Assembly (NCBI GenBank): GCA_041690135.1
Contig: JAWLHY010000001.1
Span: forward strand, 1,216,001-1,280,000
Direction: 5' to 3'
DNA length: 64,000 bases
DNA from: Armatimonadota bacterium
Lineage (GTDB): Bacteria; Armatimonadota; SYMT01
In this document: piece by piece, positions 1 to 64,000 of the stretch
Layout of the letters: the number at the start of each line of letters is the position of its first letter
How positions within the stretch are numbered: position 1 is the stretch's first letter
Notes under the pieces: model-generated
Told to the model about the DNA's origin: nothing
Databases searched by the model: none
The model's input: the letters and a program-made list of their open reading frames with translations, nothing else
Position numbers and translations under genes: made by a program

Positions 1-870
1 CGGACTACAAGAGTAGACATCGTACTGGTTGTCCCGGTCGGAGACCCAGGTGAGGGTACGCCCGTCCGGCTTCCAGGCGGGTGAGAAGTCATAACCGGGG
101 TAGTCGCTCACGTTGCGGAGACCGGACCCGTCCAGATTGACCACGTAAATCTCCGGGTTGGTGTCTCGCATGCTCACGAAGGCCATCCGCTTGCCGTCCG
201 GAGACCAGGCCGGGCTCACGTCGGTGGCGGGATGTTCCGTGAGGCGCTTGACGTCGGTGCCGTCCGCCGCCATCACGTAGATCTCGAAGTTGCCGTCCCG
301 GTTGCTGTTGAAGGCGATCTGCTTCCCATCCGGCGACCAGCGAGGATACTGCTTGAGGCTGGGGTCGGAGGTAAGGCGCCGGAGATTGCCGCCATCAGGG
401 GCGGCCTGGTAGATCTCCTGTGTCTTGTCTTTGGTAGTGGTAAAGAGGAGGCTCTTCCCGTCGGGCGACCAGGCCGGGAAGTTCTCGAACGATTTACCGG
501 GAATAGGCACCAGGTGCTTGCGCGCGGAGCCGTCCTCCGCCATCTCATGAATGTCCAGTTCCCCATCGGTACCGGACTGCGTGACGTGGATGAACACCAG
601 ACGTTTGCCGTCCGGCGACCAGGATGGCGACCGCTCCACGGGATCCTTCGTTAACACTCGCCAAGCGGCCGCACTGGGGTCGAATTCCAACACGGCAATC
701 CCGATCCGGCCCGTCTGGTGATAATAGCTACAGGCCAGCTTCTTACCATCGGGCGACCAGGCCAGGTCTTCCTTTCGCTTGCCATCGTGCGTGAGGCGAG
801 TGATGGGGCTTGCGGCTGTGATGGGTCCGAAGCCCAATGCCACCATGAGGGTGCAGAGGGCGCCAACCAT
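1..870 (-). CDS. TolB-like beta-propeller protein (PD40 repeats); 3' end runs off the window
   Basis: Minus strand from ATG 870 reads MVGALCTLMVALGFGPITAASPITRLTHDGKRKEDLAWSPDGKK..., with repeated WSPDG motifs and NRDGNFEIYVMAADG. Not in the ORF track because it has no stop inside the window. Confidence 0.85.
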   Translation of the reverse strand, partial: MVGALCTLMVALGFGPITAASPITRLTHDGKRKEDLAWSPDGKKLACSYYHQTGRIGIAVLEFDPSAAAWRVLTKDPVERSPSWSPDGKRLVFIHVTQSGTDGELDIHEMAEDGSARKHLVPIPGKSFENFPAWSPDGKSLLFTTTKDKTQEIYQAAPDGGNLRRLTSDPSLKQYPRWSPDGKQIAFNSNRDGNFEIYVMAADGTDVKRLTEHPATDVSPAWSPDGKRMAFVSMRDTNPEIYVVNLDGSGLRNVSDYPGYDFSPAWKPDGRTLTWVSDRDNQYDVYSCSP

Positions 871-963
871 TACGGCAACAGCCCGCTGATTATGCTGGGG
901 CGGGGTCAATCTCTTTGACGTTTCGTGCGGCACTCGGGTCAGTTTCACAGTTGTTGCCCTCTG

Positions 964-1048
964 CCGCCCCTCCGGGGCTCGTTCGAGTTGGCGTCAAATT
1001 CCGGGGGTTTGCCACCCCCGGCTATCCTCTCTCCGCCCCTCCGGGGCT
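964..1048. repeat. REP-like palindrome cluster
   Basis: CCGCCCCTCCGGGGCT at 964-979 and 1033-1048 flank the hairpin CCGGGGGT-TTGCC-ACCCCCGG (1001-1021). Confidence 0.7.
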
Positions 1049-1207
1049 ACAAAGTCGGCAATCGCCGCACACTGAGCTGTGCAGGTTCCGTAATGCGCTG
1101 CAAGCTTCCAAACCTTGAGCCGCCGAGGGGGTGCCAGATCACGTCAGGACCCTCTTGCACCCACCTGCAATTTCCGGATCCCTAACCCCTGTCCCCCGAG
1201 GGGGGCT

Positions 1208-1377
1208 TCAACCTGCCAACCTACAAGCCTGCAGCAACCCGTGGCAATGCGTACCCGCACCAGTTCCAAGGGTCCCAACTTTCAACCTTCAACCTGCCAA
1301 CCTGCAACTTTTTTGTAACCCCTGGCGATACCGTACCCCAACAGTTTCCAGGTCCCCAACCTTCAACCTTCCAACTC
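1208..1377. repeat. Degenerate ~81-bp tandem duplication built on CAACCT(T/G) short repeats
   Basis: TTCAACCTGCCAACCT...AACCCgTGGC...CGTACCC...CAGTT...CCCAAC occurs twice (about 1208 and 1288), with a partial third start. Confidence 0.65.
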
Positions 1378-1405
1378 AGATCCAGCCCTCGCCAATAAGT
1401 ACCCA

Positions 1406-2731
1406 CTAAAGTAGCTCCTGGATGGGTTCGCCTTCCACCGGTAGACCGAGCGCCAGCACATCGGTGCGGGTGATGCCGACCGCCTCGAGCATCGTGAGGC
1501 AGAAATCGGCGGGGGTAACCGGTCGGGAAGCGGGGTATTCGCCGCGGTCATCACTGATGCCCACGACCTGGCCGCCGCGAACACCCGCTCCGGCCATCAG
1601 GGCGGAGTAGCAGTTCTGCCAGTGGTCACGCCCGGCGTTGGGATTGATCTTGGGGGTCCGCCCGAACTCACCGGCCGCCACTACGAGCGTGTCTTCCAGC
1701 AGGCCTCGCTGGCTAAGGTCGTCCAGGAGCGCCGCACATGCCTGGTCGAAGGGCCAGCACTGCCGTTCGGCCAGCATTTCGAAGTTGCGGTAGTGGTTAT
1801 CCCAACCGCCGTCGCCGGCGTCTTCCTCCGCCTCCACGTGCTGGCTCCAGTTGACCTGGACGAACGGAACGCCCGCCTCCACCAGGCGGCGGGCCAGCAG
1901 GCAACTCTGGCCGAAGCGGTGGCGGCCATAGTTGTTCCGGAGTTTGTCGCTCTCGCGGCCCAGGTCGAACACCTGGCGCCCCTCGCCACTGGTCATCAGG
2001 GAGAAGGCCTGCCGGTAAAAGCGGTCGAGCGCCTCCGTTTCCCGGTTCTGCAGCAAATCCGCCCCGGCAGCCTCCCGCAGCAGCTTCTGCCGCCGTTCGA
2101 TGCGGTCGCCGCCGAGGCCGTCCGGAGGAGCCACTTCTCCCAGCAGAACTCCTACCGCCGGATCGTACTTCACCCGGAACGGATCGTACACGGCGCCCAG
2201 GAGGCCGCCACCCTCTCCCTGAATGGGCCGATGGCCCTGGTGGAGACGGTCCCCGATCGTTACGAACGACGAGAGCACGGGGTGCATCCCGCGAATGCGG
2301 GCCGCCACCGCGCCGACGTGCGGATAGACCACCCCCGCCTGCGGATTCCGGCCGGTCATCTGGATGGTGCCGGCCAGGCCGTGGTCGTTGGTTCCGTGGT
2401 GAAGCGTGCGGACCAGGGAATAGTGGTGAGCGCGGCGGGACAGTCGCGGAAGCAGCTCGGTGACGCGGATGCCGGAGACATTGGTCTCGATAGGTTGGTA
2501 AGGACCGCGGTACTCGGCGGGGGCTTCCGGCTTCGGGTCGAAGGTGTCCAGGTGCGGCGGGCCGCCCCACAGCCAAAGGAGAATGATGGAGCGCGGCCGG
2601 TCGAGATGTGCGGCCAGGGCGGCATGCTGGGGCAGCGAAAGGCCAAGAGCGCTCAGGAAACCGGCCTGGACGAGCGCGCGGCGGGTGATGCCCCGGCAGT
2701 TTCTCTGTCTGGTCTCGCCAATCAGCAACAT
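1406..2731 (-). CDS. DUF1501 domain protein
   Basis: N-terminal CxGxTRR Tat-like leader; LWLWGGPPHLDTFDPKP; ARRLVEAGVPFV; GEFGRTPKIN..GRDHW. Start placed at ATG 2731. Confidence 0.9.
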   Translation of the reverse strand: MLLIGETRQRNCRGITRRALVQAGFLSALGLSLPQHAALAAHLDRPRSIILLWLWGGPPHLDTFDPKPEAPAEYRGPYQPIETNVSGIRVTELLPRLSRRAHHYSLVRTLHHGTNDHGLAGTIQMTGRNPQAGVVYPHVGAVAARIRGMHPVLSSFVTIGDRLHQGHRPIQGEGGGLLGAVYDPFRVKYDPAVGVLLGEVAPPDGLGGDRIERRQKLLREAAGADLLQNRETEALDRFYRQAFSLMTSGEGRQVFDLGRESDKLRNNYGRHRFGQSCLLARRLVEAGVPFVQVNWSQHVEAEEDAGDGGWDNHYRNFEMLAERQCWPFDQACAALLDDLSQRGLLEDTLVVAAGEFGRTPKINPNAGRDHWQNCYSALMAGAGVRGGQVVGISDDRGEYPASRPVTPADFCLTMLEAVGITRTDVLALGLPVEGEPIQELL

Positions 2732-2967
2732 ACGCAGTTTGAACCCCAGCCCAACAGCCAGTTTCAGCAAAGAGCAGGCGAACGAGGGTCTTTGGATTCA
2801 CACGAACGAGACCGATAATCTCTCGGACCGCGCGCAATCGGGAATAATCCTTCTAAAGAACGAGCCGAAAGCAGGGGATCAGGCCGGCTTCCTGTAAGTC
2901 TCAGATCAAAGGCGCGTTTGAAGGTAGCTGCTCCGAGTCGTTCGCCCCGCGTCGAAAGGAAGCTGTT

Positions 2968-4956
2968 TTGTCACTCGCCTCCGCAGCCCGAATCCACAGC
3001 CCCAGGCGTTCCTTTACCAGTGAGGTGTTTTGCCTGGTCCGCCCTGTGCTGTTGGCCGGCGTTGCCAATGCGCTGCTTTTCTTCTCCGTGGATCGCACCC
3101 AGCCCTGGACGGTAATCTCCGCGGTGATGGGTATGGCGTTGCTAGGGGCGGTTTTGACCCGGCAACTGAACCAGATCCTGTCCCTCGAACGCGAAGTGGC
3201 CCAGAAGGCGGACCAGCTTTCCGTGTTCACGGAGATCGTGTCGTCGCTGAACGCCAACTCCAACCTCGGCAGCACCCTGGGCACGGTTCTGGATCGCCTT
3301 CGGGCCACCATGCAGGCCGATGCGGCAGCAGTCTGGTTGCCGGCTGCGGACGATAACGGACGGCTGGTCCTGGTCGAAGAGAGGGGTCTGCCGGATCCCG
3401 AGCAGGAGGGCGAAATTCTGCACCTGCTCGAGGCCGCGGTAAACCAGAGCGGGTCGCGACTGCTCCGCCATACGTTGGTGTTCCACGACCTTCCCGGCGG
3501 TGGGTCCTCCGCGCGCTGCCTGACCGTGCGGATGGGCTGGGAGGGGGAAGACCTGGGCTATATTTCACTGATGAAGGCGGAAGGAGAGTTCACGGACGCG
3601 GAGGGGGCCATCCTTTCCGCGGTGGGGAACGACATCGCCGGAGCCCTGCGCAGCATCCGGCTGCTGAGTGAGGCCCGACGCTTGGCGGATAAGGACCCGG
3701 TGACTGGTCTCTTCAACCACCGTACCGCCTATCGACGCCTCCACACGGAGCTGGAGCGGCACATTCGCACGGACAAGCCCATGTCCGTGCTGATGATGGA
3801 TCTGGACAACTTCAAGCTCTTCAACGACACCTACGGCCATCCGGCGGGCGATGAAGTGTTGAAGCGCGTCTCCAGCCTGCTGCGGAAGTCCTGCCGGGAA
3901 ACGGATACTGTCGCCCGCTATGGCGGGGATGAGTTCCTGGTCATCCTACCGGAGACCAGTCTTCGGCAGGCAGTGCGCTGCGCGGAGCGGATCCAGGCTA
4001 ACCTGGCGCGCGAGCGTTTTCGCTGCGAGGACTCGGCCCCCCTCCCCATCGGGTTCAGTTACGGCATTGCATCTTTTCCCGACGATGCCCGCGAGGTGAT
4101 GGAGCTGGTTTCCACCGCGGACGCCAACCTCTACCAGTCCAAAACGGCCGGAGGTAACCAGATTACCGCCCGAGGTAACGCGCCAACCGACAACAGCCTG
4201 GTGTACGTCAAGGGCTTCGACCTGTTCCGCGCGATGGTGGCCGCCATCGACAACAAAGACGGTTATACTCGCAAGCACAGTGAGGAAGTGACCAGTTATT
4301 CGCTGGAGATTGCCAAAGCCATGGAACTGGGCGACGAGATGCTCCAGACGATCCAGGTTTCCGGACTGCTCCACGACGTGGGCAAGATCGGAGTGCCGGA
4401 CCACATCCTGCGTAAGCCCGGGCGGCTGACCGACGAGGAGTTCCACGTGATGCAGCAGCATCCGGTGTTCGGCGCGCTCATCGTGGGGGCGATCCCCGGG
4501 ATGGATCACGTGGTCCTGGGGGTTCGGCATCACCACGAGCGCTTTGACGGACGGGGTTATCCGGACCGGTTAGCCGGAGACCAGATCCCGCTCATCGGAC
4601 GGATCATGGCGGTGGCGGATGCCTACTCCGCCATGACGACCACCCGTCCCTACCGGAAAGGCCTGACGGAACGCCAGGCCCTGGGTGAGATCCAGAAGGG
4701 GTTGGGTACGCAGTTCGATCCCGAGATCGGAGCATTGTTCATCCGGCTGCGCGAATCAGCGGTTGAGAAAGACGGCGACTGCAGAGCCGATGAATCTGCG
4801 GCTTCACCCGTAAAGACAAAGGGAGCCCGACGTAAGACCTCGCCCAAGACCGAATCTGCGAGGGTGAACGGAGAGGGGGAGGTGCTCCCGACGATGGAAG
4901 CATCTCTGGAACGGCCCCAGGCGACCGGCACGGAGGCCGCTCCTGCGGCCTGCTGA
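2968..4956 (+). CDS. Membrane-anchored GAF-GGDEF-HD-GYP diguanylate cyclase/phosphodiesterase
   Basis: Two N-terminal TM segments; DLDNFKLFNDTYGH; RETD I-site plus RYGGDEF; LLHDVGKIG; HHERFDGRGYP. Confidence 0.92.
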   Translation: MSLASAARIHSPRRSFTSEVFCLVRPVLLAGVANALLFFSVDRTQPWTVISAVMGMALLGAVLTRQLNQILSLEREVAQKADQLSVFTEIVSSLNANSNLGSTLGTVLDRLRATMQADAAAVWLPAADDNGRLVLVEERGLPDPEQEGEILHLLEAAVNQSGSRLLRHTLVFHDLPGGGSSARCLTVRMGWEGEDLGYISLMKAEGEFTDAEGAILSAVGNDIAGALRSIRLLSEARRLADKDPVTGLFNHRTAYRRLHTELERHIRTDKPMSVLMMDLDNFKLFNDTYGHPAGDEVLKRVSSLLRKSCRETDTVARYGGDEFLVILPETSLRQAVRCAERIQANLARERFRCEDSAPLPIGFSYGIASFPDDAREVMELVSTADANLYQSKTAGGNQITARGNAPTDNSLVYVKGFDLFRAMVAAIDNKDGYTRKHSEEVTSYSLEIAKAMELGDEMLQTIQVSGLLHDVGKIGVPDHILRKPGRLTDEEFHVMQQHPVFGALIVGAIPGMDHVVLGVRHHHERFDGRGYPDRLAGDQIPLIGRIMAVADAYSAMTTTRPYRKGLTERQALGEIQKGLGTQFDPEIGALFIRLRESAVEKDGDCRADESAASPVKTKGARRKTSPKTESARVNGEGEVLPTMEASLERPQATGTEAAPAAC

Positions 4957-4993
4957 TTCTGCGCCCGAAGGGTTCTCTGAGCTTAAATATCTG

Positions 4994-6277
4994 ATGCAAG
5001 TCAAACTCGATTACGGCCGCGACGGCCTCGATGTCCAGATTCCCGATCGCAATCTGGAAGCCATCCTCACCCTGAACCATGCGCGGCCAGTGGCGGACGG
5101 CGGTATGGCCGTGCGCGACGCACTGCAGCGGCCGGTCGGCTGCCCGCCGTTAGCAGCCCTGGCGCGTGGCCGCGAATCCGCCTGCGTGGTCATTTCCGAC
5201 ATCACCCGACCCGTGCCCAACCGCGTGATTCTGCCACCCCTCCTGGGCACGTTGGAGATGTGCGGGATCCCTCGCGAGAAGATCACGATTCTCGTGGCCA
5301 CCGGTACCCACCGGGCCTGTACGGCTGCCGAATTGGAGGAGATGGTCGGGCCCAACATCGTGGCGGGCTACCGGATTGAGAACCACGATGCGCGGGACCC
5401 AGAAACACACCGCTACCTGGGTGAGACTCCACGGGGCGTGCCGATGTGGGTCGATACTCGCTTTCTCGACGCCGACCTGAAGATCTCGGTGGCGTTGATC
5501 GAACCCCATTTCATGGCCGGCTTTTCCGGCGGCCGCAAGTCGATCTGCCCCGGAATCTGCTCGATGGAAACGGTCAAGGTCTGGCACGGTCCCCGGTTCA
5601 TTGGGCACGAACGTTCGGATAGCGGGTCGGTAGACGGCAATCCCGTCCACGAGGACGCGCTCTACGTGGCAGGGAAGGCCGGCCTGGAGTTCATTTGCGA
5701 TGTCACCATCGATGCTGCTCGCAGCATCACCGGGGTGTATGCGGGTAGCCCGGAAGCGGCCTGGCTCAAAGGGGTGGGCGCGGTACGGAGCGTGGCGCAG
5801 GCGGAGTTGGAGCAGCCTGCGGATATCGTGGTGACGAGCACGGCTGGTTACCCGCTGGACCAGACCTTCTATCAGGCGGTAAAGGGAATGGTGGGAGCCC
5901 TTCCGGCGCTCAAGGAGGGCGGAACGATCATCATCGCCTCCGAGTGTGCCGAGGGGATCGGCGGTGACGAGTTTACGCGCACCCTGCTGGAGAACGACGA
6001 TCTGGAAGCGGTGGTCGAGAAGACCTACGATCCTGCGTTCTTCGTTCCGGACCAGTGGCAGGTCCATGAGTTGCTTAAAGCGGTGCGGAAGGCCGAGATC
6101 CTGATGTTTACCGAGGGCATCTCCGCGGACCAGCTCTCCCGTTGCTTTGTCACCCCCATCTCCACGGTGGAAGAGGGCATCCGGCAGGCGATTGAGAAGC
6201 ACGGCTTCCGCTCCCGGATTGCGGTGATCCCCAAAGGACCCTATGTGATGCCCGTGGTAAAGGGATCCGACCAGTAA
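4994..6277 (+). CDS. larA: Nickel-pincer-dependent lactate racemase family protein
   Basis: SDITRPVP, ATGTHR, NHD, EPHFMAGFSGGRKSICPG, GYPLDQTFYQAVKG and ECAEGIG motifs. Confidence 0.88.
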   Translation: MQVKLDYGRDGLDVQIPDRNLEAILTLNHARPVADGGMAVRDALQRPVGCPPLAALARGRESACVVISDITRPVPNRVILPPLLGTLEMCGIPREKITILVATGTHRACTAAELEEMVGPNIVAGYRIENHDARDPETHRYLGETPRGVPMWVDTRFLDADLKISVALIEPHFMAGFSGGRKSICPGICSMETVKVWHGPRFIGHERSDSGSVDGNPVHEDALYVAGKAGLEFICDVTIDAARSITGVYAGSPEAAWLKGVGAVRSVAQAELEQPADIVVTSTAGYPLDQTFYQAVKGMVGALPALKEGGTIIIASECAEGIGGDEFTRTLLENDDLEAVVEKTYDPAFFVPDQWQVHELLKAVRKAEILMFTEGISADQLSRCFVTPISTVEEGIRQAIEKHGFRSRIAVIPKGPYVMPVVKGSDQ

Positions 6278-6349
6278 CGCCTACCGCCAGGGGGAAGGGG
6301 CGCTGGCCATCCGGGCGCGGCTCGTGAAAACGGTCGCGCTCCGGATATT

Positions 6350-6787
6350 CTAGACGGACCAGCGAATTTCATCGAGGGGCTTATCCGTTCCCGCTCGGCG
6401 CTCCTGATCCCACGCGCGGAAGCGATCCTCCAACCACTTTTCCTGGGCCTCGGTCAGACCGACCCAACGCATCCCCACGCGCCCCTCGCACGACCAGACC
6501 ACCTCCGCCTCCAGTTCCTGCGTCCAGTGGACCAGGGCGTCCGTGAGCAGGAGCTGCAGGCGATCCCCGCTGCGGAGTGGGGATCGGGACGTCAGGCTGA
6601 CACCGCCGTGGCTGACGTCGTGGATCTGTGCCGCCAAGCTGCTGACGCGGAGGGGCGGCGCCGGGATGCGCGGATGCTGCCGGCGGGCAGCCCCCCGGAG
6701 ATCTCTACCTTCACTTGCGGACATACCGGGTGCTCTTCCAAAAAGGGCGTGAGCGTCCGTCCGGTGTACCGGATGGACGACAACCAA
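6350..6787 (-). CDS. PilZ domain protein
   Basis: RQHPR (RxxxR) and DVSHGG (DxSxxG) motifs, then AEVVW..GMRW. Start is uncertain. Confidence 0.8.
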   Translation of the reverse strand: MVVVHPVHRTDAHALFGRAPGMSASEGRDLRGAARRQHPRIPAPPLRVSSLAAQIHDVSHGGVSLTSRSPLRSGDRLQLLLTDALVHWTQELEAEVVWSCEGRVGMRWVGLTEAQEKWLEDRFRAWDQERRAGTDKPLDEIRWSV

Positions 6788-6969
6788 ACGTCTTTCTCTC
6801 TTTCTCCCGAGCCGCCCCCATCTCCTCCTTTCGATGGAAGCTGTGTGCGTCGTTTCACGGTCTTCTCACTTCGGGTAGCATCTGTTGCGCAACTCGGGGT
6901 TCGCTCCCTTCACAAGTCAGGACGGCTCCGGGCGCGCGGCATATTCCGGCGGGGGAGAGGGAGTAGGGC

Positions 6970-8148
6970 GTGCGCACCACGAAGAGGTTGCCGTGGGCCA
7001 GATGGGGACTGATTCTGACCGCGTTACTGGCGGCGGGCTGGTTGCTCTGGGCGGGCCGGGGCATCTGGTTTCCGGTGTCCATCGCCTTTGTGATTGCGAT
7101 GGTGCTCGACCCGTATGTCGATCGTCTGGAGAACCGTGGCTTCTCCCGCAGTAGAGCGACCGGATTGGTGTTCCTGCTTTTCCTCACGCTGACGGCGGGC
7201 CCGGTCCTTCTGTTGACACCGGTGCTCAGCCAGCAGGCTACCTCCATCGCCGGCGACCTTGGAGGCCTGTTCCCTGATTCGGGGGAGCCTGACCTGGTGC
7301 CTGCCATCCGGCGGGTGCTGACGCGGTTGGAAGCCCATCCGGCCCTGCGCGACGCGCTTCTCGACGCCGCGCGCACGGGTACCGAGCGGCTCTCGACCAC
7401 TCTCCAAAGGACCTCCGAACTCGTGCTTCTCTGGGCGCCGAACCTGGTATGGTTCCTGGTGGTTCCCGTGCTGGCGTTCTATCTTCTGAACGACTTTCAC
7501 CGGATCTACGCCAAGGCGATTCTGCTGGTTCCGGCTCGACATCGTCCGGAGACGCAGGAAATTATCGCGGAGATAAGTGCGCTCTTCGGGAAGTATATTC
7601 GCGGTCTTGCCTTCCTTTGCGCTCTGCTGGGACTGGGGATCGCGGGTTTGCTGCTCGGCCTGGGTGTGCGGTACTGGCAGTTTCTCGGCCTGATTGGCGG
7701 TGTACTCTACGCGGTGCCGGTGGTCGGGCCGCTCTGCACCCTGGGATTGGTGGCCCTGGTGACGCTGGTCACCGGTTCGACATCGCAACTGCTCCTGGCC
7801 ACCGGTTCGCTGGTTTTGCTCACCCACGGTCTCTTCGACCAGATCTTGACGCCCCGGGTGCTGGGCCGGCAGGTGGGTCTGCATCCCGTCTTTACTATCC
7901 TGGCGCTTTTGCTGGGCTTCCAGATCTGGGGGATTACGGGGATGCTGGTGGCGGTGCCCTTGGCGGCCAGTATCCAGACCATCATCGTGCATCTGGTGCC
8001 CAAGCTGGGCGTGGAACTGGACCTCCGCTCCCTTCAGGAACTCCAGGAGACGGAAGAAGCCACCCGGGAGGCGCACCAGCATGCGGAAGAGCATTCCCTG
8101 GACGAGCACTTCCGTTTGAACGCGGTTGTGGAGAACGTGGAGCGTTGA
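6970..8148 (+). CDS. AI-2E (PerM) family transporter
   Basis: Multi-TM; LDPYVDRLE; LTPRVLGRQVGLHPV; WGITGMLVAVPLAA. Confidence 0.9.
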   Translation: MRTTKRLPWARWGLILTALLAAGWLLWAGRGIWFPVSIAFVIAMVLDPYVDRLENRGFSRSRATGLVFLLFLTLTAGPVLLLTPVLSQQATSIAGDLGGLFPDSGEPDLVPAIRRVLTRLEAHPALRDALLDAARTGTERLSTTLQRTSELVLLWAPNLVWFLVVPVLAFYLLNDFHRIYAKAILLVPARHRPETQEIIAEISALFGKYIRGLAFLCALLGLGIAGLLLGLGVRYWQFLGLIGGVLYAVPVVGPLCTLGLVALVTLVTGSTSQLLLATGSLVLLTHGLFDQILTPRVLGRQVGLHPVFTILALLLGFQIWGITGMLVAVPLAASIQTIIVHLVPKLGVELDLRSLQELQETEEATREAHQHAEEHSLDEHFRLNAVVENVER

Positions 8149-8220
8149 AGAGCGGCTCACGCCCTGCTCGGATCAGCGCTTCCTGTTGAGAGAGTGCATG
8201 CCGAACGGCGGGGGAAATGC

Positions 8221-8276
8221 AAGAATGGGGGAATGAGTGCGGCTCCGAACGTAGCCGCACTCATTCCCCCATTCTT
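8221..8276. terminator. Perfect 24-bp stem hairpin, likely bidirectional terminator
   Basis: AAGAATGGGGGAATGAGTGCGGCT and its exact reverse complement at 8253-8276 lie between convergent genes. Confidence 0.75.
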
Positions 8277-8322
8277 TACTTCATCCACTCGCCAGGGTCT
8301 TCCACTCCACCCGACCCATGGG

Positions 8323-9402
8323 TTAGCGGTTGACGATGACGTTGCATTCCTTGCGGACGGAGCGCTTCGCGCCGCTCAAGTCGCGGACCGTAAGGGTGAC
8401 CAGGTACGGTTGCGGCTCACCCGGACGCCCGGGGGCATCCGGGCTAGGCTTGAAGAAAGCCTTGTGAACGACCTGGCCGATGGCGTCTTCCTGAAGACCG
8501 TCGCTCTTGTCGAAGTCCCACACATACTGCAGGGGAGAAAGACCTCCCGTGGCCTGCGCGCGGAACTCGATCAACTCGCCTACGGACCGTTCTTCATCGT
8601 CGACGGGGTCCGCATTGATGGGCTCGTCGTCTACGGTGGTGCGAATCTCCCCGATCCAGAACGTGTCCTTGTAGTTGCCGAAAACGCGGATCTCCTGAAT
8701 CTTGGCGGTATCGACTTTGTCCAGGCCGTTGAACTTGACGAACGGGATGGCCACGGAATACCAACCATCCTGCGCGGACGGCAGCATCAGGTTGGGGAAG
8801 TCGGTGGCGGTGAAGGTCCCCTCTTCGCACTTGATCTGGACCTTGACGAAATCAGTATCGGGCCGCAGTTGCTCTTCCGCGGGCGCGGCTCCCGGCGCTC
8901 CCGGAAAGCCCCCTCCTGGGAACGCGCCCGGAAAGCCGCCGATCTCCCCGGGGGCTCCTCCCTCGGCAAAGGCGCCACCGCTCCCCGGGCTTGCCGGGGC
9001 TCCCCCTGAACCCGGATAACCCATTTCCGGATTGTTGTTCTCCTGCTGCCGTTCCTTCTTCTTGCCGGGCTGGAACTTCACGACAAACTCGAGGAAGCCG
9101 AACGGGTCATTCTTAACGGCGGAGATATCTTTGGGCTCCTCAAACTCGATTCGGCCGCCGGCATAGTAACCGTTGGTTTCGACTTTGATGGAGGCTTCTC
9201 CAATGGTCTTGTAGGTCGCGTCCGCGGTGGCCATTCCGCTACCCCAGCCACCCAGTTTGATCCCTTCGGCGCCGGCCGCACCGCCGACATACAGGTCGAT
9301 CTGACCCGTGCCGCCCTGGGCCTGTCCCGGCACGCTGCCGGCGAGACCTACACCCAGTCCCAGCAGGCCAGCCATCCAGATCGATGCGTGAGCTCGTCGC
9401 AT
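8323..9402 (-). CDS. Secreted protein with a Gly/Pro-rich insertion and C-terminal PKD domain
   Basis: Signal peptide; LQYVWDFDKSDG..VHKAF..YLVTLTVRD is PKD-like. Confidence 0.75.
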   Translation of the reverse strand: MRRAHASIWMAGLLGLGVGLAGSVPGQAQGGTGQIDLYVGGAAGAEGIKLGGWGSGMATADATYKTIGEASIKVETNGYYAGGRIEFEEPKDISAVKNDPFGFLEFVVKFQPGKKKERQQENNNPEMGYPGSGGAPASPGSGGAFAEGGAPGEIGGFPGAFPGGGFPGAPGAAPAEEQLRPDTDFVKVQIKCEEGTFTATDFPNLMLPSAQDGWYSVAIPFVKFNGLDKVDTAKIQEIRVFGNYKDTFWIGEIRTTVDDEPINADPVDDEERSVGELIEFRAQATGGLSPLQYVWDFDKSDGLQEDAIGQVVHKAFFKPSPDAPGRPGEPQPYLVTLTVRDLSGAKRSVRKECNVIVNR

Positions 9403-9463
9403 GGTATCCGTCTCCGTCTGTTCAGTCTCGGCTCTGCAGCCGCCAATTCACAATACGCTGCGC

Positions 9464-10243
9464 TCAGTGAGCGCGTTCCTGAATCCGCCGCAGCGCCACG
9501 GTCTTTCCCGTCGCCGCATCCAGTTCCGCCACCAGGCCGCACAGGAGCGCGGGCTTATCCGGCACCTCGAAACGCACGGGCATCCGCGTTAAGAACCGTT
9601 CGATTACTGTTTGCTTCTCGACGCCGATGACACTATCCTCCGGACCGGTCATGCCGAGATCCGTCAGAAAGCCCGTGCCGCCCGCCAGGACCCGCTCATC
9701 GGCGGTCTGCACGTGGGTATGCGTGCCGAACACCAGGCTGGCACGCCCGTCCACGTAGTGCGCGAACGCCGCCTTTTCGGAAGTGCTTTCTGCGTGGAAA
9801 TCCACTACGACGAGCGACGTTTCCCGCCGCACCTCCTCATAGATCGTGTCGAACGTCCGGAAGGGGCACTCGAGGGGTTCCAACCCCGCCAGTCCCAGCA
9901 GGTTGATCACCGCGATCCGCCCGGTCCGTCCATCAAACACGCCCCAGCCGGAACCGGGGGTGAGGCCCGGAAAATTAGCGGGACGCAGCAGGCGCTCTTC
10001 CTGCTCGATGTAGGAGTAAATCGTCCGGTGCTTCCAAATATGGTTTCCGCTGGTGAGGCAACCCGCCCCACCCTCCAGGAGTTCGTCGGCGATCTCGGGG
10101 GTAATGCCGAACCCTCCGGCGGCGTTCTCGCAGTTAACGATGGTGAAGTCCGCCCGGTGCACCCGGGCCAGGTCCCGTCCCAACTGCTGAAAAGCCCGGC
10201 GCCCCGGCTTTCCCACGATATCGCCGATGGCGAATACGCGCAC
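9464..10243 (-). CDS. ymdB: YmdB-like (TIGR00282-type) metallophosphoesterase
   Basis: GDIVGKPGR, NCENAAGGFG, GNHIW, RPAN, DFHAESTSEK, GTHTHVQTAD, DLGMTG. Confidence 0.92.
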   Translation of the reverse strand: MRVFAIGDIVGKPGRRAFQQLGRDLARVHRADFTIVNCENAAGGFGITPEIADELLEGGAGCLTSGNHIWKHRTIYSYIEQEERLLRPANFPGLTPGSGWGVFDGRTGRIAVINLLGLAGLEPLECPFRTFDTIYEEVRRETSLVVVDFHAESTSEKAAFAHYVDGRASLVFGTHTHVQTADERVLAGGTGFLTDLGMTGPEDSVIGVEKQTVIERFLTRMPVRFEVPDKPALLCGLVAELDAATGKTVALRRIQERAH

Positions 10244-10310
10244 GCACTACCCACACTTTCTCAATTAGACTCCGCCGAACGCGGCAGGGTTTCATCTTAC
10301 CACAGACGCA

Positions 10311-12401
10311 TTACTGGCCCCGGTACCGGTTAAGCGGCCAGTCCCGGAGCAGCGCCAGGCGCGTCTCTAATTCGTTGATCTCCCGGCCCAGGGCGTCTAC
10401 CGTCGGCATATCGGAGCGCCGGACCGCGGCGAGGCGCAGCCCGCGCAGGTGCACCAGGCGAGTGAGGTCATCCAGGGGTAGTTTCAACAACTCCTTCCGC
10501 GCGGCCTCCGCCTGCACGGGTGACTTCAAGTCCAGTTCGTAGATTCCCACGAGGCTGTATAGCGCGATCTCGCGCCAGAAGGTATCGGCGTACTTCTGTT
10601 CCAGGCGCTTGAGTTGGTCGATGGCGCGCCGGAACTCTCCCTGGGCGACCTGGGCCGCGGCTTCGTTGAACTCGTCTTCCGCTTTGCGCAGGTACTGCCC
10701 TCGCCGGGAGAGCTCCGTCACCGGGGAGGCTTCGGCCCCCAATGCCACGAGTGCCGCGGTGTTCGGCGCCAGCTTCAGCTCGACGACGGCCTCTCCCTCG
10801 CGGATCGGGTGCGCGATCACCTCTACCTGCGGCTTGTGCGGAGAAGTTTCCGCAAGCGCCCGCCCCAACTCGGGCGGCGCGGGTCGTGGCGATCCGGCGG
10901 CTACCCAGGCTTCGTACGGAGTGTTCAGGGTCGTATCGATCCGGTAGACCCGCAGGGGAAGCTGCAGCAGGTTCTTCGCCATCCCCGTGAAACGGACCCG
11001 GACGGTGGTAGCCTCGCCGGTCCCGGGCAGAATCGAAGGGTCGTAACGGTACACCAGCGCTTGCCCGCCATTGCGACCGGGCCCGTTGCGGGTCGCCAGC
11101 ACTCCCAGGTCGGCGCTGCTCTCCGTTTTGAGGCGCTCCGAGCCCATGCGGGAAAGCAGCATGTAAAGTCGGAAGGCCGGCAAGGGGAGTGCGTTCCGAC
11201 CGACGAGCGAGATCAAGGGTCGAAACCCGTCGAAGTGGTCGTCGATCAGGTCGCCTGCTCGGAAGACCATGTCCACGCCGCGGGCGGAGCGGGCGCTGGC
11301 ATCGACGAGGGCGGCGAGCCGGGCAGCCTCGTAGGCGGTGTGCGCGCGGGACCCTTCCACCTGGCCGCTACCACACTCACTCAGGATGAAGCGCAGGCCC
11401 TTGAGCTCCGGGTAATCCCGTTCGACCAGGGTGCGCAGTTCTTCGTTCCACCGGACGATATCCGTGGTCGGGCCGTAGCGGTGCCAGGAAACGAAGCTGA
11501 GGCGGGCCCCCTTTCCCCCAGTAACGGAGTTCTTGCCTCGCGCGCAGTGGGAGAGAAAGTGCCGTAGAAAGCTCACGTCACCCGCCAGTCCCGGTCCGCC
11601 GATCCGGATGCCGGGATCCACGCTGTCCGCGGCGGCGGCGAAGTGGTCGTAGAGGCGGTTGAACGGCTGCACGTGCTCCGCCCCTACCGGCTCCGTGAAC
11701 GGCGCCTCGCGACCGCCGGCCCAGGAGCCGAGGTGGTCCGGCTGGTCCCACACCTCGAAGTACCAGGTGCGCACTTCTTGCGCGCCGTACGTCTTCACCA
11801 GGCGCCGGAGCATCTGGGTGATCAGGTCCTGATAGCGACCGTAATCCGCGGGACGGTTGGCGGCGGCGCCGCCCTCGTTCCGCCGGATGGGTCCCTCCAG
11901 CAGCACGTCCGGAAGGCCGCCGCAGACGATGAACGGCTTCACTCCCGAGGCGAGCAGGGTATCCAGGACCCGCTCCAGCGCCTCCCAGCGGTAGAGGATC
12001 TCCCCGTTCGGCCCCTTTCCGGCCACCCGGCAGCCGGAGAACCACTCCGTGCGGCTCTTGGGTACCCCGTCCCCCAGCCAGTTGTAGCAGCGTACATAGG
12101 ATAAGGCGCCGGTCGCGCGGGCCCAGGAGAAGGCGGAGTCGGCGAGGTTGGAAGTCGCTTGCGCATAGACGGCGTCGCAGGTGATATTGGTGTAAGCGGC
12201 CGCCCGGAATGGCCCCTCCACCTGGGAAGTGTGCACCTTCACCTCGACGGGCTGTTTGGCTTCGTTGGCGGCCACACCGGCGCCGGGCGCGGCGGCGGCA
12301 CCGACTGTCGCGGCTGCCAGGGCAACCAGCGCAACTACCGGGTACAAGTCTCTAACCTTCAACTTTGGCCCTCTGGCCCCCGCAGGGGACTTCACCTTCA
12401 A
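10311..12401 (-). CDS. Secreted GH39-like glycoside hydrolase with C-terminal TPR-like region
   Basis: YRWEALERVLDTLLASGVKPF; YGAQEVRTWYFEVWDQPD; IRIGGPG; FVSWHRY; helical C-terminus. Confidence 0.8.
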   Translation of the reverse strand: MKVKSPAGARGPKLKVRDLYPVVALVALAAATVGAAAAPGAGVAANEAKQPVEVKVHTSQVEGPFRAAAYTNITCDAVYAQATSNLADSAFSWARATGALSYVRCYNWLGDGVPKSRTEWFSGCRVAGKGPNGEILYRWEALERVLDTLLASGVKPFIVCGGLPDVLLEGPIRRNEGGAAANRPADYGRYQDLITQMLRRLVKTYGAQEVRTWYFEVWDQPDHLGSWAGGREAPFTEPVGAEHVQPFNRLYDHFAAAADSVDPGIRIGGPGLAGDVSFLRHFLSHCARGKNSVTGGKGARLSFVSWHRYGPTTDIVRWNEELRTLVERDYPELKGLRFILSECGSGQVEGSRAHTAYEAARLAALVDASARSARGVDMVFRAGDLIDDHFDGFRPLISLVGRNALPLPAFRLYMLLSRMGSERLKTESSADLGVLATRNGPGRNGGQALVYRYDPSILPGTGEATTVRVRFTGMAKNLLQLPLRVYRIDTTLNTPYEAWVAAGSPRPAPPELGRALAETSPHKPQVEVIAHPIREGEAVVELKLAPNTAALVALGAEASPVTELSRRGQYLRKAEDEFNEAAAQVAQGEFRRAIDQLKRLEQKYADTFWREIALYSLVGIYELDLKSPVQAEAARKELLKLPLDDLTRLVHLRGLRLAAVRRSDMPTVDALGREINELETRLALLRDWPLNRYRGQ

Positions 12402-12431
12402 ACCTCAATACCGGCCCCGCGAAGGCCCTTA

Positions 12432-12630
12432 AGGCTCGCGCGAAAATGAACTATACAGTTTCGGCCTGCGCGCACGGCGAGAGAGTATAGTTCCACTTCC
12501 CGTGAAACGTGGAGCGAGTGATCTGTACGGCGGTCAGTTCCGCGTCGGTCATAAGGACGCCCGGCGGGTAGTTCCGCGCTGTAGTCCAGCTCCTGCAGCA
12601 AGCCTGCCACCGTGCGGGCCTTGATGGATC
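12432..12630 (-). mobile_element. ISAzo13-family transposase remnant (internally deleted)
   Basis: Fragments ARTVAGLLQELDYS and NYPPGVLMTDAELTAVQITRSTFHGKWNYTL resemble the N-proximal and C-terminal parts of ISAzo13 transposases. A candidate end, AGGCTCGCGCGAAAATGAA, is at 12432-12450. Confidence 0.7.
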
Positions 12631-12669
12631 CGCTTTCGGGAGCACTATACCCGTTCCGGAATGGCCCAG

Positions 12670-13296
12670 TCAGAGGCCTCTCCAGCCTCGCTCCGGTCCG
12701 CGGCGCCTGCCAGGGGCTCGCTCCGGGAACTCTACCTTGCTGTAGACCCGCGGCAGCGAGAGGACGCAACCGATGGAGGCCAGCGCCAGTACCCCGTCCG
12801 CGTCGCCACACTCGCCATACACCCAGTCCGATCCTTCCTCCTGCCGGACGAACCGTTCGATCCGCGCCCGGTCCGAGGCAACGAGGACATACTCCCGAAG
12901 CGACTCCAGCGTCTGATAGTGGGCGAACTTGTCGCCCCGGTCGTACGCTTCCGTGGTTTCGGAGAGCACTTCGATGATCACAACGGGATTGAGCAGCGTG
13001 CGCCGGTCTTCGGGGTCGGCGTGGGGGTCTCCACAGACCACGGTCACGTCCGGGTAGGTGTACAGGCCCGTGCTGGGGATTTTCACTCGTTGGTCACTCG
13101 GATAGACCCGGCACGGCCGCTCCTCGAGCTGATTGCCCAATTCCCGGATCAGGTTGCCGACGATCAGGTTGTGTTCGAGAGTGCCGCCCGCCATCGCGAA
13201 GACTTCACCGTCGAAGTACTCGCTCTTCTCGTCCGCCCGCGCATCCAGTTCCAGGTACTCTTGCGGGGACACCCACTCCCGAATGGGCTCGAACAT
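12670..13296 (-). CDS. Uma2 (DUF820) family PD-(D/E)xK endonuclease
   Basis: EYFDGEVFAMAGGTLEHN; YTYPDVTVVC; IIEVLSETTEAYDRGDKF; EYVLV. Confidence 0.92.
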   Translation of the reverse strand: MFEPIREWVSPQEYLELDARADEKSEYFDGEVFAMAGGTLEHNLIVGNLIRELGNQLEERPCRVYPSDQRVKIPSTGLYTYPDVTVVCGDPHADPEDRRTLLNPVVIIEVLSETTEAYDRGDKFAHYQTLESLREYVLVASDRARIERFVRQEEGSDWVYGECGDADGVLALASIGCVLSLPRVYSKVEFPERAPGRRRGPERGWRGL

Positions 13297-13541
13297 GCCT
13301 GTCTCCTCTCGCTGCGGTATTCTGCACAGCCGTTCAACTCGAGAAACTTCAACCTCGCGCCCTCTCCAACCTGCTCGGCCCGCCTGCACTCTACGGAAGG
13401 CATTCAACAACCCAGGCACGCCCCGGAGAGGCGAGCTTACTTCGCATGCTATCCGGCGGTATGACAGGACCTACGCCAGACGGCGTCGCTGCTGCCCGAA
13501 AACGTCCAAAACTGTCCAACTTGCCCCTCCTGAAGGTCCCA

Positions 13542-14408
13542 TCAGCCCTTAATGGCGCCGGCGGTGAGCCCCGCGCTGATCTGGCGCTGGAAGAACAGAT
13601 AGACAAGCATGGTCGGCAGCATGACCATGAAGAGGGCGGCGAACAGCGCCCCCCAGTCGGCGCTGTACTGCTGGCGCTGCGTAATTTGTGCCAGGCCGAG
13701 AGGGAGCGTGTAGCGGGCACGGTCGGTGATCAGCACCAGGGCCAGAGGGTACTCGTTCCAGATGCCGATGACGTTGAAGACGCCGGCCACCACCAGGCCG
13801 GGCTTGGCGAGGGGCAACATCACGCGGAGGAAGGTCTGCCAGCGGCCGGCCCCGTCGATGGCCGCGGCCTCGGCAAGTTCCTCCGGCAGGCTGCGGAAGA
13901 ATCCGCTGAGGACGAATACCGTGAACGGCAGCGAGTAGGCGACGTAGACGGCGATGAGGCCGGCGTAGTGGTCCGTGTTGATGAACCCGCGCGGGGCAAT
14001 CACGGGAACGCGGGTTTGGTTGAGCAGCAGGAACAACGGCACCACGGCGAGGAAGATCGGGAATACCATCCCGCCGATGAAGGCGTTCATCAGGGTGCCC
14101 GCGCCCCGGAAGCGGAAGCGGGTTAGGCCGTAGGTGGTCATCGAGCCGACGGCCAGGATGAGCAGGACGCTGACCACCGTGAGGAAGACGCTGTTCAGGA
14201 AGTAGGGGCCGAGGCCCGGCTCTCCCGACATCCCGAACCAGGCGTTGCGGAAGTTGACCCACTGGGGCTCCGTGGGCGGCGCCCAGGCGCTCCGGAAGAT
14301 CTCCTCCGTGCTCTTCAGCGAGGTGTACGACAACCACGCCAGCGGGAAAAGGATGACCAGTGAGTAGAGACCCAGCGCCAGGTAGACGAGCGGGTTGACG
14401 CGTCGCAT
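13542..14408 (-). CDS. Carbohydrate ABC transporter permease (MalG-type)
   Basis: EAA loop LPEELAEAAAIDGA; WNEY; C-terminal GLTAGAIKG. Start overlaps the stop of the upstream gene. Confidence 0.92.
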   Translation of the reverse strand: MRRVNPLVYLALGLYSLVILFPLAWLSYTSLKSTEEIFRSAWAPPTEPQWVNFRNAWFGMSGEPGLGPYFLNSVFLTVVSVLLILAVGSMTTYGLTRFRFRGAGTLMNAFIGGMVFPIFLAVVPLFLLLNQTRVPVIAPRGFINTDHYAGLIAVYVAYSLPFTVFVLSGFFRSLPEELAEAAAIDGAGRWQTFLRVMLPLAKPGLVVAGVFNVIGIWNEYPLALVLITDRARYTLPLGLAQITQRQQYSADWGALFAALFMVMLPTMLVYLFFQRQISAGLTAGAIKG

Positions 14409-15325
14409 CACTCGGTCCTCCAGACCCGCTGGAGCAGGGTCGTGATGATCATCACCATTACGAAGTTCACCGCGCCGATGGCGGTGGAGTAGCCGAACTG
14501 CTGTTCCACAAAGCCCTTCTGGTACAGGTAGGTCAGCGCGACCTCGGTCGCGTTGGCGGTGCTGCTGGGCGGGGCCATGATCCACACCAGCGCGAAGATA
14601 TTCATCGAGTTGATGATGAGGTAGATGACGGAAAGCCGCACGATCTCGTTGAGCAGCGGCATCGTTACGTGCCAGAAGCGCTGGGTCTCGGTGGCCCCGT
14701 CGATGGCGGCGGCCTCGATCACATCCGCGGGGATGTTCTGGATCCCGGCCCGGAAGAGCAGGATATAGAAGCCGAGCACGTACCACACGTATGTGGCCGC
14801 CACGGAGGGCAGCACCCGCTTGGGATCGGCGAGCCACACAATGGTGTCGCCCGCATCCAGCACTCCCACGGCGCGCAGAGTGGCGTTGATGAGGCCCCAG
14901 TTGGGGTTGTAAAGGAACATCCAGAGCGTGGAGACCGCCACCACGGAGACCACGTTGGGGAAGAGGAAGAGCGCGCGGAAGAACTCCCCACCCCATAGCT
15001 TGCCGCGGTCGCCCGCCGCGGGGTTCGCCAGGATGTTGGCGAAGAACAACGAAAGCGTGAGGACCGCCGCGGCCACCATCAGGAAAAAGGTGAAGTTGTG
15101 GGAGAGTGCCCCCCGGAACCGGTCGTCCCGAGCGATCTGGGCGAAGTTCTCCAGGCCCACGAAGACCATGTTGCCGGAGACGCCACGCCAACGGTGGACC
15201 GCCACGTAGAACGACTGCGCCATCGGCCACAGCACGAGCAGGCCGTAAAGGAGGAGACCGGGTGCCAGCAGCGTGGCCACGAAGCCCACGGTGCCCCAGT
15301 TGATGCGGCGGCGCTTCGGTTTCAT
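14408..15325 (-). CDS. Carbohydrate ABC transporter permease (MalF-type)
   Basis: FVGLENF; FLFPNVVS; IPADVIEAAAIDGA; FGYSTAI. Confidence 0.92.
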   Translation of the reverse strand: MKPKRRRINWGTVGFVATLLAPGLLLYGLLVLWPMAQSFYVAVHRWRGVSGNMVFVGLENFAQIARDDRFRGALSHNFTFFLMVAAAVLTLSLFFANILANPAAGDRGKLWGGEFFRALFLFPNVVSVVAVSTLWMFLYNPNWGLINATLRAVGVLDAGDTIVWLADPKRVLPSVAATYVWYVLGFYILLFRAGIQNIPADVIEAAAIDGATETQRFWHVTMPLLNEIVRLSVIYLIINSMNIFALVWIMAPPSSTANATEVALTYLYQKGFVEQQFGYSTAIGAVNFVMVMIITTLLQRVWRTE

Positions 15326-15679
15326 CTACAGCGCCCGCCCGCAGTGCCGGCAGCGAAACGTGCCGGCCGGGTAGACCTCATTGCACCAGCCACAATACGG
15401 CGCCCCTTCTTCGCCCTCCGGCAAATGGTCTTGGTAAGCTTCATCTTCGGAGGGCAGCGGTTCTTCCCAGAGTCGGTTCAAGTCGTAGCGGTCCTCGCGC
15501 CGGCGCACCCACCAGGCAACGATTCCGCCTAGCCCTGCCACTCCCAGCCCCAGCATTAGCAGGAGGCGGCCTCGGCCGGGCAGGGGCGCCAGTGCCGCAA
15601 AACCGGCCAGCACCAGGCAGGCCAGGCCCGCCATCAGGGGCGTGTAGCTGCCTCGATTGTTGCGGAGATCGGAAAACAT
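15326..15679 (-). CDS. Small 2-TM protein with C-terminal zinc ribbon
   Basis: Two hydrophobic segments; CGWC...CRHC; abuts both neighbours with no gap. Confidence 0.75.
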   Translation of the reverse strand: MFSDLRNNRGSYTPLMAGLACLVLAGFAALAPLPGRGRLLLMLGLGVAGLGGIVAWWVRRREDRYDLNRLWEEPLPSEDEAYQDHLPEGEEGAPYCGWCNEVYPAGTFRCRHCGRAL

Positions 15680-17440
15680 CTAGGGGTGTTTTACCGCTTT
15701 CAAATGCACGGTGTGTTCTATCACAGGCTGTCCCGCCGGCAGCGGAAGCCGCACCCACAGGTGGCCGGCCTTCCCGTCGTAGCCTGCTTCCGCAGCGGTG
15801 GGGCCTTCGAACTGCAAAGCAGAGGCGGCTCCCCTGACAACGATCTTCGGCAGTTTCCCTCCGGCGGCCTGCACGCGCTGCTCGGCATCCACCGCCAATA
15901 CCAGGGCATCCGCGGTTTCCGTTGGTGCGGCCGACCAGCGCCAGCCGCCGAGACGGATGGGTAGGGACAGGCGCAGCGACCCCGCCGGCCCCTCCCCTGT
16001 GCGCCGGGCGATCATACGGAGGCTGACCCCGTCTTCTGCCGGCGAAAAGAGAAGAGATAGCGCTCCTTCCGGTCCTTCCACCTTAAGGAAGCGACTCTCC
16101 TTTTGCTCCGTGAGGGGCGCCTGCAGTGGCACCACGCCCTTGCCCTCCAGGTGGAGCGTGGCGCCGCCCGGCCGCATTCCGGCGGAGAGCGGCTCACCCA
16201 GGAGTGACAGGCCGGCGATCCCCCCTTCCGGCGTAAGAAGCAACTGCAGGTCGTTCCCGACCGGGATCCACCGCCCTCGGGAACGGCGTCCTCCCCCACC
16301 GGCGCCTCCCGGCCGTCCCATCCCCGCTGCCTGCGCCAGGAACATGGCAATCATCGGGCGCCGGGCCTGGTACTCCGCTTCAGGGAGGGCGCGGATGGTA
16401 TCCAGGGCCTTCAGGAGGTTTTCCGCGGACCCAGCGCCGGGAGAGGGCATGCCCGGGGATTTCGGGTCCGGCCTGGGCGGTACGCCACCGGGCGGGGTCG
16501 GGGGAGCGGCTCCAGGCGCCGGAGGCGTCTCGCTTGCAGGCGGCTGTGCCGCCTTGACGGCCTCTTTCGGGAACGCCGGGGCTTTCTTGATGGCTGCGCT
16601 GATGGCGCCGAACTGGCGCTCGAGCGTGCTCCAATCTCCCGACTTCTGGGCTTCCTGGAAGGCCGGGCCGAGCGGCTTCGTGAGGGCCAGTACCGCGCGC
16701 AAGTCGCGCTTTTGCTCGTGGGCGGCAAGGATTTCATCCAGGAGGGACTGGAGCCGCTCCAGCATCGGTCCTTCGGCCCGACCGGAGGTTGCCGCCGCCA
16801 TCTGTGGCAGTTGGGATCGGAAGGCGCGGAGCTTCCGGATTTCCTCGTCTTGCCGGGCGAAAGCCGCTGTCGCCGGTGACTTCCGGGCCATCGCGGGATC
16901 GATGGGGGCTTTGAAGCCCGGTCGGAGGGTGGCGCTGCGGACCTGGTTGGCGGCCTCGGCAAAGGCCGCCAGGGCCTGATCTTTGTTGCCGGAGCGCGCG
17001 GCGTCGGCGACTTCCACCAGTTTGTTCTGGGCCGGAGCCAGGTCGTATCCCTGCGCCTGTTTGCGGACCAGTTCCTTCAGGACTTCCTGCACCTTCCGCC
17101 GTTCCGGCGAGTTGGGTGGCCAAAGCTGGTCGAGCGGCAGTCCGGGACCGGATTTCTCGGGTGAGGTCGCTTCGGCGTCCTCTGCTTCCAGTGCCCGCAG
17201 GCGCTTTAGCGCGGCATCGAACTCTCCGTTCGCGAGCGCGGTCCGGATTTCCGGACGGGCCTGGCGTACCAGGGCAGCCTGTGTCGGGTCCTCCTTCTCC
17301 TCCCGCTCGTCCAGCGCCACGTAGCGGTTCACAGCATCCCGCGCATCGTGGTAGCGGGCCTGCTGCCACAGGGCGCCCACCCCGCACAGGACTCCGGAGG
17401 TCACCAGGCCGGCGGTCAACCAGCATTCGCGCGGGGTCAT
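15680..17440 (-). CDS. Hypothetical membrane-anchored protein (helical region, Pro-rich linker, beta-rich C-terminus)
   Basis: ATG 17440 overlaps the upstream stop (ATGA); N-terminal TM LTAGLVTSGVLCGVGALW. Confidence 0.75.
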   Translation of the reverse strand: MTPRECWLTAGLVTSGVLCGVGALWQQARYHDARDAVNRYVALDEREEKEDPTQAALVRQARPEIRTALANGEFDAALKRLRALEAEDAEATSPEKSGPGLPLDQLWPPNSPERRKVQEVLKELVRKQAQGYDLAPAQNKLVEVADAARSGNKDQALAAFAEAANQVRSATLRPGFKAPIDPAMARKSPATAAFARQDEEIRKLRAFRSQLPQMAAATSGRAEGPMLERLQSLLDEILAAHEQKRDLRAVLALTKPLGPAFQEAQKSGDWSTLERQFGAISAAIKKAPAFPKEAVKAAQPPASETPPAPGAAPPTPPGGVPPRPDPKSPGMPSPGAGSAENLLKALDTIRALPEAEYQARRPMIAMFLAQAAGMGRPGGAGGGGRRSRGRWIPVGNDLQLLLTPEGGIAGLSLLGEPLSAGMRPGGATLHLEGKGVVPLQAPLTEQKESRFLKVEGPEGALSLLFSPAEDGVSLRMIARRTGEGPAGSLRLSLPIRLGGWRWSAAPTETADALVLAVDAEQRVQAAGGKLPKIVVRGAASALQFEGPTAAEAGYDGKAGHLWVRLPLPAGQPVIEHTVHLKAVKHP

Positions 17441-19296
17441 CGCTCTTCCCTCCGGCTCCGCCGCCGACGCCGTTGGGGAGTATCTCCCGGTGGGGGCGGC
17501 GCTGTCTTGAGCATCAGTTCGCGCGCCTCCGTGGAAAGGAAGAAGCGGCTGAGCGGCCGGGAGTTCTCGGCCAGCACCTTTCCCTTTCCGTCCAACGCCG
17601 TTACCTCGTACTCGTATTGCATCACCAGCGCTTGGGGCGGGATGTCCGGCACCAGCGTGCCAAGCGGGCAATCGACGGAAGTGCTCTTCACCTTTTCCGC
17701 CGACCACAGCACCGGGTCGTCCCGGAACGCATTCCGCTTCTCCCGGGGAACCCGTCGCAGGAAGGCGCCGCGCATGAACCGAACCGGCCGCACGCGCACC
17801 GCGTATCCGGCGGCTCCTGGCCAACGTTCCCACTCCAGGCGAATAGCCTCACCCGTGGGCGGTGCCTCTCCGAACGTACGGGTCGAAAGGGCGGTCCTCA
17901 GGCGCAGTGGAGGGAGTTGCACCGGCTTATCCTGCACCACGACCCGCTGGGGAAAGCCGGATCCGCCGCGGGGGTCCATTCCCTCGGGTAGGATGGGGAC
18001 CGCGTTCTCTGCTCGCGCGGGCAGCACGACCATCGGCAGATAGATGCCTGCCGGTACGCCGCTGATCCGGAAGCGGCCCCGGCGGTCCGTGCGTCCCCGG
18101 TAGGTGGTGCCCTCCAGCGTCCGCGGGAGGGCGCGGGGCCCGGGCCGACCGTGCCGGCGCTCCGAGAGGATGACCTCCACGCCTTCGAGCGGCTTTCCCT
18201 TCAGGCTGACTTCCCCGGAGACCGGAAATTCGCGGGCTCGCGGGGCGGGACCGGGCAGCTCGACCTTGAGGGCTTCGAAAAGGTCGGCCACCCAGAGCTG
18301 GTTGCGAACTTCCTCCAACTGCTCCCGGCGCTCTCGCAGGTCGTTCTTTTGCTCGTCGTCCAGACCCCGATACGCTTGTACTCGTGCGGCTTCGCGCTCG
18401 GCAACCCCGGCCAACTCGCGGGCCGGGCCCACCTGCTGTAGCTGCAGTTCCAGGCCGGAGAGGTCCAGCCGGAACCCCAGGATCGACAGGGTGGCGCGGG
18501 CCGGGAGGGCCTGCCCCGCATAACGCTCCCGGGCCGCCCGTTCCGCTGCTTCGAGCGCTCGCTGTTTGTAGCGGCGTGCCTGCTGCAGCCGCCCCGCCTC
18601 GCGCGCCGCGCGGTAAAGGGCCTCCGCCGCTTCCTCCGCTTGCGGGCTGCGGGGGTACTCGGCCAGCAGGCGCCGGTAGATTGTCAGGCTTTCCGAACGT
18701 CGCCCGGCCTGGGCCTCTGCGCGCGCCACCCGTTCGAGGGCCAGCGGCGCTTGCGGGCTGGTGGGGTACTCGTCCGCCAGCCGCCGCGAAAGTTCGGCCG
18801 CCCGCTGGTCGTCCGGGACTCCGGCCGCCAGCCATCCCTTTTCGTTCAGGGTGGCAAAAAGCCACTTTGGTTCCTCTCGCGAGCCGACCAGCCCCAGGAA
18901 TGAGGCCCCCTGGCTGTAGAGGAACCCGTCTTCCAGCGCCTCTTCCGCGAAGAGGCTGAAGGGATAACGGTCTGGAAGCGCGCTCAACTGCTGTTCGCGG
19001 TCGCGGCAGTAGTCGGCCAGGGCGGCCTGGGTGTTGGTGCTGACCAGCGTGCCCAGGGACGGAAGTTCCCCAATGAAGGCGCGGAAGTCGGGACCGAAGA
19101 TCCAGGTCTGATACAGGAGCGCGTCGAGCAGAAACTGCTGCTGGTAGTAGGGGATGGGAATCCGCCCCTTGAATTTGGTGACGTCGTGGGTCTGGGCGTA
19201 GAACAGCTTGTAGGCGGCGCCGAGCCAGAAGTAGCCCAGAACCAGCAACATCAGCTTGGCCAGCGTCCGCGCCCAGCTTTGCAGTCTTCGCGCCAT
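17437..19296 (-). CDS. Membrane-anchored TPR protein with carboxypeptidase-regulatory-like/Ig domain
   Basis: N-terminal TM; YPTSPQAPLAL and YPRSPQAEEA TPR motifs; VSGEV..GKPLEGVEV..TDRRGRFRISGVPAGIY. Confidence 0.8.
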   Translation of the reverse strand: MARRLQSWARTLAKLMLLVLGYFWLGAAYKLFYAQTHDVTKFKGRIPIPYYQQQFLLDALLYQTWIFGPDFRAFIGELPSLGTLVSTNTQAALADYCRDREQQLSALPDRYPFSLFAEEALEDGFLYSQGASFLGLVGSREEPKWLFATLNEKGWLAAGVPDDQRAAELSRRLADEYPTSPQAPLALERVARAEAQAGRRSESLTIYRRLLAEYPRSPQAEEAAEALYRAAREAGRLQQARRYKQRALEAAERAARERYAGQALPARATLSILGFRLDLSGLELQLQQVGPARELAGVAEREAARVQAYRGLDDEQKNDLRERREQLEEVRNQLWVADLFEALKVELPGPAPRAREFPVSGEVSLKGKPLEGVEVILSERRHGRPGPRALPRTLEGTTYRGRTDRRGRFRISGVPAGIYLPMVVLPARAENAVPILPEGMDPRGGSGFPQRVVVQDKPVQLPPLRLRTALSTRTFGEAPPTGEAIRLEWERWPGAAGYAVRVRPVRFMRGAFLRRVPREKRNAFRDDPVLWSAEKVKSTSVDCPLGTLVPDIPPQALVMQYEYEVTALDGKGKVLAENSRPLSRFFLSTEARELMLKTAPPPPGDTPQRRRRRSRREER

Positions 19297-19300
19297 CGGC

Positions 19301-20008
19301 TCAGTCCCCCTCCACCAGGTGCTCGACCCGGCGCGTGACGCTCCAGAAGACCACCGCCGCAACCACCAGCAGGGCCCCCTTGCTCACCCACCACCAGTCC
19401 ACGTACGGGGTCGTTTGCAGCGCGCCGGCCTCGATGGCGATCAGGCGGTCGGTATAGCTATTCAGGTTCAGGAGAGGGTTCACCTGAATCCCCAGGATGG
19501 CGACCATCAATGCCGTCAGGAGATTGGCCACCCAGACCGCCATGGCCACCATGTAGCCGATGAAGACGTTCCCGAAGCGAACGTGGGTCCAGAGCGACAC
19601 CACTGCCAGAACCAGGGCCGTCGGGAACGCGGCCAGGAGGAGCGTGCCGAACGGCAGCGGCTGGATCCCGAAGTGCAACGCCCCCAGAATCCCCGCCCCG
19701 ATCAGGAGTGCGATCCCGAGTGACACCGCGAGCCGATAGGCTACGGTGACCCAGAGCGGGCTTCGCTTCGAGCGGAGCAGCTCGTGCGCGCCGCGTTTTA
19801 GCTCCGCATCCAGCACCCCCGCGGAAAAGAATGCGGCGATCACCGGCACCAGGTGCTCCGCCAGTGACCCGGCATCCGAGACCTTGAAAGCGTCCGCGTT
19901 CCGGAACTGGTGGAACAACACCATCCCGACGAGCAGGGCCACCAGGATGCCGGTCCAGAGGAGCGTCGGCCCCACGATCTTCAGGTTATAGCGGATTAGC
20001 GAGAACAT
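19301..20008 (-). CDS. ABC-2-type exporter permease-like membrane protein
   Basis: About 6 TM segments; ELKRGAHELLRSK motif typical of ABC-2 permeases; in an operon with an ABC ATPase. Confidence 0.75.
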   Translation of the reverse strand: MFSLIRYNLKIVGPTLLWTGILVALLVGMVLFHQFRNADAFKVSDAGSLAEHLVPVIAAFFSAGVLDAELKRGAHELLRSKRSPLWVTVAYRLAVSLGIALLIGAGILGALHFGIQPLPFGTLLLAAFPTALVLAVVSLWTHVRFGNVFIGYMVAMAVWVANLLTALMVAILGIQVNPLLNLNSYTDRLIAIEAGALQTTPYVDWWWVSKGALLVVAAVVFWSVTRRVEHLVEGD

Positions 20009-20018
20009 CAGGGGTCCC

Positions 20019-21422
20019 TTAACGGGTCGGCGGAGGGGTGCTCCCACCCGGTGTAAGTCCTTCCGGCGCGCCATCCGGGCCACTACCCGAAATACCGGCG
20101 GTGGGGTCCGTTTCGCCGTCAAGCGACCTTCGAATCTCCAGCTTCAGGTTTTCCCAACTCCTTTCGTCCAGCGGTAGGCCACGGGTAATCTCACGTCCAT
20201 CCTCATCCAGCAATAATGCCAGCGGCGTAGTGTTGATCCCCAGGCTCCAGGCGAGAACGGAATGCGGCTCGCGGACGTTGAAGTCGCCGCTGGAGGGCCC
20301 GCCCCAATCCGTGACCACCGGGAATTCCGTCCGGGCCAGGCGGCTCACGTCGTCAGCGCCGTTCAGGTCTTCCGATAGGCAGATTCCCACCACGCGGAGC
20401 TCGTCTTGCGCAAAGTGCGCCGGTAGTCCGGAAAGGCGGGTCAGCATCGCAGGTACGCCGCCATCTTTGGGCTGGAAGAAGACCATCAGCAGCGGTCGGC
20501 CCCGCTGGGTCGCCAGGGATACCCGGTGGCCGCGAGTGTCCACCCAGGCGAAGTTCGGCACCGGTGCGCCCCGGCGGTGACGGTTGCCCAGGCGTTTCCA
20601 AGAGGCCGCAACCCGCTCCTTCCCCGGAAGCGCCAGCGCGAGCCAGCCGGCGTGCACGGCGCTGCCCGTCAGGCACAGGACCAGAAGCGAAGCGAGCGCC
20701 ACAGTGGCGGGTGCGGCCTTTGCCCGGCGCCGGCCCTGGTAGCCGAGCAGCATTCCGAGCAGGGTTGCCAGGGTGAGGCCCAAGAACAGGCCGGCGTTCT
20801 GACTGAGATCGATCCGGAAGGCCGAAGGATAGAGGGCCCGACCCGAGTAGAGCGCGAACCAGAGCAGCCCGGCCAGCCCCGCCCCCAGGACGAGTACCCG
20901 GGTGAGCACCACCAGGCAGAAGGCCAGGGTGGTAAGAAAGAGAATCGGCGGCAGGCCCCGGATGAAGGAAAGCGCGTAAACCTCGAGTTGTACCGGCGGT
21001 TTGGCATGGATCTTCTGCCCCGCCATCGCGGCGGCGTACTCCAGTGCGAGGGGCACCAGCACCGCGACCACCATGCCCATCCAGCGGCCCAGAATGATCT
21101 CTTCGGAGCCGGTGAGCTTGCTGTCCGTGATCTCCGTTACTTCGTACCGGACGGGGCGGTGGGCCAGGCTGGCGGTCAAGAAGAGCAGAAGAATGGCTGC
21201 CAGGGGAGCTACCTGATGCGAGAGGTCCCAAGCGATGGGGAACGACGAGGGGTCGGGTTGGGTACGCGCCGTAAGGTAGCCCAACGCGGCCAGCACCAGC
21301 CCCATCACCCACGGAGCGGGCGTGGCGAGGTTGAGGCGGGCCTCCAGGAGAGCTGTAGCCTGGCAGCGTTGCCCCGCCGCGATGAAGTTCCGCAGGCGGT
21401 GCCCGGGACCGCTAGGGACCAA
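20019..21422 (-). CDS. ABC-2-type permease fused to a C-terminal redoxin/thioredoxin-fold domain
   Basis: TTG start after GAGGAGG; multi-TM N-half; C-half GAPVPNFAWVDTRGHRVSL..RGRPLLMVFF..VVGI..FPVVTD..TTPLALLLDEDG. Confidence 0.78.
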   Translation of the reverse strand: MVPSGPGHRLRNFIAAGQRCQATALLEARLNLATPAPWVMGLVLAALGYLTARTQPDPSSFPIAWDLSHQVAPLAAILLLFLTASLAHRPVRYEVTEITDSKLTGSEEIILGRWMGMVVAVLVPLALEYAAAMAGQKIHAKPPVQLEVYALSFIRGLPPILFLTTLAFCLVVLTRVLVLGAGLAGLLWFALYSGRALYPSAFRIDLSQNAGLFLGLTLATLLGMLLGYQGRRRAKAAPATVALASLLVLCLTGSAVHAGWLALALPGKERVAASWKRLGNRHRRGAPVPNFAWVDTRGHRVSLATQRGRPLLMVFFQPKDGGVPAMLTRLSGLPAHFAQDELRVVGICLSEDLNGADDVSRLARTEFPVVTDWGGPSSGDFNVREPHSVLAWSLGINTTPLALLLDEDGREITRGLPLDERSWENLKLEIRRSLDGETDPTAGISGSGPDGAPEGLTPGGSTPPPTR

Positions 21423-22323
21423 CGGTAACCTCCTCCGCAGCGGTAGCAGCCGGAACACCTTCGCCCATGATCCAGACGTAGGCGTCTTCCAGGGATGGGG
21501 TGCGAGGCTCCACTCCGGCGAAGTCGACGGCATCGGCTACCAGGCGGACCACCACGCCCCCCGCTTCCCGCTGCACTTCGGTCACGGCGTACCGCTCCCG
21601 CAGCCACGCCAGCCAGGCATCGTCCGTCAGTACCTGCCAGGTTTTGCCGCGGACCTGCTCGATCATCTCCGCCGTGGAGCCGTTGAAGATAATTTTGCCC
21701 CGCTTCATCACGGCGATCGTCTGTGCCGTGCTCGATACGTCGGCCACGATGTGCGTGGAAAGGATAATGATCCGGTCCCCGCTGAGCTCGGAGAGGAGGT
21801 TCCGCACGCGGATCCGTTCTTCCGGATCCAGTCCGGCGGTCGGTTCGTCGAAGATCACCAGCCGGGGCTCGTGAATGATCGCCTGAGCGATCCCCAGGCG
21901 GCGCTTCATGCCGCCGGAGAGCGCCCCCACCTTTCGCTTCCGGAACTCCGTGAGGTTCACCCGTTCCAGTACTTCGTCGATCCGCTGGCGGCGGATTTTC
22001 CCTCGCGTCAACCCGGCGAGAAGCCCCATGTAGTCCAGGCACTCCACCACCGATAGCGAGGGGTAAAGACCGAAGTCCTGCGGGAGGTAACCCAACTGCG
22101 CGCGGACCGCGGGCTTGTCGTAGCGGATGTCGTGCCCGTCCACCAGGGCCGTCCCCGAGGTGGGCTCCAGGAGCGTTGCCAGCATCCGCATAAAGGTCGT
22201 TTTCCCGGCCCCGTTCGGACCGAGCAGCCCCACCACGCCCTGCTCCAGCTTCAGATTCATCGGGTGGACGGCGGTCACGTTTCCGGGGTAGGTCTTGGTC
22301 AGGTTGATCGTGAGAACTTGCAA
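21412..22323 (-). CDS. ABC exporter ATP-binding protein (CcmA/DrrA-type)
   Basis: GPNGAGKTT; LSGGMKRR; IFDEPTAGLDP; STH. TTG start after GGAGG. Confidence 0.92.
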   Translation of the reverse strand: MQVLTINLTKTYPGNVTAVHPMNLKLEQGVVGLLGPNGAGKTTFMRMLATLLEPTSGTALVDGHDIRYDKPAVRAQLGYLPQDFGLYPSLSVVECLDYMGLLAGLTRGKIRRQRIDEVLERVNLTEFRKRKVGALSGGMKRRLGIAQAIIHEPRLVIFDEPTAGLDPEERIRVRNLLSELSGDRIIILSTHIVADVSSTAQTIAVMKRGKIIFNGSTAEMIEQVRGKTWQVLTDDAWLAWLRERYAVTEVQREAGGVVVRLVADAVDFAGVEPRTPSLEDAYVWIMGEGVPAATAAEEVTVGP

Positions 22324-22516
22324 GCGGGCAACCTCCGTCCAGAAGCAGACTTCAATATAGACGCCGCTGAGCATAACAGGTGACTGTGGTTTAGCACGGT
22401 TGGGCATTGGGAGCGCGGATGTCCCGTCCGCCGGGAAAAAGGCGAAACTCGCGCGCTACCAGAAGCTACTCAATTCATCGTAAGAAGGTCGGTGTCTCGA
22501 AGATGAGGGTGCGGTC

Positions 22517-23887
22517 TTGCTCAACCTGGGCTTTCAAACGGAACGGACGTGCAGCGGGCTCTCCCGCCGCGAGGTCATCAAGGTCGGCTCGCTCGGCATG
22601 CTGGGGCTGTCGCTCCCGCACGCGGTGCAGGCGGCGGAGGCCGGCGCGGGCAACGACCTCTCCGTGCTGCTCCTGTTCCTCCGCGGCGGCGTCTCACATC
22701 TGGATACGTGGGATATGAAGCCGGAGGCTCCCCTCGCCACGGCCCGGGGAGAATTCAAGCCGATTCCGACCAACGTTTCCGGAATCCAGATGTGTGACTT
22801 GTTGCCCCAGACGGCGCGCCAGGCGGACAAGCTCACTATTTTGCGTGGAGCCCATCACACCGAGGGCGAACACGACAACGCGATGCAGTGGGTGCTCACC
22901 GGGCAGCCCCGCTCCGCCGATGGGACCATCTTCCCCAACCTGGGTGCGGTCATCGGCAAGTATAAGCCCGGCCCTTCCCTGTTGCCGCAGGCCATCCACG
23001 TAGGGACGCCGAACCTAGGTAACCCGATGGCCCCGCCGGCCGCCCCGGAACAGCGCGGCCTCAGCGCCGGGTTTATGGGCGCCGCTCACACCCCATTCAT
23101 GCTCCGTGACGTGGAGAAATTGAAGGAAGAGGAGTGGCTGCAGGCGGGAGTGGACGTCCCCATTGCACGCCTGGACCGGCGCCGGAGCCTCCTGAAGGCG
23201 ATGGACCGCATCCAGGGCAGCATCGAGTCCTATGGGCTCTCCGCCCACGATGCTGCCTATGAGCGAGCCTTCTCCATCGTGACGTCCCCGGGCGCAAAGC
23301 GGGCCTTCAACCTGGACGAGGAAGCGCCGGCCCTCCGCGACCGGTACGGGCGTCACGAATGGGGGCAGAGTTGTCTTCTTGGGCGCCGCCTGATCGAGGC
23401 GGGAGTGCGCTACGTCCAGGTGAACTGGTCCGCGCGTGGCTGGGATGCCATCACCAAAAAGGACGACTTCTTCACGCGCAGCACCTTTGACTCGCACTTC
23501 GGGCACTTTCCCTGGATGCGGCGGCAGCTTCCGCGCCTCGACCCCGGCCTCGCGACCCTCCTCGCCGACATGGATGACCGCGGGCTGCTAAAGCGTACGC
23601 TCGTTATCGTCCTGACGGAATTTGGGCGCGGTGCGGGCGTCAATGGCGACGGTGGCCGCGAGCACTGGACCAAGGCCTTCACGGTCCTGATGGCCGGCGG
23701 CGGCCTCCCGGGCGGCCGTATTCTCGGCGCTACCGACGCCAATGGCCAGGAAGTGGTCTCCGGCCGGTTCGGTCCCCAGGAGTTGCTCAACTCCGTCTAC
23801 CACCTCTGCGGCCTGGACGTGCCCGTCACCCTCCGCCTGGCCGGAATCGTCCGTGATTCATCCGAAGGCATCCCCGGCCTCGTGTAG
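22517..23887 (+). CDS. DUF1501 domain protein
   Basis: TCSGLSRRE leader; GGVSHLDTWDMKP; RRLIEAGVRYV; EFGRG..GGREHW. Confidence 0.9.
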   Translation: MLNLGFQTERTCSGLSRREVIKVGSLGMLGLSLPHAVQAAEAGAGNDLSVLLLFLRGGVSHLDTWDMKPEAPLATARGEFKPIPTNVSGIQMCDLLPQTARQADKLTILRGAHHTEGEHDNAMQWVLTGQPRSADGTIFPNLGAVIGKYKPGPSLLPQAIHVGTPNLGNPMAPPAAPEQRGLSAGFMGAAHTPFMLRDVEKLKEEEWLQAGVDVPIARLDRRRSLLKAMDRIQGSIESYGLSAHDAAYERAFSIVTSPGAKRAFNLDEEAPALRDRYGRHEWGQSCLLGRRLIEAGVRYVQVNWSARGWDAITKKDDFFTRSTFDSHFGHFPWMRRQLPRLDPGLATLLADMDDRGLLKRTLVIVLTEFGRGAGVNGDGGREHWTKAFTVLMAGGGLPGGRILGATDANGQEVVSGRFGPQELLNSVYHLCGLDVPVTLRLAGIVRDSSEGIPGLV

Positions 23888-24445
23888 TTCGGCAGTCGGG
23901 GACTAGAAAGGTAGCACAGGCCCTCGTGGCCGTTGGTGACGGTGCCGGCACCTGAATACTTGTACTCGTTTCCGACCACGGCCGACCCTGTCCTGGACCT
24001 GGCGATTGTGCATGCCGGTAACCGCTCGAAGCCCTGATCATGGTGGCTCGTTCTGGTGCGCGTGCTTGCAGTGCCATCCGGGACGGATCAATTGGTGTTG
24101 ACAGGGCAAGGTATGCCAGTACCGTTCCGCTATCCGGATTTGGGCGGACCTACTCATAGGTAGTGCGAGTGTGCACTACGGCCGCCGTCCGTAACCACTG
24201 GTTTGTGTGGTTCCCCCTTCGAGCAACCGCCGGTTTCCGAGACGGGTGCCGTCCGTGACCAGGACGAAGGCGTTTTGCACCTTGTGTTCGCACCGTAACC
24301 AACGGGCACGAGGCCCTCTACTACCTTCCGGGGCCACGACCATTGCGGAGGGAGGCGACTATGGTTAATCGCGCAAGAAATTGGGGGCGCGGTGGCAGGC
24401 TGGCGTACTGGGGCTCGTTGGTGTGTTGAACATCCATCAGTCAGT

Positions 24446-25345
24446 TCAGGTGCGGTGAGCGGTATCCCAGGTGCGGTAAGGCTCTTCAACAGGCGGCGGA
24501 AGAGCCCGCAGACGGGTCAGCTCCGCCTGGAGTTCCGTCGCCTCCCCTACGCCCACAAGGTCCTGCGTGAGCCGCTGCCAGCGAACGCGAAGGTCGGGAT
24601 CCAGTTGCCTGGGGAGTGTGGCCCGCAGGGTGGTCCAATGCTCGCGGACGGCGGCCGCCAGGAGAGCGTGCCCCTGGTACCGCGCGAGGGCCAGAATGCC
24701 GGATAGGGCCGCGGTGCCGCGGGGGTTCCGCAGCGAATCCCGGGTCCACTCCGGCAACACGGGCGGTAGCGAGGGCCGGAAGGGCGATTTCCCGGAAGGT
24801 AGGCCGATCATACCCGGTATCTGCCCCAGGTACTTCCGGTAGGGATCTTTGCCGGTCCGGGTCGCGACACCCGTGAGGAAGTAGAGCAGGGCCGCTGCGG
24901 AAGGGTGCTGATCCCCGGGATGGACGTCCAGCCGTTCCGGCGGCACCTGGATGAGCTTCTCCGCGAGTCTCTCGGCCAGCGTGGACGCTCTGCGGCCGCC
25001 CCTTGTCGCCAGTTCCAGAAGCCCTCGACCCAGCTCGGCGGTACCCCAGTACTCGTCCACTCCCCGGGTGGAGGCTCCCAGGCGATCTGCCGCACCATAG
25101 ACCCCCAGGTAACCATCCGGTTCCTGTGATTCCACCAGGTGCCGCAGCAGACTCTCCATGCGATCCGAAGGCGCATTCCGGCCAGGCCGGGTGCCTGCCT
25201 GCAGCCACAGCCCCAGCCGTTCCAGTGCCGGCGTGTTCCCCGTGCGATCCCGAACCCCCCTGGCCCAGGAAACTTCGGGACTTTCGGCTCCTGCTGGTCG
25301 GGTGACCAGGCAGGCTGCCGCCAGAATCAGGTCTCTGCGTTGCAT
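24446..25345 (-). CDS. Tat-exported hypothetical protein, degenerate GH127-like helical region
   Basis: MQRRDLILAAA leader; LVESQEPDGYLG and RTGKDPYRK resemble the GH127 N-terminal barrel. Only about 300 aa. Confidence 0.55.
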   Translation of the reverse strand: MQRRDLILAAACLVTRPAGAESPEVSWARGVRDRTGNTPALERLGLWLQAGTRPGRNAPSDRMESLLRHLVESQEPDGYLGVYGAADRLGASTRGVDEYWGTAELGRGLLELATRGGRRASTLAERLAEKLIQVPPERLDVHPGDQHPSAAALLYFLTGVATRTGKDPYRKYLGQIPGMIGLPSGKSPFRPSLPPVLPEWTRDSLRNPRGTAALSGILALARYQGHALLAAAVREHWTTLRATLPRQLDPDLRVRWQRLTQDLVGVGEATELQAELTRLRALPPPVEEPYRTWDTAHRT

Positions 25346-25499
25346 CGGGTTTTTTCTTCCAAGGTGGGAATGGTTCGAGCTCGTTGGCCACCAGCCAGCA
25401 ACGTGAACGAGAAGCTTCCGCCCCTGATTTGAGAGCACCCGCTTGCAGAGCCTACAAGTGCACGCGTGTTCTCTCGTCAACCTGTCCTACTGTCGCTTA

Positions 25500-25538
25500 T
25501 TAAGGCAGGGCTAAGGCTCCGTTCAGGGACCGTTTAGA
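25500..25538 (+). promoter_or_regulatory. 11-bp-phased direct repeats (OmpR/PhoB-type box candidate)
   Basis: TTAAGG (25500), CTAAGG (25511), TTCAGG (25522), TTTAGA (25533). Confidence 0.45.
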
Positions 25539-25626
25539 CAGCCGGTTTACACTCCTAACGAAGTTGGAAGGCCGGAGCGCCCGCTTGCATAGGTGGCTCG
25601 GCCCTTTCCTCAAAGGAGTCTACCGA

Positions 25627-26574
25627 ATGTCAGCCAACCTGACCGCACAGCGGCGGAAGGGCTTTACGCTCATCGAGTTGCTCGTGGTGATTGCCATTAT
25701 CGCCATCCTCGCCGCCATTCTCTTCCCCGTTTTCGCCCAGGCTCGCGAAGCGGCTCGAAAGGCGAGCTGCCTGAATAACGTCAAGCAGATGGGTAGCGCC
25801 ATCATCATGTATGCCCAGGACTACGACGGAACCTTTCCGCAGGCGTACTACTACAACAACGACAGCAACTCCGGCGGCGGTTACTCGCAGTGGTCCGGCA
25901 CCGTGCAGCCGTATGTAAAGAACTGGCAGATGTTCGTCTGCCCGAGCGACAAGGTCAAAGGTCTGGCTCCCACCAACTTCGCCGGCAACAACATGGGCTT
26001 CGGCACCCCTCCCGGCCAGACGGCGCAGAACGCCATCCAGGATCTCCAGGCCCCGCGCCTCTCCTACACCGCCAACGCCGCGGTGATGCCCCGCAAGCGC
26101 CGTTCGGCCGACCCCGCCAACGTGGTCTATGAATCGATGCTCGACGCGCCGGCCGACACCATCCTGGTGGCCGAAATGACCGATATCCCGCCCTGTATTA
26201 ACGACAGCTCGGCGGCTTCCGGCGTGGCCTACAAGTCGCACCGCTCCACCAACGCGGTGGTCATGGCGGGTGGCGGCACCTTCACCGGCGAATCCGAAGC
26301 TCCCGGCACTCCCCTCGAAGCGATCACCCCGGCCCAGGCACGGTCCGCCCTGCAGACCTGCCAGACGGCCAGTTCCAACGGCTTGCCGCACATTGCCTAT
26401 ACCGCGCCGTTCCGACACGCGGACGGGTCCAACTACCTTTACTGCGACGGCCACGCCAAGTTCTCCAAGCTGGACGCGACACTGAACCCCAACGCTTTCC
26501 AGTGGGGCAAGCGGATGTACTCGCACGGCAACGCCCCGATCTACAAGCCCGGCACGACCACCCCGGTCCAGTAG
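25627..26574 (+). CDS. Prepilin-type N-terminal cleavage / DUF1559 / H-X9-DG protein
   Basis: [36 protein letters not shown]; YAQDYD; [15 protein letters not shown]. Confidence 0.92.
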
Positions 26575-26639
26575 TCCCCATCTCAAGACCCAGGTGAGGA
26601 GGGCCCTCGGACTCTCCTCACCCCACGGAGGTGAAAGCA

Positions 26640-26837
26640 ATGCCGCAGTTCAAGCCCTGGCATGAATGGGACGTCCCTCCGCCCTGGATGTGTGCGGTGA
26701 TGGGGATCGTGATCATTGGCGTTTTCACCGGCGTGATGTGGCAGGTGAGCGAACGCAAGTCGGCGGCACTCAAAGCCACCCTGACTCCTGCTGTGGCCCC
26801 CGCCCGCAGCGATCCCAACGATCCAGACAGCTTCTAG
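26640..26837 (+). CDS. Small single-TM protein
   Basis: GGAGGTG RBS; TM AVMGIVIIGVFTGVMW; lies directly downstream of the H-X9-DG gene. Confidence 0.65.
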   Translation: MPQFKPWHEWDVPPPWMCAVMGIVIIGVFTGVMWQVSERKSAALKATLTPAVAPARSDPNDPDSF

Positions 26838-27007
26838 GGTCGCGAGGTCGCCCGGATGTCAAGCAGCCAAGGCAGGCAGGTGAGTGTATCTTGGGCGCGA
26901 CCTGTGAAAGCCCGGTCGTGCTTTTTTACGTATCCAGCTGCAGGAATTGACTGACACCGTCACCAACCCGCTTGAGACGCAGGACGGCGCCAGACGGGAG
27001 TAGGACG

Positions 27008-28066
27008 ATGATGCACGCAGGCTTGATTGGGGCCAGCAGCTTCGGCAGACACCACCTCCAGGGCTATCAGAATTCGCCGCACGTTGAGGCGGTGATCCTG
27101 GCGGGCCGGAACCGGGGAAAGTTGGAAGAGCTGCAGCGCCAGTTCCCCAAGGTCCGGGCGGTCACCACCGATTACCACGACCTGATTGCGGATCCCCGGA
27201 TCGATCTCATCGATATCGTTCTGCCGCATGACCTGCACCTTCCGGTCGCGCTGGAAGCGTTCGCGCACGGCAAGCATGTGCTGGTTGAGAAACCGCCCGC
27301 CCGCACGGTGGCGGAGTTCGAGGCGATGATCGCGGCCGCGGAGACGGTCGGGAAGCGCCTGTTCGTGGTAATGAACCTGCTCTTCACGCCCATGCACCGG
27401 GTGGTCCGGCAGGTGATTGACGCGGGACGGATCGGGCGGCCATTCCTTTCCTTCGAGACGGCTGTCCGCAATGCTCTAGCGATCTATGAAAACTCCGACT
27501 ACTGGAGAGCCGACCGCGAGCGCTGTGGCGGCGGACTTCAGATCGACGGAGGCTTTCACGGGGTCTACCGGCAGCTCTACTTCCTCGAAAGCCTCGGCGC
27601 ACCCACGTCACTGATGGCCGACAATGCGCAGATTGGGGTATATATGCCCTCAAAAGGGGAGGATTTCTCCACGCTGACCCTGGCCTACCAGAACGGCGCT
27701 CGCATCCACCTGATGAACCAGTGGACGGCCCGTGCACCTATGGGAGAGGTGCCCAGCGGCGTTCTGGGCACCGGGGGGGCGCTCGTCTTCACCGGTTCGC
27801 ATGCGACCCCCCTGGTCCTTCGCCGGCCCGAACGGGCGGATGAGGCGATCCCCGTGCCGGACGGACCGAGCGGGTTCGCCGAGTCGGTCACGGCGTGTGT
27901 CGAACATTACGTCGAGTGCCTGGCCACCGGACGGGAGCCTTACGTCGGTCTGGATCTGCCAATGCTAACGCTGGAGATCATTACCGCCGCCTACCGCGCG
28001 GCGGTAGAGGGGCGGAGAGTAGCTCTGAAGACCGGTTTCCGCACCCGGTTTCCCGCGGAGTGCTGA
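27008..28066 (+). CDS. Gfo/Idh/MocA family oxidoreductase
   Basis: GLIGASSFG; HVLVEKP; GGGLQIDGGFH. Confidence 0.88.
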   Translation: MMHAGLIGASSFGRHHLQGYQNSPHVEAVILAGRNRGKLEELQRQFPKVRAVTTDYHDLIADPRIDLIDIVLPHDLHLPVALEAFAHGKHVLVEKPPARTVAEFEAMIAAAETVGKRLFVVMNLLFTPMHRVVRQVIDAGRIGRPFLSFETAVRNALAIYENSDYWRADRERCGGGLQIDGGFHGVYRQLYFLESLGAPTSLMADNAQIGVYMPSKGEDFSTLTLAYQNGARIHLMNQWTARAPMGEVPSGVLGTGGALVFTGSHATPLVLRRPERADEAIPVPDGPSGFAESVTACVEHYVECLATGREPYVGLDLPMLTLEIITAAYRAAVEGRRVALKTGFRTRFPAEC

Positions 28067-28098
28067 GGCACTGCGCGCGCAACCGTACCGGCTGGGGA

Positions 28099-29145
28099 CT
28101 ACGACGCCAGGGCCACCGGAACGTGCTCCGCGGCGCGGCGACGGGTTTCATCGGCACGGAAGTACCATTCCGCCTCGCGCACGTCATCCGCCGAGCCGAT
28201 CACGAGTGGCACGCGTTGGTGCAGGGAGGCCGGCTGGAGTTCCAAAATCGGCAGATGACCGGTGCTGGCGCGGCCTCCCGCCTGTTCCGCGATGAAGGCC
28301 AGGGGCGCCGCTTCGTAGAGCAGGCGCAGCTTGCCGTTCGGGTTCTTGGTGTCCCCCGGATAGAGGAAAATGCCACCCTTCAAGAGGTTGCGGTGGAAGT
28401 CCGCCACCAGGCTGCCGACGTAACGAGAAGTGCAGGGCCCGCCCACGCGGTCGGGGCTCCGCAGCGCGTCGACGTAAGCGCGCACGCCCGGAGTCCACTG
28501 GTGTCGGTTGCCCTCATTGACGCTGTACATCCGGCCCTTGGCGGGAGTGCGGATGTTCGGGTGACTCAGGATGAACTCACCGATGGTGGGGTCCAGGGTA
28601 AAGCCGTGCACCCCGTTGCCCGAACTGTAGACGAAGATGGTGCTGCTGCCATACACCACGTAGCCCGCGGCGATCTGCCGGGACCCCCGTTGTAGGAGAT
28701 CCTCCTCGGTTCCCGGCCCCTCGGTGGTCACACGCCGATGGATGCTGAAGATGGTCCCGACGCTGATGTTGAAGTCGATGTTGCTCGAACCGTCGAGCGG
28801 ATCGAAGGCCAGGGTGTAGCGACCGGTGGATGCTTCGTCCACGGGCAGCGGAAGGAGGTCCGGAAGTTCCTCGCTGGCCAGCGCGCAGAGGTGGCCGCTG
28901 TGCATCACTGTGCGGCAGAGGAGATCGTTAGCGAGCAGGTCGAGCTTCTGCTGCGTTTCGCCGTGCGTGTTGCTGCTGTTCGCCGCGCCGAGCACATTGG
29001 TGAGACCGGCCCGCCGCACTTCCCGGGTGATAACCTTGGCAGCCGTGGCGATCGACGTCATCAGGCCGGTAAAGTAGCCGCTCCGTCCCAACCTCCGCTG
29101 CTCGCTGATCAAATGATGCTCCAGGGTAACCAGGTGCGCGTTCAT
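28099..29145 (-). CDS. fbp: Class 1 fructose-1,6-bisphosphatase
   Basis: GETQQKLD; SEE; FDPLDGSSNID; SRYVGSLVADFHRNLLKGGIFLYP; GKLRLLYEAAP. Confidence 0.95.
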   Translation of the reverse strand: MNAHLVTLEHHLISEQRRLGRSGYFTGLMTSIATAAKVITREVRRAGLTNVLGAANSSNTHGETQQKLDLLANDLLCRTVMHSGHLCALASEELPDLLPLPVDEASTGRYTLAFDPLDGSSNIDFNISVGTIFSIHRRVTTEGPGTEEDLLQRGSRQIAAGYVVYGSSTIFVYSSGNGVHGFTLDPTIGEFILSHPNIRTPAKGRMYSVNEGNRHQWTPGVRAYVDALRSPDRVGGPCTSRYVGSLVADFHRNLLKGGIFLYPGDTKNPNGKLRLLYEAAPLAFIAEQAGGRASTGHLPILELQPASLHQRVPLVIGSADDVREAEWYFRADETRRRAAEHVPVALAS

Positions 29146-29415
29146 CGGTCTCCTCCCGCCTCTCGAAGGCAGCTCGTGTAGGTGATGCACTAAGCCTACC
29201 TCCTATAGAGGTCCACCCTTTTACGCCTCCGTGAAACCTGAATGAAGTGCGTGTTAACAGCAGGTTACTTCGTGCGGTGCGACCTCCGGACACCTGGGAG
29301 CTAACAACACTCCGCAATCTTTGTCGTCAGCGTAATCCCTGGTCGCCAAAAAGCGAGGGGGCAGCGGGCCCAGGTGCGCGGGCCCCCCGCGTTCCTTCCG
29401 AGGCTATCGCGCGCT

Positions 29416-29994
29416 TTAGATTTCGTCCTCGCGGAAGATCCGATCGGTGAGCGCGCGGACCGCCTGCTGTTCGATGACCGCCGCGTGCCGCTCCTTCTCC
29501 CGAAGGATCGGTTTCACCACCTCGTCGAGCCGCCGGTCTCCCGCGGCGTAGGCGGCACGTTGAAGTGCGATCCAACTGATGCGCGAAAGTCGCTCCGCGG
29601 TGATCAGTTCGCCAAGATCGCTTTTACCGTCCGCCTTCTCCGCGCGCGGCAAGCCTGCATCCGGCGCCAGCTCCCGGTACAGCGCTTCCAGGGCGCCCCG
29701 GTGGGAAGTGACCTGATTCTGCACTCCGCTCAGCACTTCGTCGGGTGCTTGCTGCAGCAGGGACTGAAGGCCGGCGAGGAGTCGCTGTTCGCGATCCAGG
29801 GCGTCGCGCACCAGCCCTGCCACTGCCGCCGCATCGATGGGGCTCTGGATCCGGATCGGTCCCTTCACCTCCAGCGGAAAGCTGACGAAGGCCTCGGATC
29901 GCTGCGCACCGCCGCCCTGCCCCTCCCCCTTCCGGGGAATGCGACCGCCGCGCCCTGATCGGCCGCGACCGCCACGTCTTCGCTGATCTGCCAT
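29416..29994 (-). CDS. Hypothetical protein, ferritin-like four-helix bundle candidate
   Basis: Helical, with Glu/His pattern QVTSH, AERLS, EKERH. Confidence 0.6.
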   Translation of the reverse strand: MADQRRRGGRGRSGRGGRIPRKGEGQGGGAQRSEAFVSFPLEVKGPIRIQSPIDAAAVAGLVRDALDREQRLLAGLQSLLQQAPDEVLSGVQNQVTSHRGALEALYRELAPDAGLPRAEKADGKSDLGELITAERLSRISWIALQRAAYAAGDRRLDEVVKPILREKERHAAVIEQQAVRALTDRIFREDEI

Positions 29995-30002
29995 GCTTCA
30001 CC

Positions 30003-32150
30003 TCACTCCGTCTGCGCCGGAGTCTCCGGCTCCTGTCCCGGCGCGGGATTTGTCTCGGTCTCTCCGCGAGAAGCGGCTGCTTCATCCGCGGCGGGCGGTG
30101 ACTCGACCTCCCCCGCGGCCGGCTCCGTCTGTTCAGCTGGCTCCGTCTGTTCGGCCGGCTCCCCCGTCGTATCCGGAACCGCGGTTTCCTCTACCGGGGC
30201 AGCCGGCGTGGTATCGCCTTCCTCTGCCGGCCCGGTCGGAACCGGATCCGTGGTTGCCGCGGGGGATTCCTCGGGCGCGGACTCGTCAACCGGCGCGGGA
30301 ACTTGGCCGGCTTCCGCGGGGGGCGCGGCGACCTGTTCTTCTTCCGCGGAGCCTTCCGTGGCCGAGACGATGTTCTGGTCGGGAGCGCCTGCCCCGGCTT
30401 CATCGGTCGCCGCTTCAGCCGGCTCGCCTTCCGCGGGGCCGCCGGCTTCAGGGGCCGCGGGTGCCGGCTCCCCTTCGGGAACCAACTCACGACCAGCTTC
30501 GGGGGCCGGTCCGGCGGCCGCGGACTCTTCTGCCGTGGCCTCCGAGCCGGAAGTCTCCGGCACGTCGTCGGCACTTTCCGCCACCACTTCGTCCGGGATT
30601 TCCGCCTCCGCGACTGCCTCCGAGGCTTCGGCGCTCTCCGCCGGAGTTTCGGGCGTCGGCGTCTCTTCCGGTTCCGTCACTTCCGGAGTGGGTTCCACCG
30701 GTTGTTCGGCTGCCAACGGCTCGGCGGACTCCTTCGGGGCCGGTTCTTCCGTCGGCCGGGCGGACTGGGCTGTTGGGGTGGAAACCAGAAGCATTGGCCG
30801 GATGCGGGTGATCCGCCAGACCACACCCGTTCCGCCGAACGCTTCGATTCCGTACTCGCGGTTGAGGTGGATCTCCCCCAGGTCCACTACGTACAGCACT
30901 TCCCCGGTGGGATCAAACGCCACGTCGAACGGTCGTTCGAGACCACCGCTGTGGTTAGCGGCGGAGGAAGGAGCCGCCTGTTTGTTGACCAGGAAGTCCG
31001 TGACCGCTCCGGAGCGCATATCCACCCGAACCACCCGGTACCCGCTCGGGGCCACGTCCTCGCCGGGGTAGGCCGCGGCGCTCCACTCTCCGGTAAGGGC
31101 CACAAAGGCTTCGCCGACAAAGCCGAAGCCTTCCGCCGTGGAGAACCCGAGCCGGCCGATTCCCGCGCGTGCGGGGAATACGGTGAGCGGCGAAGCGGAG
31201 ACCGTTGGGGCGTTCGCCAGCAACGGACGCGGCTGGGGATGACCGGGCAGGCGGAACCGGGCTTCCGTAACCGGAATGCCGCTGGCATGGTCCGGCCAAC
31301 CGTAATACTCGCCCGACCGAATCTCCCACAGGTTGTCGGGGGCTCCCGCGATGGGGCGACTCCCCCGCTCTTCCATACCGCCTTCCGTGGCGAAGATTCG
31401 CCCGTCCGGCGCACAGGCGACCCCGACCGGGTTGCGGAGGCCCCAGGCGAGCCGCTCCGGTTCGGACGCGTCCGGCGCCAGGCAGTAGACGGCGCCGCCG
31501 CAGCGTTGGGCGCCGCCCAGCTTCTCGCCCGGCTCGCTGCGGACCGAGTACGGCTTGAAGCCCCCGGTGGTAACCCGCGCCGCGCCGGCCGGCGTCGTCC
31601 GCGAGGTCACGTAGTTGATCCCGGTCAACTGCACGTCGACACCGGGAATATCCGCGTGCTGGGGATTCCGGGCGACCCAACCCCGCGCGATGTTGTCCAA
31701 CCCCACTACGCCGCTGTTCGTCCGCGTGCCCAACCCGAACAGCAAAGCGCCGTTAGCGTCCTGTGAAAGTCCGCTCAGGCCGTAGTCTCCCCCTCCCGGG
31801 AGACCCTCCACCAGGATCTTGACTTCTCCCTCCGCAGTCACCCGCAAGATGCGGGGAGAGGGACCGTCTTCTGCAATCAGCAGTTCGCCTTCCCGGTACA
31901 CCAGCCCGACAATCGGGTTCTCAAGTCTGCCGATTTCGGAGACGGACTGGTCCGGGTCCACCCGCAAGACCCTGGGTACGGCCACTACCGAGCCGGCGAC
32001 TCCTCCGGCCTCGGCCAGATAGAGCTCACCGCCGGTCCCGAACGAGATCGCCGAGGGAAACGTCAGCCCGGTAATCAACGGCTCGACACGATATCCCTGC
32101 GGCGCCACGATGGCGTCCGGGTTCACCGGGCGCTGTGGTCCGATACGCAT
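30003..32150 (-). CDS. Glucose/sorbosone dehydrogenase-like beta-propeller with long acidic low-complexity tail
   Basis: GLTFPSAISF; GTRTNSGVVG; AWGLRNPVG; YGWPD; GLERPFDVAFDP; about 250-aa E/A/P/T-rich tail. Confidence 0.82.
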   Translation of the reverse strand: MRIGPQRPVNPDAIVAPQGYRVEPLITGLTFPSAISFGTGGELYLAEAGGVAGSVVAVPRVLRVDPDQSVSEIGRLENPIVGLVYREGELLIAEDGPSPRILRVTAEGEVKILVEGLPGGGDYGLSGLSQDANGALLFGLGTRTNSGVVGLDNIARGWVARNPQHADIPGVDVQLTGINYVTSRTTPAGAARVTTGGFKPYSVRSEPGEKLGGAQRCGGAVYCLAPDASEPERLAWGLRNPVGVACAPDGRIFATEGGMEERGSRPIAGAPDNLWEIRSGEYYGWPDHASGIPVTEARFRLPGHPQPRPLLANAPTVSASPLTVFPARAGIGRLGFSTAEGFGFVGEAFVALTGEWSAAAYPGEDVAPSGYRVVRVDMRSGAVTDFLVNKQAAPSSAANHSGGLERPFDVAFDPTGEVLYVVDLGEIHLNREYGIEAFGGTGVVWRITRIRPMLLVSTPTAQSARPTEEPAPKESAEPLAAEQPVEPTPEVTEPEETPTPETPAESAEASEAVAEAEIPDEVVAESADDVPETSGSEATAEESAAAGPAPEAGRELVPEGEPAPAAPEAGGPAEGEPAEAATDEAGAGAPDQNIVSATEGSAEEEQVAAPPAEAGQVPAPVDESAPEESPAATTDPVPTGPAEEGDTTPAAPVEETAVPDTTGEPAEQTEPAEQTEPAAGEVESPPAADEAAASRGETETNPAPGQEPETPAQTE

Positions 32151-32456
32151 GTGCAACCTCTTTCGTGGATGCCGGGAGCGCAAATTACGTCCTGGAAGGT
32201 CATCTTTCGGCCTTCCACACGCGCGCTTCCCGTCGGGATCGACCGGGTGCCGCCGCTTGTTCAGCAGCCGGGCAGGGCCGTGACCCCACCGCACACCGGC
32301 TATCGATCCCTTCGACTATACGGCAAGCCGGTTTTACTCTCCTCCGGCCGTTTATCGGGTTTGCCGGCCCCGCCTCCTGCAAAGGGGGAATCGGGAGAGA
32401 AGCGGCCGCGCGGTTGGGAGTTCCGCCTCCCCTCGGCGCAGCCTCTCCCAGGCGAC

Positions 32457-33374
32457 TCACAGCCACCCGTTGCGACGGTAGACCAGGTATCCCACTTCCT
32501 CCCAAAGCCACACGGTGAAAGCCCGGTAACGCTCTCCGGCTCCCATCAGCAGGTAGGGGTGGAAGTCCGGCTGCACACAAGGCGAGCAGATGACCTCCAG
32601 CCCCTGCTTGCGGAACGTGGCCTGCGCGCGCCGCATGTGCGTGGGATCGCTGACGAGAATGATCTTCTTCCATCCCATTTTCTGGGCTAGCTTGCGGACT
32701 TCCACCGCCTCGTCATGGGTGTTCTGCACGGTACCGGTCTCACGAATCCGGTGGTTCAGCCCTAGATTATCCATCAGCTTTCGCACCGCCGGGACGTAGG
32801 ATGGGCGCGGATGCGGCAGGCGCGTGAGGATCAGTTCCCGCGCATAGCCTTTCCCCAGCACCTCGAACCCATGCAGCAGCCGGGCTCGAGAGGCCCCATC
32901 CAGGTCTCCGTTCTTCCGGATGTCGGAAGAGAGCACTACCACGGCTTCTACCCGTTCCAGGGGGTCCTCACGCACGAGGCCTTTCACCCCCAGGGTGGGA
33001 TAGCGGGTGTAGCCTATCACCAACAGGGCGGCCATAACCAGTGCGGCCAGGGACCAGCCCACGCGTTTGGCCGGACGCGGCCAGATGAACGCCAGCAGGG
33101 CGGCCACGGCGGTTCCGGCAAGCACCGTGTGGTTGTTGCGAAAGATCGGTACGATCTGCGCACCCACTGAAAAGGCCGCGTGCCAGGCGAGCACGCCCAG
33201 GATCAGACCGCCCGCGGCCGTACCGGCCCGTTCGCGGAAGTCCGGGCGTGGGGCAGAGTCGCGACGGGCGGCCGGTTTGCCGCTCTTCCCCCCGCTCGCC
33301 GCCGACCCGCGCTGCTTCCGCTGCGCGCCGAGCAGGAGTTCCCGACCCTTTTGGTTCGTCTCTATCTGTCCCAC
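32457..33374 (-). CDS. YdcF/DUF218 family membrane protein
   Basis: AVVVLSS; QNTHDEA; IILVSDPTHMRRA; WEEVGYLVY. Confidence 0.85.
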   Translation of the reverse strand: MGQIETNQKGRELLLGAQRKQRGSAASGGKSGKPAARRDSAPRPDFRERAGTAAGGLILGVLAWHAAFSVGAQIVPIFRNNHTVLAGTAVAALLAFIWPRPAKRVGWSLAALVMAALLVIGYTRYPTLGVKGLVREDPLERVEAVVVLSSDIRKNGDLDGASRARLLHGFEVLGKGYARELILTRLPHPRPSYVPAVRKLMDNLGLNHRIRETGTVQNTHDEAVEVRKLAQKMGWKKIILVSDPTHMRRAQATFRKQGLEVICSPCVQPDFHPYLLMGAGERYRAFTVWLWEEVGYLVYRRNGWL

Positions 33375-33414
33375 GCTCGTTCACTCACCTCATCCGAACT
33401 GCTCCCGTTGGGGA

Positions 33415-34581
33415 TTAGCGCACCCCCAACAGAACCTCGGTGGTCAATTGATCCAGCTTTTCGTAGCCGCGGCCGGTCGCGCCCACCGCAACCCGGTCGA
33501 TGTTCAGCGCGCGAATGGCGTCGGCATTCGCCTTGCTGTAACCGCTCATCAGTCCCTGCAATCGCTCGTCCTTCGCGCGGATCTCCGCCAGCAGCCCCTG
33601 GATCTCCGTGTCGGCGTTGAAGCGCGCCACCTTTTCCTGAAGGATCTTGTAGGTGCGCATGCAGCCGGCGCAGAAGTCCCACACGCCCGCCGCATCTTCC
33701 GTCCGCATGGCATGCGCGTCGAAATGCCGCATGCCGCCCCACTGGTAGTCTTCCAGTAGCTTGACGAGGAAGAAGGCGCCCTTGATGTCCTCCTGCCCGA
33801 AGCGGAAGTCCTGGTCGTAACGCCCCGGCCGTTGCGCGTTGAGATCGATGTGGAACAGCTTGTTCTGTTCCAGGGCCTGCGCCACCCCGTGATAGAAATT
33901 CAGGCCCGCCATCGTCTCGTGGGCCACTTCCGGGTTCACTCCCACCATTGTCGGGTCGTCCAGGGTTTCGATGAACGCCAGCATGTGGCCGGTTGTGGGC
34001 AGGTAGATATCGCCGCGCGGCTCGTTCGGTTTTGCTTCCAGGGCGAACTTGAGGTTGTAACCGTTGTCCTTCACGTAGCCGATGAGGAAGTTCATGCACT
34101 CCCGCATCCACTTCACCGCCTCGACCGCGTCCTTGGAGGCATCGACTTCGGTCCCCTCGCGGCCGCCCCAGAAGACATAGGTGGTGGCGCCGAGCTCTAC
34201 CCCCAGGTCCATCGCCTGCATGGTCTTCTGCAGGGCGTAGGCGCGGACTTTCGGGTCGTTGGAAGTGAAAGCGCCGTCCTTGAAGATCGGGTCTCCAAAG
34301 AGGTTCGTGGTGGCCATCGGCACCTTCATGTCGTGGTCGGCGAGGGCCTGCTTGAACTCCGAGACGATGCGGTCCCGCTCGGCCGGGGTGGCGTCGATCG
34401 GCACCAGGTCGTTGTCGTGCAGGTTCACCCCGTACGCGCCGAGCTGGGAGAGCCGAACGACGCCTTCCACGGGGGAGATGCGCTCGCGAACCGGCTCGCC
34501 GAATGGGTCGCGCCCTGGATTGCCGAAGGTCCAGAGCCCGAACGTGAAACGATCCTCCGCGGTGGGTTGGTAGCGATCCAT
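33415..34581 (-). CDS. xylA: Xylose isomerase (class I)
   Basis: FTFGLWT..GRDPFG; HDND; VFWGGREG; [10 protein letters not shown]; NPEVAHE; HIDLN; DQD. Confidence 0.96.
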
Positions 34582-34797
34582 GATACTTGCCTTTCTGAAT
34601 CCGCCGAGCCGGGGAATCGACGGTGATCACCGGTGGCGAAAGCCGGAATTTGCTGTCGGCGGCTGCGACACGGGTAATTCTACAGCCGTCCGATCGAACC
34701 CTGCTCAACTCTCCTCACCCGACACCGGGATAAGGTAAGGATAAGAGGGAAACAGCAGGGTGCTGCTCCAGAAGAGGCCTGTTAAGGAACCACTCCC

Positions 34798-35055
34798 ATG
34801 CCCGTTCGACGCGCGAAACAGCCGGAGGCGGCGGAACCGGAGAGCCCGGTCGTCCTGCATAAGAATCTCACCGTCCTGACCACCACGGACCCCCTACTCC
34901 TCCGGGAGATCAAGGCGGATAAGAAGATCGGCCCCCACCTGATCGCGGAGCTTTCCGAGACCACCGTCATTCTCGCTCCCGGCTCGGAAGAGGCGGTGAC
35001 CCGCCAGTTGCTGAAGGCCGGTCACCTGCCGCAGATTCGGAAGGGGACGCCATGA
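34798..35055 (+). CDS. Small stand-alone domain resembling a segment of XPB-associated proteins
   Basis: LTVLTTTDPLLLREIKADKKIGPHLIAELSETTVIL..VTRQLLKAGHLP; stop overlaps the next ATG (ATGA). Confidence 0.75.
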   Translation: MPVRRAKQPEAAEPESPVVLHKNLTVLTTTDPLLLREIKADKKIGPHLIAELSETTVILAPGSEEAVTRQLLKAGHLPQIRKGTP

Positions 35056-37496
35056 GCCGGGACGACTTCTTCGATGAGGAGGATTTCCTGTTGGACGACG
35101 ACCTGGCGCCGGAGGAGATTCTGGATCTCCGGGCGGTGGCCGGAACGTCTGCCAACGAGCCGATGAGCGCGGAAGAGCGGGCGGAGTTGGCGGCGTTCTT
35201 CCACGGCTACAATGCCGAAGTCTTGAAGCGGATGGCGAACCTGTGGGCCGGGCCGCGCGCCGGCACTCGGAAAGAGCAGTGCGTCCAGGCGATGGTCGGG
35301 GTGCTGGCCGACCCGGCGAAACTTCGGGAGATGATCGGGCGGCTCACGCCATTCCAACGGGCCGGCCTGGGGCTCCTGATGTACCGTGGGGGCGTGGCGC
35401 CCTCCGTGGAATTCGCCGCCGAGTTGTTGGGCCTGGGACTTCCCTTTGAACGTGTGGGTCTCTACTACAACTATGGCTATGGCTATAACCGCGGTGGCTC
35501 CGGCATTGGGGCGTTAAGCGCGCTCATGGCCACGGGGCTGGTGCTGGACACCGGCATCGACGATCTTACCGGCACTTCCCGGCAAACGTGCTACTTCCGC
35601 CACACTTATGTAGCCGCGGTGACCACCTTCGGCCGGGTCGCCCCGCTCCTGACCGTGCAGGCGCCGGAGCCGCTGAAGGTGGAGCCCGTGGAGTTCACCG
35701 GCCACGGTCGCTTCCGGCGCCCGGCGGAGGCGGCGCTGCCGATGATCAGTCTGATCGATGCCCTTCGGAAGGAGAAGGAGATCCTCCTGACCAACCGCGG
35801 CCGGTTCTCGAAGTCGCTGATCAACCGGCTCGTCAAGCGCGTGGGATTGGACGCCCCAGCCGCCGCGGAAACCCAAACACCCCTGGAGGAGGCTACTTTC
35901 TTCTACCTCCAGCTTCTGATGTCCGGCCGCTTTTTCACCCCTCCAGGTGCGGGCGGCGAGATTCGGCTCTCCACCGTGGTGGATGATGCCATCGCTTCCC
36001 CTTACGAGATCCAGGTGTTGAACTGGGTGCGGGGCTACCGGTCGCTGAAGGGCTGGCATGAGTCCCTTCCCCCTACCGTGGCGCTGTATTCCGACAACGC
36101 GTTTTCGGCGAATTCGATCCACGCCTTCCGCGCCCTGGTGCTCTTGACGCTGGGCGCCCTGCCGGACCCGGAGCGGTGGTACGCTGTGCAGGCGTTTTCC
36201 GATGCACTCTACGCACGCGTCGGCGACCAGTTTTCCATCGCCTACGTCTATCCGTTCTACACCACGCAGCGCGATCCCACTAAGGCCGAACGGGAGCGCC
36301 AGGCTTACCTGCAGAAGCAGCATGCCAACTGGCAGCAGCGGGAAGAGGTTCTGCTTCGGAATATGCTGATCGGGCCCCTCTTCCATCTCGGTCTCGTCGA
36401 GCTTTCCTTCGCGGAAACCGACGACACGCGGCAGCGGCTGCGGTTCCGGCTGACGGACCTGGGGCGCACCGCACTTTACGATACGCTCCGGCCCGGTAGC
36501 CGCCCGATGACACCTGCGGCCGAGAGCCTCCCCTCGGAGCCTTGCTGGGTGGTACAGCCGAATTTCGAGGTGATCGCCTACCTCGATCGAGCCAGTCCGG
36601 CGCAGTTGGGTTTCCTGGGCCGGATCGCCGAGCGGAAATCACTCACCGGCGCGGTCGGAGTATATTCCATCACGCGCGAGTCGGTGTACCACTCGCTGGA
36701 AGCCGGCATGGCGGTAGAAGCTATTCTTGAGACGCTGCAGGCCGGCGCAAAGCACGATCTGCCGGAGGTGGTGGCGCGCAGCATCCGGGACTGGGCTGGC
36801 CGGCGCGAGCGGATCGCCGTATACGTGGACGCCTCCCTGCTGGAGTTTCCCGACCGCGAGAGTCGGGATGCGGAGTTGAGTCGGAAGTCGGGCCTGGGTC
36901 GGCCGGTCGGAGACCGGTTCGTGCTCGTGGAGAAGCAGGGCAGTGCGGCGAAGCCCGGCGTTGCGGTGGGGCGGACCGTGGACTATCATGCCGTCGCCAG
37001 CCGGTGCGTCCGCGTCTCCGAGGAGGGGCTGCTGGAGTTGATCCCGGAGAAGGCCGACCTCCTGGTGTCGCACGAATTGGATGCCATCGCGCGCCGGGTG
37101 GTGGGAAATTCCCACCAGTGGGTCCTGGACGCGAAATCCGTGGGGGAGGCGTCGCAGGCGGGGTTCACCGGGGAGGCCATTCTCTCTCTGCTCGGGCAGC
37201 GCAGCCAGGGGGGGATTCCGGCCATCTTGCGCGTCGCCATCTCCCGGTGGGCGCTGAAGCGGCGGTCCTCGAAGGTGCCGGCGCTGGGAAAGGTGACCCT
37301 CCTCCAGCTTCCGACGCTGGAAATTGCGGACGCTCTGGCCGGAAGCCGGCGCGCCGCTCCGTACCTCCAGGCACGCCTGGGCCCGCAGACCTTTCTGGTG
37401 CCTTCAGAGGCCGCGAGGCCGCTGGGTAAGCTGCTCGTCGAACTGGGGCTCGAGGCGACGGGCGCCTTCGAAAGCCTGGAGTGGTCTCCCGATTGA
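35052..37496 (+). CDS. Helicase-associated (Helicase_C_3-like) domain protein without helicase motifs
   Basis: WVVQPNFEVIAY..YSITRESVYHSLEAGM..ILETL..LPEVVARSIRDW, plus a second copy (WVLDAKSV..GFTGEAIL..IPAILRVAISRW). Confidence 0.8.
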   Translation: MSRDDFFDEEDFLLDDDLAPEEILDLRAVAGTSANEPMSAEERAELAAFFHGYNAEVLKRMANLWAGPRAGTRKEQCVQAMVGVLADPAKLREMIGRLTPFQRAGLGLLMYRGGVAPSVEFAAELLGLGLPFERVGLYYNYGYGYNRGGSGIGALSALMATGLVLDTGIDDLTGTSRQTCYFRHTYVAAVTTFGRVAPLLTVQAPEPLKVEPVEFTGHGRFRRPAEAALPMISLIDALRKEKEILLTNRGRFSKSLINRLVKRVGLDAPAAAETQTPLEEATFFYLQLLMSGRFFTPPGAGGEIRLSTVVDDAIASPYEIQVLNWVRGYRSLKGWHESLPPTVALYSDNAFSANSIHAFRALVLLTLGALPDPERWYAVQAFSDALYARVGDQFSIAYVYPFYTTQRDPTKAERERQAYLQKQHANWQQREEVLLRNMLIGPLFHLGLVELSFAETDDTRQRLRFRLTDLGRTALYDTLRPGSRPMTPAAESLPSEPCWVVQPNFEVIAYLDRASPAQLGFLGRIAERKSLTGAVGVYSITRESVYHSLEAGMAVEAILETLQAGAKHDLPEVVARSIRDWAGRRERIAVYVDASLLEFPDRESRDAELSRKSGLGRPVGDRFVLVEKQGSAAKPGVAVGRTVDYHAVASRCVRVSEEGLLELIPEKADLLVSHELDAIARRVVGNSHQWVLDAKSVGEASQAGFTGEAILSLLGQRSQGGIPAILRVAISRWALKRRSSKVPALGKVTLLQLPTLEIADALAGSRRAAPYLQARLGPQTFLVPSEAARPLGKLLVELGLEATGAFESLEWSPD

Positions 37497-37508
37497 TCGA
37501 AACCGTCC

Positions 37509-38519
37509 CTAACCCGGCTGGTCGTCAATCGCGGGCTCGATGAGGACCAGCACCTCTCGCCCATCCTGTTCCCGACGGCTGACAACGAGGCGATAGGTCC
37601 GGTTGGCGGCCAGCGCCAGGGTTGAACGGATGGAAGAGGCGCCCCGTCCGTTTGCCCGGAGTTGATACGACCCGGCGCCGAGCGTGAGCGGGAGCGAGGT
37701 GCCGGGGGCGATCATCGCGGTACGCGTGCCCTGACCCTCGATCACCACGTCCACCGGGGCGGCGTCGTCATTGCGGATCATCACCACCGCGCGGGTGCCG
37801 TCGGGGCGCGCGAGCCCGCCCAGTGACGCATCGTTGCTCGGCACCGTGGTCTCCAGGGGGGCGGGAGCGGGAGCCCGCATCACCGTGACCGACTGCCGTG
37901 CGGGCCCGGACTGGCTGTAGACCACCGTGGGAGGGCTCGACCGCGGGTAGACCGGCTGGATAGGCACGGCGGTTGTCCGCGGTGGCGGGATAGGCCGGGG
38001 GCGCACGGTGACGACCGGAGTCTCGACGCGGGGCGTCGTCGAGCCACGTGTGTCGGTTGAGTCAGGCGTCCCGGGCCTGGGCACCTGAGCGTAGTGCTGG
38101 GGCATCGCTGCCGCCTGCGGAGAAACCAGTTGGGGATCGGTGGCCGGAGGCACGGGGAGTTGGACCGGTTGAGTAGCTGCGCTCTCAATGGTAGGCGTAC
38201 GGGCCGGTGGTGCGCTTGCCCGGCCAATCCAGAAACCCACGAGGCACGCGCAAATCGCCCCAGCCGCCCCGGCTCCCACGTAGAGCGCGGCGGGCCACTT
38301 TCGTTCCAGCGACCAGGAAAGAGTCGGCTGCCGGTCCAGGTCCCAGGATTGGGTACGGTCGTCCGGGTTCGGGGCACCCATCGGCATGAATTGGTGCTCC
38401 CCGCACGACCAGCAGCGGCTTTCGCCTTGATCGTTCAGACTCCCGCACCCGGCGCACGCTTTGCGAACCACACCAGCCCTCCGCTTCTGGGAGACCGATC
38501 GAGAGGCAACCCCTACCAA
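37509..38519 (-). CDS. Zinc-ribbon / TM / Pro-rich / beta-sandwich hypothetical protein
   Basis: CAGC..CWSC; TM; Pro/Thr-rich stalk; C-terminal LGAGSYQL domain. True start may be about 38472. Confidence 0.7.
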   Translation of the reverse strand: MVGVASRSVSQKRRAGVVRKACAGCGSLNDQGESRCWSCGEHQFMPMGAPNPDDRTQSWDLDRQPTLSWSLERKWPAALYVGAGAAGAICACLVGFWIGRASAPPARTPTIESAATQPVQLPVPPATDPQLVSPQAAAMPQHYAQVPRPGTPDSTDTRGSTTPRVETPVVTVRPRPIPPPRTTAVPIQPVYPRSSPPTVVYSQSGPARQSVTVMRAPAPAPLETTVPSNDASLGGLARPDGTRAVVMIRNDDAAPVDVVIEGQGTRTAMIAPGTSLPLTLGAGSYQLRANGRGASSIRSTLALAANRTYRLVVSRREQDGREVLVLIEPAIDDQPG

Positions 38520-38712
38520 CCCGGCCCGGCACCAGCCGGACCGGAGACCGAACCCGCGGCTACTGTCTCAGCTTACCGACGCTTGCGATGGTTCAAACTC
38601 TCCGTCTCACCTGTTGGAAGAACGGCATCGGCCACGAGTTCCATGCGCGAAAGGTTAAGCGCCGCGCTGCGTTGAAGTGATTGTAGCACGGACGGTAAAT
38701 CAGGAGACACGA

Positions 38713-39510
38713 ATGAAACTAGGAGCGAATTCGGTCCTGTTTGGCGGACACGATCTGGAAACAGCCTTCAAATACTTTTCGATGGCGGGATATGACGGCA
38801 TTGAGCTCTCCGCCATCCCCAACATGAGCGAGCACCTGGTCCTCGAGCGGTGGCAGGAATTGGTGCCGGAGATTAAGCGGTACGCCCGCGATTACCAGCT
38901 CGAGTTGCTGGCCATCGAACAGCCGTCCCAGGACGCCGGCCGCATGGAGCAGGCGTTCCAGGCCGCTTCCGAACTGGGTGTGCCTGTGGTGAACTGCGGA
39001 CCCGGCGGCAAAACCGGCGACGAGGAAAGCCTGCAGCAATCCATCGATACCATTGGGCGCCTCGTGGGGATGGCCGAGAAATACGGGGTCACCCTTTGCG
39101 TCAAGGCGCACGTCGGCAATGCCATCTACAACACCCCGACCACCCTGCGTCTGATGGAAGCGATCACCTCCCCGCTCTTTGGGGTGGACATGGACCCTTC
39201 GCACATCTACCGGGCCAATGAAGACCCGGTAGAGGCGATTACGGCCGTGGTCTCCCGGGTGAAGCATGTGCATATCCGCGACTGTAAGGGTCGCCAGCAG
39301 GGCCCCGGTAAGCCGGAACTCCAGGCCAACGGCCGGGGCGACATCAACCTGGTCGGCTACATCCGCGCGCTGCACGACGCCGGGTACACGGGCCCCGTCA
39401 ACCTGGAGATCATCGGGGCGAAGGAGTACACCGTGGAGCAATGCTGCACCATCGCCGCCGAGTCCCGGGGTCACATGCAGGCCTGCCTACAGGCCTGTGG
39501 TGCAAGGTAA
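38713..39510 (+). CDS. Sugar phosphate isomerase/epimerase (xylose-isomerase-like TIM barrel)
   Basis: GYDGIEL; DMDPSH; HVHIRD; GYTGPVNLE. Confidence 0.88.
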   Translation: MKLGANSVLFGGHDLETAFKYFSMAGYDGIELSAIPNMSEHLVLERWQELVPEIKRYARDYQLELLAIEQPSQDAGRMEQAFQAASELGVPVVNCGPGGKTGDEESLQQSIDTIGRLVGMAEKYGVTLCVKAHVGNAIYNTPTTLRLMEAITSPLFGVDMDPSHIYRANEDPVEAITAVVSRVKHVHIRDCKGRQQGPGKPELQANGRGDINLVGYIRALHDAGYTGPVNLEIIGAKEYTVEQCCTIAAESRGHMQACLQACGAR

Positions 39511-39574
39511 TCTCCGGGAAATCCTGGTAAGATCGGTTGGGACTTTTGTAGTCGGTCGCGAGGAGGTTGGTTCG

Positions 39575-40156
39575 ATGTCCGTAGCTGTTCGCGAGGTAAC
39601 CCCTCCCCTTCTCACGTATGAAGACTATCTTGCGGAAGGAGAGGTCAATCAGAGGTACGACATCATCGATGGAGTGCGCATCGTGACGAACCCGCTTCGC
39701 CGTCACCAGCGGATTACTCAGAAGCTGCTGCGTGCGCTGGAAGACTACGAAACTGCGACAGGCCGCGGAATGGCCGTTGTTGCGCCATCGGATGTCCTGA
39801 TTACCCAGGTACCGCTGCGAACTCGCCAGCCGGACGTGCTCTTCATCAGTCATGAGCGGCTGGCGGAATGCGCGGGCGATACGGATCCCGCGCTGTTGTT
39901 CCGCGCTCCAGAATTCGTGGTAGAGGTGCTCTCTCCGAACGAGTCCCGTGGGAGCATCCTGTCCAAGCTGAATGATTATGCGCGGGTCGAGGTTCTTGAA
40001 GCCTGGCTGGTAAGCCCCCAGGCAGAAACGATCGAGGTGATCCGTCTTGCGACGGATCACCTCGAAACCGTGGCGGTCTACGGGGCAGGGCAATCGGCGC
40101 GGTCCGTGGTGCTGGACGGCTTCGAGATCCCCCTGTCCGTTGTCTTCGCCCGGTGA
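39575..40156 (+). CDS. Uma2 family endonuclease
   Basis: AGGAGG RBS; RQPDVLFI; APEFVVEVLSP; KLNDYA..EAWLV. Confidence 0.88.
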   Translation: MSVAVREVTPPLLTYEDYLAEGEVNQRYDIIDGVRIVTNPLRRHQRITQKLLRALEDYETATGRGMAVVAPSDVLITQVPLRTRQPDVLFISHERLAECAGDTDPALLFRAPEFVVEVLSPNESRGSILSKLNDYARVEVLEAWLVSPQAETIEVIRLATDHLETVAVYGAGQSARSVVLDGFEIPLSVVFAR

Positions 40157-40157
40157 A

Positions 40158-41060
40158 CTAACCGAAACCGGCGACCTTCTTCACGACCTGCATCGCGTGC
40201 TCGGGCGTGGAGGAAGTCCCGTGCTCCATCCCTACGTAATCGGCGTAGCCTTCCTGGCGCAGCACCTTGAAGATGTTCTCGTAGTTCATCTCGCCGGTGC
40301 CGGGCTCCTTGCGGCCGGGCACGTCACCGATCTCCACGAACTTGATCCACTTCTTCCGCAGCCCCTCGCGCAGGTTGTTGATGATGTTCCCCTCGCTGAG
40401 CTGCAGGTGGTACATGTCGAAGTCCAGCTTCACGTGCGGGTGGTTCACCTCTTCAACGATCTTGAACCCGTGCCGGGCGGAGAGGACGCTCATCTGCGGG
40501 CTCTCGACGATGTTGAGCGGCTCCAGGCAGAAGTAGACGTTGTTCTTCGCCGCGATATCGCCGGCTTTCTTCAGCCCTTCGATGAACTGGCGGTGCTGCA
40601 CTTCGAGCGGGATATCCTTCTCGGTGGCGCCGAGGAAGCAAATCAGGTTCTCCACGCCGAACCGCTTGGCCACTTCGATGTGATCCTTGAAGTCCTGCAG
40701 GAAGGCCTCTTCGTAACCGGTCTTCGTCAGCCCGGTTTTCCAGCCGGTCTTACCGTTTCCGGTGATGCTGCCGCACTTCAAGCCTGTCTTCTTCTGCGCG
40801 GCTTCCATCGCGGCGGCCTGGTCCTGCTTCAGGCCCCAGAAGCTGAACGCCTTGTACCCCGCATCCGCCACCCGCTGGATGCGCTCGGCGTAGGGCATGC
40901 TGCGGGGGAACATGATCTCGACGTTGGCCGAGAGGGTGTAGCGAGGCGGCGGCACTCCGTCCTGCGCGGCGGCGGGGGCGGCCGTCTGCGCCAGTCCCGC
41001 CGTGGCGAGGGGGGCAAAGGCGGCGGCCGAAAGAAGCTGTCGGCGGTTGATTTCACTCAT
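40158..41060 (-). CDS. Tat-exported hydroxypyruvate isomerase family protein
   Basis: NRRQLL leader; CLEPLN; DMYHLQLSEGN; GDVPGRKEPGTGEMNY. Confidence 0.9.
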   Translation of the reverse strand: MSEINRRQLLSAAAFAPLATAGLAQTAAPAAAQDGVPPPRYTLSANVEIMFPRSMPYAERIQRVADAGYKAFSFWGLKQDQAAAMEAAQKKTGLKCGSITGNGKTGWKTGLTKTGYEEAFLQDFKDHIEVAKRFGVENLICFLGATEKDIPLEVQHRQFIEGLKKAGDIAAKNNVYFCLEPLNIVESPQMSVLSARHGFKIVEEVNHPHVKLDFDMYHLQLSEGNIINNLREGLRKKWIKFVEIGDVPGRKEPGTGEMNYENIFKVLRQEGYADYVGMEHGTSSTPEHAMQVVKKVAGFG

Positions 41061-41293
41061 AGCGGGCTCCGCGATCGATGACGTACGACGGGTGTCGGAA
41101 AAGAACAGCCCGGCATCCGGCCTCTCTTCACGGAAACTCACCGGTGAGGGAGCCACGGGTACAGTAAGGCCGGAGGGGCGAGCTAATATAGCTTCGGTGT
41201 GAAGGGCCCCGCAGACCTCCTCGGCCTGCGCTCCTCACCCCCTCCGGCTGTCTGGCGTATTTCTTGTTTCAGGGAGTAACCGGCGACGGGAGG

Positions 41294-41482
41294 TCAGTCG
41301 TCGCCGGGGCCGTGGTGGGCATACGGCATACCGCTGGGCCGGGTAGGCCCTACCTCTTCAATGTTGACCCACCGGCCATCCAGCCGGATGCCGGTGAAGG
41401 TGGGCTCGCTATCGCAGCTGGATTCGCGGCAGAGGGTGCGGGGTTGCAGGCACCAGCGGCATACTTCTTCGGTCTTTACCAC
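41294..41482 (-). CDS. Small Cys-rich protein (62 aa)
   Basis: AGGAGG RBS before GTG; CRWC-x6-C-x4-C. Confidence 0.55.
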   Translation of the reverse strand: MVKTEEVCRWCLQPRTLCRESSCDSEPTFTGIRLDGRWVNIEEVGPTRPSGMPYAHHGPGDD

Positions 41483-41553
41483 GTCTCTCCTCCTGGGACT
41501 GGACCAAATCGACGGACGGTAGGACACGGCCTTCCACCAGAAGTTGCTGTTGC

Positions 41554-41605
41554 TTCAAGAAGGGTTTCTGGACGTAGGAGGAGAACGTCTAGACATCTTC
41601 TAGAA
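41554..41605. promoter_or_regulatory. Array of 8-bp palindromic operator-like sites
   Basis: TTCAAGAA (41554), TTCTGGAC (41566), GTCTAGAC (41587), TTCTAGAA (41598). Confidence 0.5.
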
Positions 41606-41615
41606 AGCAGTCGGA

Positions 41616-42479
41616 ATGCAACCGAGAACGGCGAAGAAACCGGTAAAGTGGGGTACGGTCCTCGATCCGGACCTGAAGGATGAAGTTGCCCTGAACTGCG
41701 AGCAGCGGGGAATGACGGTGGCCCGTTTCACGGAAGGGGCCCTCCGGCAGGCGCTGGGCGGAACGCTGCTGGATGAGTTCTCCAGCGACACCCCCATCGT
41801 GGTTTCCCAAACCCGCGACTCGCCGCGCCCGGGGGAGCTTTTCAGCATCGCGCTCCTTTCGGAACACTGGGGCACCTCGCGCCTGCGGGTCCTCCCGGGC
41901 AGCCAGCAGCTCTTCGAAACTGAAGGGGAGCCGATATCCGAGCTCCGCAGTTCGTTCATTTCGGTCGGCTCCCCCAAACTGAACCTGGTCACCCGCTGGT
42001 TGGACCACGTGGGTTTCGACTCCCGCCATTGGGCGGCCCGTTACCGTCTGGAGCACTGCGATTGCGAGGAGCGGGCCGAGGGAATGGACCAGGGCCAGGA
42101 AGCGAGCTGGCACCTGCGGACACGCGTTGACGAGGCACTCCACCGCCGGCCGTACACCGGGGAAAGTATCGCGGAGGCGTTCTGGGACGACTGGGGCATT
42201 ATCCGCCTTCAGGAGAACCCCCGCTCCCGCGATGCACGGGGTCGCGTGCTGGTCCTGGCGGGCCTCAGCTACATGGCCACCTCCACCTGTGTGATGATGG
42301 CCACCTCGCGCCGTTTCTCCGCGGAAATCCGTCGCCAGTTGGGAGTGAGCACCACGGAGCCCTTGCCGGAGTTCGAGGCGATCGTGCACTTCATCTACGT
42401 GCAAGGCGTTCCGCAACTCGTCGATCCGCTGCGAGGTTCCGTCCGTCGGATCACGCCCGAGGGGCCCGTGACGGATTAG
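41616..42479 (+). CDS. Putative regulator: N-terminal ribbon-helix-helix plus uncharacterised alpha/beta domain
   Basis: KWGTVLDPDLKDEVALNCEQRGMTVARFTEGALRQAL; C-domain FISVGSPKLNLVT..DWGIIRLQENP..VLVLAG..FEAIV. Confidence 0.65.
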   Translation: MQPRTAKKPVKWGTVLDPDLKDEVALNCEQRGMTVARFTEGALRQALGGTLLDEFSSDTPIVVSQTRDSPRPGELFSIALLSEHWGTSRLRVLPGSQQLFETEGEPISELRSSFISVGSPKLNLVTRWLDHVGFDSRHWAARYRLEHCDCEERAEGMDQGQEASWHLRTRVDEALHRRPYTGESIAEAFWDDWGIIRLQENPRSRDARGRVLVLAGLSYMATSTCVMMATSRRFSAEIRRQLGVSTTEPLPEFEAIVHFIYVQGVPQLVDPLRGSVRRITPEGPVTD

Positions 42480-42483
42480 GACG

Positions 42484-42553
42484 GGCCTTCGGCCGATGAG
42501 GATGAGGATAATGATTAGGATTGGGAGCGGACTGAACGCGCGGATGAGGATGC
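42484..42553. repeat. GGCCTTCGGCC hairpin plus GAT(G/T)AG hexamer run
   Basis: GATGAG GATGAG GATAAT GATTAG GATTGG ... GATGAG GATG. Confidence 0.55.
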
Positions 42554-42620
42554 CGTGTGTTTTGGAGAACCGTTGAAGGTGATGGCGCCGAGCGGATTGG
42601 GAGCGCTGAAGAGGGGTTTC

Positions 42621-43757
42621 ATGAAACGACTTTGCCAGAGGGTAATTCTTACGAGCGTTCTGGTCCTGGCGGCCATCCCCGCGGGTTACGCGGCGCGGGA
42701 CAAGAAGGCCGCACCGCCGGCTACACTTGCCCCCTACTTCACGGCGCCGGCGGAATTCGCGCAGGATCTGGGTAACTATCGCTCCCCTCTCCGCTTCGAT
42801 GACGGGGCGCCGGTGCGCAATAAGCAGGACTGGGCTCGCCGGCGGGAGGAGATCCTGCGTTACTGGCACGGGCGGATGGGGCCCTGGCCGCCCGAGATCG
42901 TAAAGCCCAAAGTGGAAGTTCTGCAGGAGGAACGGCGCGAGAACTTCCTGCAGCAGCGGGTGCGGGTGCAGGTCGCCCCCGATCGCCACAACGAGGGCTA
43001 CCTGATGGTCCCGGAAGCGACCGGCAAGCGGAGAAGCCGGTTGCCGGCCGTGCTGGTGGTGTACTACGATCCGGAAGCCGGTGCGGGCCAGGGCAAGGAA
43101 CTGCGCGACTTCGGCTATCAACTGGCGAAGCGGGGCTTCGTGGCGCTCTCCATCGGCAGTCCCTACACCTCCAACTACCCGGCTAAGGATGGAGCGGTCC
43201 TCCAGCCGCTCTCCTATCTCGCTTATGTGGCGGCAAATTGCCGCAACGCCCTGGCGAACGACCCACGGGTCGATCCGCAGCGGATCGGCATCGTCGGCCA
43301 CTCCTACGGCGGCAAGTGGGCGATGTTCGCCTCCTGCCTGAATGAGAAGTTCGCCTGTGCCGCCTGGTCGGACGGCGGCATCGTCTTCGATGAAAGCCGC
43401 TCGAACGTGAACTACTGGGAGCCGTGGTACCTGGGCTTCGACCGGGCCGTCACCCGGAAGCCCGGCGTCATTACGCCGAAGAGCCCCCGCACCGGCCCCT
43501 ATAAGCAGATGATGGAGGACGGCCGGGATCTCCACGAACTGCACGCCCTCATGGCGCCTCGACCGTTCCTGGTCTCCGGCGGCTCGGAAGACCCGCCGAT
43601 GCGGTGGAAGGCGCTCAACCACACGGTGGCCGTCAACCGCTTACTGGGTTACGAGAACCGGGTTGCGATGACCAATCGGCCCGCCCACAGCCCGACTCCC
43701 GAATCGAACGAGCAGATCTACCAGTTCTTCCATTGGGCGCTGAAACACCCGCGTTGA
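42621..43757 (+). CDS. Secreted alpha/beta hydrolase (dienelactone hydrolase / esterase-like)
   Basis: Signal peptide; VDPQRIGIVGHSYGGK; DLHELHALMAPRPFLV. Confidence 0.87.
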   Translation: MKRLCQRVILTSVLVLAAIPAGYAARDKKAAPPATLAPYFTAPAEFAQDLGNYRSPLRFDDGAPVRNKQDWARRREEILRYWHGRMGPWPPEIVKPKVEVLQEERRENFLQQRVRVQVAPDRHNEGYLMVPEATGKRRSRLPAVLVVYYDPEAGAGQGKELRDFGYQLAKRGFVALSIGSPYTSNYPAKDGAVLQPLSYLAYVAANCRNALANDPRVDPQRIGIVGHSYGGKWAMFASCLNEKFACAAWSDGGIVFDESRSNVNYWEPWYLGFDRAVTRKPGVITPKSPRTGPYKQMMEDGRDLHELHALMAPRPFLVSGGSEDPPMRWKALNHTVAVNRLLGYENRVAMTNRPAHSPTPESNEQIYQFFHWALKHPR

Positions 43758-44009
43758 GCCCGTGTTCCGCGGCGACCGCCTGATTGGTACGGAGAAGTTA
43801 AGGTCAGGATAACGGAAGGGGTGAATCAGTGTTGCCGGTCGCCCACTCGTTAGGCTACGCTTAAGATGTCGGTGCGGCCTGAATGTGGATCCATTCGGAA
43901 CGCACCGCCTCCGGAAGCTGGCTTTATCCCCTGCGGCAGCCTTCCCGGACCGATGATGCTATCGGGTCGGCTGCCCGTTCGTTATTATCGCCCGCGGAAA
44001 GGAACACCC

Positions 44010-44792
44010 ATGTCGCACCTTCGACGGAGAGGGTTCACCCTGATTGAGCTTCTCGTGGTAATAGCTATTATCGCGATTCTGGCTGCTATCCTGTTCCCCG
44101 TGTTCGCCCAGGCCCGCGCCGCCGCCCGGCAGGCGGCGTGTCTCTCGAACCAGAAGCAGATCGGCAATGCCGTGATGCTCTACACCCAGGATTACGACGA
44201 GGTATTGCCCGGCAACACGCCCGGCCAGGCGGCATGCGGAAGCGGCGGAGGGGACGCCGCTACGAGCCTGGGCTTCATGCAGCCCCCGAACGGATCGGCG
44301 CAGCTCCGCAATATCGTTCCTAGAGACCTCCAGCCCTACTTGAAGAACGTTAAGGTCTTCCGCTGCCCGCAATCACGGCCGCGCACCGGATCTCCCACCT
44401 ACGCGGATACCGTTACCAGCCCTAACGGCGGCTCTTCTTCCTACCTGTTCAACGGAGTGGTGGGAATGCGCTCGCTCGCCGTCATTCCCGAACCGGCTAA
44501 CCTCATCTATTCTCGCGAAGAGGATTTCGCGAATCGCTATGCTTCTCAACGCCCCTATCTCCAGACGGCGAGTGGTCTCTACGTTGGCGCTAACTGGAGT
44601 ACCTACGACAAGGTTCACCAGGATGGGGCGAACCTGCTCTTCTGTGACGGCCACGCCAAGTGGATGAAGAAGAGTGCCATTCGTTTCTCACAGTTGGGTC
44701 TCAACCACCCGAATGGGCCGGAGCAACGGCTTTCTACCGACACGACCACGGCGGTCAACGAGGGGAATACTCCGTTGCCGGCCCTGTTTTGA
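44010..44792 (+). CDS. Prepilin-type / DUF1559 / H-X9-DG protein
   Basis: [26 protein letters not shown]; YTQDYDE; [15 protein letters not shown]. Confidence 0.92.
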
Positions 44793-44908
44793 TCCCCATG
44801 TGTGGTAGAGGCGGGAGGTAGCTGCGCAGATTGAACCGGATGCGATGGTTTCCGGCTGGATGCGTCGAACGGAGAAGTATGCGGTTCGACGTCCACCGGA
44901 GCCACTCT

Positions 44909-46894
44909 ATGAGACAGTACCGTCGTCTCGGTTTTGCCTTCGCTTCCGTCATCCTTCTGATCAGCAGTACTGCCGATGGCCTGGCCGGTAGTGCTGGAGA
45001 GGAGAGGGCCGCGCTCGAACGGGAGTTGACCGCTCTCGGCGCGGCCCTCGGGCACCTGCGCGAGAAAGCAGACCTTCCAGGGCGCGACCAGCTTCCCGAC
45101 GCGGAACTGTTCCACAAGGGTGCCGCGTGGGCTCTCACCTATGAACCGCGCCTCGCGGGGAAGGATCTCGACCTGGTCCGTCGTGCACTCTCCCGGGGAC
45201 GGGAGCGGGTGACGGCCCTGGAGGCGGGGAAGTTACCCTGGGCCTCGCGGAAAGGAAAGCTCGTCCGGGGATACCGTTCTGCAGTTGATGGCTCCGTGCA
45301 GCCGTACGCCCTGGTGGTTCCACGGAGCTACGATCCCCGCCGCCCCATCCGCCTGGACGTGGTGCTGCACGGAAGCACGCGCCCGGTCGGCCTCAGCGAG
45401 CTGCGGTTCCTGAACCCCTACGATGAAGGCGACGGTGCGGAGACTTCCGCTCCCGACGCGGAGTTCATCGAGCTGCGGCCGCTGGGGCGGGTCGAAAACT
45501 GCTACCGCTGGGCGGGCGAGACGGACGTGTTCGAGGCCATTGAGGACGTTTGCCGCGACTACAACATCGATCGGGACCGGATCGTACTGCGGGGAATGTC
45601 GATGGGGGCCTCGGGCACCTGGCACCTCGGCCTGAAGCATCCGGATCGCTTCGTCGCGCTCGGTCCTTACTGCGGCTACGTGGACACTTACCAGTTTTCC
45701 CGCACTCCCCTCCCCAACTTCGTCCCGGTCGAACCGCTTCCGGAGCCCCAGGAACGGATGCTCCATATGCTCGACTCGGTCGACTACGCCGCAAACGCCG
45801 GGCTCGTCCCGGCCATCGCGGCGATGGGTGAGAAGGATGTCTTCTTCCAGGCGCACGTGATCATGGAGGCGGCGATGCGGAAGGAGGGCCTTCGCATGGT
45901 CAACCTGATCTCTCCCGGTACCGGTCACGTGCAGGACCCGGTCACCTTCAGCGAGCAGATGCGGCAGATCGGTCGGTACGCTGGGCGCGGGGTGGACCGT
46001 AAGCCGGACCAGGTCCGTTTCGTCACCTGGACCCTGAAGTACCCGCGCGCCCACTGGGTGGAGTTGCTGGGCCTGGAAGCGCATTACCGCCGCGCCGAGA
46101 TCCGCGCGCGGAGGATGGACAACGGCGATGTCGTGGTCGAAGAGCTGAAGAACATCACCCGCTTCGCCCTCCACCGTCCGGCGGTAGGTGCCGAGGTGCG
46201 GATTGGCGAGCGCAAGGTCCGCATCCCGCCGGAAGCACGGCAGGCCGATGCCGTCGTTTTCGAGCGTTCCGGCCGTGGGTGGCGCTGCGCGGGAGACCGC
46301 CGAGCGGCCGAGATCCGTCGCAAGCGCCCTGGTTTACAGGGCCCGATCGACGATGCCTTCACCCGGCCCTTCCTATGCGTCCGCGGTACGGGCCAGCCGT
46401 GGAACCCGGCGGTGACGAAGTGGGCCGACGCCAACCTGGAGCGTTTCCGTTACGAATGGCACCGCTATTTCCGGGGAGAGCTGCCGGTGAAGGCCGACAC
46501 CGAAGTGACTCCGGCCGATCTGCGCGGCACCAACCTGGTTCTCTTCGGCGATCCCGGCAGCAATCGGTGGATCCGGCGGGCTCTTCCCCACCTTCCCCTG
46601 CGCTGGTCCCGAAAGGAGCTGCGGTTCGACGGAGCGACCTATCGCTCCGCGGATCACGCGCCGGTGCTCATCCAGCCGAATCCGCTTCCCGGCGGTCAGG
46701 GGAATTATCTGGTGCTGAATAGTGGACATACCTTCCACGAAACGGAGCTCGCTTCGTTAAACTATCTCCTGTTCCCGCGGCTGGGTGACTGGGCCGTTCT
46801 GCGGGTGGGAGGTAAGACCCCGGCTTCGCCTTCCGACCCGCTGGACGAGGAAGTCCTCCGCTCGGGCTTCTTCAACGAACGGTGGGGTTTATGA
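44909..46894 (+). CDS. Secreted prolyl-oligopeptidase-like alpha/beta hydrolase
   Basis: YRSAVDGSVQPY; VVLHG; IDRDRIVLRGMSMGASG; GTGH. Confidence 0.85.
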   Translation: MRQYRRLGFAFASVILLISSTADGLAGSAGEERAALERELTALGAALGHLREKADLPGRDQLPDAELFHKGAAWALTYEPRLAGKDLDLVRRALSRGRERVTALEAGKLPWASRKGKLVRGYRSAVDGSVQPYALVVPRSYDPRRPIRLDVVLHGSTRPVGLSELRFLNPYDEGDGAETSAPDAEFIELRPLGRVENCYRWAGETDVFEAIEDVCRDYNIDRDRIVLRGMSMGASGTWHLGLKHPDRFVALGPYCGYVDTYQFSRTPLPNFVPVEPLPEPQERMLHMLDSVDYAANAGLVPAIAAMGEKDVFFQAHVIMEAAMRKEGLRMVNLISPGTGHVQDPVTFSEQMRQIGRYAGRGVDRKPDQVRFVTWTLKYPRAHWVELLGLEAHYRRAEIRARRMDNGDVVVEELKNITRFALHRPAVGAEVRIGERKVRIPPEARQADAVVFERSGRGWRCAGDRRAAEIRRKRPGLQGPIDDAFTRPFLCVRGTGQPWNPAVTKWADANLERFRYEWHRYFRGELPVKADTEVTPADLRGTNLVLFGDPGSNRWIRRALPHLPLRWSRKELRFDGATYRSADHAPVLIQPNPLPGGQGNYLVLNSGHTFHETELASLNYLLFPRLGDWAVLRVGGKTPASPSDPLDEEVLRSGFFNERWGL

Positions 46895-48717
46895 GTATCC
46901 TATTGAGCTGCCAGGAGTTGACGCATTCCTACAGCGATCGTCCGCTTTTCCGTGGCATCAGCTTCGGGATCTTCGAAGGGGAAAAGGCCGGCCTGCTAGG
47001 CCCCAACGGCTCCGGAAAATCGACCCTCCTCAAGCTGCTGGCCGGCGTGGATCGGCCGGACTCCGGCACGGTCGCGGTCCGGCGCGGGGTGCGTCTGGGC
47101 TATGTGCCGCAGAAAGAGGCGTTTCCGGCCGGGCAGAGTGTGGCCCAGGTGCTCGACGCCGCTCTGGTCCGGGAGCACCTGGACGAGCACGAACGGTTGG
47201 AGCGGGTCGAGACGATCCTGGCGGAGGTGGGCTTTCCGGAAGCGGACCAGGTGGCCGAGACCCTCTCCGGGGGCTGGCGGAAGCGGCTCGCGATCGCGCG
47301 CGAGCTGATCCGGCGACCCGACCTCCTGCTCCTGGATGAGCCCACGAACCACCTGGACCTGGAAGGGATCCTCTGGCTCGAGGAGTGTCTCAAGCAGGCG
47401 CCGTTCGCCTACCTGGTGGTGAGCCACGACCGCTACCTCCTGCAGAACGCGATGAACCGCGTTATCGAGCTGAGCCGCGCCTATGCGGAAGGGTTTCTGA
47501 GCGTCAACGGGCCGTACAACGTGTTCCTGGAGCGGCGGGAGGAGTATCTCCGCGCCCAGGCCGCCGAACAGGATGCCATCGCCACCCGTCTGCGCCGGGA
47601 GGTCGAGTGGCTGGGCCACACCGCCGCGGCGCGCAGCACCAAGGCCAGCTACCGCATCAAAGAAGCCGGCCGCATGATGGACGATCTCGCCGAGCTGCGC
47701 TTCCGGAACTCCCAGAACCGCGCGGCGGAAATCGACTTCACCGCGTCCAAACGCCAGACCCGCGACCTTCTCGTGGCGCAGCAAATCGAGAAGCGGATCG
47801 ACGGCCGGCCGTTGTTCCGTCGCCTGGACCTCATCCTCTCTCCCGGTGTGCGGCTGGGGCTGGTGGGCCCGAACGGCAGCGGAAAGACGACGCTGCTCAA
47901 GATCCTAGCCGGGGAGCAGGAACCCGATTCGGGGCGCCTCAAGCGGGCCGACGATCTTCGTATCGTCTACTTCGATCAGGAACGGGCGAAGCTCGACCGG
48001 AGCCTTTCGCTGCGGGAGGTGCTGGCCCCGGCCGGCGGTGATACGGTGAGCTACCGGGGCCACTCGATGCACATCGTCGCGTGGGCCAAGCGGTTCCTGT
48101 TTACGGCGGACGATCTCAACAAGTCCGTGAGTGTCCTCTCCGGCGGTGAGCAGGCCCGCGTCCTGATCGCGCGCCTGATGCTGGAACCGGCGGACCTGCT
48201 GATCCTGGACGAGCCGACCAACGACCTCGATATCCCGACCCTGGAGGTCCTGGAAGAGAGCCTCATCGACTTCCCCGGCGCGATGGTCCTGGTAACCCAC
48301 GACCGGGAGATGCTCGACCGCGTTTCCACGGAGATCCTGGGACTGGACGGGCAAGGTGGCGCCCTCTTCTTCTCGGACTTCTCCCAGTGGGAACGCACTC
48401 GCAACCAGTCCGCCCTGCGCGAACTCGCGCCGGAGAAGACCTCCCCTCCCCCACCCGCGACACCGGCCGCGCCGCGCCTCTCCATGGCGGAGCAGAAGGA
48501 GCTGAGCCGCATGGAGGAGAAGATCGAGGCTGCCGAAACCCGCGTGGCACAGTTGGAAGAGCGGATGCAGCTTCCGGAGGTCGCTTCCGATCACGTGAAG
48601 CTTCAGGAGTGTTGGGCGGAAGTTCAGGCCGCCCGCGAAAAAGTCACCGAACTCTACGCCCGCTGGGAAGATCTGGAAACCCGCCGCGCCGCCAGCCAGG
48701 CCGCCCGCTCGAGTTAG
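46891..48717 (+). CDS. ABC-F family ATPase (Uup-like)
   Basis: Two NBDs (GPNGSGKST and GPNGSGKTT; LSGG; LDEPTN); no TM; C-terminal coiled coil. Confidence 0.92.
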   Translation: MSILLSCQELTHSYSDRPLFRGISFGIFEGEKAGLLGPNGSGKSTLLKLLAGVDRPDSGTVAVRRGVRLGYVPQKEAFPAGQSVAQVLDAALVREHLDEHERLERVETILAEVGFPEADQVAETLSGGWRKRLAIARELIRRPDLLLLDEPTNHLDLEGILWLEECLKQAPFAYLVVSHDRYLLQNAMNRVIELSRAYAEGFLSVNGPYNVFLERREEYLRAQAAEQDAIATRLRREVEWLGHTAAARSTKASYRIKEAGRMMDDLAELRFRNSQNRAAEIDFTASKRQTRDLLVAQQIEKRIDGRPLFRRLDLILSPGVRLGLVGPNGSGKTTLLKILAGEQEPDSGRLKRADDLRIVYFDQERAKLDRSLSLREVLAPAGGDTVSYRGHSMHIVAWAKRFLFTADDLNKSVSVLSGGEQARVLIARLMLEPADLLILDEPTNDLDIPTLEVLEESLIDFPGAMVLVTHDREMLDRVSTEILGLDGQGGALFFSDFSQWERTRNQSALRELAPEKTSPPPPATPAAPRLSMAEQKELSRMEEKIEAAETRVAQLEERMQLPEVASDHVKLQECWAEVQAAREKVTELYARWEDLETRRAASQAARSS

Positions 48718-49179
48718 AAGGGTCCAAGGAAAGCCCGAAGGCCCTGCCTCCTTTTTGACGCTCGACAACCAACCAGAGACGCGCGGCCATTCCGGTGAGC
48801 ATGACGGAGTCCCGCTGCCGGGTGCCCCTTGGGCGTGGGCCTTCGCGAGTATGGATCGGGAACCTGGGTGGGCGAACTCGTACGGGTCCAGGAGCGGCGA
48901 CCAGGAATGGAACCATGGGGTGCGTGGGAGAAACTGAGCAGTTTCAGGAACCAGGACCAGTGCGGTTGCCCGCCGCCCGCCACGGAATGGAATTCCCCAA
49001 CACCCACTCTGTGGGTACCCGGCACATGTGCGCGGCTACTGCAGAGTGAAACCCCTTTGGGGTTAACGCGGCACAAGACCGGTTCAAATCTGCGCAGTTA
49101 CTCCTGCACATCCACTAGACACCCGCAAACAGAGGGCAGCGCGGTTGTAAGCCTTCGGTCTCGCCCGCCTCAAACAGAA

Positions 49180-49211
49180 AGGGGAGCCGCCCAAACTTCG
49201 GCGGCTCCCCT
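49180..49211 (-). terminator. Intrinsic terminator
   Basis: Stem AGGGGAGCCGCC/GGCGGCTCCCCT followed on the minus strand by a T-rich tract, downstream of 49256..50422. Confidence 0.7.
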
Positions 49212-49255
49212 GCTATCTCTTTCACTTGCCTTGTTACCGGAACTCCGGTTAAGGG

Positions 49256-50422
49256 CTAATCCACCTGCACCACGTCGGTCCAGGCGCCGTTGTCCTGGCT
49301 GCTGGCGACGGCGGACTCGATGAACGCCATGCCAGCGGCGCCGTCGACCACGTCGGGGTGCGGGAACGGGTCGGGCACCGTTTCGCCGTTGGCGCGCCGG
49401 ATCTGGAACTGCAGCGTCTTGTGCAGGTTGGCCAGCGCCTCGTGGAAGCCTTCCGGATGGCCGCTGGGCAGCCGCAGGTACGGCTTGATGCTGGCCGGGA
49501 AGTAGCCGTACTCGGCTCCCAGGCGGTAGGTCGCCACCGGTTCGCCCGGCTTGTAGAGACGGAGCGACATGTGGTCGGTCATCGACCACTCCAGGGTCCC
49601 CTTCTCGCCGATGACGCGGAAGCCGTTGTCGTTCTGCGAACCGATGGTGACCTGCGAGGCCGTAATCGTGGCGATGCCGCCGTTGTTCAGGCGGGCCAGC
49701 ACCGTGAAATCATCATCCAGGGCTCGGCCCTGAACAAAGGTCTTCAAGCGGGCGCTTACCTGCACGGCGCTGAGGCCAGCCACGAACCGCACGAACTCGT
49801 AGGCGTGCGTGCCGATGTCGCCGCCGCAGCCGGAAGCGCCGGACTTCTTCGGATCGACGCGCCACTGGGCCTGCTGGACGCCCGCGTCTTCCGTGCGGCT
49901 GGCGAGCCAGCCCTGGGGATACCACGCCTCCACCTTGCGTACTTCGCCGATTTCGCCGGCGCGGACCATTTCCTTCGCCAGCATCACCATGGGGAGCCCG
50001 GTGTAGGTGTAGGCCACGATGAACGGGAGACCCTTCTCCTTCGCCAGGCGGACAAGGTCTTGCGACTCTTCGAGGGTGATGGTGAGCGGTTTCTCACAGA
50101 GCACCGGGAAGCCGGCCTCCAGCGAAGCCTTCGCCACCGGATAGTGCGAGTCGTTCGGCGTAACGATCGTAACGTAGTCCATCCGCTGGTCCGCGGGAAG
50201 CGCGGCCTCTTCGCGGATCATGCTCTGGAAATCCGGGTAGCCCCGGGTGAAGAAAAGTTCGCGGGCCGAATCGAGAGAGCCCTGGGCACTGGAGCGAAGG
50301 GCGCCGGCGGTGAGTTCGGCCGAGTTATCCATCAGGATAGCGGTGCGATGCGGTCCGCCGAAGAAGTTGGCCGGACCACCGCCACCCACCATTCCCACAC
50401 GAAGCTTGCGACTTGCAGACAT
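49256..50422 (-). CDS. Gfo/Idh/MocA family oxidoreductase
   Basis: VGMVGGG; IVTPNDSHY; CEKP; YPQGWL; GDIGTHA; PSGHPEG. Confidence 0.92.
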   Translation of the reverse strand: MSASRKLRVGMVGGGGPANFFGGPHRTAILMDNSAELTAGALRSSAQGSLDSARELFFTRGYPDFQSMIREEAALPADQRMDYVTIVTPNDSHYPVAKASLEAGFPVLCEKPLTITLEESQDLVRLAKEKGLPFIVAYTYTGLPMVMLAKEMVRAGEIGEVRKVEAWYPQGWLASRTEDAGVQQAQWRVDPKKSGASGCGGDIGTHAYEFVRFVAGLSAVQVSARLKTFVQGRALDDDFTVLARLNNGGIATITASQVTIGSQNDNGFRVIGEKGTLEWSMTDHMSLRLYKPGEPVATYRLGAEYGYFPASIKPYLRLPSGHPEGFHEALANLHKTLQFQIRRANGETVPDPFPHPDVVDGAAGMAFIESAVASSQDNGAWTDVVQVD

Positions 50423-50685
50423 AGCTCTGTCTGATCCTCTGTGATCGAAGTTGCGGAGTGCGAGGGGTTCTTGCGGAGTGCGCGAGGCAACTCGCCGGGC
50501 GGACTCGGATGAACGAGCGCCGCCGAGCCGCGCGCTGCGCGCGGGGATGCCGCACTACCGGGCAGAGTGTTCAGCGCTCAAGCCCGCGCGTCCTCCTGAA
50601 AGGGCGTTGGCCCCCCCTGTGGGGGGTAAACGTTGGGCATTGGGCGTTCAGTCGGGTGGAAACCTGAACGCCCAACGCCTGAACG

Positions 50686-50924
50686 ATGCTGTTGGCAAAG
50701 TCTCCAGGATCGGCTGCAGTTGCACTGCAGCCGGCGGGTGCCGGGCACCCCCTGGGTGTGGGCGATCGTGCGCAGTTGCACTGCGCCGCTCCCGACCTCG
50801 TGCCCGCATTGGCGATTCGGGTGAGTTGCGACGACTGCGAGACCACGGGCTTCCGCAGTGCAACTGCGGGGCGAAGGGTTCCGCGGGCAGTGCAACTGCC
50901 CGCGATAGAATTTCCCAACAGCAT
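50686..50924. mobile_element. MITE-like element with 18-bp imperfect TIRs and four internal hairpins
   Basis: ATGCTGTTGGCAAAGTCT versus the reverse complement of AGAATTTCCCAACAGCAT (16/18); internal GCAGTTGCACTGC twice and GCAGTGCAACTGC twice. Confidence 0.6.
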
Positions 50925-50934
50925 TCCGAAGGCC

Positions 50935-51777
50935 CTACGGTTCCCAGTCCAGACTGATGTCCAGCGCGGTCACCGAATGCGTCAGGGCGCCGACGCTGAT
51001 GAGGTCGACACCGGCTTCGGCGATGGCGCGGACGGTGCTCTCGTTTACCCCTCCGGAGGCTTCGGTGAGGGCACGGCCGCGGCAGAGGGTCACGGCCTGG
51101 CGGAGGGTGTTGAGATCCATATTGTCGAGCAGCAGCACCTCGGCGCCGGCTTCCAGCGCCTCCCGGACTTGCTCCAGGGTCTCGACCTCGACCTCGACCT
51201 TCAGCAGATGCTGCGCGCTGCGTCGGGCTCCTTCCACGGCGGCGCGGATGTTGCCGGCGGCCTGGATGTGATTGTCCTTGATCAGCACGCCGTCGTAGAG
51301 GCCGATGCGGTGGTTGTGACCGCCGCCGACCCGGACCGCATACTTGCAAAAGCTGCGGTAGCCGGGGAGCGTCTTGCGGGTATCCACGATGCGCGCTCCG
51401 GTCCCTTCCACCAGCGCGACGAAGCGCGCCGTGCGGGTAGCGATGCCGGATAGGAATTGAACCAGATTCAGCGCCACGCGCTCGCCGGTCAACAGCGCTT
51501 GCGATGGGCCTTCCACCCGCGCGACGTACATTCCGGGGCGCAGCAGGTCGCCATCGGCGGCGAGAAGCTCCACCTTCACCGCCGGGTTCAGTTGGGCGTA
51601 AACGGCCGTTACGAAGTCAATGCCGGCGAGGCGCCCCTCGGCTTTGGCCTGGAAACGGGCGCTGCCGGTGGCCGACGCCGGGACCGTCGAAAGCGTGGTG
51701 ATATCGCCCGGCCCCACGTCTTCGGCGAGGGCGAGGGCGACAAGACGGTCGATTTCAGTTGGGTTCAGGGTGTGCAC
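50935..51777 (-). CDS. nadC: Quinolinate phosphoribosyltransferase
   Basis: EDVGPGDITT; ERVALN; DTRKTLPG; HRIGLYDGVLIKDNH; EVEVE; LLDNM; EASGG; SVGALTHS. Confidence 0.96.
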   Translation of the reverse strand: MHTLNPTEIDRLVALALAEDVGPGDITTLSTVPASATGSARFQAKAEGRLAGIDFVTAVYAQLNPAVKVELLAADGDLLRPGMYVARVEGPSQALLTGERVALNLVQFLSGIATRTARFVALVEGTGARIVDTRKTLPGYRSFCKYAVRVGGGHNHRIGLYDGVLIKDNHIQAAGNIRAAVEGARRSAQHLLKVEVEVETLEQVREALEAGAEVLLLDNMDLNTLRQAVTLCRGRALTEASGGVNESTVRAIAEAGVDLISVGALTHSVTALDISLDWEP

Positions 51778-51787
51778 AACAAACGGT

Positions 51788-52633
51788 TTACGGCACCAGC
51801 ACGGTATTGTCAATGAGCCGTGTCGAACCGACGTAGATCGCTCCGGCCAGTAGGGCGGGCCGCTCCACGCGATCCACCGGCGTCAGCTCCGTCGCCTCCA
51901 CCAGTTCCAGGTAATCGAGGCGGACCCCGGATTCCGCTTCGACTTCCGCGCGCGCGGCTTGTAGCAGCGCTTCCGCCGCCCGTTCTCCGTCCGCAAAGCG
52001 GGCGCGCGCCGCCGAGAGCGCCCGGTGCAGGGCGAGCCCGCTAACCCGCTGTTCGGGCGAGAGATACCGGTTCCGGCTGCTCATGGCCAGGCCGTCGGCC
52101 TCCCGCACGATTGGGCAGGGTACGATCTCGATCGGAAAGTCCAGGTCCCGCGTCATCTGCCGGATCACCTGGAGCTGCTGGTAGTCCTTCTCTCCAAAGT
52201 AGGCACGGTCCGGCTGGACCATGTTGAACAGCTTGGCGACGACCGTGGTGACCCCGCGGAAGTGGGTGGGCCGGGAGGCGCCGCAGAGGCCCTGTGTGAG
52301 GTCTTCGACCGTTACCCAGGTGCGTGAACCGGGTGGGTAGACTTCTTCCACGGGAGGGGCGAACAGGAGATCGGCGCCGGTGGATGCCGCCATCCGGCGG
52401 TCGCCTTCGAGGTCGCGGGGGTAGCGGCTAAGGTCTTCGCTGGGACCGAACTGGGTGGGGTTGACGAAGAGGGTCACCACCACGAATCCGCATTCCGCCT
52501 TCGCCCGGCGCATCAGTTCCAGGTGCCCCTCGTGGAACGCGCCCATGGTCGGCACGACGCCAATAACGCTCCCCCCCGCTCGCGCCGCCCGAACCCGTTC
52601 GCGCAGTTCGACCACGCGATTGACTACGTCCAC
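51788..52633 (-). CDS. panC: Pantoate--beta-alanine ligase
   Basis: VPTMGAFHEGH; FVNPTQF; RPTHFRGV; FGEKDYQQ; MSSRN; RLIDN. Confidence 0.96.
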   Translation of the reverse strand: MDVVNRVVELRERVRAARAGGSVIGVVPTMGAFHEGHLELMRRAKAECGFVVVTLFVNPTQFGPSEDLSRYPRDLEGDRRMAASTGADLLFAPPVEEVYPPGSRTWVTVEDLTQGLCGASRPTHFRGVTTVVAKLFNMVQPDRAYFGEKDYQQLQVIRQMTRDLDFPIEIVPCPIVREADGLAMSSRNRYLSPEQRVSGLALHRALSAARARFADGERAAEALLQAARAEVEAESGVRLDYLELVEATELTPVDRVERPALLAGAIYVGSTRLIDNTVLVP

Positions 52634-53466
52634 GAGGTGGGGTCCTCCAGGTCCTTCTGGTGAATGGTGTTCTCCTCGGCCGGGAACGTTCCCGCGCGCA
52701 CCTCGGCGGCGTAGCGGGAGAGCGCCTCGCGGATGGTGGACCCTACTTCCGCGTAGCGCTTCGCATGTCGGGGACGGAACTGCTCGTAGAGGCCGAGAAG
52801 ATCGTGAAAGATCTGCACCTCGCCGTCGCATCCTGGGCCCGCGCCGATCCCGATGGTGGGGATCCGCAATTCCTGGGATACGGCGGCGGAGACTTCCGCG
52901 GGGATCAATTCGAGCACGATTCCGAAGGCGCCGGCCGCTTCGAGTGCGCGGGCATCTTCCAGGAGCTTTCGGGCGTGTTCCTTTTGCCGCGCCTGGATTT
53001 TCCAGCCGCCGAAGCCGTGCACCCCCTGGGGTGTAAGGCCGAGGTGCCCCATCACGGGGATACCGGCGGCGGTGAGACGCTCCACGATGGGGAGAACGGG
53101 ACCGGCTCCCTCGACCTTGACCGCGGCCGCTCCCCCTTCCTGGATGAGGCGGCCGGCGTTTCGCATCGCCTCGTCCGCCCCCACCTGATAAGTGAGAAAC
53201 GGCATATCGGCGATAACCAACGCCCGCGGCCGCGCGCGACAGACCGCGCGGGTGTGATGCAGGATATCTTCCAGCGTCACGGGGACCGTCGTGTCATAGC
53301 CCAGCACCACCATGCCGAGCGAATCTCCCACCAGGATCGCGTCGACGCCCGCCTGGTCGACATAGGTGGCAGAAGGAAAATCGTAGGCGGTCAGGACGAC
53401 GATCTTCTCGCCGCGGGCCTTCTTCGCAATCAGGTCCGGCGCCCTCACCGGTTGCCGCTGTTCCAT
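52624..53466 (-). CDS. panB: 3-methyl-2-oxobutanoate hydroxymethyltransferase
   Basis: LTAYD; LVGDSLGM; ADMPF; VKVEG; HLGLTPQ; PTIGIGAG. Confidence 0.96.
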   Translation of the reverse strand: MEQRQPVRAPDLIAKKARGEKIVVLTAYDFPSATYVDQAGVDAILVGDSLGMVVLGYDTTVPVTLEDILHHTRAVCRARPRALVIADMPFLTYQVGADEAMRNAGRLIQEGGAAAVKVEGAGPVLPIVERLTAAGIPVMGHLGLTPQGVHGFGGWKIQARQKEHARKLLEDARALEAAGAFGIVLELIPAEVSAAVSQELRIPTIGIGAGPGCDGEVQIFHDLLGLYEQFRPRHAKRYAEVGSTIREALSRYAAEVRAGTFPAEENTIHQKDLEDPTSWT

Positions 53467-53591
53467 TACTCAGTACCTTCGAACCCCATCAAGACCACTG
53501 CTGGCGCTGCCCCTCGCCCAAACCCTTAAACCGTTGCAAAGCCTAGGATGCCCGGTAGTCCCTTACAAGGTCAGAACCGCCCTCGTCCGGT

Positions 53592-53683
53592 TCCTCATCT
53601 TTATCCTTATCCTAATCCGCCGCAGGCCTGGTCCTCATCCTCATCTTAATCGGCCGCAGGCATTCCTAATCCGGCCGCAGGCC
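53592..53683. repeat. Three units of (CCT(C/A/T)AT)n plus (G)GCCGCAGGC(C)
   Basis: ...CTAATCCGCCGCAGGCC...TTAATCGGCCGCAGGCA...CTAATCCGGCCGCAGGCC. Confidence 0.6.
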
Positions 53684-54912
53684 TATCCTGCCCATCCCGG
53701 TCGGAACCAGTCGCCGACCAGCCAGCCCACGAGGGTGGTGATGAAGATCACGTTGCCACCCAGCACCAGGGTCTGCCCCTGCGCTCCCTCCGGGGCTGCG
53801 AGGAAGAAGCCCAGGGTGAGCATCACGACCGCCGCGAGCACCCCACTGATGGAGGGAGAACGTCCGCCCTTGAAATGGGTGATCGCCAGGTATCCCAGCA
53901 GGGCCAGTGGGAAGAAGAACATCCCCAGGAAACCCAGCACCAGCCCGATTGGGAGGCTGAAGCGATCCGCTCCGACCGTGGCCTCCACCAGTTGCCGCTG
54001 GAACGTGTCCAGCAGCGTGGATGAGGCCAGCACGGCGCCGGAGAGGAAGCCCACGATCACCATGGAAGCGAAGTGCGCGACCGTCCACTGATCGACGAAG
54101 GGAAGGTCGAGCCTCTGGGATTGGAGACTGGGACCCCAGAACATCAGGAAGAGGATCACGGCGCACCCAAAGCAGGCGAGCCCCAGTTGGTAGCTAGCCC
54201 GCCCAGTGCCGGATACGCCACCCCCCCGCAGTCCCGCGCCGGCTCGCCCCGTCCCGCCCACTTGCGCGGCCGCTTCTTCGAACTTGCGGCGGAGGCGGGG
54301 TTCGTTGGGCAGGAGTTGCAGGGCCAGAGTGTAGTTGTCCAGGGCCGCGTTCCAGCGCCCCTGGCGGGAGGCGATGTCGCCCAGCATCTGGTACGCCTCT
54401 CCTACGCGGGAAATCTCCAGCACCTCCTGACACAGGCGCTTCGCCTCCGCCAGGTGTCCCCTCTGGAAGGCGACACGGGCATCGTCCATCAGGCGGGTAA
54501 CCTTCTGCCGCTTCTTCTCCTTTTCCTCACGCGCGCGGTCCGCCGTGGGGCGCGCGGCGCCTGGGGCCGTAAAGCCGCTGCCGGAGGTGTCGGCCCGACC
54601 CGCCGAACCATTGGCTGAAGGGCGCTGGGTGAACGGCGCCGAACCGAACGACCCCGCGCGGAATTCCGTCTCTTTTCGCGCCTGCAGGCGGCGATCCAGG
54701 TCGTAGGTGGCGCGCCGGTTCGCGTCGCTGAGGACCTCGTACGCCTGGCTGATCCGCACGAAGACTTCATGCATTTCGGGGCGGTCCCGGTGCAGGTCGG
54801 GATGGTACTCCCTCGCCAGTTGCCGGAAGCGTTTCTTGATCTGCTCTGGAGTGGCATCATCCGGCAGGCCCATCACCTCATAGTGGGACTTGCCGTTATT
54901 CACCCCCGCCAC
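53683..54912 (-). CDS. J-domain (DnaJ) / TPR / multi-TM protein
   Basis: SHYEVMGL..EYHPD..AYEVLSD; TPR helices; about 5 C-terminal TM segments. Confidence 0.85.
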   Translation of the reverse strand: MAGVNNGKSHYEVMGLPDDATPEQIKKRFRQLAREYHPDLHRDRPEMHEVFVRISQAYEVLSDANRRATYDLDRRLQARKETEFRAGSFGSAPFTQRPSANGSAGRADTSGSGFTAPGAARPTADRAREEKEKKRQKVTRLMDDARVAFQRGHLAEAKRLCQEVLEISRVGEAYQMLGDIASRQGRWNAALDNYTLALQLLPNEPRLRRKFEEAAAQVGGTGRAGAGLRGGGVSGTGRASYQLGLACFGCAVILFLMFWGPSLQSQRLDLPFVDQWTVAHFASMVIVGFLSGAVLASSTLLDTFQRQLVEATVGADRFSLPIGLVLGFLGMFFFPLALLGYLAITHFKGGRSPSISGVLAAVVMLTLGFFLAAPEGAQGQTLVLGGNVIFITTLVGWLVGDWFRPGWAG

Positions 54913-56131
54913 CCCCTACGTTGTTCATAATTCCGCCCAGGTAGCCGCCGTAGAAGGTGATGACCTTATAGGCGACCAGGATGGCGACGATCACCAGCAC
55001 GACGACCCCCAGCACGACGACGAGTTGCGTGGTGGAGTGCCGCGACTCTTGCTCGTAAAAGTCGGCCGCCTTATCCAGCATCGTATCCAGGTTGCCGCTG
55101 GTCTCCCCGGTGTGGACCATCCCGGTAAACATCGGCGGGAAAAACCCAGATCCCGCCATCACCTGAGCCACGGGCACGCCGCGCTCGATGGCCGGCACCA
55201 TTCGGCCGGAGTGTTGTTCCAGGGCGTAATTCCCGCACGATTCCCCCGCTAAGCCGACTGCGGAAGCGATCGGGACGCCGGCCCCATACAGGGAGGCCAA
55301 CGTGCGCGCGAACCGCCCGGCCGCCAGCTTGCGCACGAGAGGGCCGACTACCGGCAGGCTTAGCTTGAGCTGGTCGTAGAACTCACGCCCGCTGGTGGAC
55401 GTGAAGAAGACGCGACTCGCCAGCCAGAGCGGAATGCAGATCATGCCGATCGTCAACAAAAGGCTTCCCAGGGATGAGAGATAGCCCATGAGCGTTAGGG
55501 GAATGTTGATCGGCAACACCAGTACGAGTAGCCCCAACACCAGCTTGGGATAAAGCGTCTTCCGGCGGATGTCCTGGCGGACCTCCCATTCCCGTTCCAG
55601 GTATTCGGCCAGGCGACGGAAGATCTCAACGAGCATTCCGCCCGATTCCCCCGCCTCCACCATCCGCACCTGCATCTTATCGAACAGCCAGGGGTACCGG
55701 GTCATCGCCTCGGAAAAGCGTCCGCCCTGCAGGATGTGCTGCCCGATGGCCTGGACGACCCGCCGAAGCTGGGAGTTGGTCGTTTGGGAAGGGTTGGAAA
55801 GCATCTCCATCGCCTGGAAGATGCCGACGCCCGAATTCAACAGGGTGTAGAGCTGTCGGTAGAACAGGGAGAGGTCTTTAGCGGGGACCGGGGCGATGAC
55901 CCGCTTGGTTACGCTGGTTTCGCGGGTGGACCCGTAGGCGGCCGTCACCGCACCGGTAATGCCGGCGGTGGAAGGTACCTCTTTACGACTGGATCCGCGT
56001 TCCTTGAGGTCGGTCACCCACAACCCCTGATCCCGAAGTGTGGAAACTGCCCGGGAGTTGGACTCCGCCTCCACCGTGCCGGTAGTCTGGTTCCCGGTCT
56101 GGTCCCGGGCGGTGTAGACGAAGACAGGCAT
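54896..56131 (-). CDS. Type II secretion F / PilC family platform protein
   Basis: MPVFVYTARD; FYRQLYTLLNSGV; AGESGG; LYP; FARTLASLYGAGVP; GETSGNLD. Confidence 0.92.
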   Translation of the reverse strand: MPVFVYTARDQTGNQTTGTVEAESNSRAVSTLRDQGLWVTDLKERGSSRKEVPSTAGITGAVTAAYGSTRETSVTKRVIAPVPAKDLSLFYRQLYTLLNSGVGIFQAMEMLSNPSQTTNSQLRRVVQAIGQHILQGGRFSEAMTRYPWLFDKMQVRMVEAGESGGMLVEIFRRLAEYLEREWEVRQDIRRKTLYPKLVLGLLVLVLPINIPLTLMGYLSSLGSLLLTIGMICIPLWLASRVFFTSTSGREFYDQLKLSLPVVGPLVRKLAAGRFARTLASLYGAGVPIASAVGLAGESCGNYALEQHSGRMVPAIERGVPVAQVMAGSGFFPPMFTGMVHTGETSGNLDTMLDKAADFYEQESRHSTTQLVVVLGVVVLVIVAILVAYKVITFYGGYLGGIMNNVGGGGGE

Positions 56132-56143
56132 TGTTCAGGCTCT

Positions 56144-57412
56144 TCACTCGAAACTGATCTGCAGGATAGCCGAACCGTAGCACCAGTACAGGAAGCACAC
56201 GACGATCGGGGTCAGCATCAGCGCCCAGGCGACGAAAGAGATGGAAGCGCGCGTCACGCCCGCGGTTATCGCGCTACGCACCTCTTCTTCATACCGGTCT
56301 GCCAGATACCGAAGTGCCTCCGGGATCTCGCCTGTGCTCTCCCCCGTTGCAACCATGCCCACATCGGCCAGGTCCAACAGACCGGTTTGCTGCATCCCCA
56401 CGCTCATTCTAGCACTGCTCTCCACCGCTGGTTTACTCTGCAGGAAACGCTCGGCCAGGTAGAGGTTCGGAACGGCGCGGGAGGCGGCTTCCCAGGCGTT
56501 GGCCGGGAGCTGCCCCGCGTGATAAAGCCACTGCAGCGTCCGCGTGAACACAGCCGTCGACCGGAGCCGATTGATCTTACCCAGGATCGGAAGCCGCAGC
56601 AGGAATTGATGCCACGCGTAAGCCCGGTCCGGGCTGCGGCGGAGACGGGAGAGCCCGAAGAGGATGCCCCCGTACACCAGGGAACATGGGAGCGTGAAAA
56701 AGAGCAGCGCTTGCCCGATGGCCGGAAGGCTGGAGCCCAGGAAGTCCGCCCCCGTGGTGGCGTTTCCGGTGAGGGCCAGGATCATCGACCGCAAGCCCCA
56801 GATCAGTGCGATGATCAGGAAGAAGGCAAAGAGGCTGACGTGGAAGAACCCGGCAAAGACCCCTAGGCGGCGGCGAGCGTTATCTTCTTGTTCGTAGCGC
56901 TGGGCGAGCGCCTCAAAGGCCTCGGGCAGGCAGCCGGCTACTTCTCCGGCACGTACAATCCCGACGTCGCCGGCCCGGAAAATAAGCGGGTAGCGTTCCA
57001 TCTGGGCGGAGAGCGACGAGCCGTCCCGGATGGCCAGCGCCATCTCGTAGAGCATCTGCCGTAGCTGCGCGTCCGCTACCTGGCCCGACACCGTGTGGAG
57101 CACCTGGAACGCCGGCATCCCCGCCCGGAATGAGATGAACAACTGATGATACATCCGCGCGATGCCGCGCTCCGAGGCGGAAAGGGGTGACACGCCGCCA
57201 GGGGCAGTCGCAGCACCGGGCTTCGGGGGGGCCGTCGAGACTCGGGCAGTGCTCCCCGTGGCCGGGGCTCCATTGGGCGCCATTTGCACCAGGGTCGGTC
57301 GATAGCCCATTGCCAGCAGACGGCTGTTCAGGGCGGCCTCGTCGCTGACCTGCATCGCCCCGACGACCCGATTCCCGGTGCGGTCCAGCGCCTCATAACG
57401 GTAGAGCGGCAT
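56144..57412 (-). CDS. Type II secretion F / PilC family protein (divergent paralogue)
   Basis: MPLYRYEALDRTG; AGEVAG; FTRTLQWLYHAG; TGESTGEI. Confidence 0.88.
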   Translation of the reverse strand: MPLYRYEALDRTGNRVVGAMQVSDEAALNSRLLAMGYRPTLVQMAPNGAPATGSTARVSTAPPKPGAATAPGGVSPLSASERGIARMYHQLFISFRAGMPAFQVLHTVSGQVADAQLRQMLYEMALAIRDGSSLSAQMERYPLIFRAGDVGIVRAGEVAGCLPEAFEALAQRYEQEDNARRRLGVFAGFFHVSLFAFFLIIALIWGLRSMILALTGNATTGADFLGSSLPAIGQALLFFTLPCSLVYGGILFGLSRLRRSPDRAYAWHQFLLRLPILGKINRLRSTAVFTRTLQWLYHAGQLPANAWEAASRAVPNLYLAERFLQSKPAVESSARMSVGMQQTGLLDLADVGMVATGESTGEIPEALRYLADRYEEEVRSAITAGVTRASISFVAWALMLTPIVVCFLYWCYGSAILQISFE

Positions 57413-57866
57413 GGCGCAGTTCCTCCACGACCTCGGGAGCGATTTCCTGGAGCGGCTCCCAGACGAATGGGCGGTTGAGAATCTCCGGATGCGGTACCTG
57501 GAGCTGGGGCGTATCGACCCGACGCCGACCGTAGAGCAACAGGTCGATGTCGATCAGGCGCGGCCCCCAGCGGAAGGTAGGGGTCCGTCCCAACTCGCGC
57601 TCTATCTGCTTCACGGAGTCCAGCAACTCTTCCGGCGCCAGCACCGACCGGACCTCCGTTACCGCGTTGAGGAATGCCGGTTGGTCTTCCACCCCCCACG
57701 GCTCCGTTTCCCAAAAGCCGGAGGACCGGACAACCCGGGTTCCCGGTAGATGCTCGATGTGCTCCAGTGCAGCCCGGAGGTTCGCCTCCCGGTCACCCAG
57801 GTTGCTCCCCAGCCCCAGGAAAATGCGCTCCGCACTATCTCTCTCCTGCACCTGCGCTGCTGACAT
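57393..57866 (-). CDS. folK: 2-amino-4-hydroxy-6-hydroxymethyldihydropteridine diphosphokinase
   Basis: LGLGSNLGDR; FLNAV; RWGPRLIDIDLL; PHP..RPFV. Confidence 0.95.
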   Translation of the reverse strand: MSAAQVQERDSAERIFLGLGSNLGDREANLRAALEHIEHLPGTRVVRSSGFWETEPWGVEDQPAFLNAVTEVRSVLAPEELLDSVKQIERELGRTPTFRWGPRLIDIDLLLYGRRRVDTPQLQVPHPEILNRPFVWEPLQEIAPEVVEELRHAALPL

Positions 57867-58163
57867 CGGAAAGCCTTTCAGGATCGGCCGGCAATCTATA
57901 CTACCAACCCCCGGCACTCCCCACAATCGCTCTCCCGGAAAAGCGACTCTCCTGGTCTAAACGCTCCCACGCGCTCAGAAGATACGCGAACCGTAGAACG
58001 GTCATCGAACGCAGTCAGCTGCGCACTCGGGACCATCTGTCTACTCTGTGATGAGGCGAGAATGTGGTTTGAAGCAGATTTCGCAATCGCGACTTTGACG
58101 CCCGAAGCCTGTTGCGGAAGTAGGCATTTGGATCGATTGCCGCTACCCTGTCGTCGCCCGCCT

Positions 58164-60197
58164 TCAGCGCTTCTCCGTCTCGCATCCGCCACAGGACTGG
58201 GGCGCGGGGTGCTCCCGGGCCAGGAGGTCCAGGCTGAAGGCGGGGGGCCCGGTCAGGCGCACCCGCGCCGGGCCGGCCAACTCCTTCAGTTGTGGAATGT
58301 CGAACGCTTCGTAGAGACCGAAACAGAACACCTCCGGGGCCTGTACAAACGGCACGCCCCGGTCGAGGACCTCGCGGAAACTGCCGAGGGCCCCTTCCAA
58401 CTCCAGGCGCGCGATGGCTTCCCGCTCCAGGCCGCCCGCCACGAGGGCGGTGGTGGTGGTGCGCGGACCGGATGCGGCCAGGGTCACGCGTTGGCCACCG
58501 AACTCATTGCGTGCCCAGCGCGCGGTCGCCGTCACCTGCGCGGCCTGCAGTCCGAGCGGGCGCTCGCCCACGGTGCCGACCATCAATCCCCAGAGGTAGG
58601 AGCGGCGCGGGTCACCGGGAACCGCCTCACCCAGGTGGAGCGGGTCCAACGCCAGGACCCGGTTGCCCGCCGCCAATTGCCGACTTACCAGTTTCTCCGC
58701 CGATTTCCTCCCACCGTCTGCAAACACCATCGCGGTGCCCTTCGGCTGTCCCTGCGACAACTCCACGGCGGGAACGGTCCAGTCCTCCCCCATCCGGAGC
58801 TTCCAGTACACGGCGCGGATACCGTTCTTCGCCTCCTCCCCCACCTTCGTTGCCGTCACGGGGTAATCCCGGTAACGCACGATTCTCTCCAGCTTCGCCT
58901 GCGCCTTCGGGCGCTCCAGGTAGAGGGCGGGATAGCGGGGGAACTTCGCGCTGATCTCCAGGGACAGGGTGCGAAAGTCTTTGTTCCCCTCCGGAAGCGG
59001 AACGTTCAGTTGCTCGGGCGTCTTGATCTCCGGGTCGCTCGGAATCTCTTCCGCGCGATAGTCGCTCCGGCCGGTGTAGAAATGGTCACCCAACATCCGG
59101 TAGAGGGCCTGGCGGTTGTCCTGCAGGTAGTTGTGATCCCCGGGATTTTCGTTGACGTGGGAGCGGAGGTGCCCTTCCTTCCCATAGAGCTTGAAGATCG
59201 GGCCGGCGGCCTGCAGTAACGGCGGCAGCGCGTGCCCGGAAGCGAAGCAGCAGTTGTCCTTCAAGTTGTAGGTCAACAGGGTCGGCCGCGGCGCCATCAT
59301 CGCGGTCAGGTGGGCGTAGTCGGCCGTCTTGCCCAGGTCGCACGGCGTTTGCTCCGAGTCTCCCAGATCGGAGGCATGGCGCGTGCGGGTGAAGTAGCTG
59401 GAGTAGCCCGCTACCGGATCGGTCAGGGTAACACGCGGGTCCAGAGAGCTGATGAAGATGGTCTGCCATCCGCCTCCGGAGAGGCCGGTCACCGCCACCC
59501 GCTTCGGATCGGCGTGCTCCAGGGAGAGCAGCAGGTCCAGCCCGCGCTGCATTGCCAGGTAATGGGTGGCGATCCCGCCGGTCCCGCACAGGTCGAGACC
59601 GTTGATCAGCCCGTGGTTGTAGCCTTCCGTGCGAAGTTGGCCCATTCCGAACCACTCCACGTTCAGCGCGAGCATGCCGCGCTTCGCCTGGTTGATACAG
59701 CGGATCTGCTTGTAGCCGGCCGCCTTGCCCTGGCCGTCGTGGCCGTTCACGTTCAGGACCACCGGCACCTTACCCGAGAGGTTCTCGGGTTCGTAGAGCA
59801 GCGCCGGGATCCATACGCCCGGAAGCGCCTCATAGCGGACCTTGCGGATGCGGTAGCCCGGTCCCCCCTCCATCGTGTCGAGCCACTCCACGCGCGATCG
59901 CGCCTTTCGCCACCGTCGCGCCTCACCCCGGAAGATGACCTCGTTCAGCACTGCCTGGCGGATGCGCTCTCGCTCTTGCTCCCACTCCTTGCGGGTAGTC
60001 ACGGCGGGCATCTTTGCCAGCCGTGCCTCTACAAAGGTCCGGTTCTCCTGGAGGGCCTGATCCGTACCGAGGACCGGCCGGGCGAGGGCCGCCTGGAGAA
60101 AGCCCGGCTCCTGGGTATGAACGGGACGGGGAGAGATCGCGACCAGGCCGGCCAGTCCGGCGAAGAATAACCAGGGGGTGGGCTTCATCGGGGGCAT
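58164..60197 (-). CDS. Secreted acetylxylan-esterase-like alpha/beta hydrolase
   Basis: Signal peptide; PVVLNVNGH; DPKRVAVTGLSGGGWQT; MAPRPTL; second degenerate hydrolase domain. Confidence 0.85.
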   Translation of the reverse strand: MPPMKPTPWLFFAGLAGLVAISPRPVHTQEPGFLQAALARPVLGTDQALQENRTFVEARLAKMPAVTTRKEWEQERERIRQAVLNEVIFRGEARRWRKARSRVEWLDTMEGGPGYRIRKVRYEALPGVWIPALLYEPENLSGKVPVVLNVNGHDGQGKAAGYKQIRCINQAKRGMLALNVEWFGMGQLRTEGYNHGLINGLDLCGTGGIATHYLAMQRGLDLLLSLEHADPKRVAVTGLSGGGWQTIFISSLDPRVTLTDPVAGYSSYFTRTRHASDLGDSEQTPCDLGKTADYAHLTAMMAPRPTLLTYNLKDNCCFASGHALPPLLQAAGPIFKLYGKEGHLRSHVNENPGDHNYLQDNRQALYRMLGDHFYTGRSDYRAEEIPSDPEIKTPEQLNVPLPEGNKDFRTLSLEISAKFPRYPALYLERPKAQAKLERIVRYRDYPVTATKVGEEAKNGIRAVYWKLRMGEDWTVPAVELSQGQPKGTAMVFADGGRKSAEKLVSRQLAAGNRVLALDPLHLGEAVPGDPRRSYLWGLMVGTVGERPLGLQAAQVTATARWARNEFGGQRVTLAASGPRTTTTALVAGGLEREAIARLELEGALGSFREVLDRGVPFVQAPEVFCFGLYEAFDIPQLKELAGPARVRLTGPPAFSLDLLAREHPAPQSCGGCETEKR

Positions 60198-60396
60198 TCA
60201 CTTTCTACCGCAGCGGGACGCACTCCCTTGGGAGTTACACGGGCGTCGCACTCTCCCCTCTATCGACGCGAAGTTAGAAATGCTACAGTCGTTTCAGAAA
60301 CTCGACGGACAGGAAACAGGGAATAACGCGCCAGCCCGCGCTTCGCGGGCTGCATGCTAACGAACCCAGGCCTCCGGGTCTGGCAAGGAGGGAGAA

Positions 60397-60930
60397 ATGC
60401 CGGAAATCGATATTCAACGCCAGCCGCAGCGGTCCGTGCCGATCTGGCTGTGGATCGCCGGGGCGATCCTGGCGGCGCTTCTGATTTGGGGCCTCATCGA
60501 GGCGTTTGACAACGATCAGGCGACTGCACCACAGCAGCCCACCGAGCGGGTGGCCGGTGAGCGCGGCGAGATCGGGGCGCCGGAAGCCCTGCCTCTGGCC
60601 ACCATCGTGGGCACACCGAACGACTACTTCGGTAAGGATGTACGCGGAACCGCGACAGTTGCTGAAGTCACTTCCGATCGAGGGTTCTGGGTGGAGAACC
60701 AGGGCCAGCGGGCCTTCGTCGTCCTGGGTGAAGGGATGACGGAAAGGGATGTGAATATCACTCAAGGACAGCAGGTGCTGATCGAAGGCACCTACATGGA
60801 GAGCGCCAACATGGGCCAGGTGCCACAACTGGAGCAGGACGCGCAGAACGTCATCCAGGGAGAAACCGGGTTCATTCGGGCCAACAGTGTCGACATTCTG
60901 GAACAAAGGGGCCAGCAGCAGGCACAGTAG
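60397..60930 (+). CDS. Membrane-anchored hypothetical protein (OB-fold-like)
   Basis: AGGAGG RBS; TM IWLWIAGAILAALLIWGLI; acidic beta-rich domain. Confidence 0.75.
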   Translation: MPEIDIQRQPQRSVPIWLWIAGAILAALLIWGLIEAFDNDQATAPQQPTERVAGERGEIGAPEALPLATIVGTPNDYFGKDVRGTATVAEVTSDRGFWVENQGQRAFVVLGEGMTERDVNITQGQQVLIEGTYMESANMGQVPQLEQDAQNVIQGETGFIRANSVDILEQRGQQQAQ

Positions 60931-60966
60931 CCCGGAGCGTATCGGAAACGGCCTAGCAACGCCGTG

Positions 60967-61004
60967 CAAGAAGAAGGGCGGCCGGACGGCCGCCCTTCTT
61001 CTTG
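60967..61004. terminator. Bidirectional terminator
   Basis: Perfect 18-bp inverted repeat CAAGAAGAAGGGCGGCCG/CGGCCGCCCTTCTTCTTG between convergent genes. Confidence 0.75.
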
Positions 61005-61026
61005 TTCACCGCGATCCGGTTCCACG

Positions 61027-61224
61027 TTAGTCACCGAATTCGCCGAACTCCCGCTCTCCGTAGAACGGCCGGTATCCAGGTGCCCGGTAATAGGGACGCC
61101 GTTCGTATTCCTGCTCCATCCCGTACTCCGGGGCTTCTCTCGGCTCCATGTAGGCCGCTCGTTCGCAACCCATACTGAGACCGATGGTCAGCACCGCCAT
61201 GCTGAGTAATGCAACGTGTCGCAT
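61027..61224 (-). CDS. Small lipoprotein (65 aa)
   Basis: GGAGG RBS; signal with lipobox LSMGC; Tyr/Glu/Arg-rich mature part. Confidence 0.7.
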   Translation of the reverse strand: MRHVALLSMAVLTIGLSMGCERAAYMEPREAPEYGMEQEYERRPYYRAPGYRPFYGEREFGEFGD

Positions 61225-61478
61225 ACTTTCTTTCCTCCCTGTTGCGGGTGCAATGGTTTCCGCTGCGCACCCTTTGCTGTTTGGCCGCCTTTACCCGGGC
61301 GGTGGTGCCGCCAAACGAACCACCCAGGCGGCGCACCTGGAGACACGGCGGAGCGGCTTGGTTGTGCGACCGCAACTCGCCTGGCCGTTTCGTTTGAGGC
61401 CCCTATGACGTCGGGTAAGCCCGGGAAAGTGCCCCCGACCGAATCGAGCCGGCGGCTGGAAGCAAGGAGGATTTGGAA

Positions 61479-61859
61479 ATGAGTTGGAAGCGATGGATGA
61501 CCGGTACTGCGAGCACGATGATGGCCGCGTTCCTGTTGGTGGGCTGCGCCGAGCGCGCGGAGCTCGAGTCCGAGCCGACGCCGTTGGAGCCGGGGCGTGA
61601 AGTCGAGGTGGAACAGCCGGTCGGTGAGAACGTCGAGGACGTAGCCATCACCTCCAAGGTCAAGAGCGCGCTGATCGCCAGCCCGCAGGTGGGGGCGCTC
61701 TCCATTGGGGTGGACACCAGCCGGAACATCGTCACGTTGACGGGTACGGTGGAGACACAGGCGCAGAAGCGCGAGGCAGAGCAGATCGCTAAGGACATCG
61801 AGGGCGTCCAGGCGGTGGTGAACCAGATCGTGGTGCGCCCCGGCGCCGCTACCGAGTAG
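61479..61859 (+). CDS. BON domain lipoprotein (OsmY-like)
   Basis: Lipobox LVGC; DVAITSKVKSAL..IGVDT..VTLTGTV..AEQIAKDIEGVQAVVNQI. Confidence 0.9.
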   Translation: MSWKRWMTGTASTMMAAFLLVGCAERAELESEPTPLEPGREVEVEQPVGENVEDVAITSKVKSALIASPQVGALSIGVDTSRNIVTLTGTVETQAQKREAEQIAKDIEGVQAVVNQIVVRPGAATE

Positions 61860-61902
61860 CCCCTACGCGGGTCGCTCCGCGCATTGGATGACGAACAGGT
61901 AG

Positions 61903-61934
61903 AAAGAGGGTTCCGAAGGGGAACCCTCTTTTCT
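61903..61934. terminator. Intrinsic terminator
   Basis: AAAGAGGGTTCC/GGAACCCTCTTT stem with a T tract. Confidence 0.7.
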
Positions 61935-62102
61935 GTCACTATAAGGGGTGCCGTGCAAGTGTGGGCAAGTCTCCCGCAAGCATCGCCGCAGCCGCCGCGG
62001 GTGTGTTCCTGGCTCAACGCGCTCTGGGAGACGTTCCCTACAGGTACCGCTTTCGCAGGCTCGCTGGACGGGGCCCGGCCTACACCTTCAGATTTGCTCT
62101 CC

Positions 62103-63857
62103 TTACAGGCGCGGGGCGGCCGGCTTGTTGGGGGCATCCCAGGCGTTCGCGCCCTTCACGGCCAGCTTCCGGCTGTAGACCCGGTCCCCCGAAGTCACGA
62201 AGAGCGTATCGAAGCTCGGACCGCCGATCCGTACGCTCCCGGCGACTTCACCGGGGGTAGGGAAAATGCAGTTCACCCGGCCGGCCTGGTCACACACCTG
62301 AACCCCCAGGCTGGTCGCTACGTAAAGTCGTCCGTCGCGGTCCACGCACATCGCACCGGCGCCGCTGGCATCGGCGGTATCCGGCACGTGCAGCCAGTAG
62401 TACTCCTGCTTGTGACGGAGCGTACCATCCGGCTGGATCTGGTAGCTATAGACCCAATGGCTGTCGGCGTCGGCCACGTAAAGAAGCGTCTGGTCGGGGG
62501 AAAGGGTCACTCCCTGGGCTCGCTGCAGCCCCTTGTCCACCATTTTCTTCTCCCCGTCCGGGCGGACCAGCCACACGCGACTGTCCCCGGCTCCGCTCGG
62601 ACCAGCTTCGGTGACGTAGAGGTTGCCGTTGCTCGCCACCACCAGGTCGGTGCCGCGGATCCCGAAGGCGAGGGGCTTGACCTTTCCGGCTGTGTCCGTA
62701 ACGAGCACCTTGCCGTCGCCGGAGAGGGAATAGAGCCGTCCATCCGCGGCGTAGGCCTGTCCGGCGCCGACCCGCGCGCCGCCTGCCGCCGTGGCCGGTT
62801 TACCGTCCGGGCCGATCCGGTAACCATTGCCTTCGGCATCCGCAAAGAGCACTTCGCCCCTAGGGCTGACCGCCAGGGCACGCGCGGACCGGACCTTCTC
62901 CGCGACCGGCTGCCAGGCAGCGCCCTCGCCGAGGATGTCGTTCATCATCGTGTTCTTGGACTTGCCGGCTTTCACCGGTTCCGGCCAGCCCTTCCACAGC
63001 CAGCGCATCGCGTCCGGGAAAACGGCCGTGCCGTGCTGACCGTTGTGACCGCCTTCGCCCCAGACGTGGGTCACCTCATAGCCGCCCCAGGTGAGGGCGC
63101 GCTCCATCATCTGGTTCGCCATCCACCAGTCGCCGGCGTAGATGTTCAGGTCGTTGCTGCCGTCCTGGAGATAGACCCGCAGCGGCTTCGGCTCATACTT
63201 GCGGATCAGCGTGGGATAGCGGTCGGCGCCGCGCAGGCCTACGTAAGTGCCGATGGCGCTGAACACCCGGCTGAACTGATCGGGGCGCTCCCAGGCCGCG
63301 GTGAAGGCGCATACCGCTCCGCTGCTGGAGCCGCCGATGGCGCGATCGTTCGGGTTCTTGGAGATCCGGATCGCGCGACCGTCGGAGGTTTTCTTGGTCT
63401 CCACTTCCGGCAGGAGCTCCTCGACAAGGAACCGGGCGTACTTGTCGCCCAGCCCGTCGTACTCGTAGCTGCGGTTGAAGCGGTCCAGCGCCTTCTGCCC
63501 GTCCGCCGCCCGCACCCGCCCGTGCTGGACAAAGACGCCGATGGTGACCGGCATCTCCTTCTTGTGGATCAGGTTGTCGAAGACGACCGGAGCCTGCCAC
63601 TGGACCGCGTCCTGGTTGACGTAGAGGCAGGCCGGCTTGTCCGGACTATACTGGGCGGGAACGTAGACCCAGTAGTCGCGGTAGGTGCCGGGGAAGATCT
63701 TCGAGCGTTCGAACGAGAACTTGAGGACCTCCCCCTTGGGCACGCCGGGTTGCGGCTTGGAGTCGGCGGACAGGTCGTTCTGCGCCGTCGCTCGCGATAC
63801 GCCCAGTGTGAGTGCCAGGGGCAGGGCCAGGAAAGAAACCAACTGAAGTCGTGTCAT
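62103..63857 (-). CDS. Secreted Fes-like esterase fused to an SMP-30/gluconolactonase domain
   Basis: RDYWVYVPAQY; NRSYEYD; GGSSSGA; C-terminal propeller SPDQTLLYVAD..VDRDGRLYVAT. Confidence 0.88.
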   Translation of the reverse strand: MTRLQLVSFLALPLALTLGVSRATAQNDLSADSKPQPGVPKGEVLKFSFERSKIFPGTYRDYWVYVPAQYSPDKPACLYVNQDAVQWQAPVVFDNLIHKKEMPVTIGVFVQHGRVRAADGQKALDRFNRSYEYDGLGDKYARFLVEELLPEVETKKTSDGRAIRISKNPNDRAIGGSSSGAVCAFTAAWERPDQFSRVFSAIGTYVGLRGADRYPTLIRKYEPKPLRVYLQDGSNDLNIYAGDWWMANQMMERALTWGGYEVTHVWGEGGHNGQHGTAVFPDAMRWLWKGWPEPVKAGKSKNTMMNDILGEGAAWQPVAEKVRSARALAVSPRGEVLFADAEGNGYRIGPDGKPATAAGGARVGAGQAYAADGRLYSLSGDGKVLVTDTAGKVKPLAFGIRGTDLVVASNGNLYVTEAGPSGAGDSRVWLVRPDGEKKMVDKGLQRAQGVTLSPDQTLLYVADADSHWVYSYQIQPDGTLRHKQEYYWLHVPDTADASGAGAMCVDRDGRLYVATSLGVQVCDQAGRVNCIFPTPGEVAGSVRIGGPSFDTLFVTSGDRVYSRKLAVKGANAWDAPNKPAAPRL

Positions 63858-64000
63858 GGGTATGAACCGGGTCAAGGGACAGGGGAAAGGAGGAGTGGCG
63901 GAGAGCCATTCCACGTCGGGCTCGGGCGTGCCGATCCAACTCCGGATAGAAACCTTCTCCATCAGGGGCGCGAAGTCCTTACCACCGGAGGGGCGCGAGA

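Follow-up and report, generated by a model that had tools for sequence, protein, structure and literature searches.

The question raised by this locus is whether a bacterium can encode counterparts of p52 and p8, the two subunits that hold the XPB motor and turn it on in the human repair/transcription factor TFIIH, and which helicase such proteins could serve when none is encoded beside them. To our knowledge, p52 and p8 have been regarded as regulators of XPB that are confined to eukaryotes. The window (the whole analysed stretch of 64,000 nucleotides of the genome of an Armatimonadota bacterium) contains a pair of genes on the forward strand. The small gene (34798–35055) encodes a protein of 85 aa, a candidate free-standing p8/Tfb5-like domain, and the large gene (35052–37496) encodes a protein of 814 aa, which by homology is a putative p52/Tfb2-like non-catalytic scaffold, here called the 'B-type' partner. 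The stop codon of the small gene lies within the start of the large gene in an ATGA overlap (35052–35055, forward strand), in agreement with the translational coupling that had been proposed from the sequence, and 4-base overlaps were also found in four other genomes (G005, G002, G142 and G336) and in three Deinococcus operons. Two Shine-Dalgarno-like sequences were read from the same strand, namely AAGGA (34784–34788), 9 bases 5' of the small-gene ATG, and GGAAGGGGA (35039–35047), located within the end of the small gene and 5' of the large-gene ATG. Between positions 34400 and 37800, the sigma-70 promoter scan gave no sites and four terminator-like sites were found (2.0 expected); tRNA and Rfam scans of the 64-kb window gave no match. 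The genes flanking the pair are located on the opposite strand and are metabolic, including genes of sugar metabolism. No helicase gene adjoins the pair among the neighbouring genes in the window, as the original prediction had stated.

The host genome has a G+C content of 65%, and hence long spurious ORFs are common in it. In addition, a pairwise BLASTP comparison of the small and large proteins of the window found nothing (best E 3.2). Both facts would agree with a chance ORF, whose likeness to the C-terminus of the large protein would be compositional. This explanation was refuted and its probability is practically nil: 1018 representative proteins homologous to the small protein were found at E ≤ 1e-3 (165 at E ≤ 1e-10), the synteny of the small and B-type genes is kept across at least two phyla, and the closest relative shares 93–94% identity in the small protein versus 72% in the large one. 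Finally, an hhalign comparison of 126 small proteins with 15 C-termini of large proteins gave a probability of 97.2% (E 3.2e-11, 59 columns), whereas control segments gave at most 3%.

The hhalign alignment placed residues 21–79 of the small protein on residues 745–803 of the large protein (37284–37460, forward strand), a C-terminal domain (CTD) that is the counterpart of the p52 CTD, in the same register as that drawn by eye in the original prediction. A BLASTP comparison of the small protein of a relative with residues 741–783 of the large protein showed an identity of 38.6% (E 6e-5, the database consisting of four sequences). The secondary structure elements predicted for the small protein (E25–28, H32–40, E48–51, E56–59 and H64–73; model pLDDT 69.4, moderate) and for the large CTD (E748–752, H756–764, E774–777, E780–784 and H785–797) follow the same order. 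The same domain also forms the C-terminus of other Helicase_C_3 proteins (E about 1e-12). A search of PDB sequences with the large-CTD profile gave 20 matches at E ≤ 10, none of which came from TFIIH. A second p8-like unit after the first repeat of the large protein (residues 596–676) was also considered and rejected as too weak (hhalign probability 28%, E 6e-4).

In the Pfam search, the large protein matched Helicase_C_3 (PF13625) with 69.6 bits (cut-off 34.2) in two stretches, the best at residues 500–603, and the two Helicase_C_3-like repeats seen originally were thereby recovered. Repeat 1 (residues 495–603; 36534–36860, forward strand) shares homology with the N-terminal domain (NTD) of XPB and aligns to the 'clutch' of p52; repeat 2 covers residues 668–748 (37053–37295, forward strand). 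The Helicase_C_3 search of the genome itself returned 36549–36863 at 48.6 bits and 37068–37379 at 29.2 bits, the latter below the cut-off. The hhalign comparisons showed homology between the two repeats (probability 98.5%, E 3.8e-15) and of each repeat to the bacterial XPB NTD (probability 98.3% and E 2.5e-14 for repeat 1; E 1.1e-8 for repeat 2). Within the scaffold, the 'clutch' fold of the XPB N-terminus is present twice, and the last domain is a copy of the small protein. A motif scan revealed neither Walker A nor DExH motifs in the large protein and Pfam gave no match to a WYL domain in it, as had been noted before; WYL domains were found in the relatives L058 and P0148.

The similarity of the large protein to p52/Tfb2 extends beyond the Helicase_C_3 part. 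Its sequence profile found human p52 at E 3.1e-4, with residues 483–539 placed on p52 residues 345–408, and 13 of the 15 PDB matches of the profile were p52/Tfb2 or XPB (8ebt_D, 7o4i_2 and 6trs_A are named p52/Tfb2). The score against Pfam Tfb2 (PF03849) was 18.9 bits (E 8.1e-4), below the cut-off of 34.5 bits, and another member of the large family, L058, scored above this cut-off (44.5 bits). The predicted model of the large protein (pLDDT 77.2) was compared with known structures using Foldseek, as the original prediction had suggested for Tfb2, and all 20 matches at E ≤ 1e-3 fell in TFIIH-containing entries. Ranks 1–19 were taken by chains with the length of p52 from TFIIH entries (377–577 columns, E 5e-9 to 8.6e-4, probability 0.99–1.00), the best match having E 5e-9 over 565 columns. 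Note that the Foldseek TM scores were low (0.14–0.22 by query length), which is to be expected when a chain is flexible and has several domains. Judged by profiles and the predicted model, the large protein is a putative p52/Tfb2-like protein over its full length. A pattern search of genome contigs with the large protein gave 386 matches, none of which was confirmed.

The small family has near-invariant residues H21, L71, G75 and P78 and a K.GH.PK motif at its tail. A search of Pfam with the small protein found no families at E ≤ 1, and Pfam Tfb5 (PF06331) matched only 3 of the 126 family members, all below its threshold (best E 0.068). The profile of the 126-member family was searched against 177,635 PDB sequences and yeast TFB5 provided the best 5 of 11 matches (E 0.0025–0.0037), with profile positions 21–69 placed on Tfb5 residues 7–55 (49 aligned residues). 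An earlier profile of 16 sequences had given TFB5 as five of six matches (E 0.39–0.61). The predicted order of elements is beta-alpha-beta-beta-alpha-beta, which includes the beta-alpha-beta-beta-alpha order expected for p8/Tfb5. In the VIA structure search against 48,161 chains, Tfb5 was at rank 4 (Z 6.1; top Z 6.2). The best VIA matches of the small model, namely Tfb5, p8, the p52 CTD and the DRD of XPB, were tied (Z 5.5–6.6); Tfb5 gave Z 6.0–6.2 with an rmsd of 2.4–2.6 over 56 aligned residues and p8 gave Z 5.3–6.0, with unrelated folds tying. In the second VIA search, the XPB DRD, p8/Tfb5 or the p52 CTD accounted for 13 of the 50 rows listed. Every Z score of the small model was below 8, a range in which a common alpha/beta arrangement may match by chance, so the fold match is not conclusive by itself. 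Foldseek gave no match of the small model to PDB entries at E ≤ 1e-3 (UreE was at the top with E 0.039 and Tfb5 at rank 13 with E 0.1). On the evidence of the family profile, the small protein is a predicted homologue of TFIIH p8/Tfb5, as originally proposed. Within its own genome, the small profile also matched C11:163288–163410 (E 0.0023); this match is out of frame over a 332-aa ORF and was regarded as noise.

The distal XPB-like helicase postulated in the original prediction was found on another contig of the genome (C13). It was assigned to the NCBIfam XPB equivalog with 863 bits (cut-off 610) and its motifs PCGAGKT, DEVH, RED and QRLGRILR are intact. The XPB gene is located directly 3' of a paralogous p52-like gene of 683 aa, here called 'A-type'. 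Since this distal XPB is already adjoined by the A-type gene, the pair in the window is a second partner set and not the sole one. It could be that the B-type and small proteins are redundant or work elsewhere, given the A-type partner beside XPB.

The linkage of the pair to XPB was evaluated by phylogenetic profiling of 401 sampled genomes, 50 of which contain XPB and 17 of which carry the small gene. XPB is present in all 17 carriers, and in nine of them the pair and XPB form one gene string; the case of carriers lacking XPB, which would have spoken against the prediction, was thus not encountered. Three gene orders were observed in these strings: XPB–small–B (G017, G356 and G391, where the contig of the last terminates inside the small ORF), small–B–XPB (G085, G133, G142, G336 and G386) and A–small–B–XPB, a four-gene operon of G258. 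The order XPB–small–B was also found on all three Deinococcus megaplasmids (non-pathogenic carriers include D. taeanensis and D. aquaticus); the Deinococcus orthologues are annotated in RefSeq as 'helicase-associated domain-containing protein' (large) and 'hypothetical protein' (small). A homologue of the large gene lies directly 3' of the small gene in 16 of the 17 carriers, the exception being G391. A stand-alone small gene was absent from the other 33 XPB-positive genomes, where the search was for the small gene and not for the B-type gene. G001 (95% complete) and G004 (90%), which belong to the family of the host genome, contain XPB and gave neither a small nor a B-type gene with the queries used, so the pair is dispensable for XPB as such; in G001, an A-type gene adjoins XPB.

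The partner of the small protein needs separate consideration, since a p8-like domain was also found inside XPB (residues about 108–165) and inside A-type proteins. The small family resembles XPB residues 98–172 (hhalign probability 96.7%, E 4.5e-10) to the same degree as it resembles the B-type C-terminus, and the small HMM scores the internal domain of the A-type protein above the cognate CTD (23.1 versus 12.5 bits). In addition, no structure matched the small model better than the DRD region of human XPB (9pd3_A, residues 171–292, Z 6.6). The small protein might therefore be a free copy of the second N-terminal (DRD-position) domain of XPB, which docks on XPB or the A-type protein or binds DNA, rather than the CTD of its neighbour. 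However, the B-type gene is always directly 3' of the small gene where the contig is long enough, the two genes are often translationally coupled, and the small gene was seen beside B-type genes only and never in genomes with A-type and XPB genes alone. The dimer described for TFIIH in the available part of PMC7708078 is likewise a same-fold pair of p8 and the p52 CTD. We consider this alternative rather unlikely. Note that the profile of the XPB DRD-position domain gave no PDB matches at E ≤ 10, so its equivalence with the human DRD is drawn only from position and VIA.

In eight of the 17 carriers the pair is unlinked from XPB, as it is in the window, where it is surrounded by sugar-metabolism genes while the own XPB is adjoined by an A-type partner. 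The genome also has a second, weak match to ERCC3_RAD25_C (C4:56077–56475, 51.7 bits). These observations could mean that the unlinked pair of this lineage no longer works with XPB and serves either as an independent DNA-binding or regulatory scaffold or as a partner of a different helicase. However, XPB is kept in all eight unlinked carriers, a quick tree (with SH-aLRT support only) interleaves unlinked and XPB-linked pairs, and the XPB-NTD-like repeats and the p8-like CTD are conserved. A departure from XPB is thus decidedly improbable, and the preferred reading is that the pair still belongs to the XPB of its genome.

A defence role was evaluated as well, in which an XPB-type helicase would be the centre of an anti-phage or mobile-element defence system and the module one of its components. 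In one clade of B-type proteins the C-terminus is a WYL domain of a type that also accompanies CRISPR-Cas and other defence genes, and the XPB helicase core is similar to the PADLOC PbeA models (88.7 bits). The occurrence is scattered (50 of 401 genomes) and the D. taeanensis operon adjoins IS elements. At the same time, the small, B-type and A-type proteins matched no families in PADLOC-DB 2.0. The search of 50,697 phage records gave no match, and the only plasmid records with the module were three non-mobilizable megaplasmids of about 400 kb. No defence genes were found in the neighbourhood of the pair in the window except for a Uma2-family gene 2 kb away. A defence system is a quite unlikely explanation. 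It concerns the biological role only and is compatible with a p52/p8-like mechanism.

Both proteins are homologous to their TFIIH counterparts and the pair travels with XPB across genomes. The two-gene operon probably encodes non-catalytic partners of a bacterial XPB translocase, namely a p52/Tfb2-like scaffold and a p8/Tfb5-like mini-subunit. By analogy with the XPB–p52–p8 arrangement in TFIIH (described in the available parts of PMC6422496 and PMC7708078), the small protein and the scaffold CTD would form a pseudo-symmetric two-domain unit, a clutch-like repeat would pair with the XPB N-terminal domain, and the scaffold and the small protein together would enclose the RecA lobes of XPB and determine how active it is as an ATPase and translocase. 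For ctp52 and ctp8, PMC7708078 reports a stepwise stimulation or a limiting of speed. Since the only XPB gene is on another contig, directly 3' of the A-type gene, one XPB would be served by the A-type, B-type and small proteins, and this is the most likely arrangement by analogy with the G258 operon, where all four genes form one string. The module may act in repair, transcription-coupled events or defence.

A comparison with eukaryotic TFIIH, i.e., XPB–p52(Tfb2/GTF2H4)–p8(Tfb5/TTDA/GTF2H5) (e.g., PDB 6NMI, 6TRS and 3DOM), indicates that the large protein resembles p52 over about 565 columns and likewise has a clutch-like domain related by homology to the NTD of XPB. The fold of the scaffold CTD recurs, as in TFIIH, in a separate subunit of about 70 aa; in TFIIH, Tfb5 forms a pseudo-dimer with Tfb2C through a shared beta-sheet. 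The small family matches Tfb5 by profile and the genes are linked to XPB. However, the host is a bacterium, the scaffold has two clutch-like repeats where TFIIH p52 has one, and the near-invariant histidine and K.GH.PK tail of the small protein are not aligned to Tfb5. Many bacterial genomes also add an A-type p52-like paralogue and/or a WYL domain. The proteins of the window lie below the Pfam Tfb2 and Tfb5 thresholds.

Among prokaryotic systems, the bacterial XPB proteins of Mycobacterium tuberculosis and Kineococcus belong to the same helicase family as the own XPB and, in the available part of PMC3353954, were studied alone, whereas here conserved p52-like and p8-like partner genes were found. 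The archaeal XPB-Bax1 helicase-nuclease (PMC7672443, available part) is likewise an example of XPB in a prokaryote that has a dedicated partner with a nearby gene; by its description, Bax1 is a nuclease, whereas no catalytic motifs were found in the proteins considered here, which are homologous to p52/p8. By its Helicase_C_3 score (69.6 bits), the large protein is a member of the group of RefSeq 'helicase-associated domain-containing protein'/Helicase_C_3 (PF13625) proteins that are located beside bacterial XPB, some with WYL. The database name of this group is silent on p52/p8, and the protein of the window does not contain WYL and does not adjoin XPB. A 2026 review (PMC13024598, available part) describes what XPB does in archaea and bacteria as more elusive. 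No paper on a bacterial p52 or p8 homologue was found in our literature search, which covered sources other than subscription journals.

A broader reading, to which we give slightly less than an even chance, is that the 'XPB lobe' of TFIIH is present in bacteria in its entirety, with XPB, a p52 homologue of full length and a homologue of p8, and that it either predates eukaryotes or was exchanged with them. In addition, the p8 subunit, the p52 CTD and the second N-terminal (DRD-position) domain of XPB would all have been copied from a single ancestral domain. The C-terminal half of p52 would thereby be a duplicate of the N-terminal region of XPB, and in this genome a single XPB with two p52-like scaffolds (A-type adjacent, B-type with its p8-like protein distant) would form a four-subunit motor complex. 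As the window illustrates, partner genes can be distant from the helicase gene, so surveys of gene neighbourhoods would miss them. If true, a bacterial XPB–p52–p8 set would provide a small, genetically tractable model of how the p52–p8 clamp tunes the XPB motor and would bear on the origin of TFIIH. It would also suggest a reason for the poor in vitro activity of bacterial XPB studied in isolation, namely that its partners were missing.

The two coupled reading frames of the original prediction were found on the plus strand of the window, namely the small gene P0001 (85 aa, 34798..35055) and the large gene P0002 (814 aa, 35052..37496). The frames overlap via ATGA, and purine-rich Shine-Dalgarno-like runs were read upstream of both starts. 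The flanking genes are located on the opposite strand and are unrelated to the pair: the start of an upstream xylose-isomerase-like TIM-barrel gene is 216 bases away, and a downstream 336-aa ORF with a weak, sub-threshold match to DUF4397 ends 12 bases away. Thus, the two genes form a unit of their own and have no helicase as a neighbour, as had been predicted. Farther neighbours include DUF218, GSDH-like, Uma2 and additional TIM-barrel genes. Three xylose-isomerase-like TIM-barrel genes (AP_endonuc_2; window 33415..34581, 38677..39510 and 40158..41156) lie around the pair, and a putative Uma2-family restriction endonuclease is encoded 2 kb downstream (window 39581..40156). The last ~270 residues of the GSDH-like (glucose/sorbosone dehydrogenase) protein (763 aa, window 30003..32294, minus strand) form a low-complexity tail enriched in Glu, Pro, Ala and Thr.

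Pfam analysis of P0002 revealed Helicase_C_3 in two stretches (69.6 bits; cut-off 34.2), at about residues 495–603 and 668–776, and neither Pfam nor sequence reading found Walker A, DExH or WYL motifs, in agreement with the predicted two repeats free of Walker and WYL motifs. The repeats are homologous to each other (hhalign E 3.8e-15) and both are homologous to the bacterial XPB N-terminal domain (E 2.5e-14 and 1.1e-8, respectively). Residues 465–566 matched the end of the Pfam Tfb2 model below threshold (18.9 bits), and NCBIfam gave weak matches to the XPB N-terminus and to tfb2. When a 19-member large-family profile was compared with all PDB sequences, 13 of the 15 hits at E ≤ 1 were TFIIH p52/Tfb2 or XPB; human p52 was found at E 3.1e-4, with the alignment on the clutch region.

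Modeling of P0002 using AlphaFold2 (19-sequence alignment) led to a model with a mean pLDDT of 77.2 and a pTM of 0.66. All 20 Foldseek hits at E ≤ 1e-3 among 350,542 PDB chains belonged to TFIIH-containing entries. Ranks 1–19 were p52-length chains (289–453 residues; best E 5e-9), while rank 20 and many weaker rows were XPB-length chains aligned over 85–220 columns; a PDB profile search named 8ebt_D, 7o4i_2 and 6trs_A as p52/Tfb2 and 8ebt_A and 6nmi_A as XPB. Since the alignments to p52-length chains span 377–577 columns, the modeled likeness to p52 covers most of the protein, beyond its Helicase_C_3 part. The low TM scores against these chains (0.14–0.22 per query length) and the rmsd of ~15 Å were attributed to the domains of a long, flexible chain being oriented differently.

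For P0001, no family was found in Pfam or NCBIfam, and its nearest ESM-Atlas clusters were all annotated as 'hypothetical protein'. Judging by its sequence relatives, it is a genuine, widespread gene: a 16-member small-family profile had 1018 matches among representative proteins at E ≤ 1e-3, of which 165 reached E ≤ 1e-10, and 124 of the best 150 matches were no longer than 135 aa. In the closest relative, the small protein is 93–94% identical and the adjoining large protein only 72%. The five best hits of a 126-member profile (A3) in the whole PDB were all yeast TFB5 (E 0.0025–0.0037, 49 residues), followed by a designed TIM barrel at E 0.032. The P0001 model (pLDDT 69.4) has the element order beta-alpha-beta-beta-alpha-beta, and Foldseek found no PDB hits for it at E ≤ 1e-3. 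A VIA search of 48,161 chains placed Tfb5 at rank 4 (Z 6.1; top Z 6.2), with human XPB 171–293 at Z 5.6, C. thermophilum p8 at Z 5.5 and the Tfb2 CTD at Z 4.9. In a second VIA search, the top row was human XPB 171–292 (Z 6.6), and the XPB DRD, p8/Tfb5 or p52 CTD made up 13 of the 50 rows listed. No Z value in these searches reached 8, and at such lower values common folds score alike; the structural searches with the predicted model are consistent with p8/Tfb5 but indecisive.

The similarity between the small protein and the large C-terminus, originally proposed by eye, was not detected by pairwise BLASTP of P0001 and P0002, but was confirmed by profiles: small-family residues 21–79 aligned with residues 745–803 of 15 large C-termini (probability 97.2%, E 3.2e-11). 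Control segments of P0002 gave at most 3%, with a weak 28% for residues 596–676. In the P0002 model, residues 748–797 show the same beta-alpha-beta-beta-alpha order as the small protein. Other Helicase_C_3 proteins (618–793 aa) have a terminal domain that is matched by the small profile at ~E 1e-12 and, like the small family, ends in G(H/Y)TP(K/R). This homology has a parallel in TFIIH, for which passages of two papers describe p8 and the p52 CTD as sharing one fold and dimerising through beta-strands (PMC7708078; PMC6422496). By analogy, the small subunit would dimerise with the C-terminal domain of the large scaffold.

The distal XPB-like helicase that had been postulated is present: the genome has one XPB, on contig C13 (234463-236214). 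Its score against the NCBIfam XPB equivalog (863 bits) is above the cut-off, and motifs I, II, RED and VI are all intact. A 4-base overlap couples its translation to that of an upstream Helicase_C_3 paralogue of 683 aa, the A-type protein (locus L020, C13, 8461..12266, minus strand). The latter contains one clutch-like domain and, after it, an internal p8-like domain (residues 483–535), and its C-terminal tail has no Pfam WYL hit. A p8-like domain also occurs in XPB, at ~108–165 and directly after the N-terminal domain (hhalign with the small family, E 4.5e-10; probability 0.8% for the control XPB 1–100). An alignment (A6) of this domain (L020:9715-9909) and 8 others matched the C-terminus of the P0002-like, or B-type, proteins at E 8.1e-10. 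Because of this homology, and because the best structural match of the small model is the human XPB DRD region, the data suggest that p8, the p52 CTD and the domain at the DRD position of XPB are one domain family. Four proteins of the genome (small, B-type, A-type and XPB) therefore carry the small domain. As the main alternative to dimerisation with the scaffold, the small protein could attach to the p8-like domain in XPB or in the A-type protein.

In G001 and G004, genomes of the same family, XPB is present, in G001 beside an A-type gene, and a search for small and B genes found none; hence, A-XPB forms the core and the pair is an accessory to it. In most genomes of family f7 (e.g., G246:C29:69486-71318), the XPB match is in two pieces within a single open frame, with ~20–40 unmatched residues (55–120 bases) near residue 300, suggestive of an insertion between the helicase lobes in this lineage. 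P0109 (296 aa) joins an XPB C-terminal helicase fragment and a small-protein domain in one frame, which may reflect a gene fusion or an artefact of gene calling; P0131 (758 aa) has a SWIM zinc finger at its N-terminus, together with Helicase_C_3 and a p8-like domain at the end.

Among 401 sampled Armatimonadota genomes, 17 carry a stand-alone small gene, always directly upstream of a B-type gene wherever the contig permits a view (the G391 contig breaks off within the small ORF). XPB was found in all 17 carriers, the opposite of what would count against the prediction, and in 50 of the 401 genomes overall; kin genomes are not independent, and the carriers come from seven families. In nine carriers XPB lies in the same gene string, in the order XPB-small-B (G017, G356, G391), small-B-XPB (G085, G133, G142, G336, G386) or A-small-B-XPB (G258); in the other eight, including the genome studied here, it is on a different contig. 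A quick tree (SH-aLRT support only, midpoint root) placed unlinked pairs among XPB-linked ones. Outside the phylum, all three plasmid hits were Deinococcus megaplasmids with the order XPB-small-large, where a 'hypothetical protein' (99–115 aa; 80.7–81.6 bits with the small HMM) overlaps by 4 bases with a 'helicase-associated domain-containing protein'.

The G258 string (L057, contig C655, 3003..9469) encodes A-type (623 aa), small (70 aa), B-type (891 aa, with a WYL-like tail) and XPB (569 aa) proteins with no overlap or gap exceeding 27 bases, and is the only locus seen with all four p8-like-domain proteins together. Locus L018 (G003:C269, 8105..12926) contains tandem B-type paralogues (764 and 759 aa), and only one small gene was detected, between them and upstream of the second. 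In L054 (G373:C305, 1986..4193), the B-type gene after the small gene is split into ORFs of 460 and 250 aa, possibly because of a frameshift, decay to a pseudogene or misassembly.

The comparisons demonstrate the homology of the small and large proteins to p8 and p52, their domain architecture and their genomic coupling to XPB. As in TFIIH, a clutch-like repeat of the scaffold may pair with the N-terminal domain of XPB, and the resulting complex would embrace the RecA lobes and modulate ATPase activity and translocation; eukaryotic p52 and p8 are stated in part of one paper to stimulate XPB and also to limit its speed (PMC7708078). WYL domains are present in one clade of B-type proteins, and XPB is generally associated with DNA damage; together these hint at a possible DNA-damage role. 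A defence role for the module is also conceivable, but PADLOC, phage and neighbourhood data gave no support for it. Database names of the relatives are 'hypothetical' or 'helicase-associated domain-containing', and a full-text literature search yielded no account of p52 or p8 homologues from bacteria; according to a passage of a 2012 paper on XPB of M. tuberculosis, homologues of this kind have not been found (PMC3353954), and a passage of a 2026 review calls XPB function in archaea and bacteria 'more elusive' (PMC13024598). The pair was classed as belonging to the known XPB-p52-p8 module in a bacterial form, which differs from that of TFIIH in its duplicated clutch, its extra paralogue and, in this genome, its separation from the helicase.
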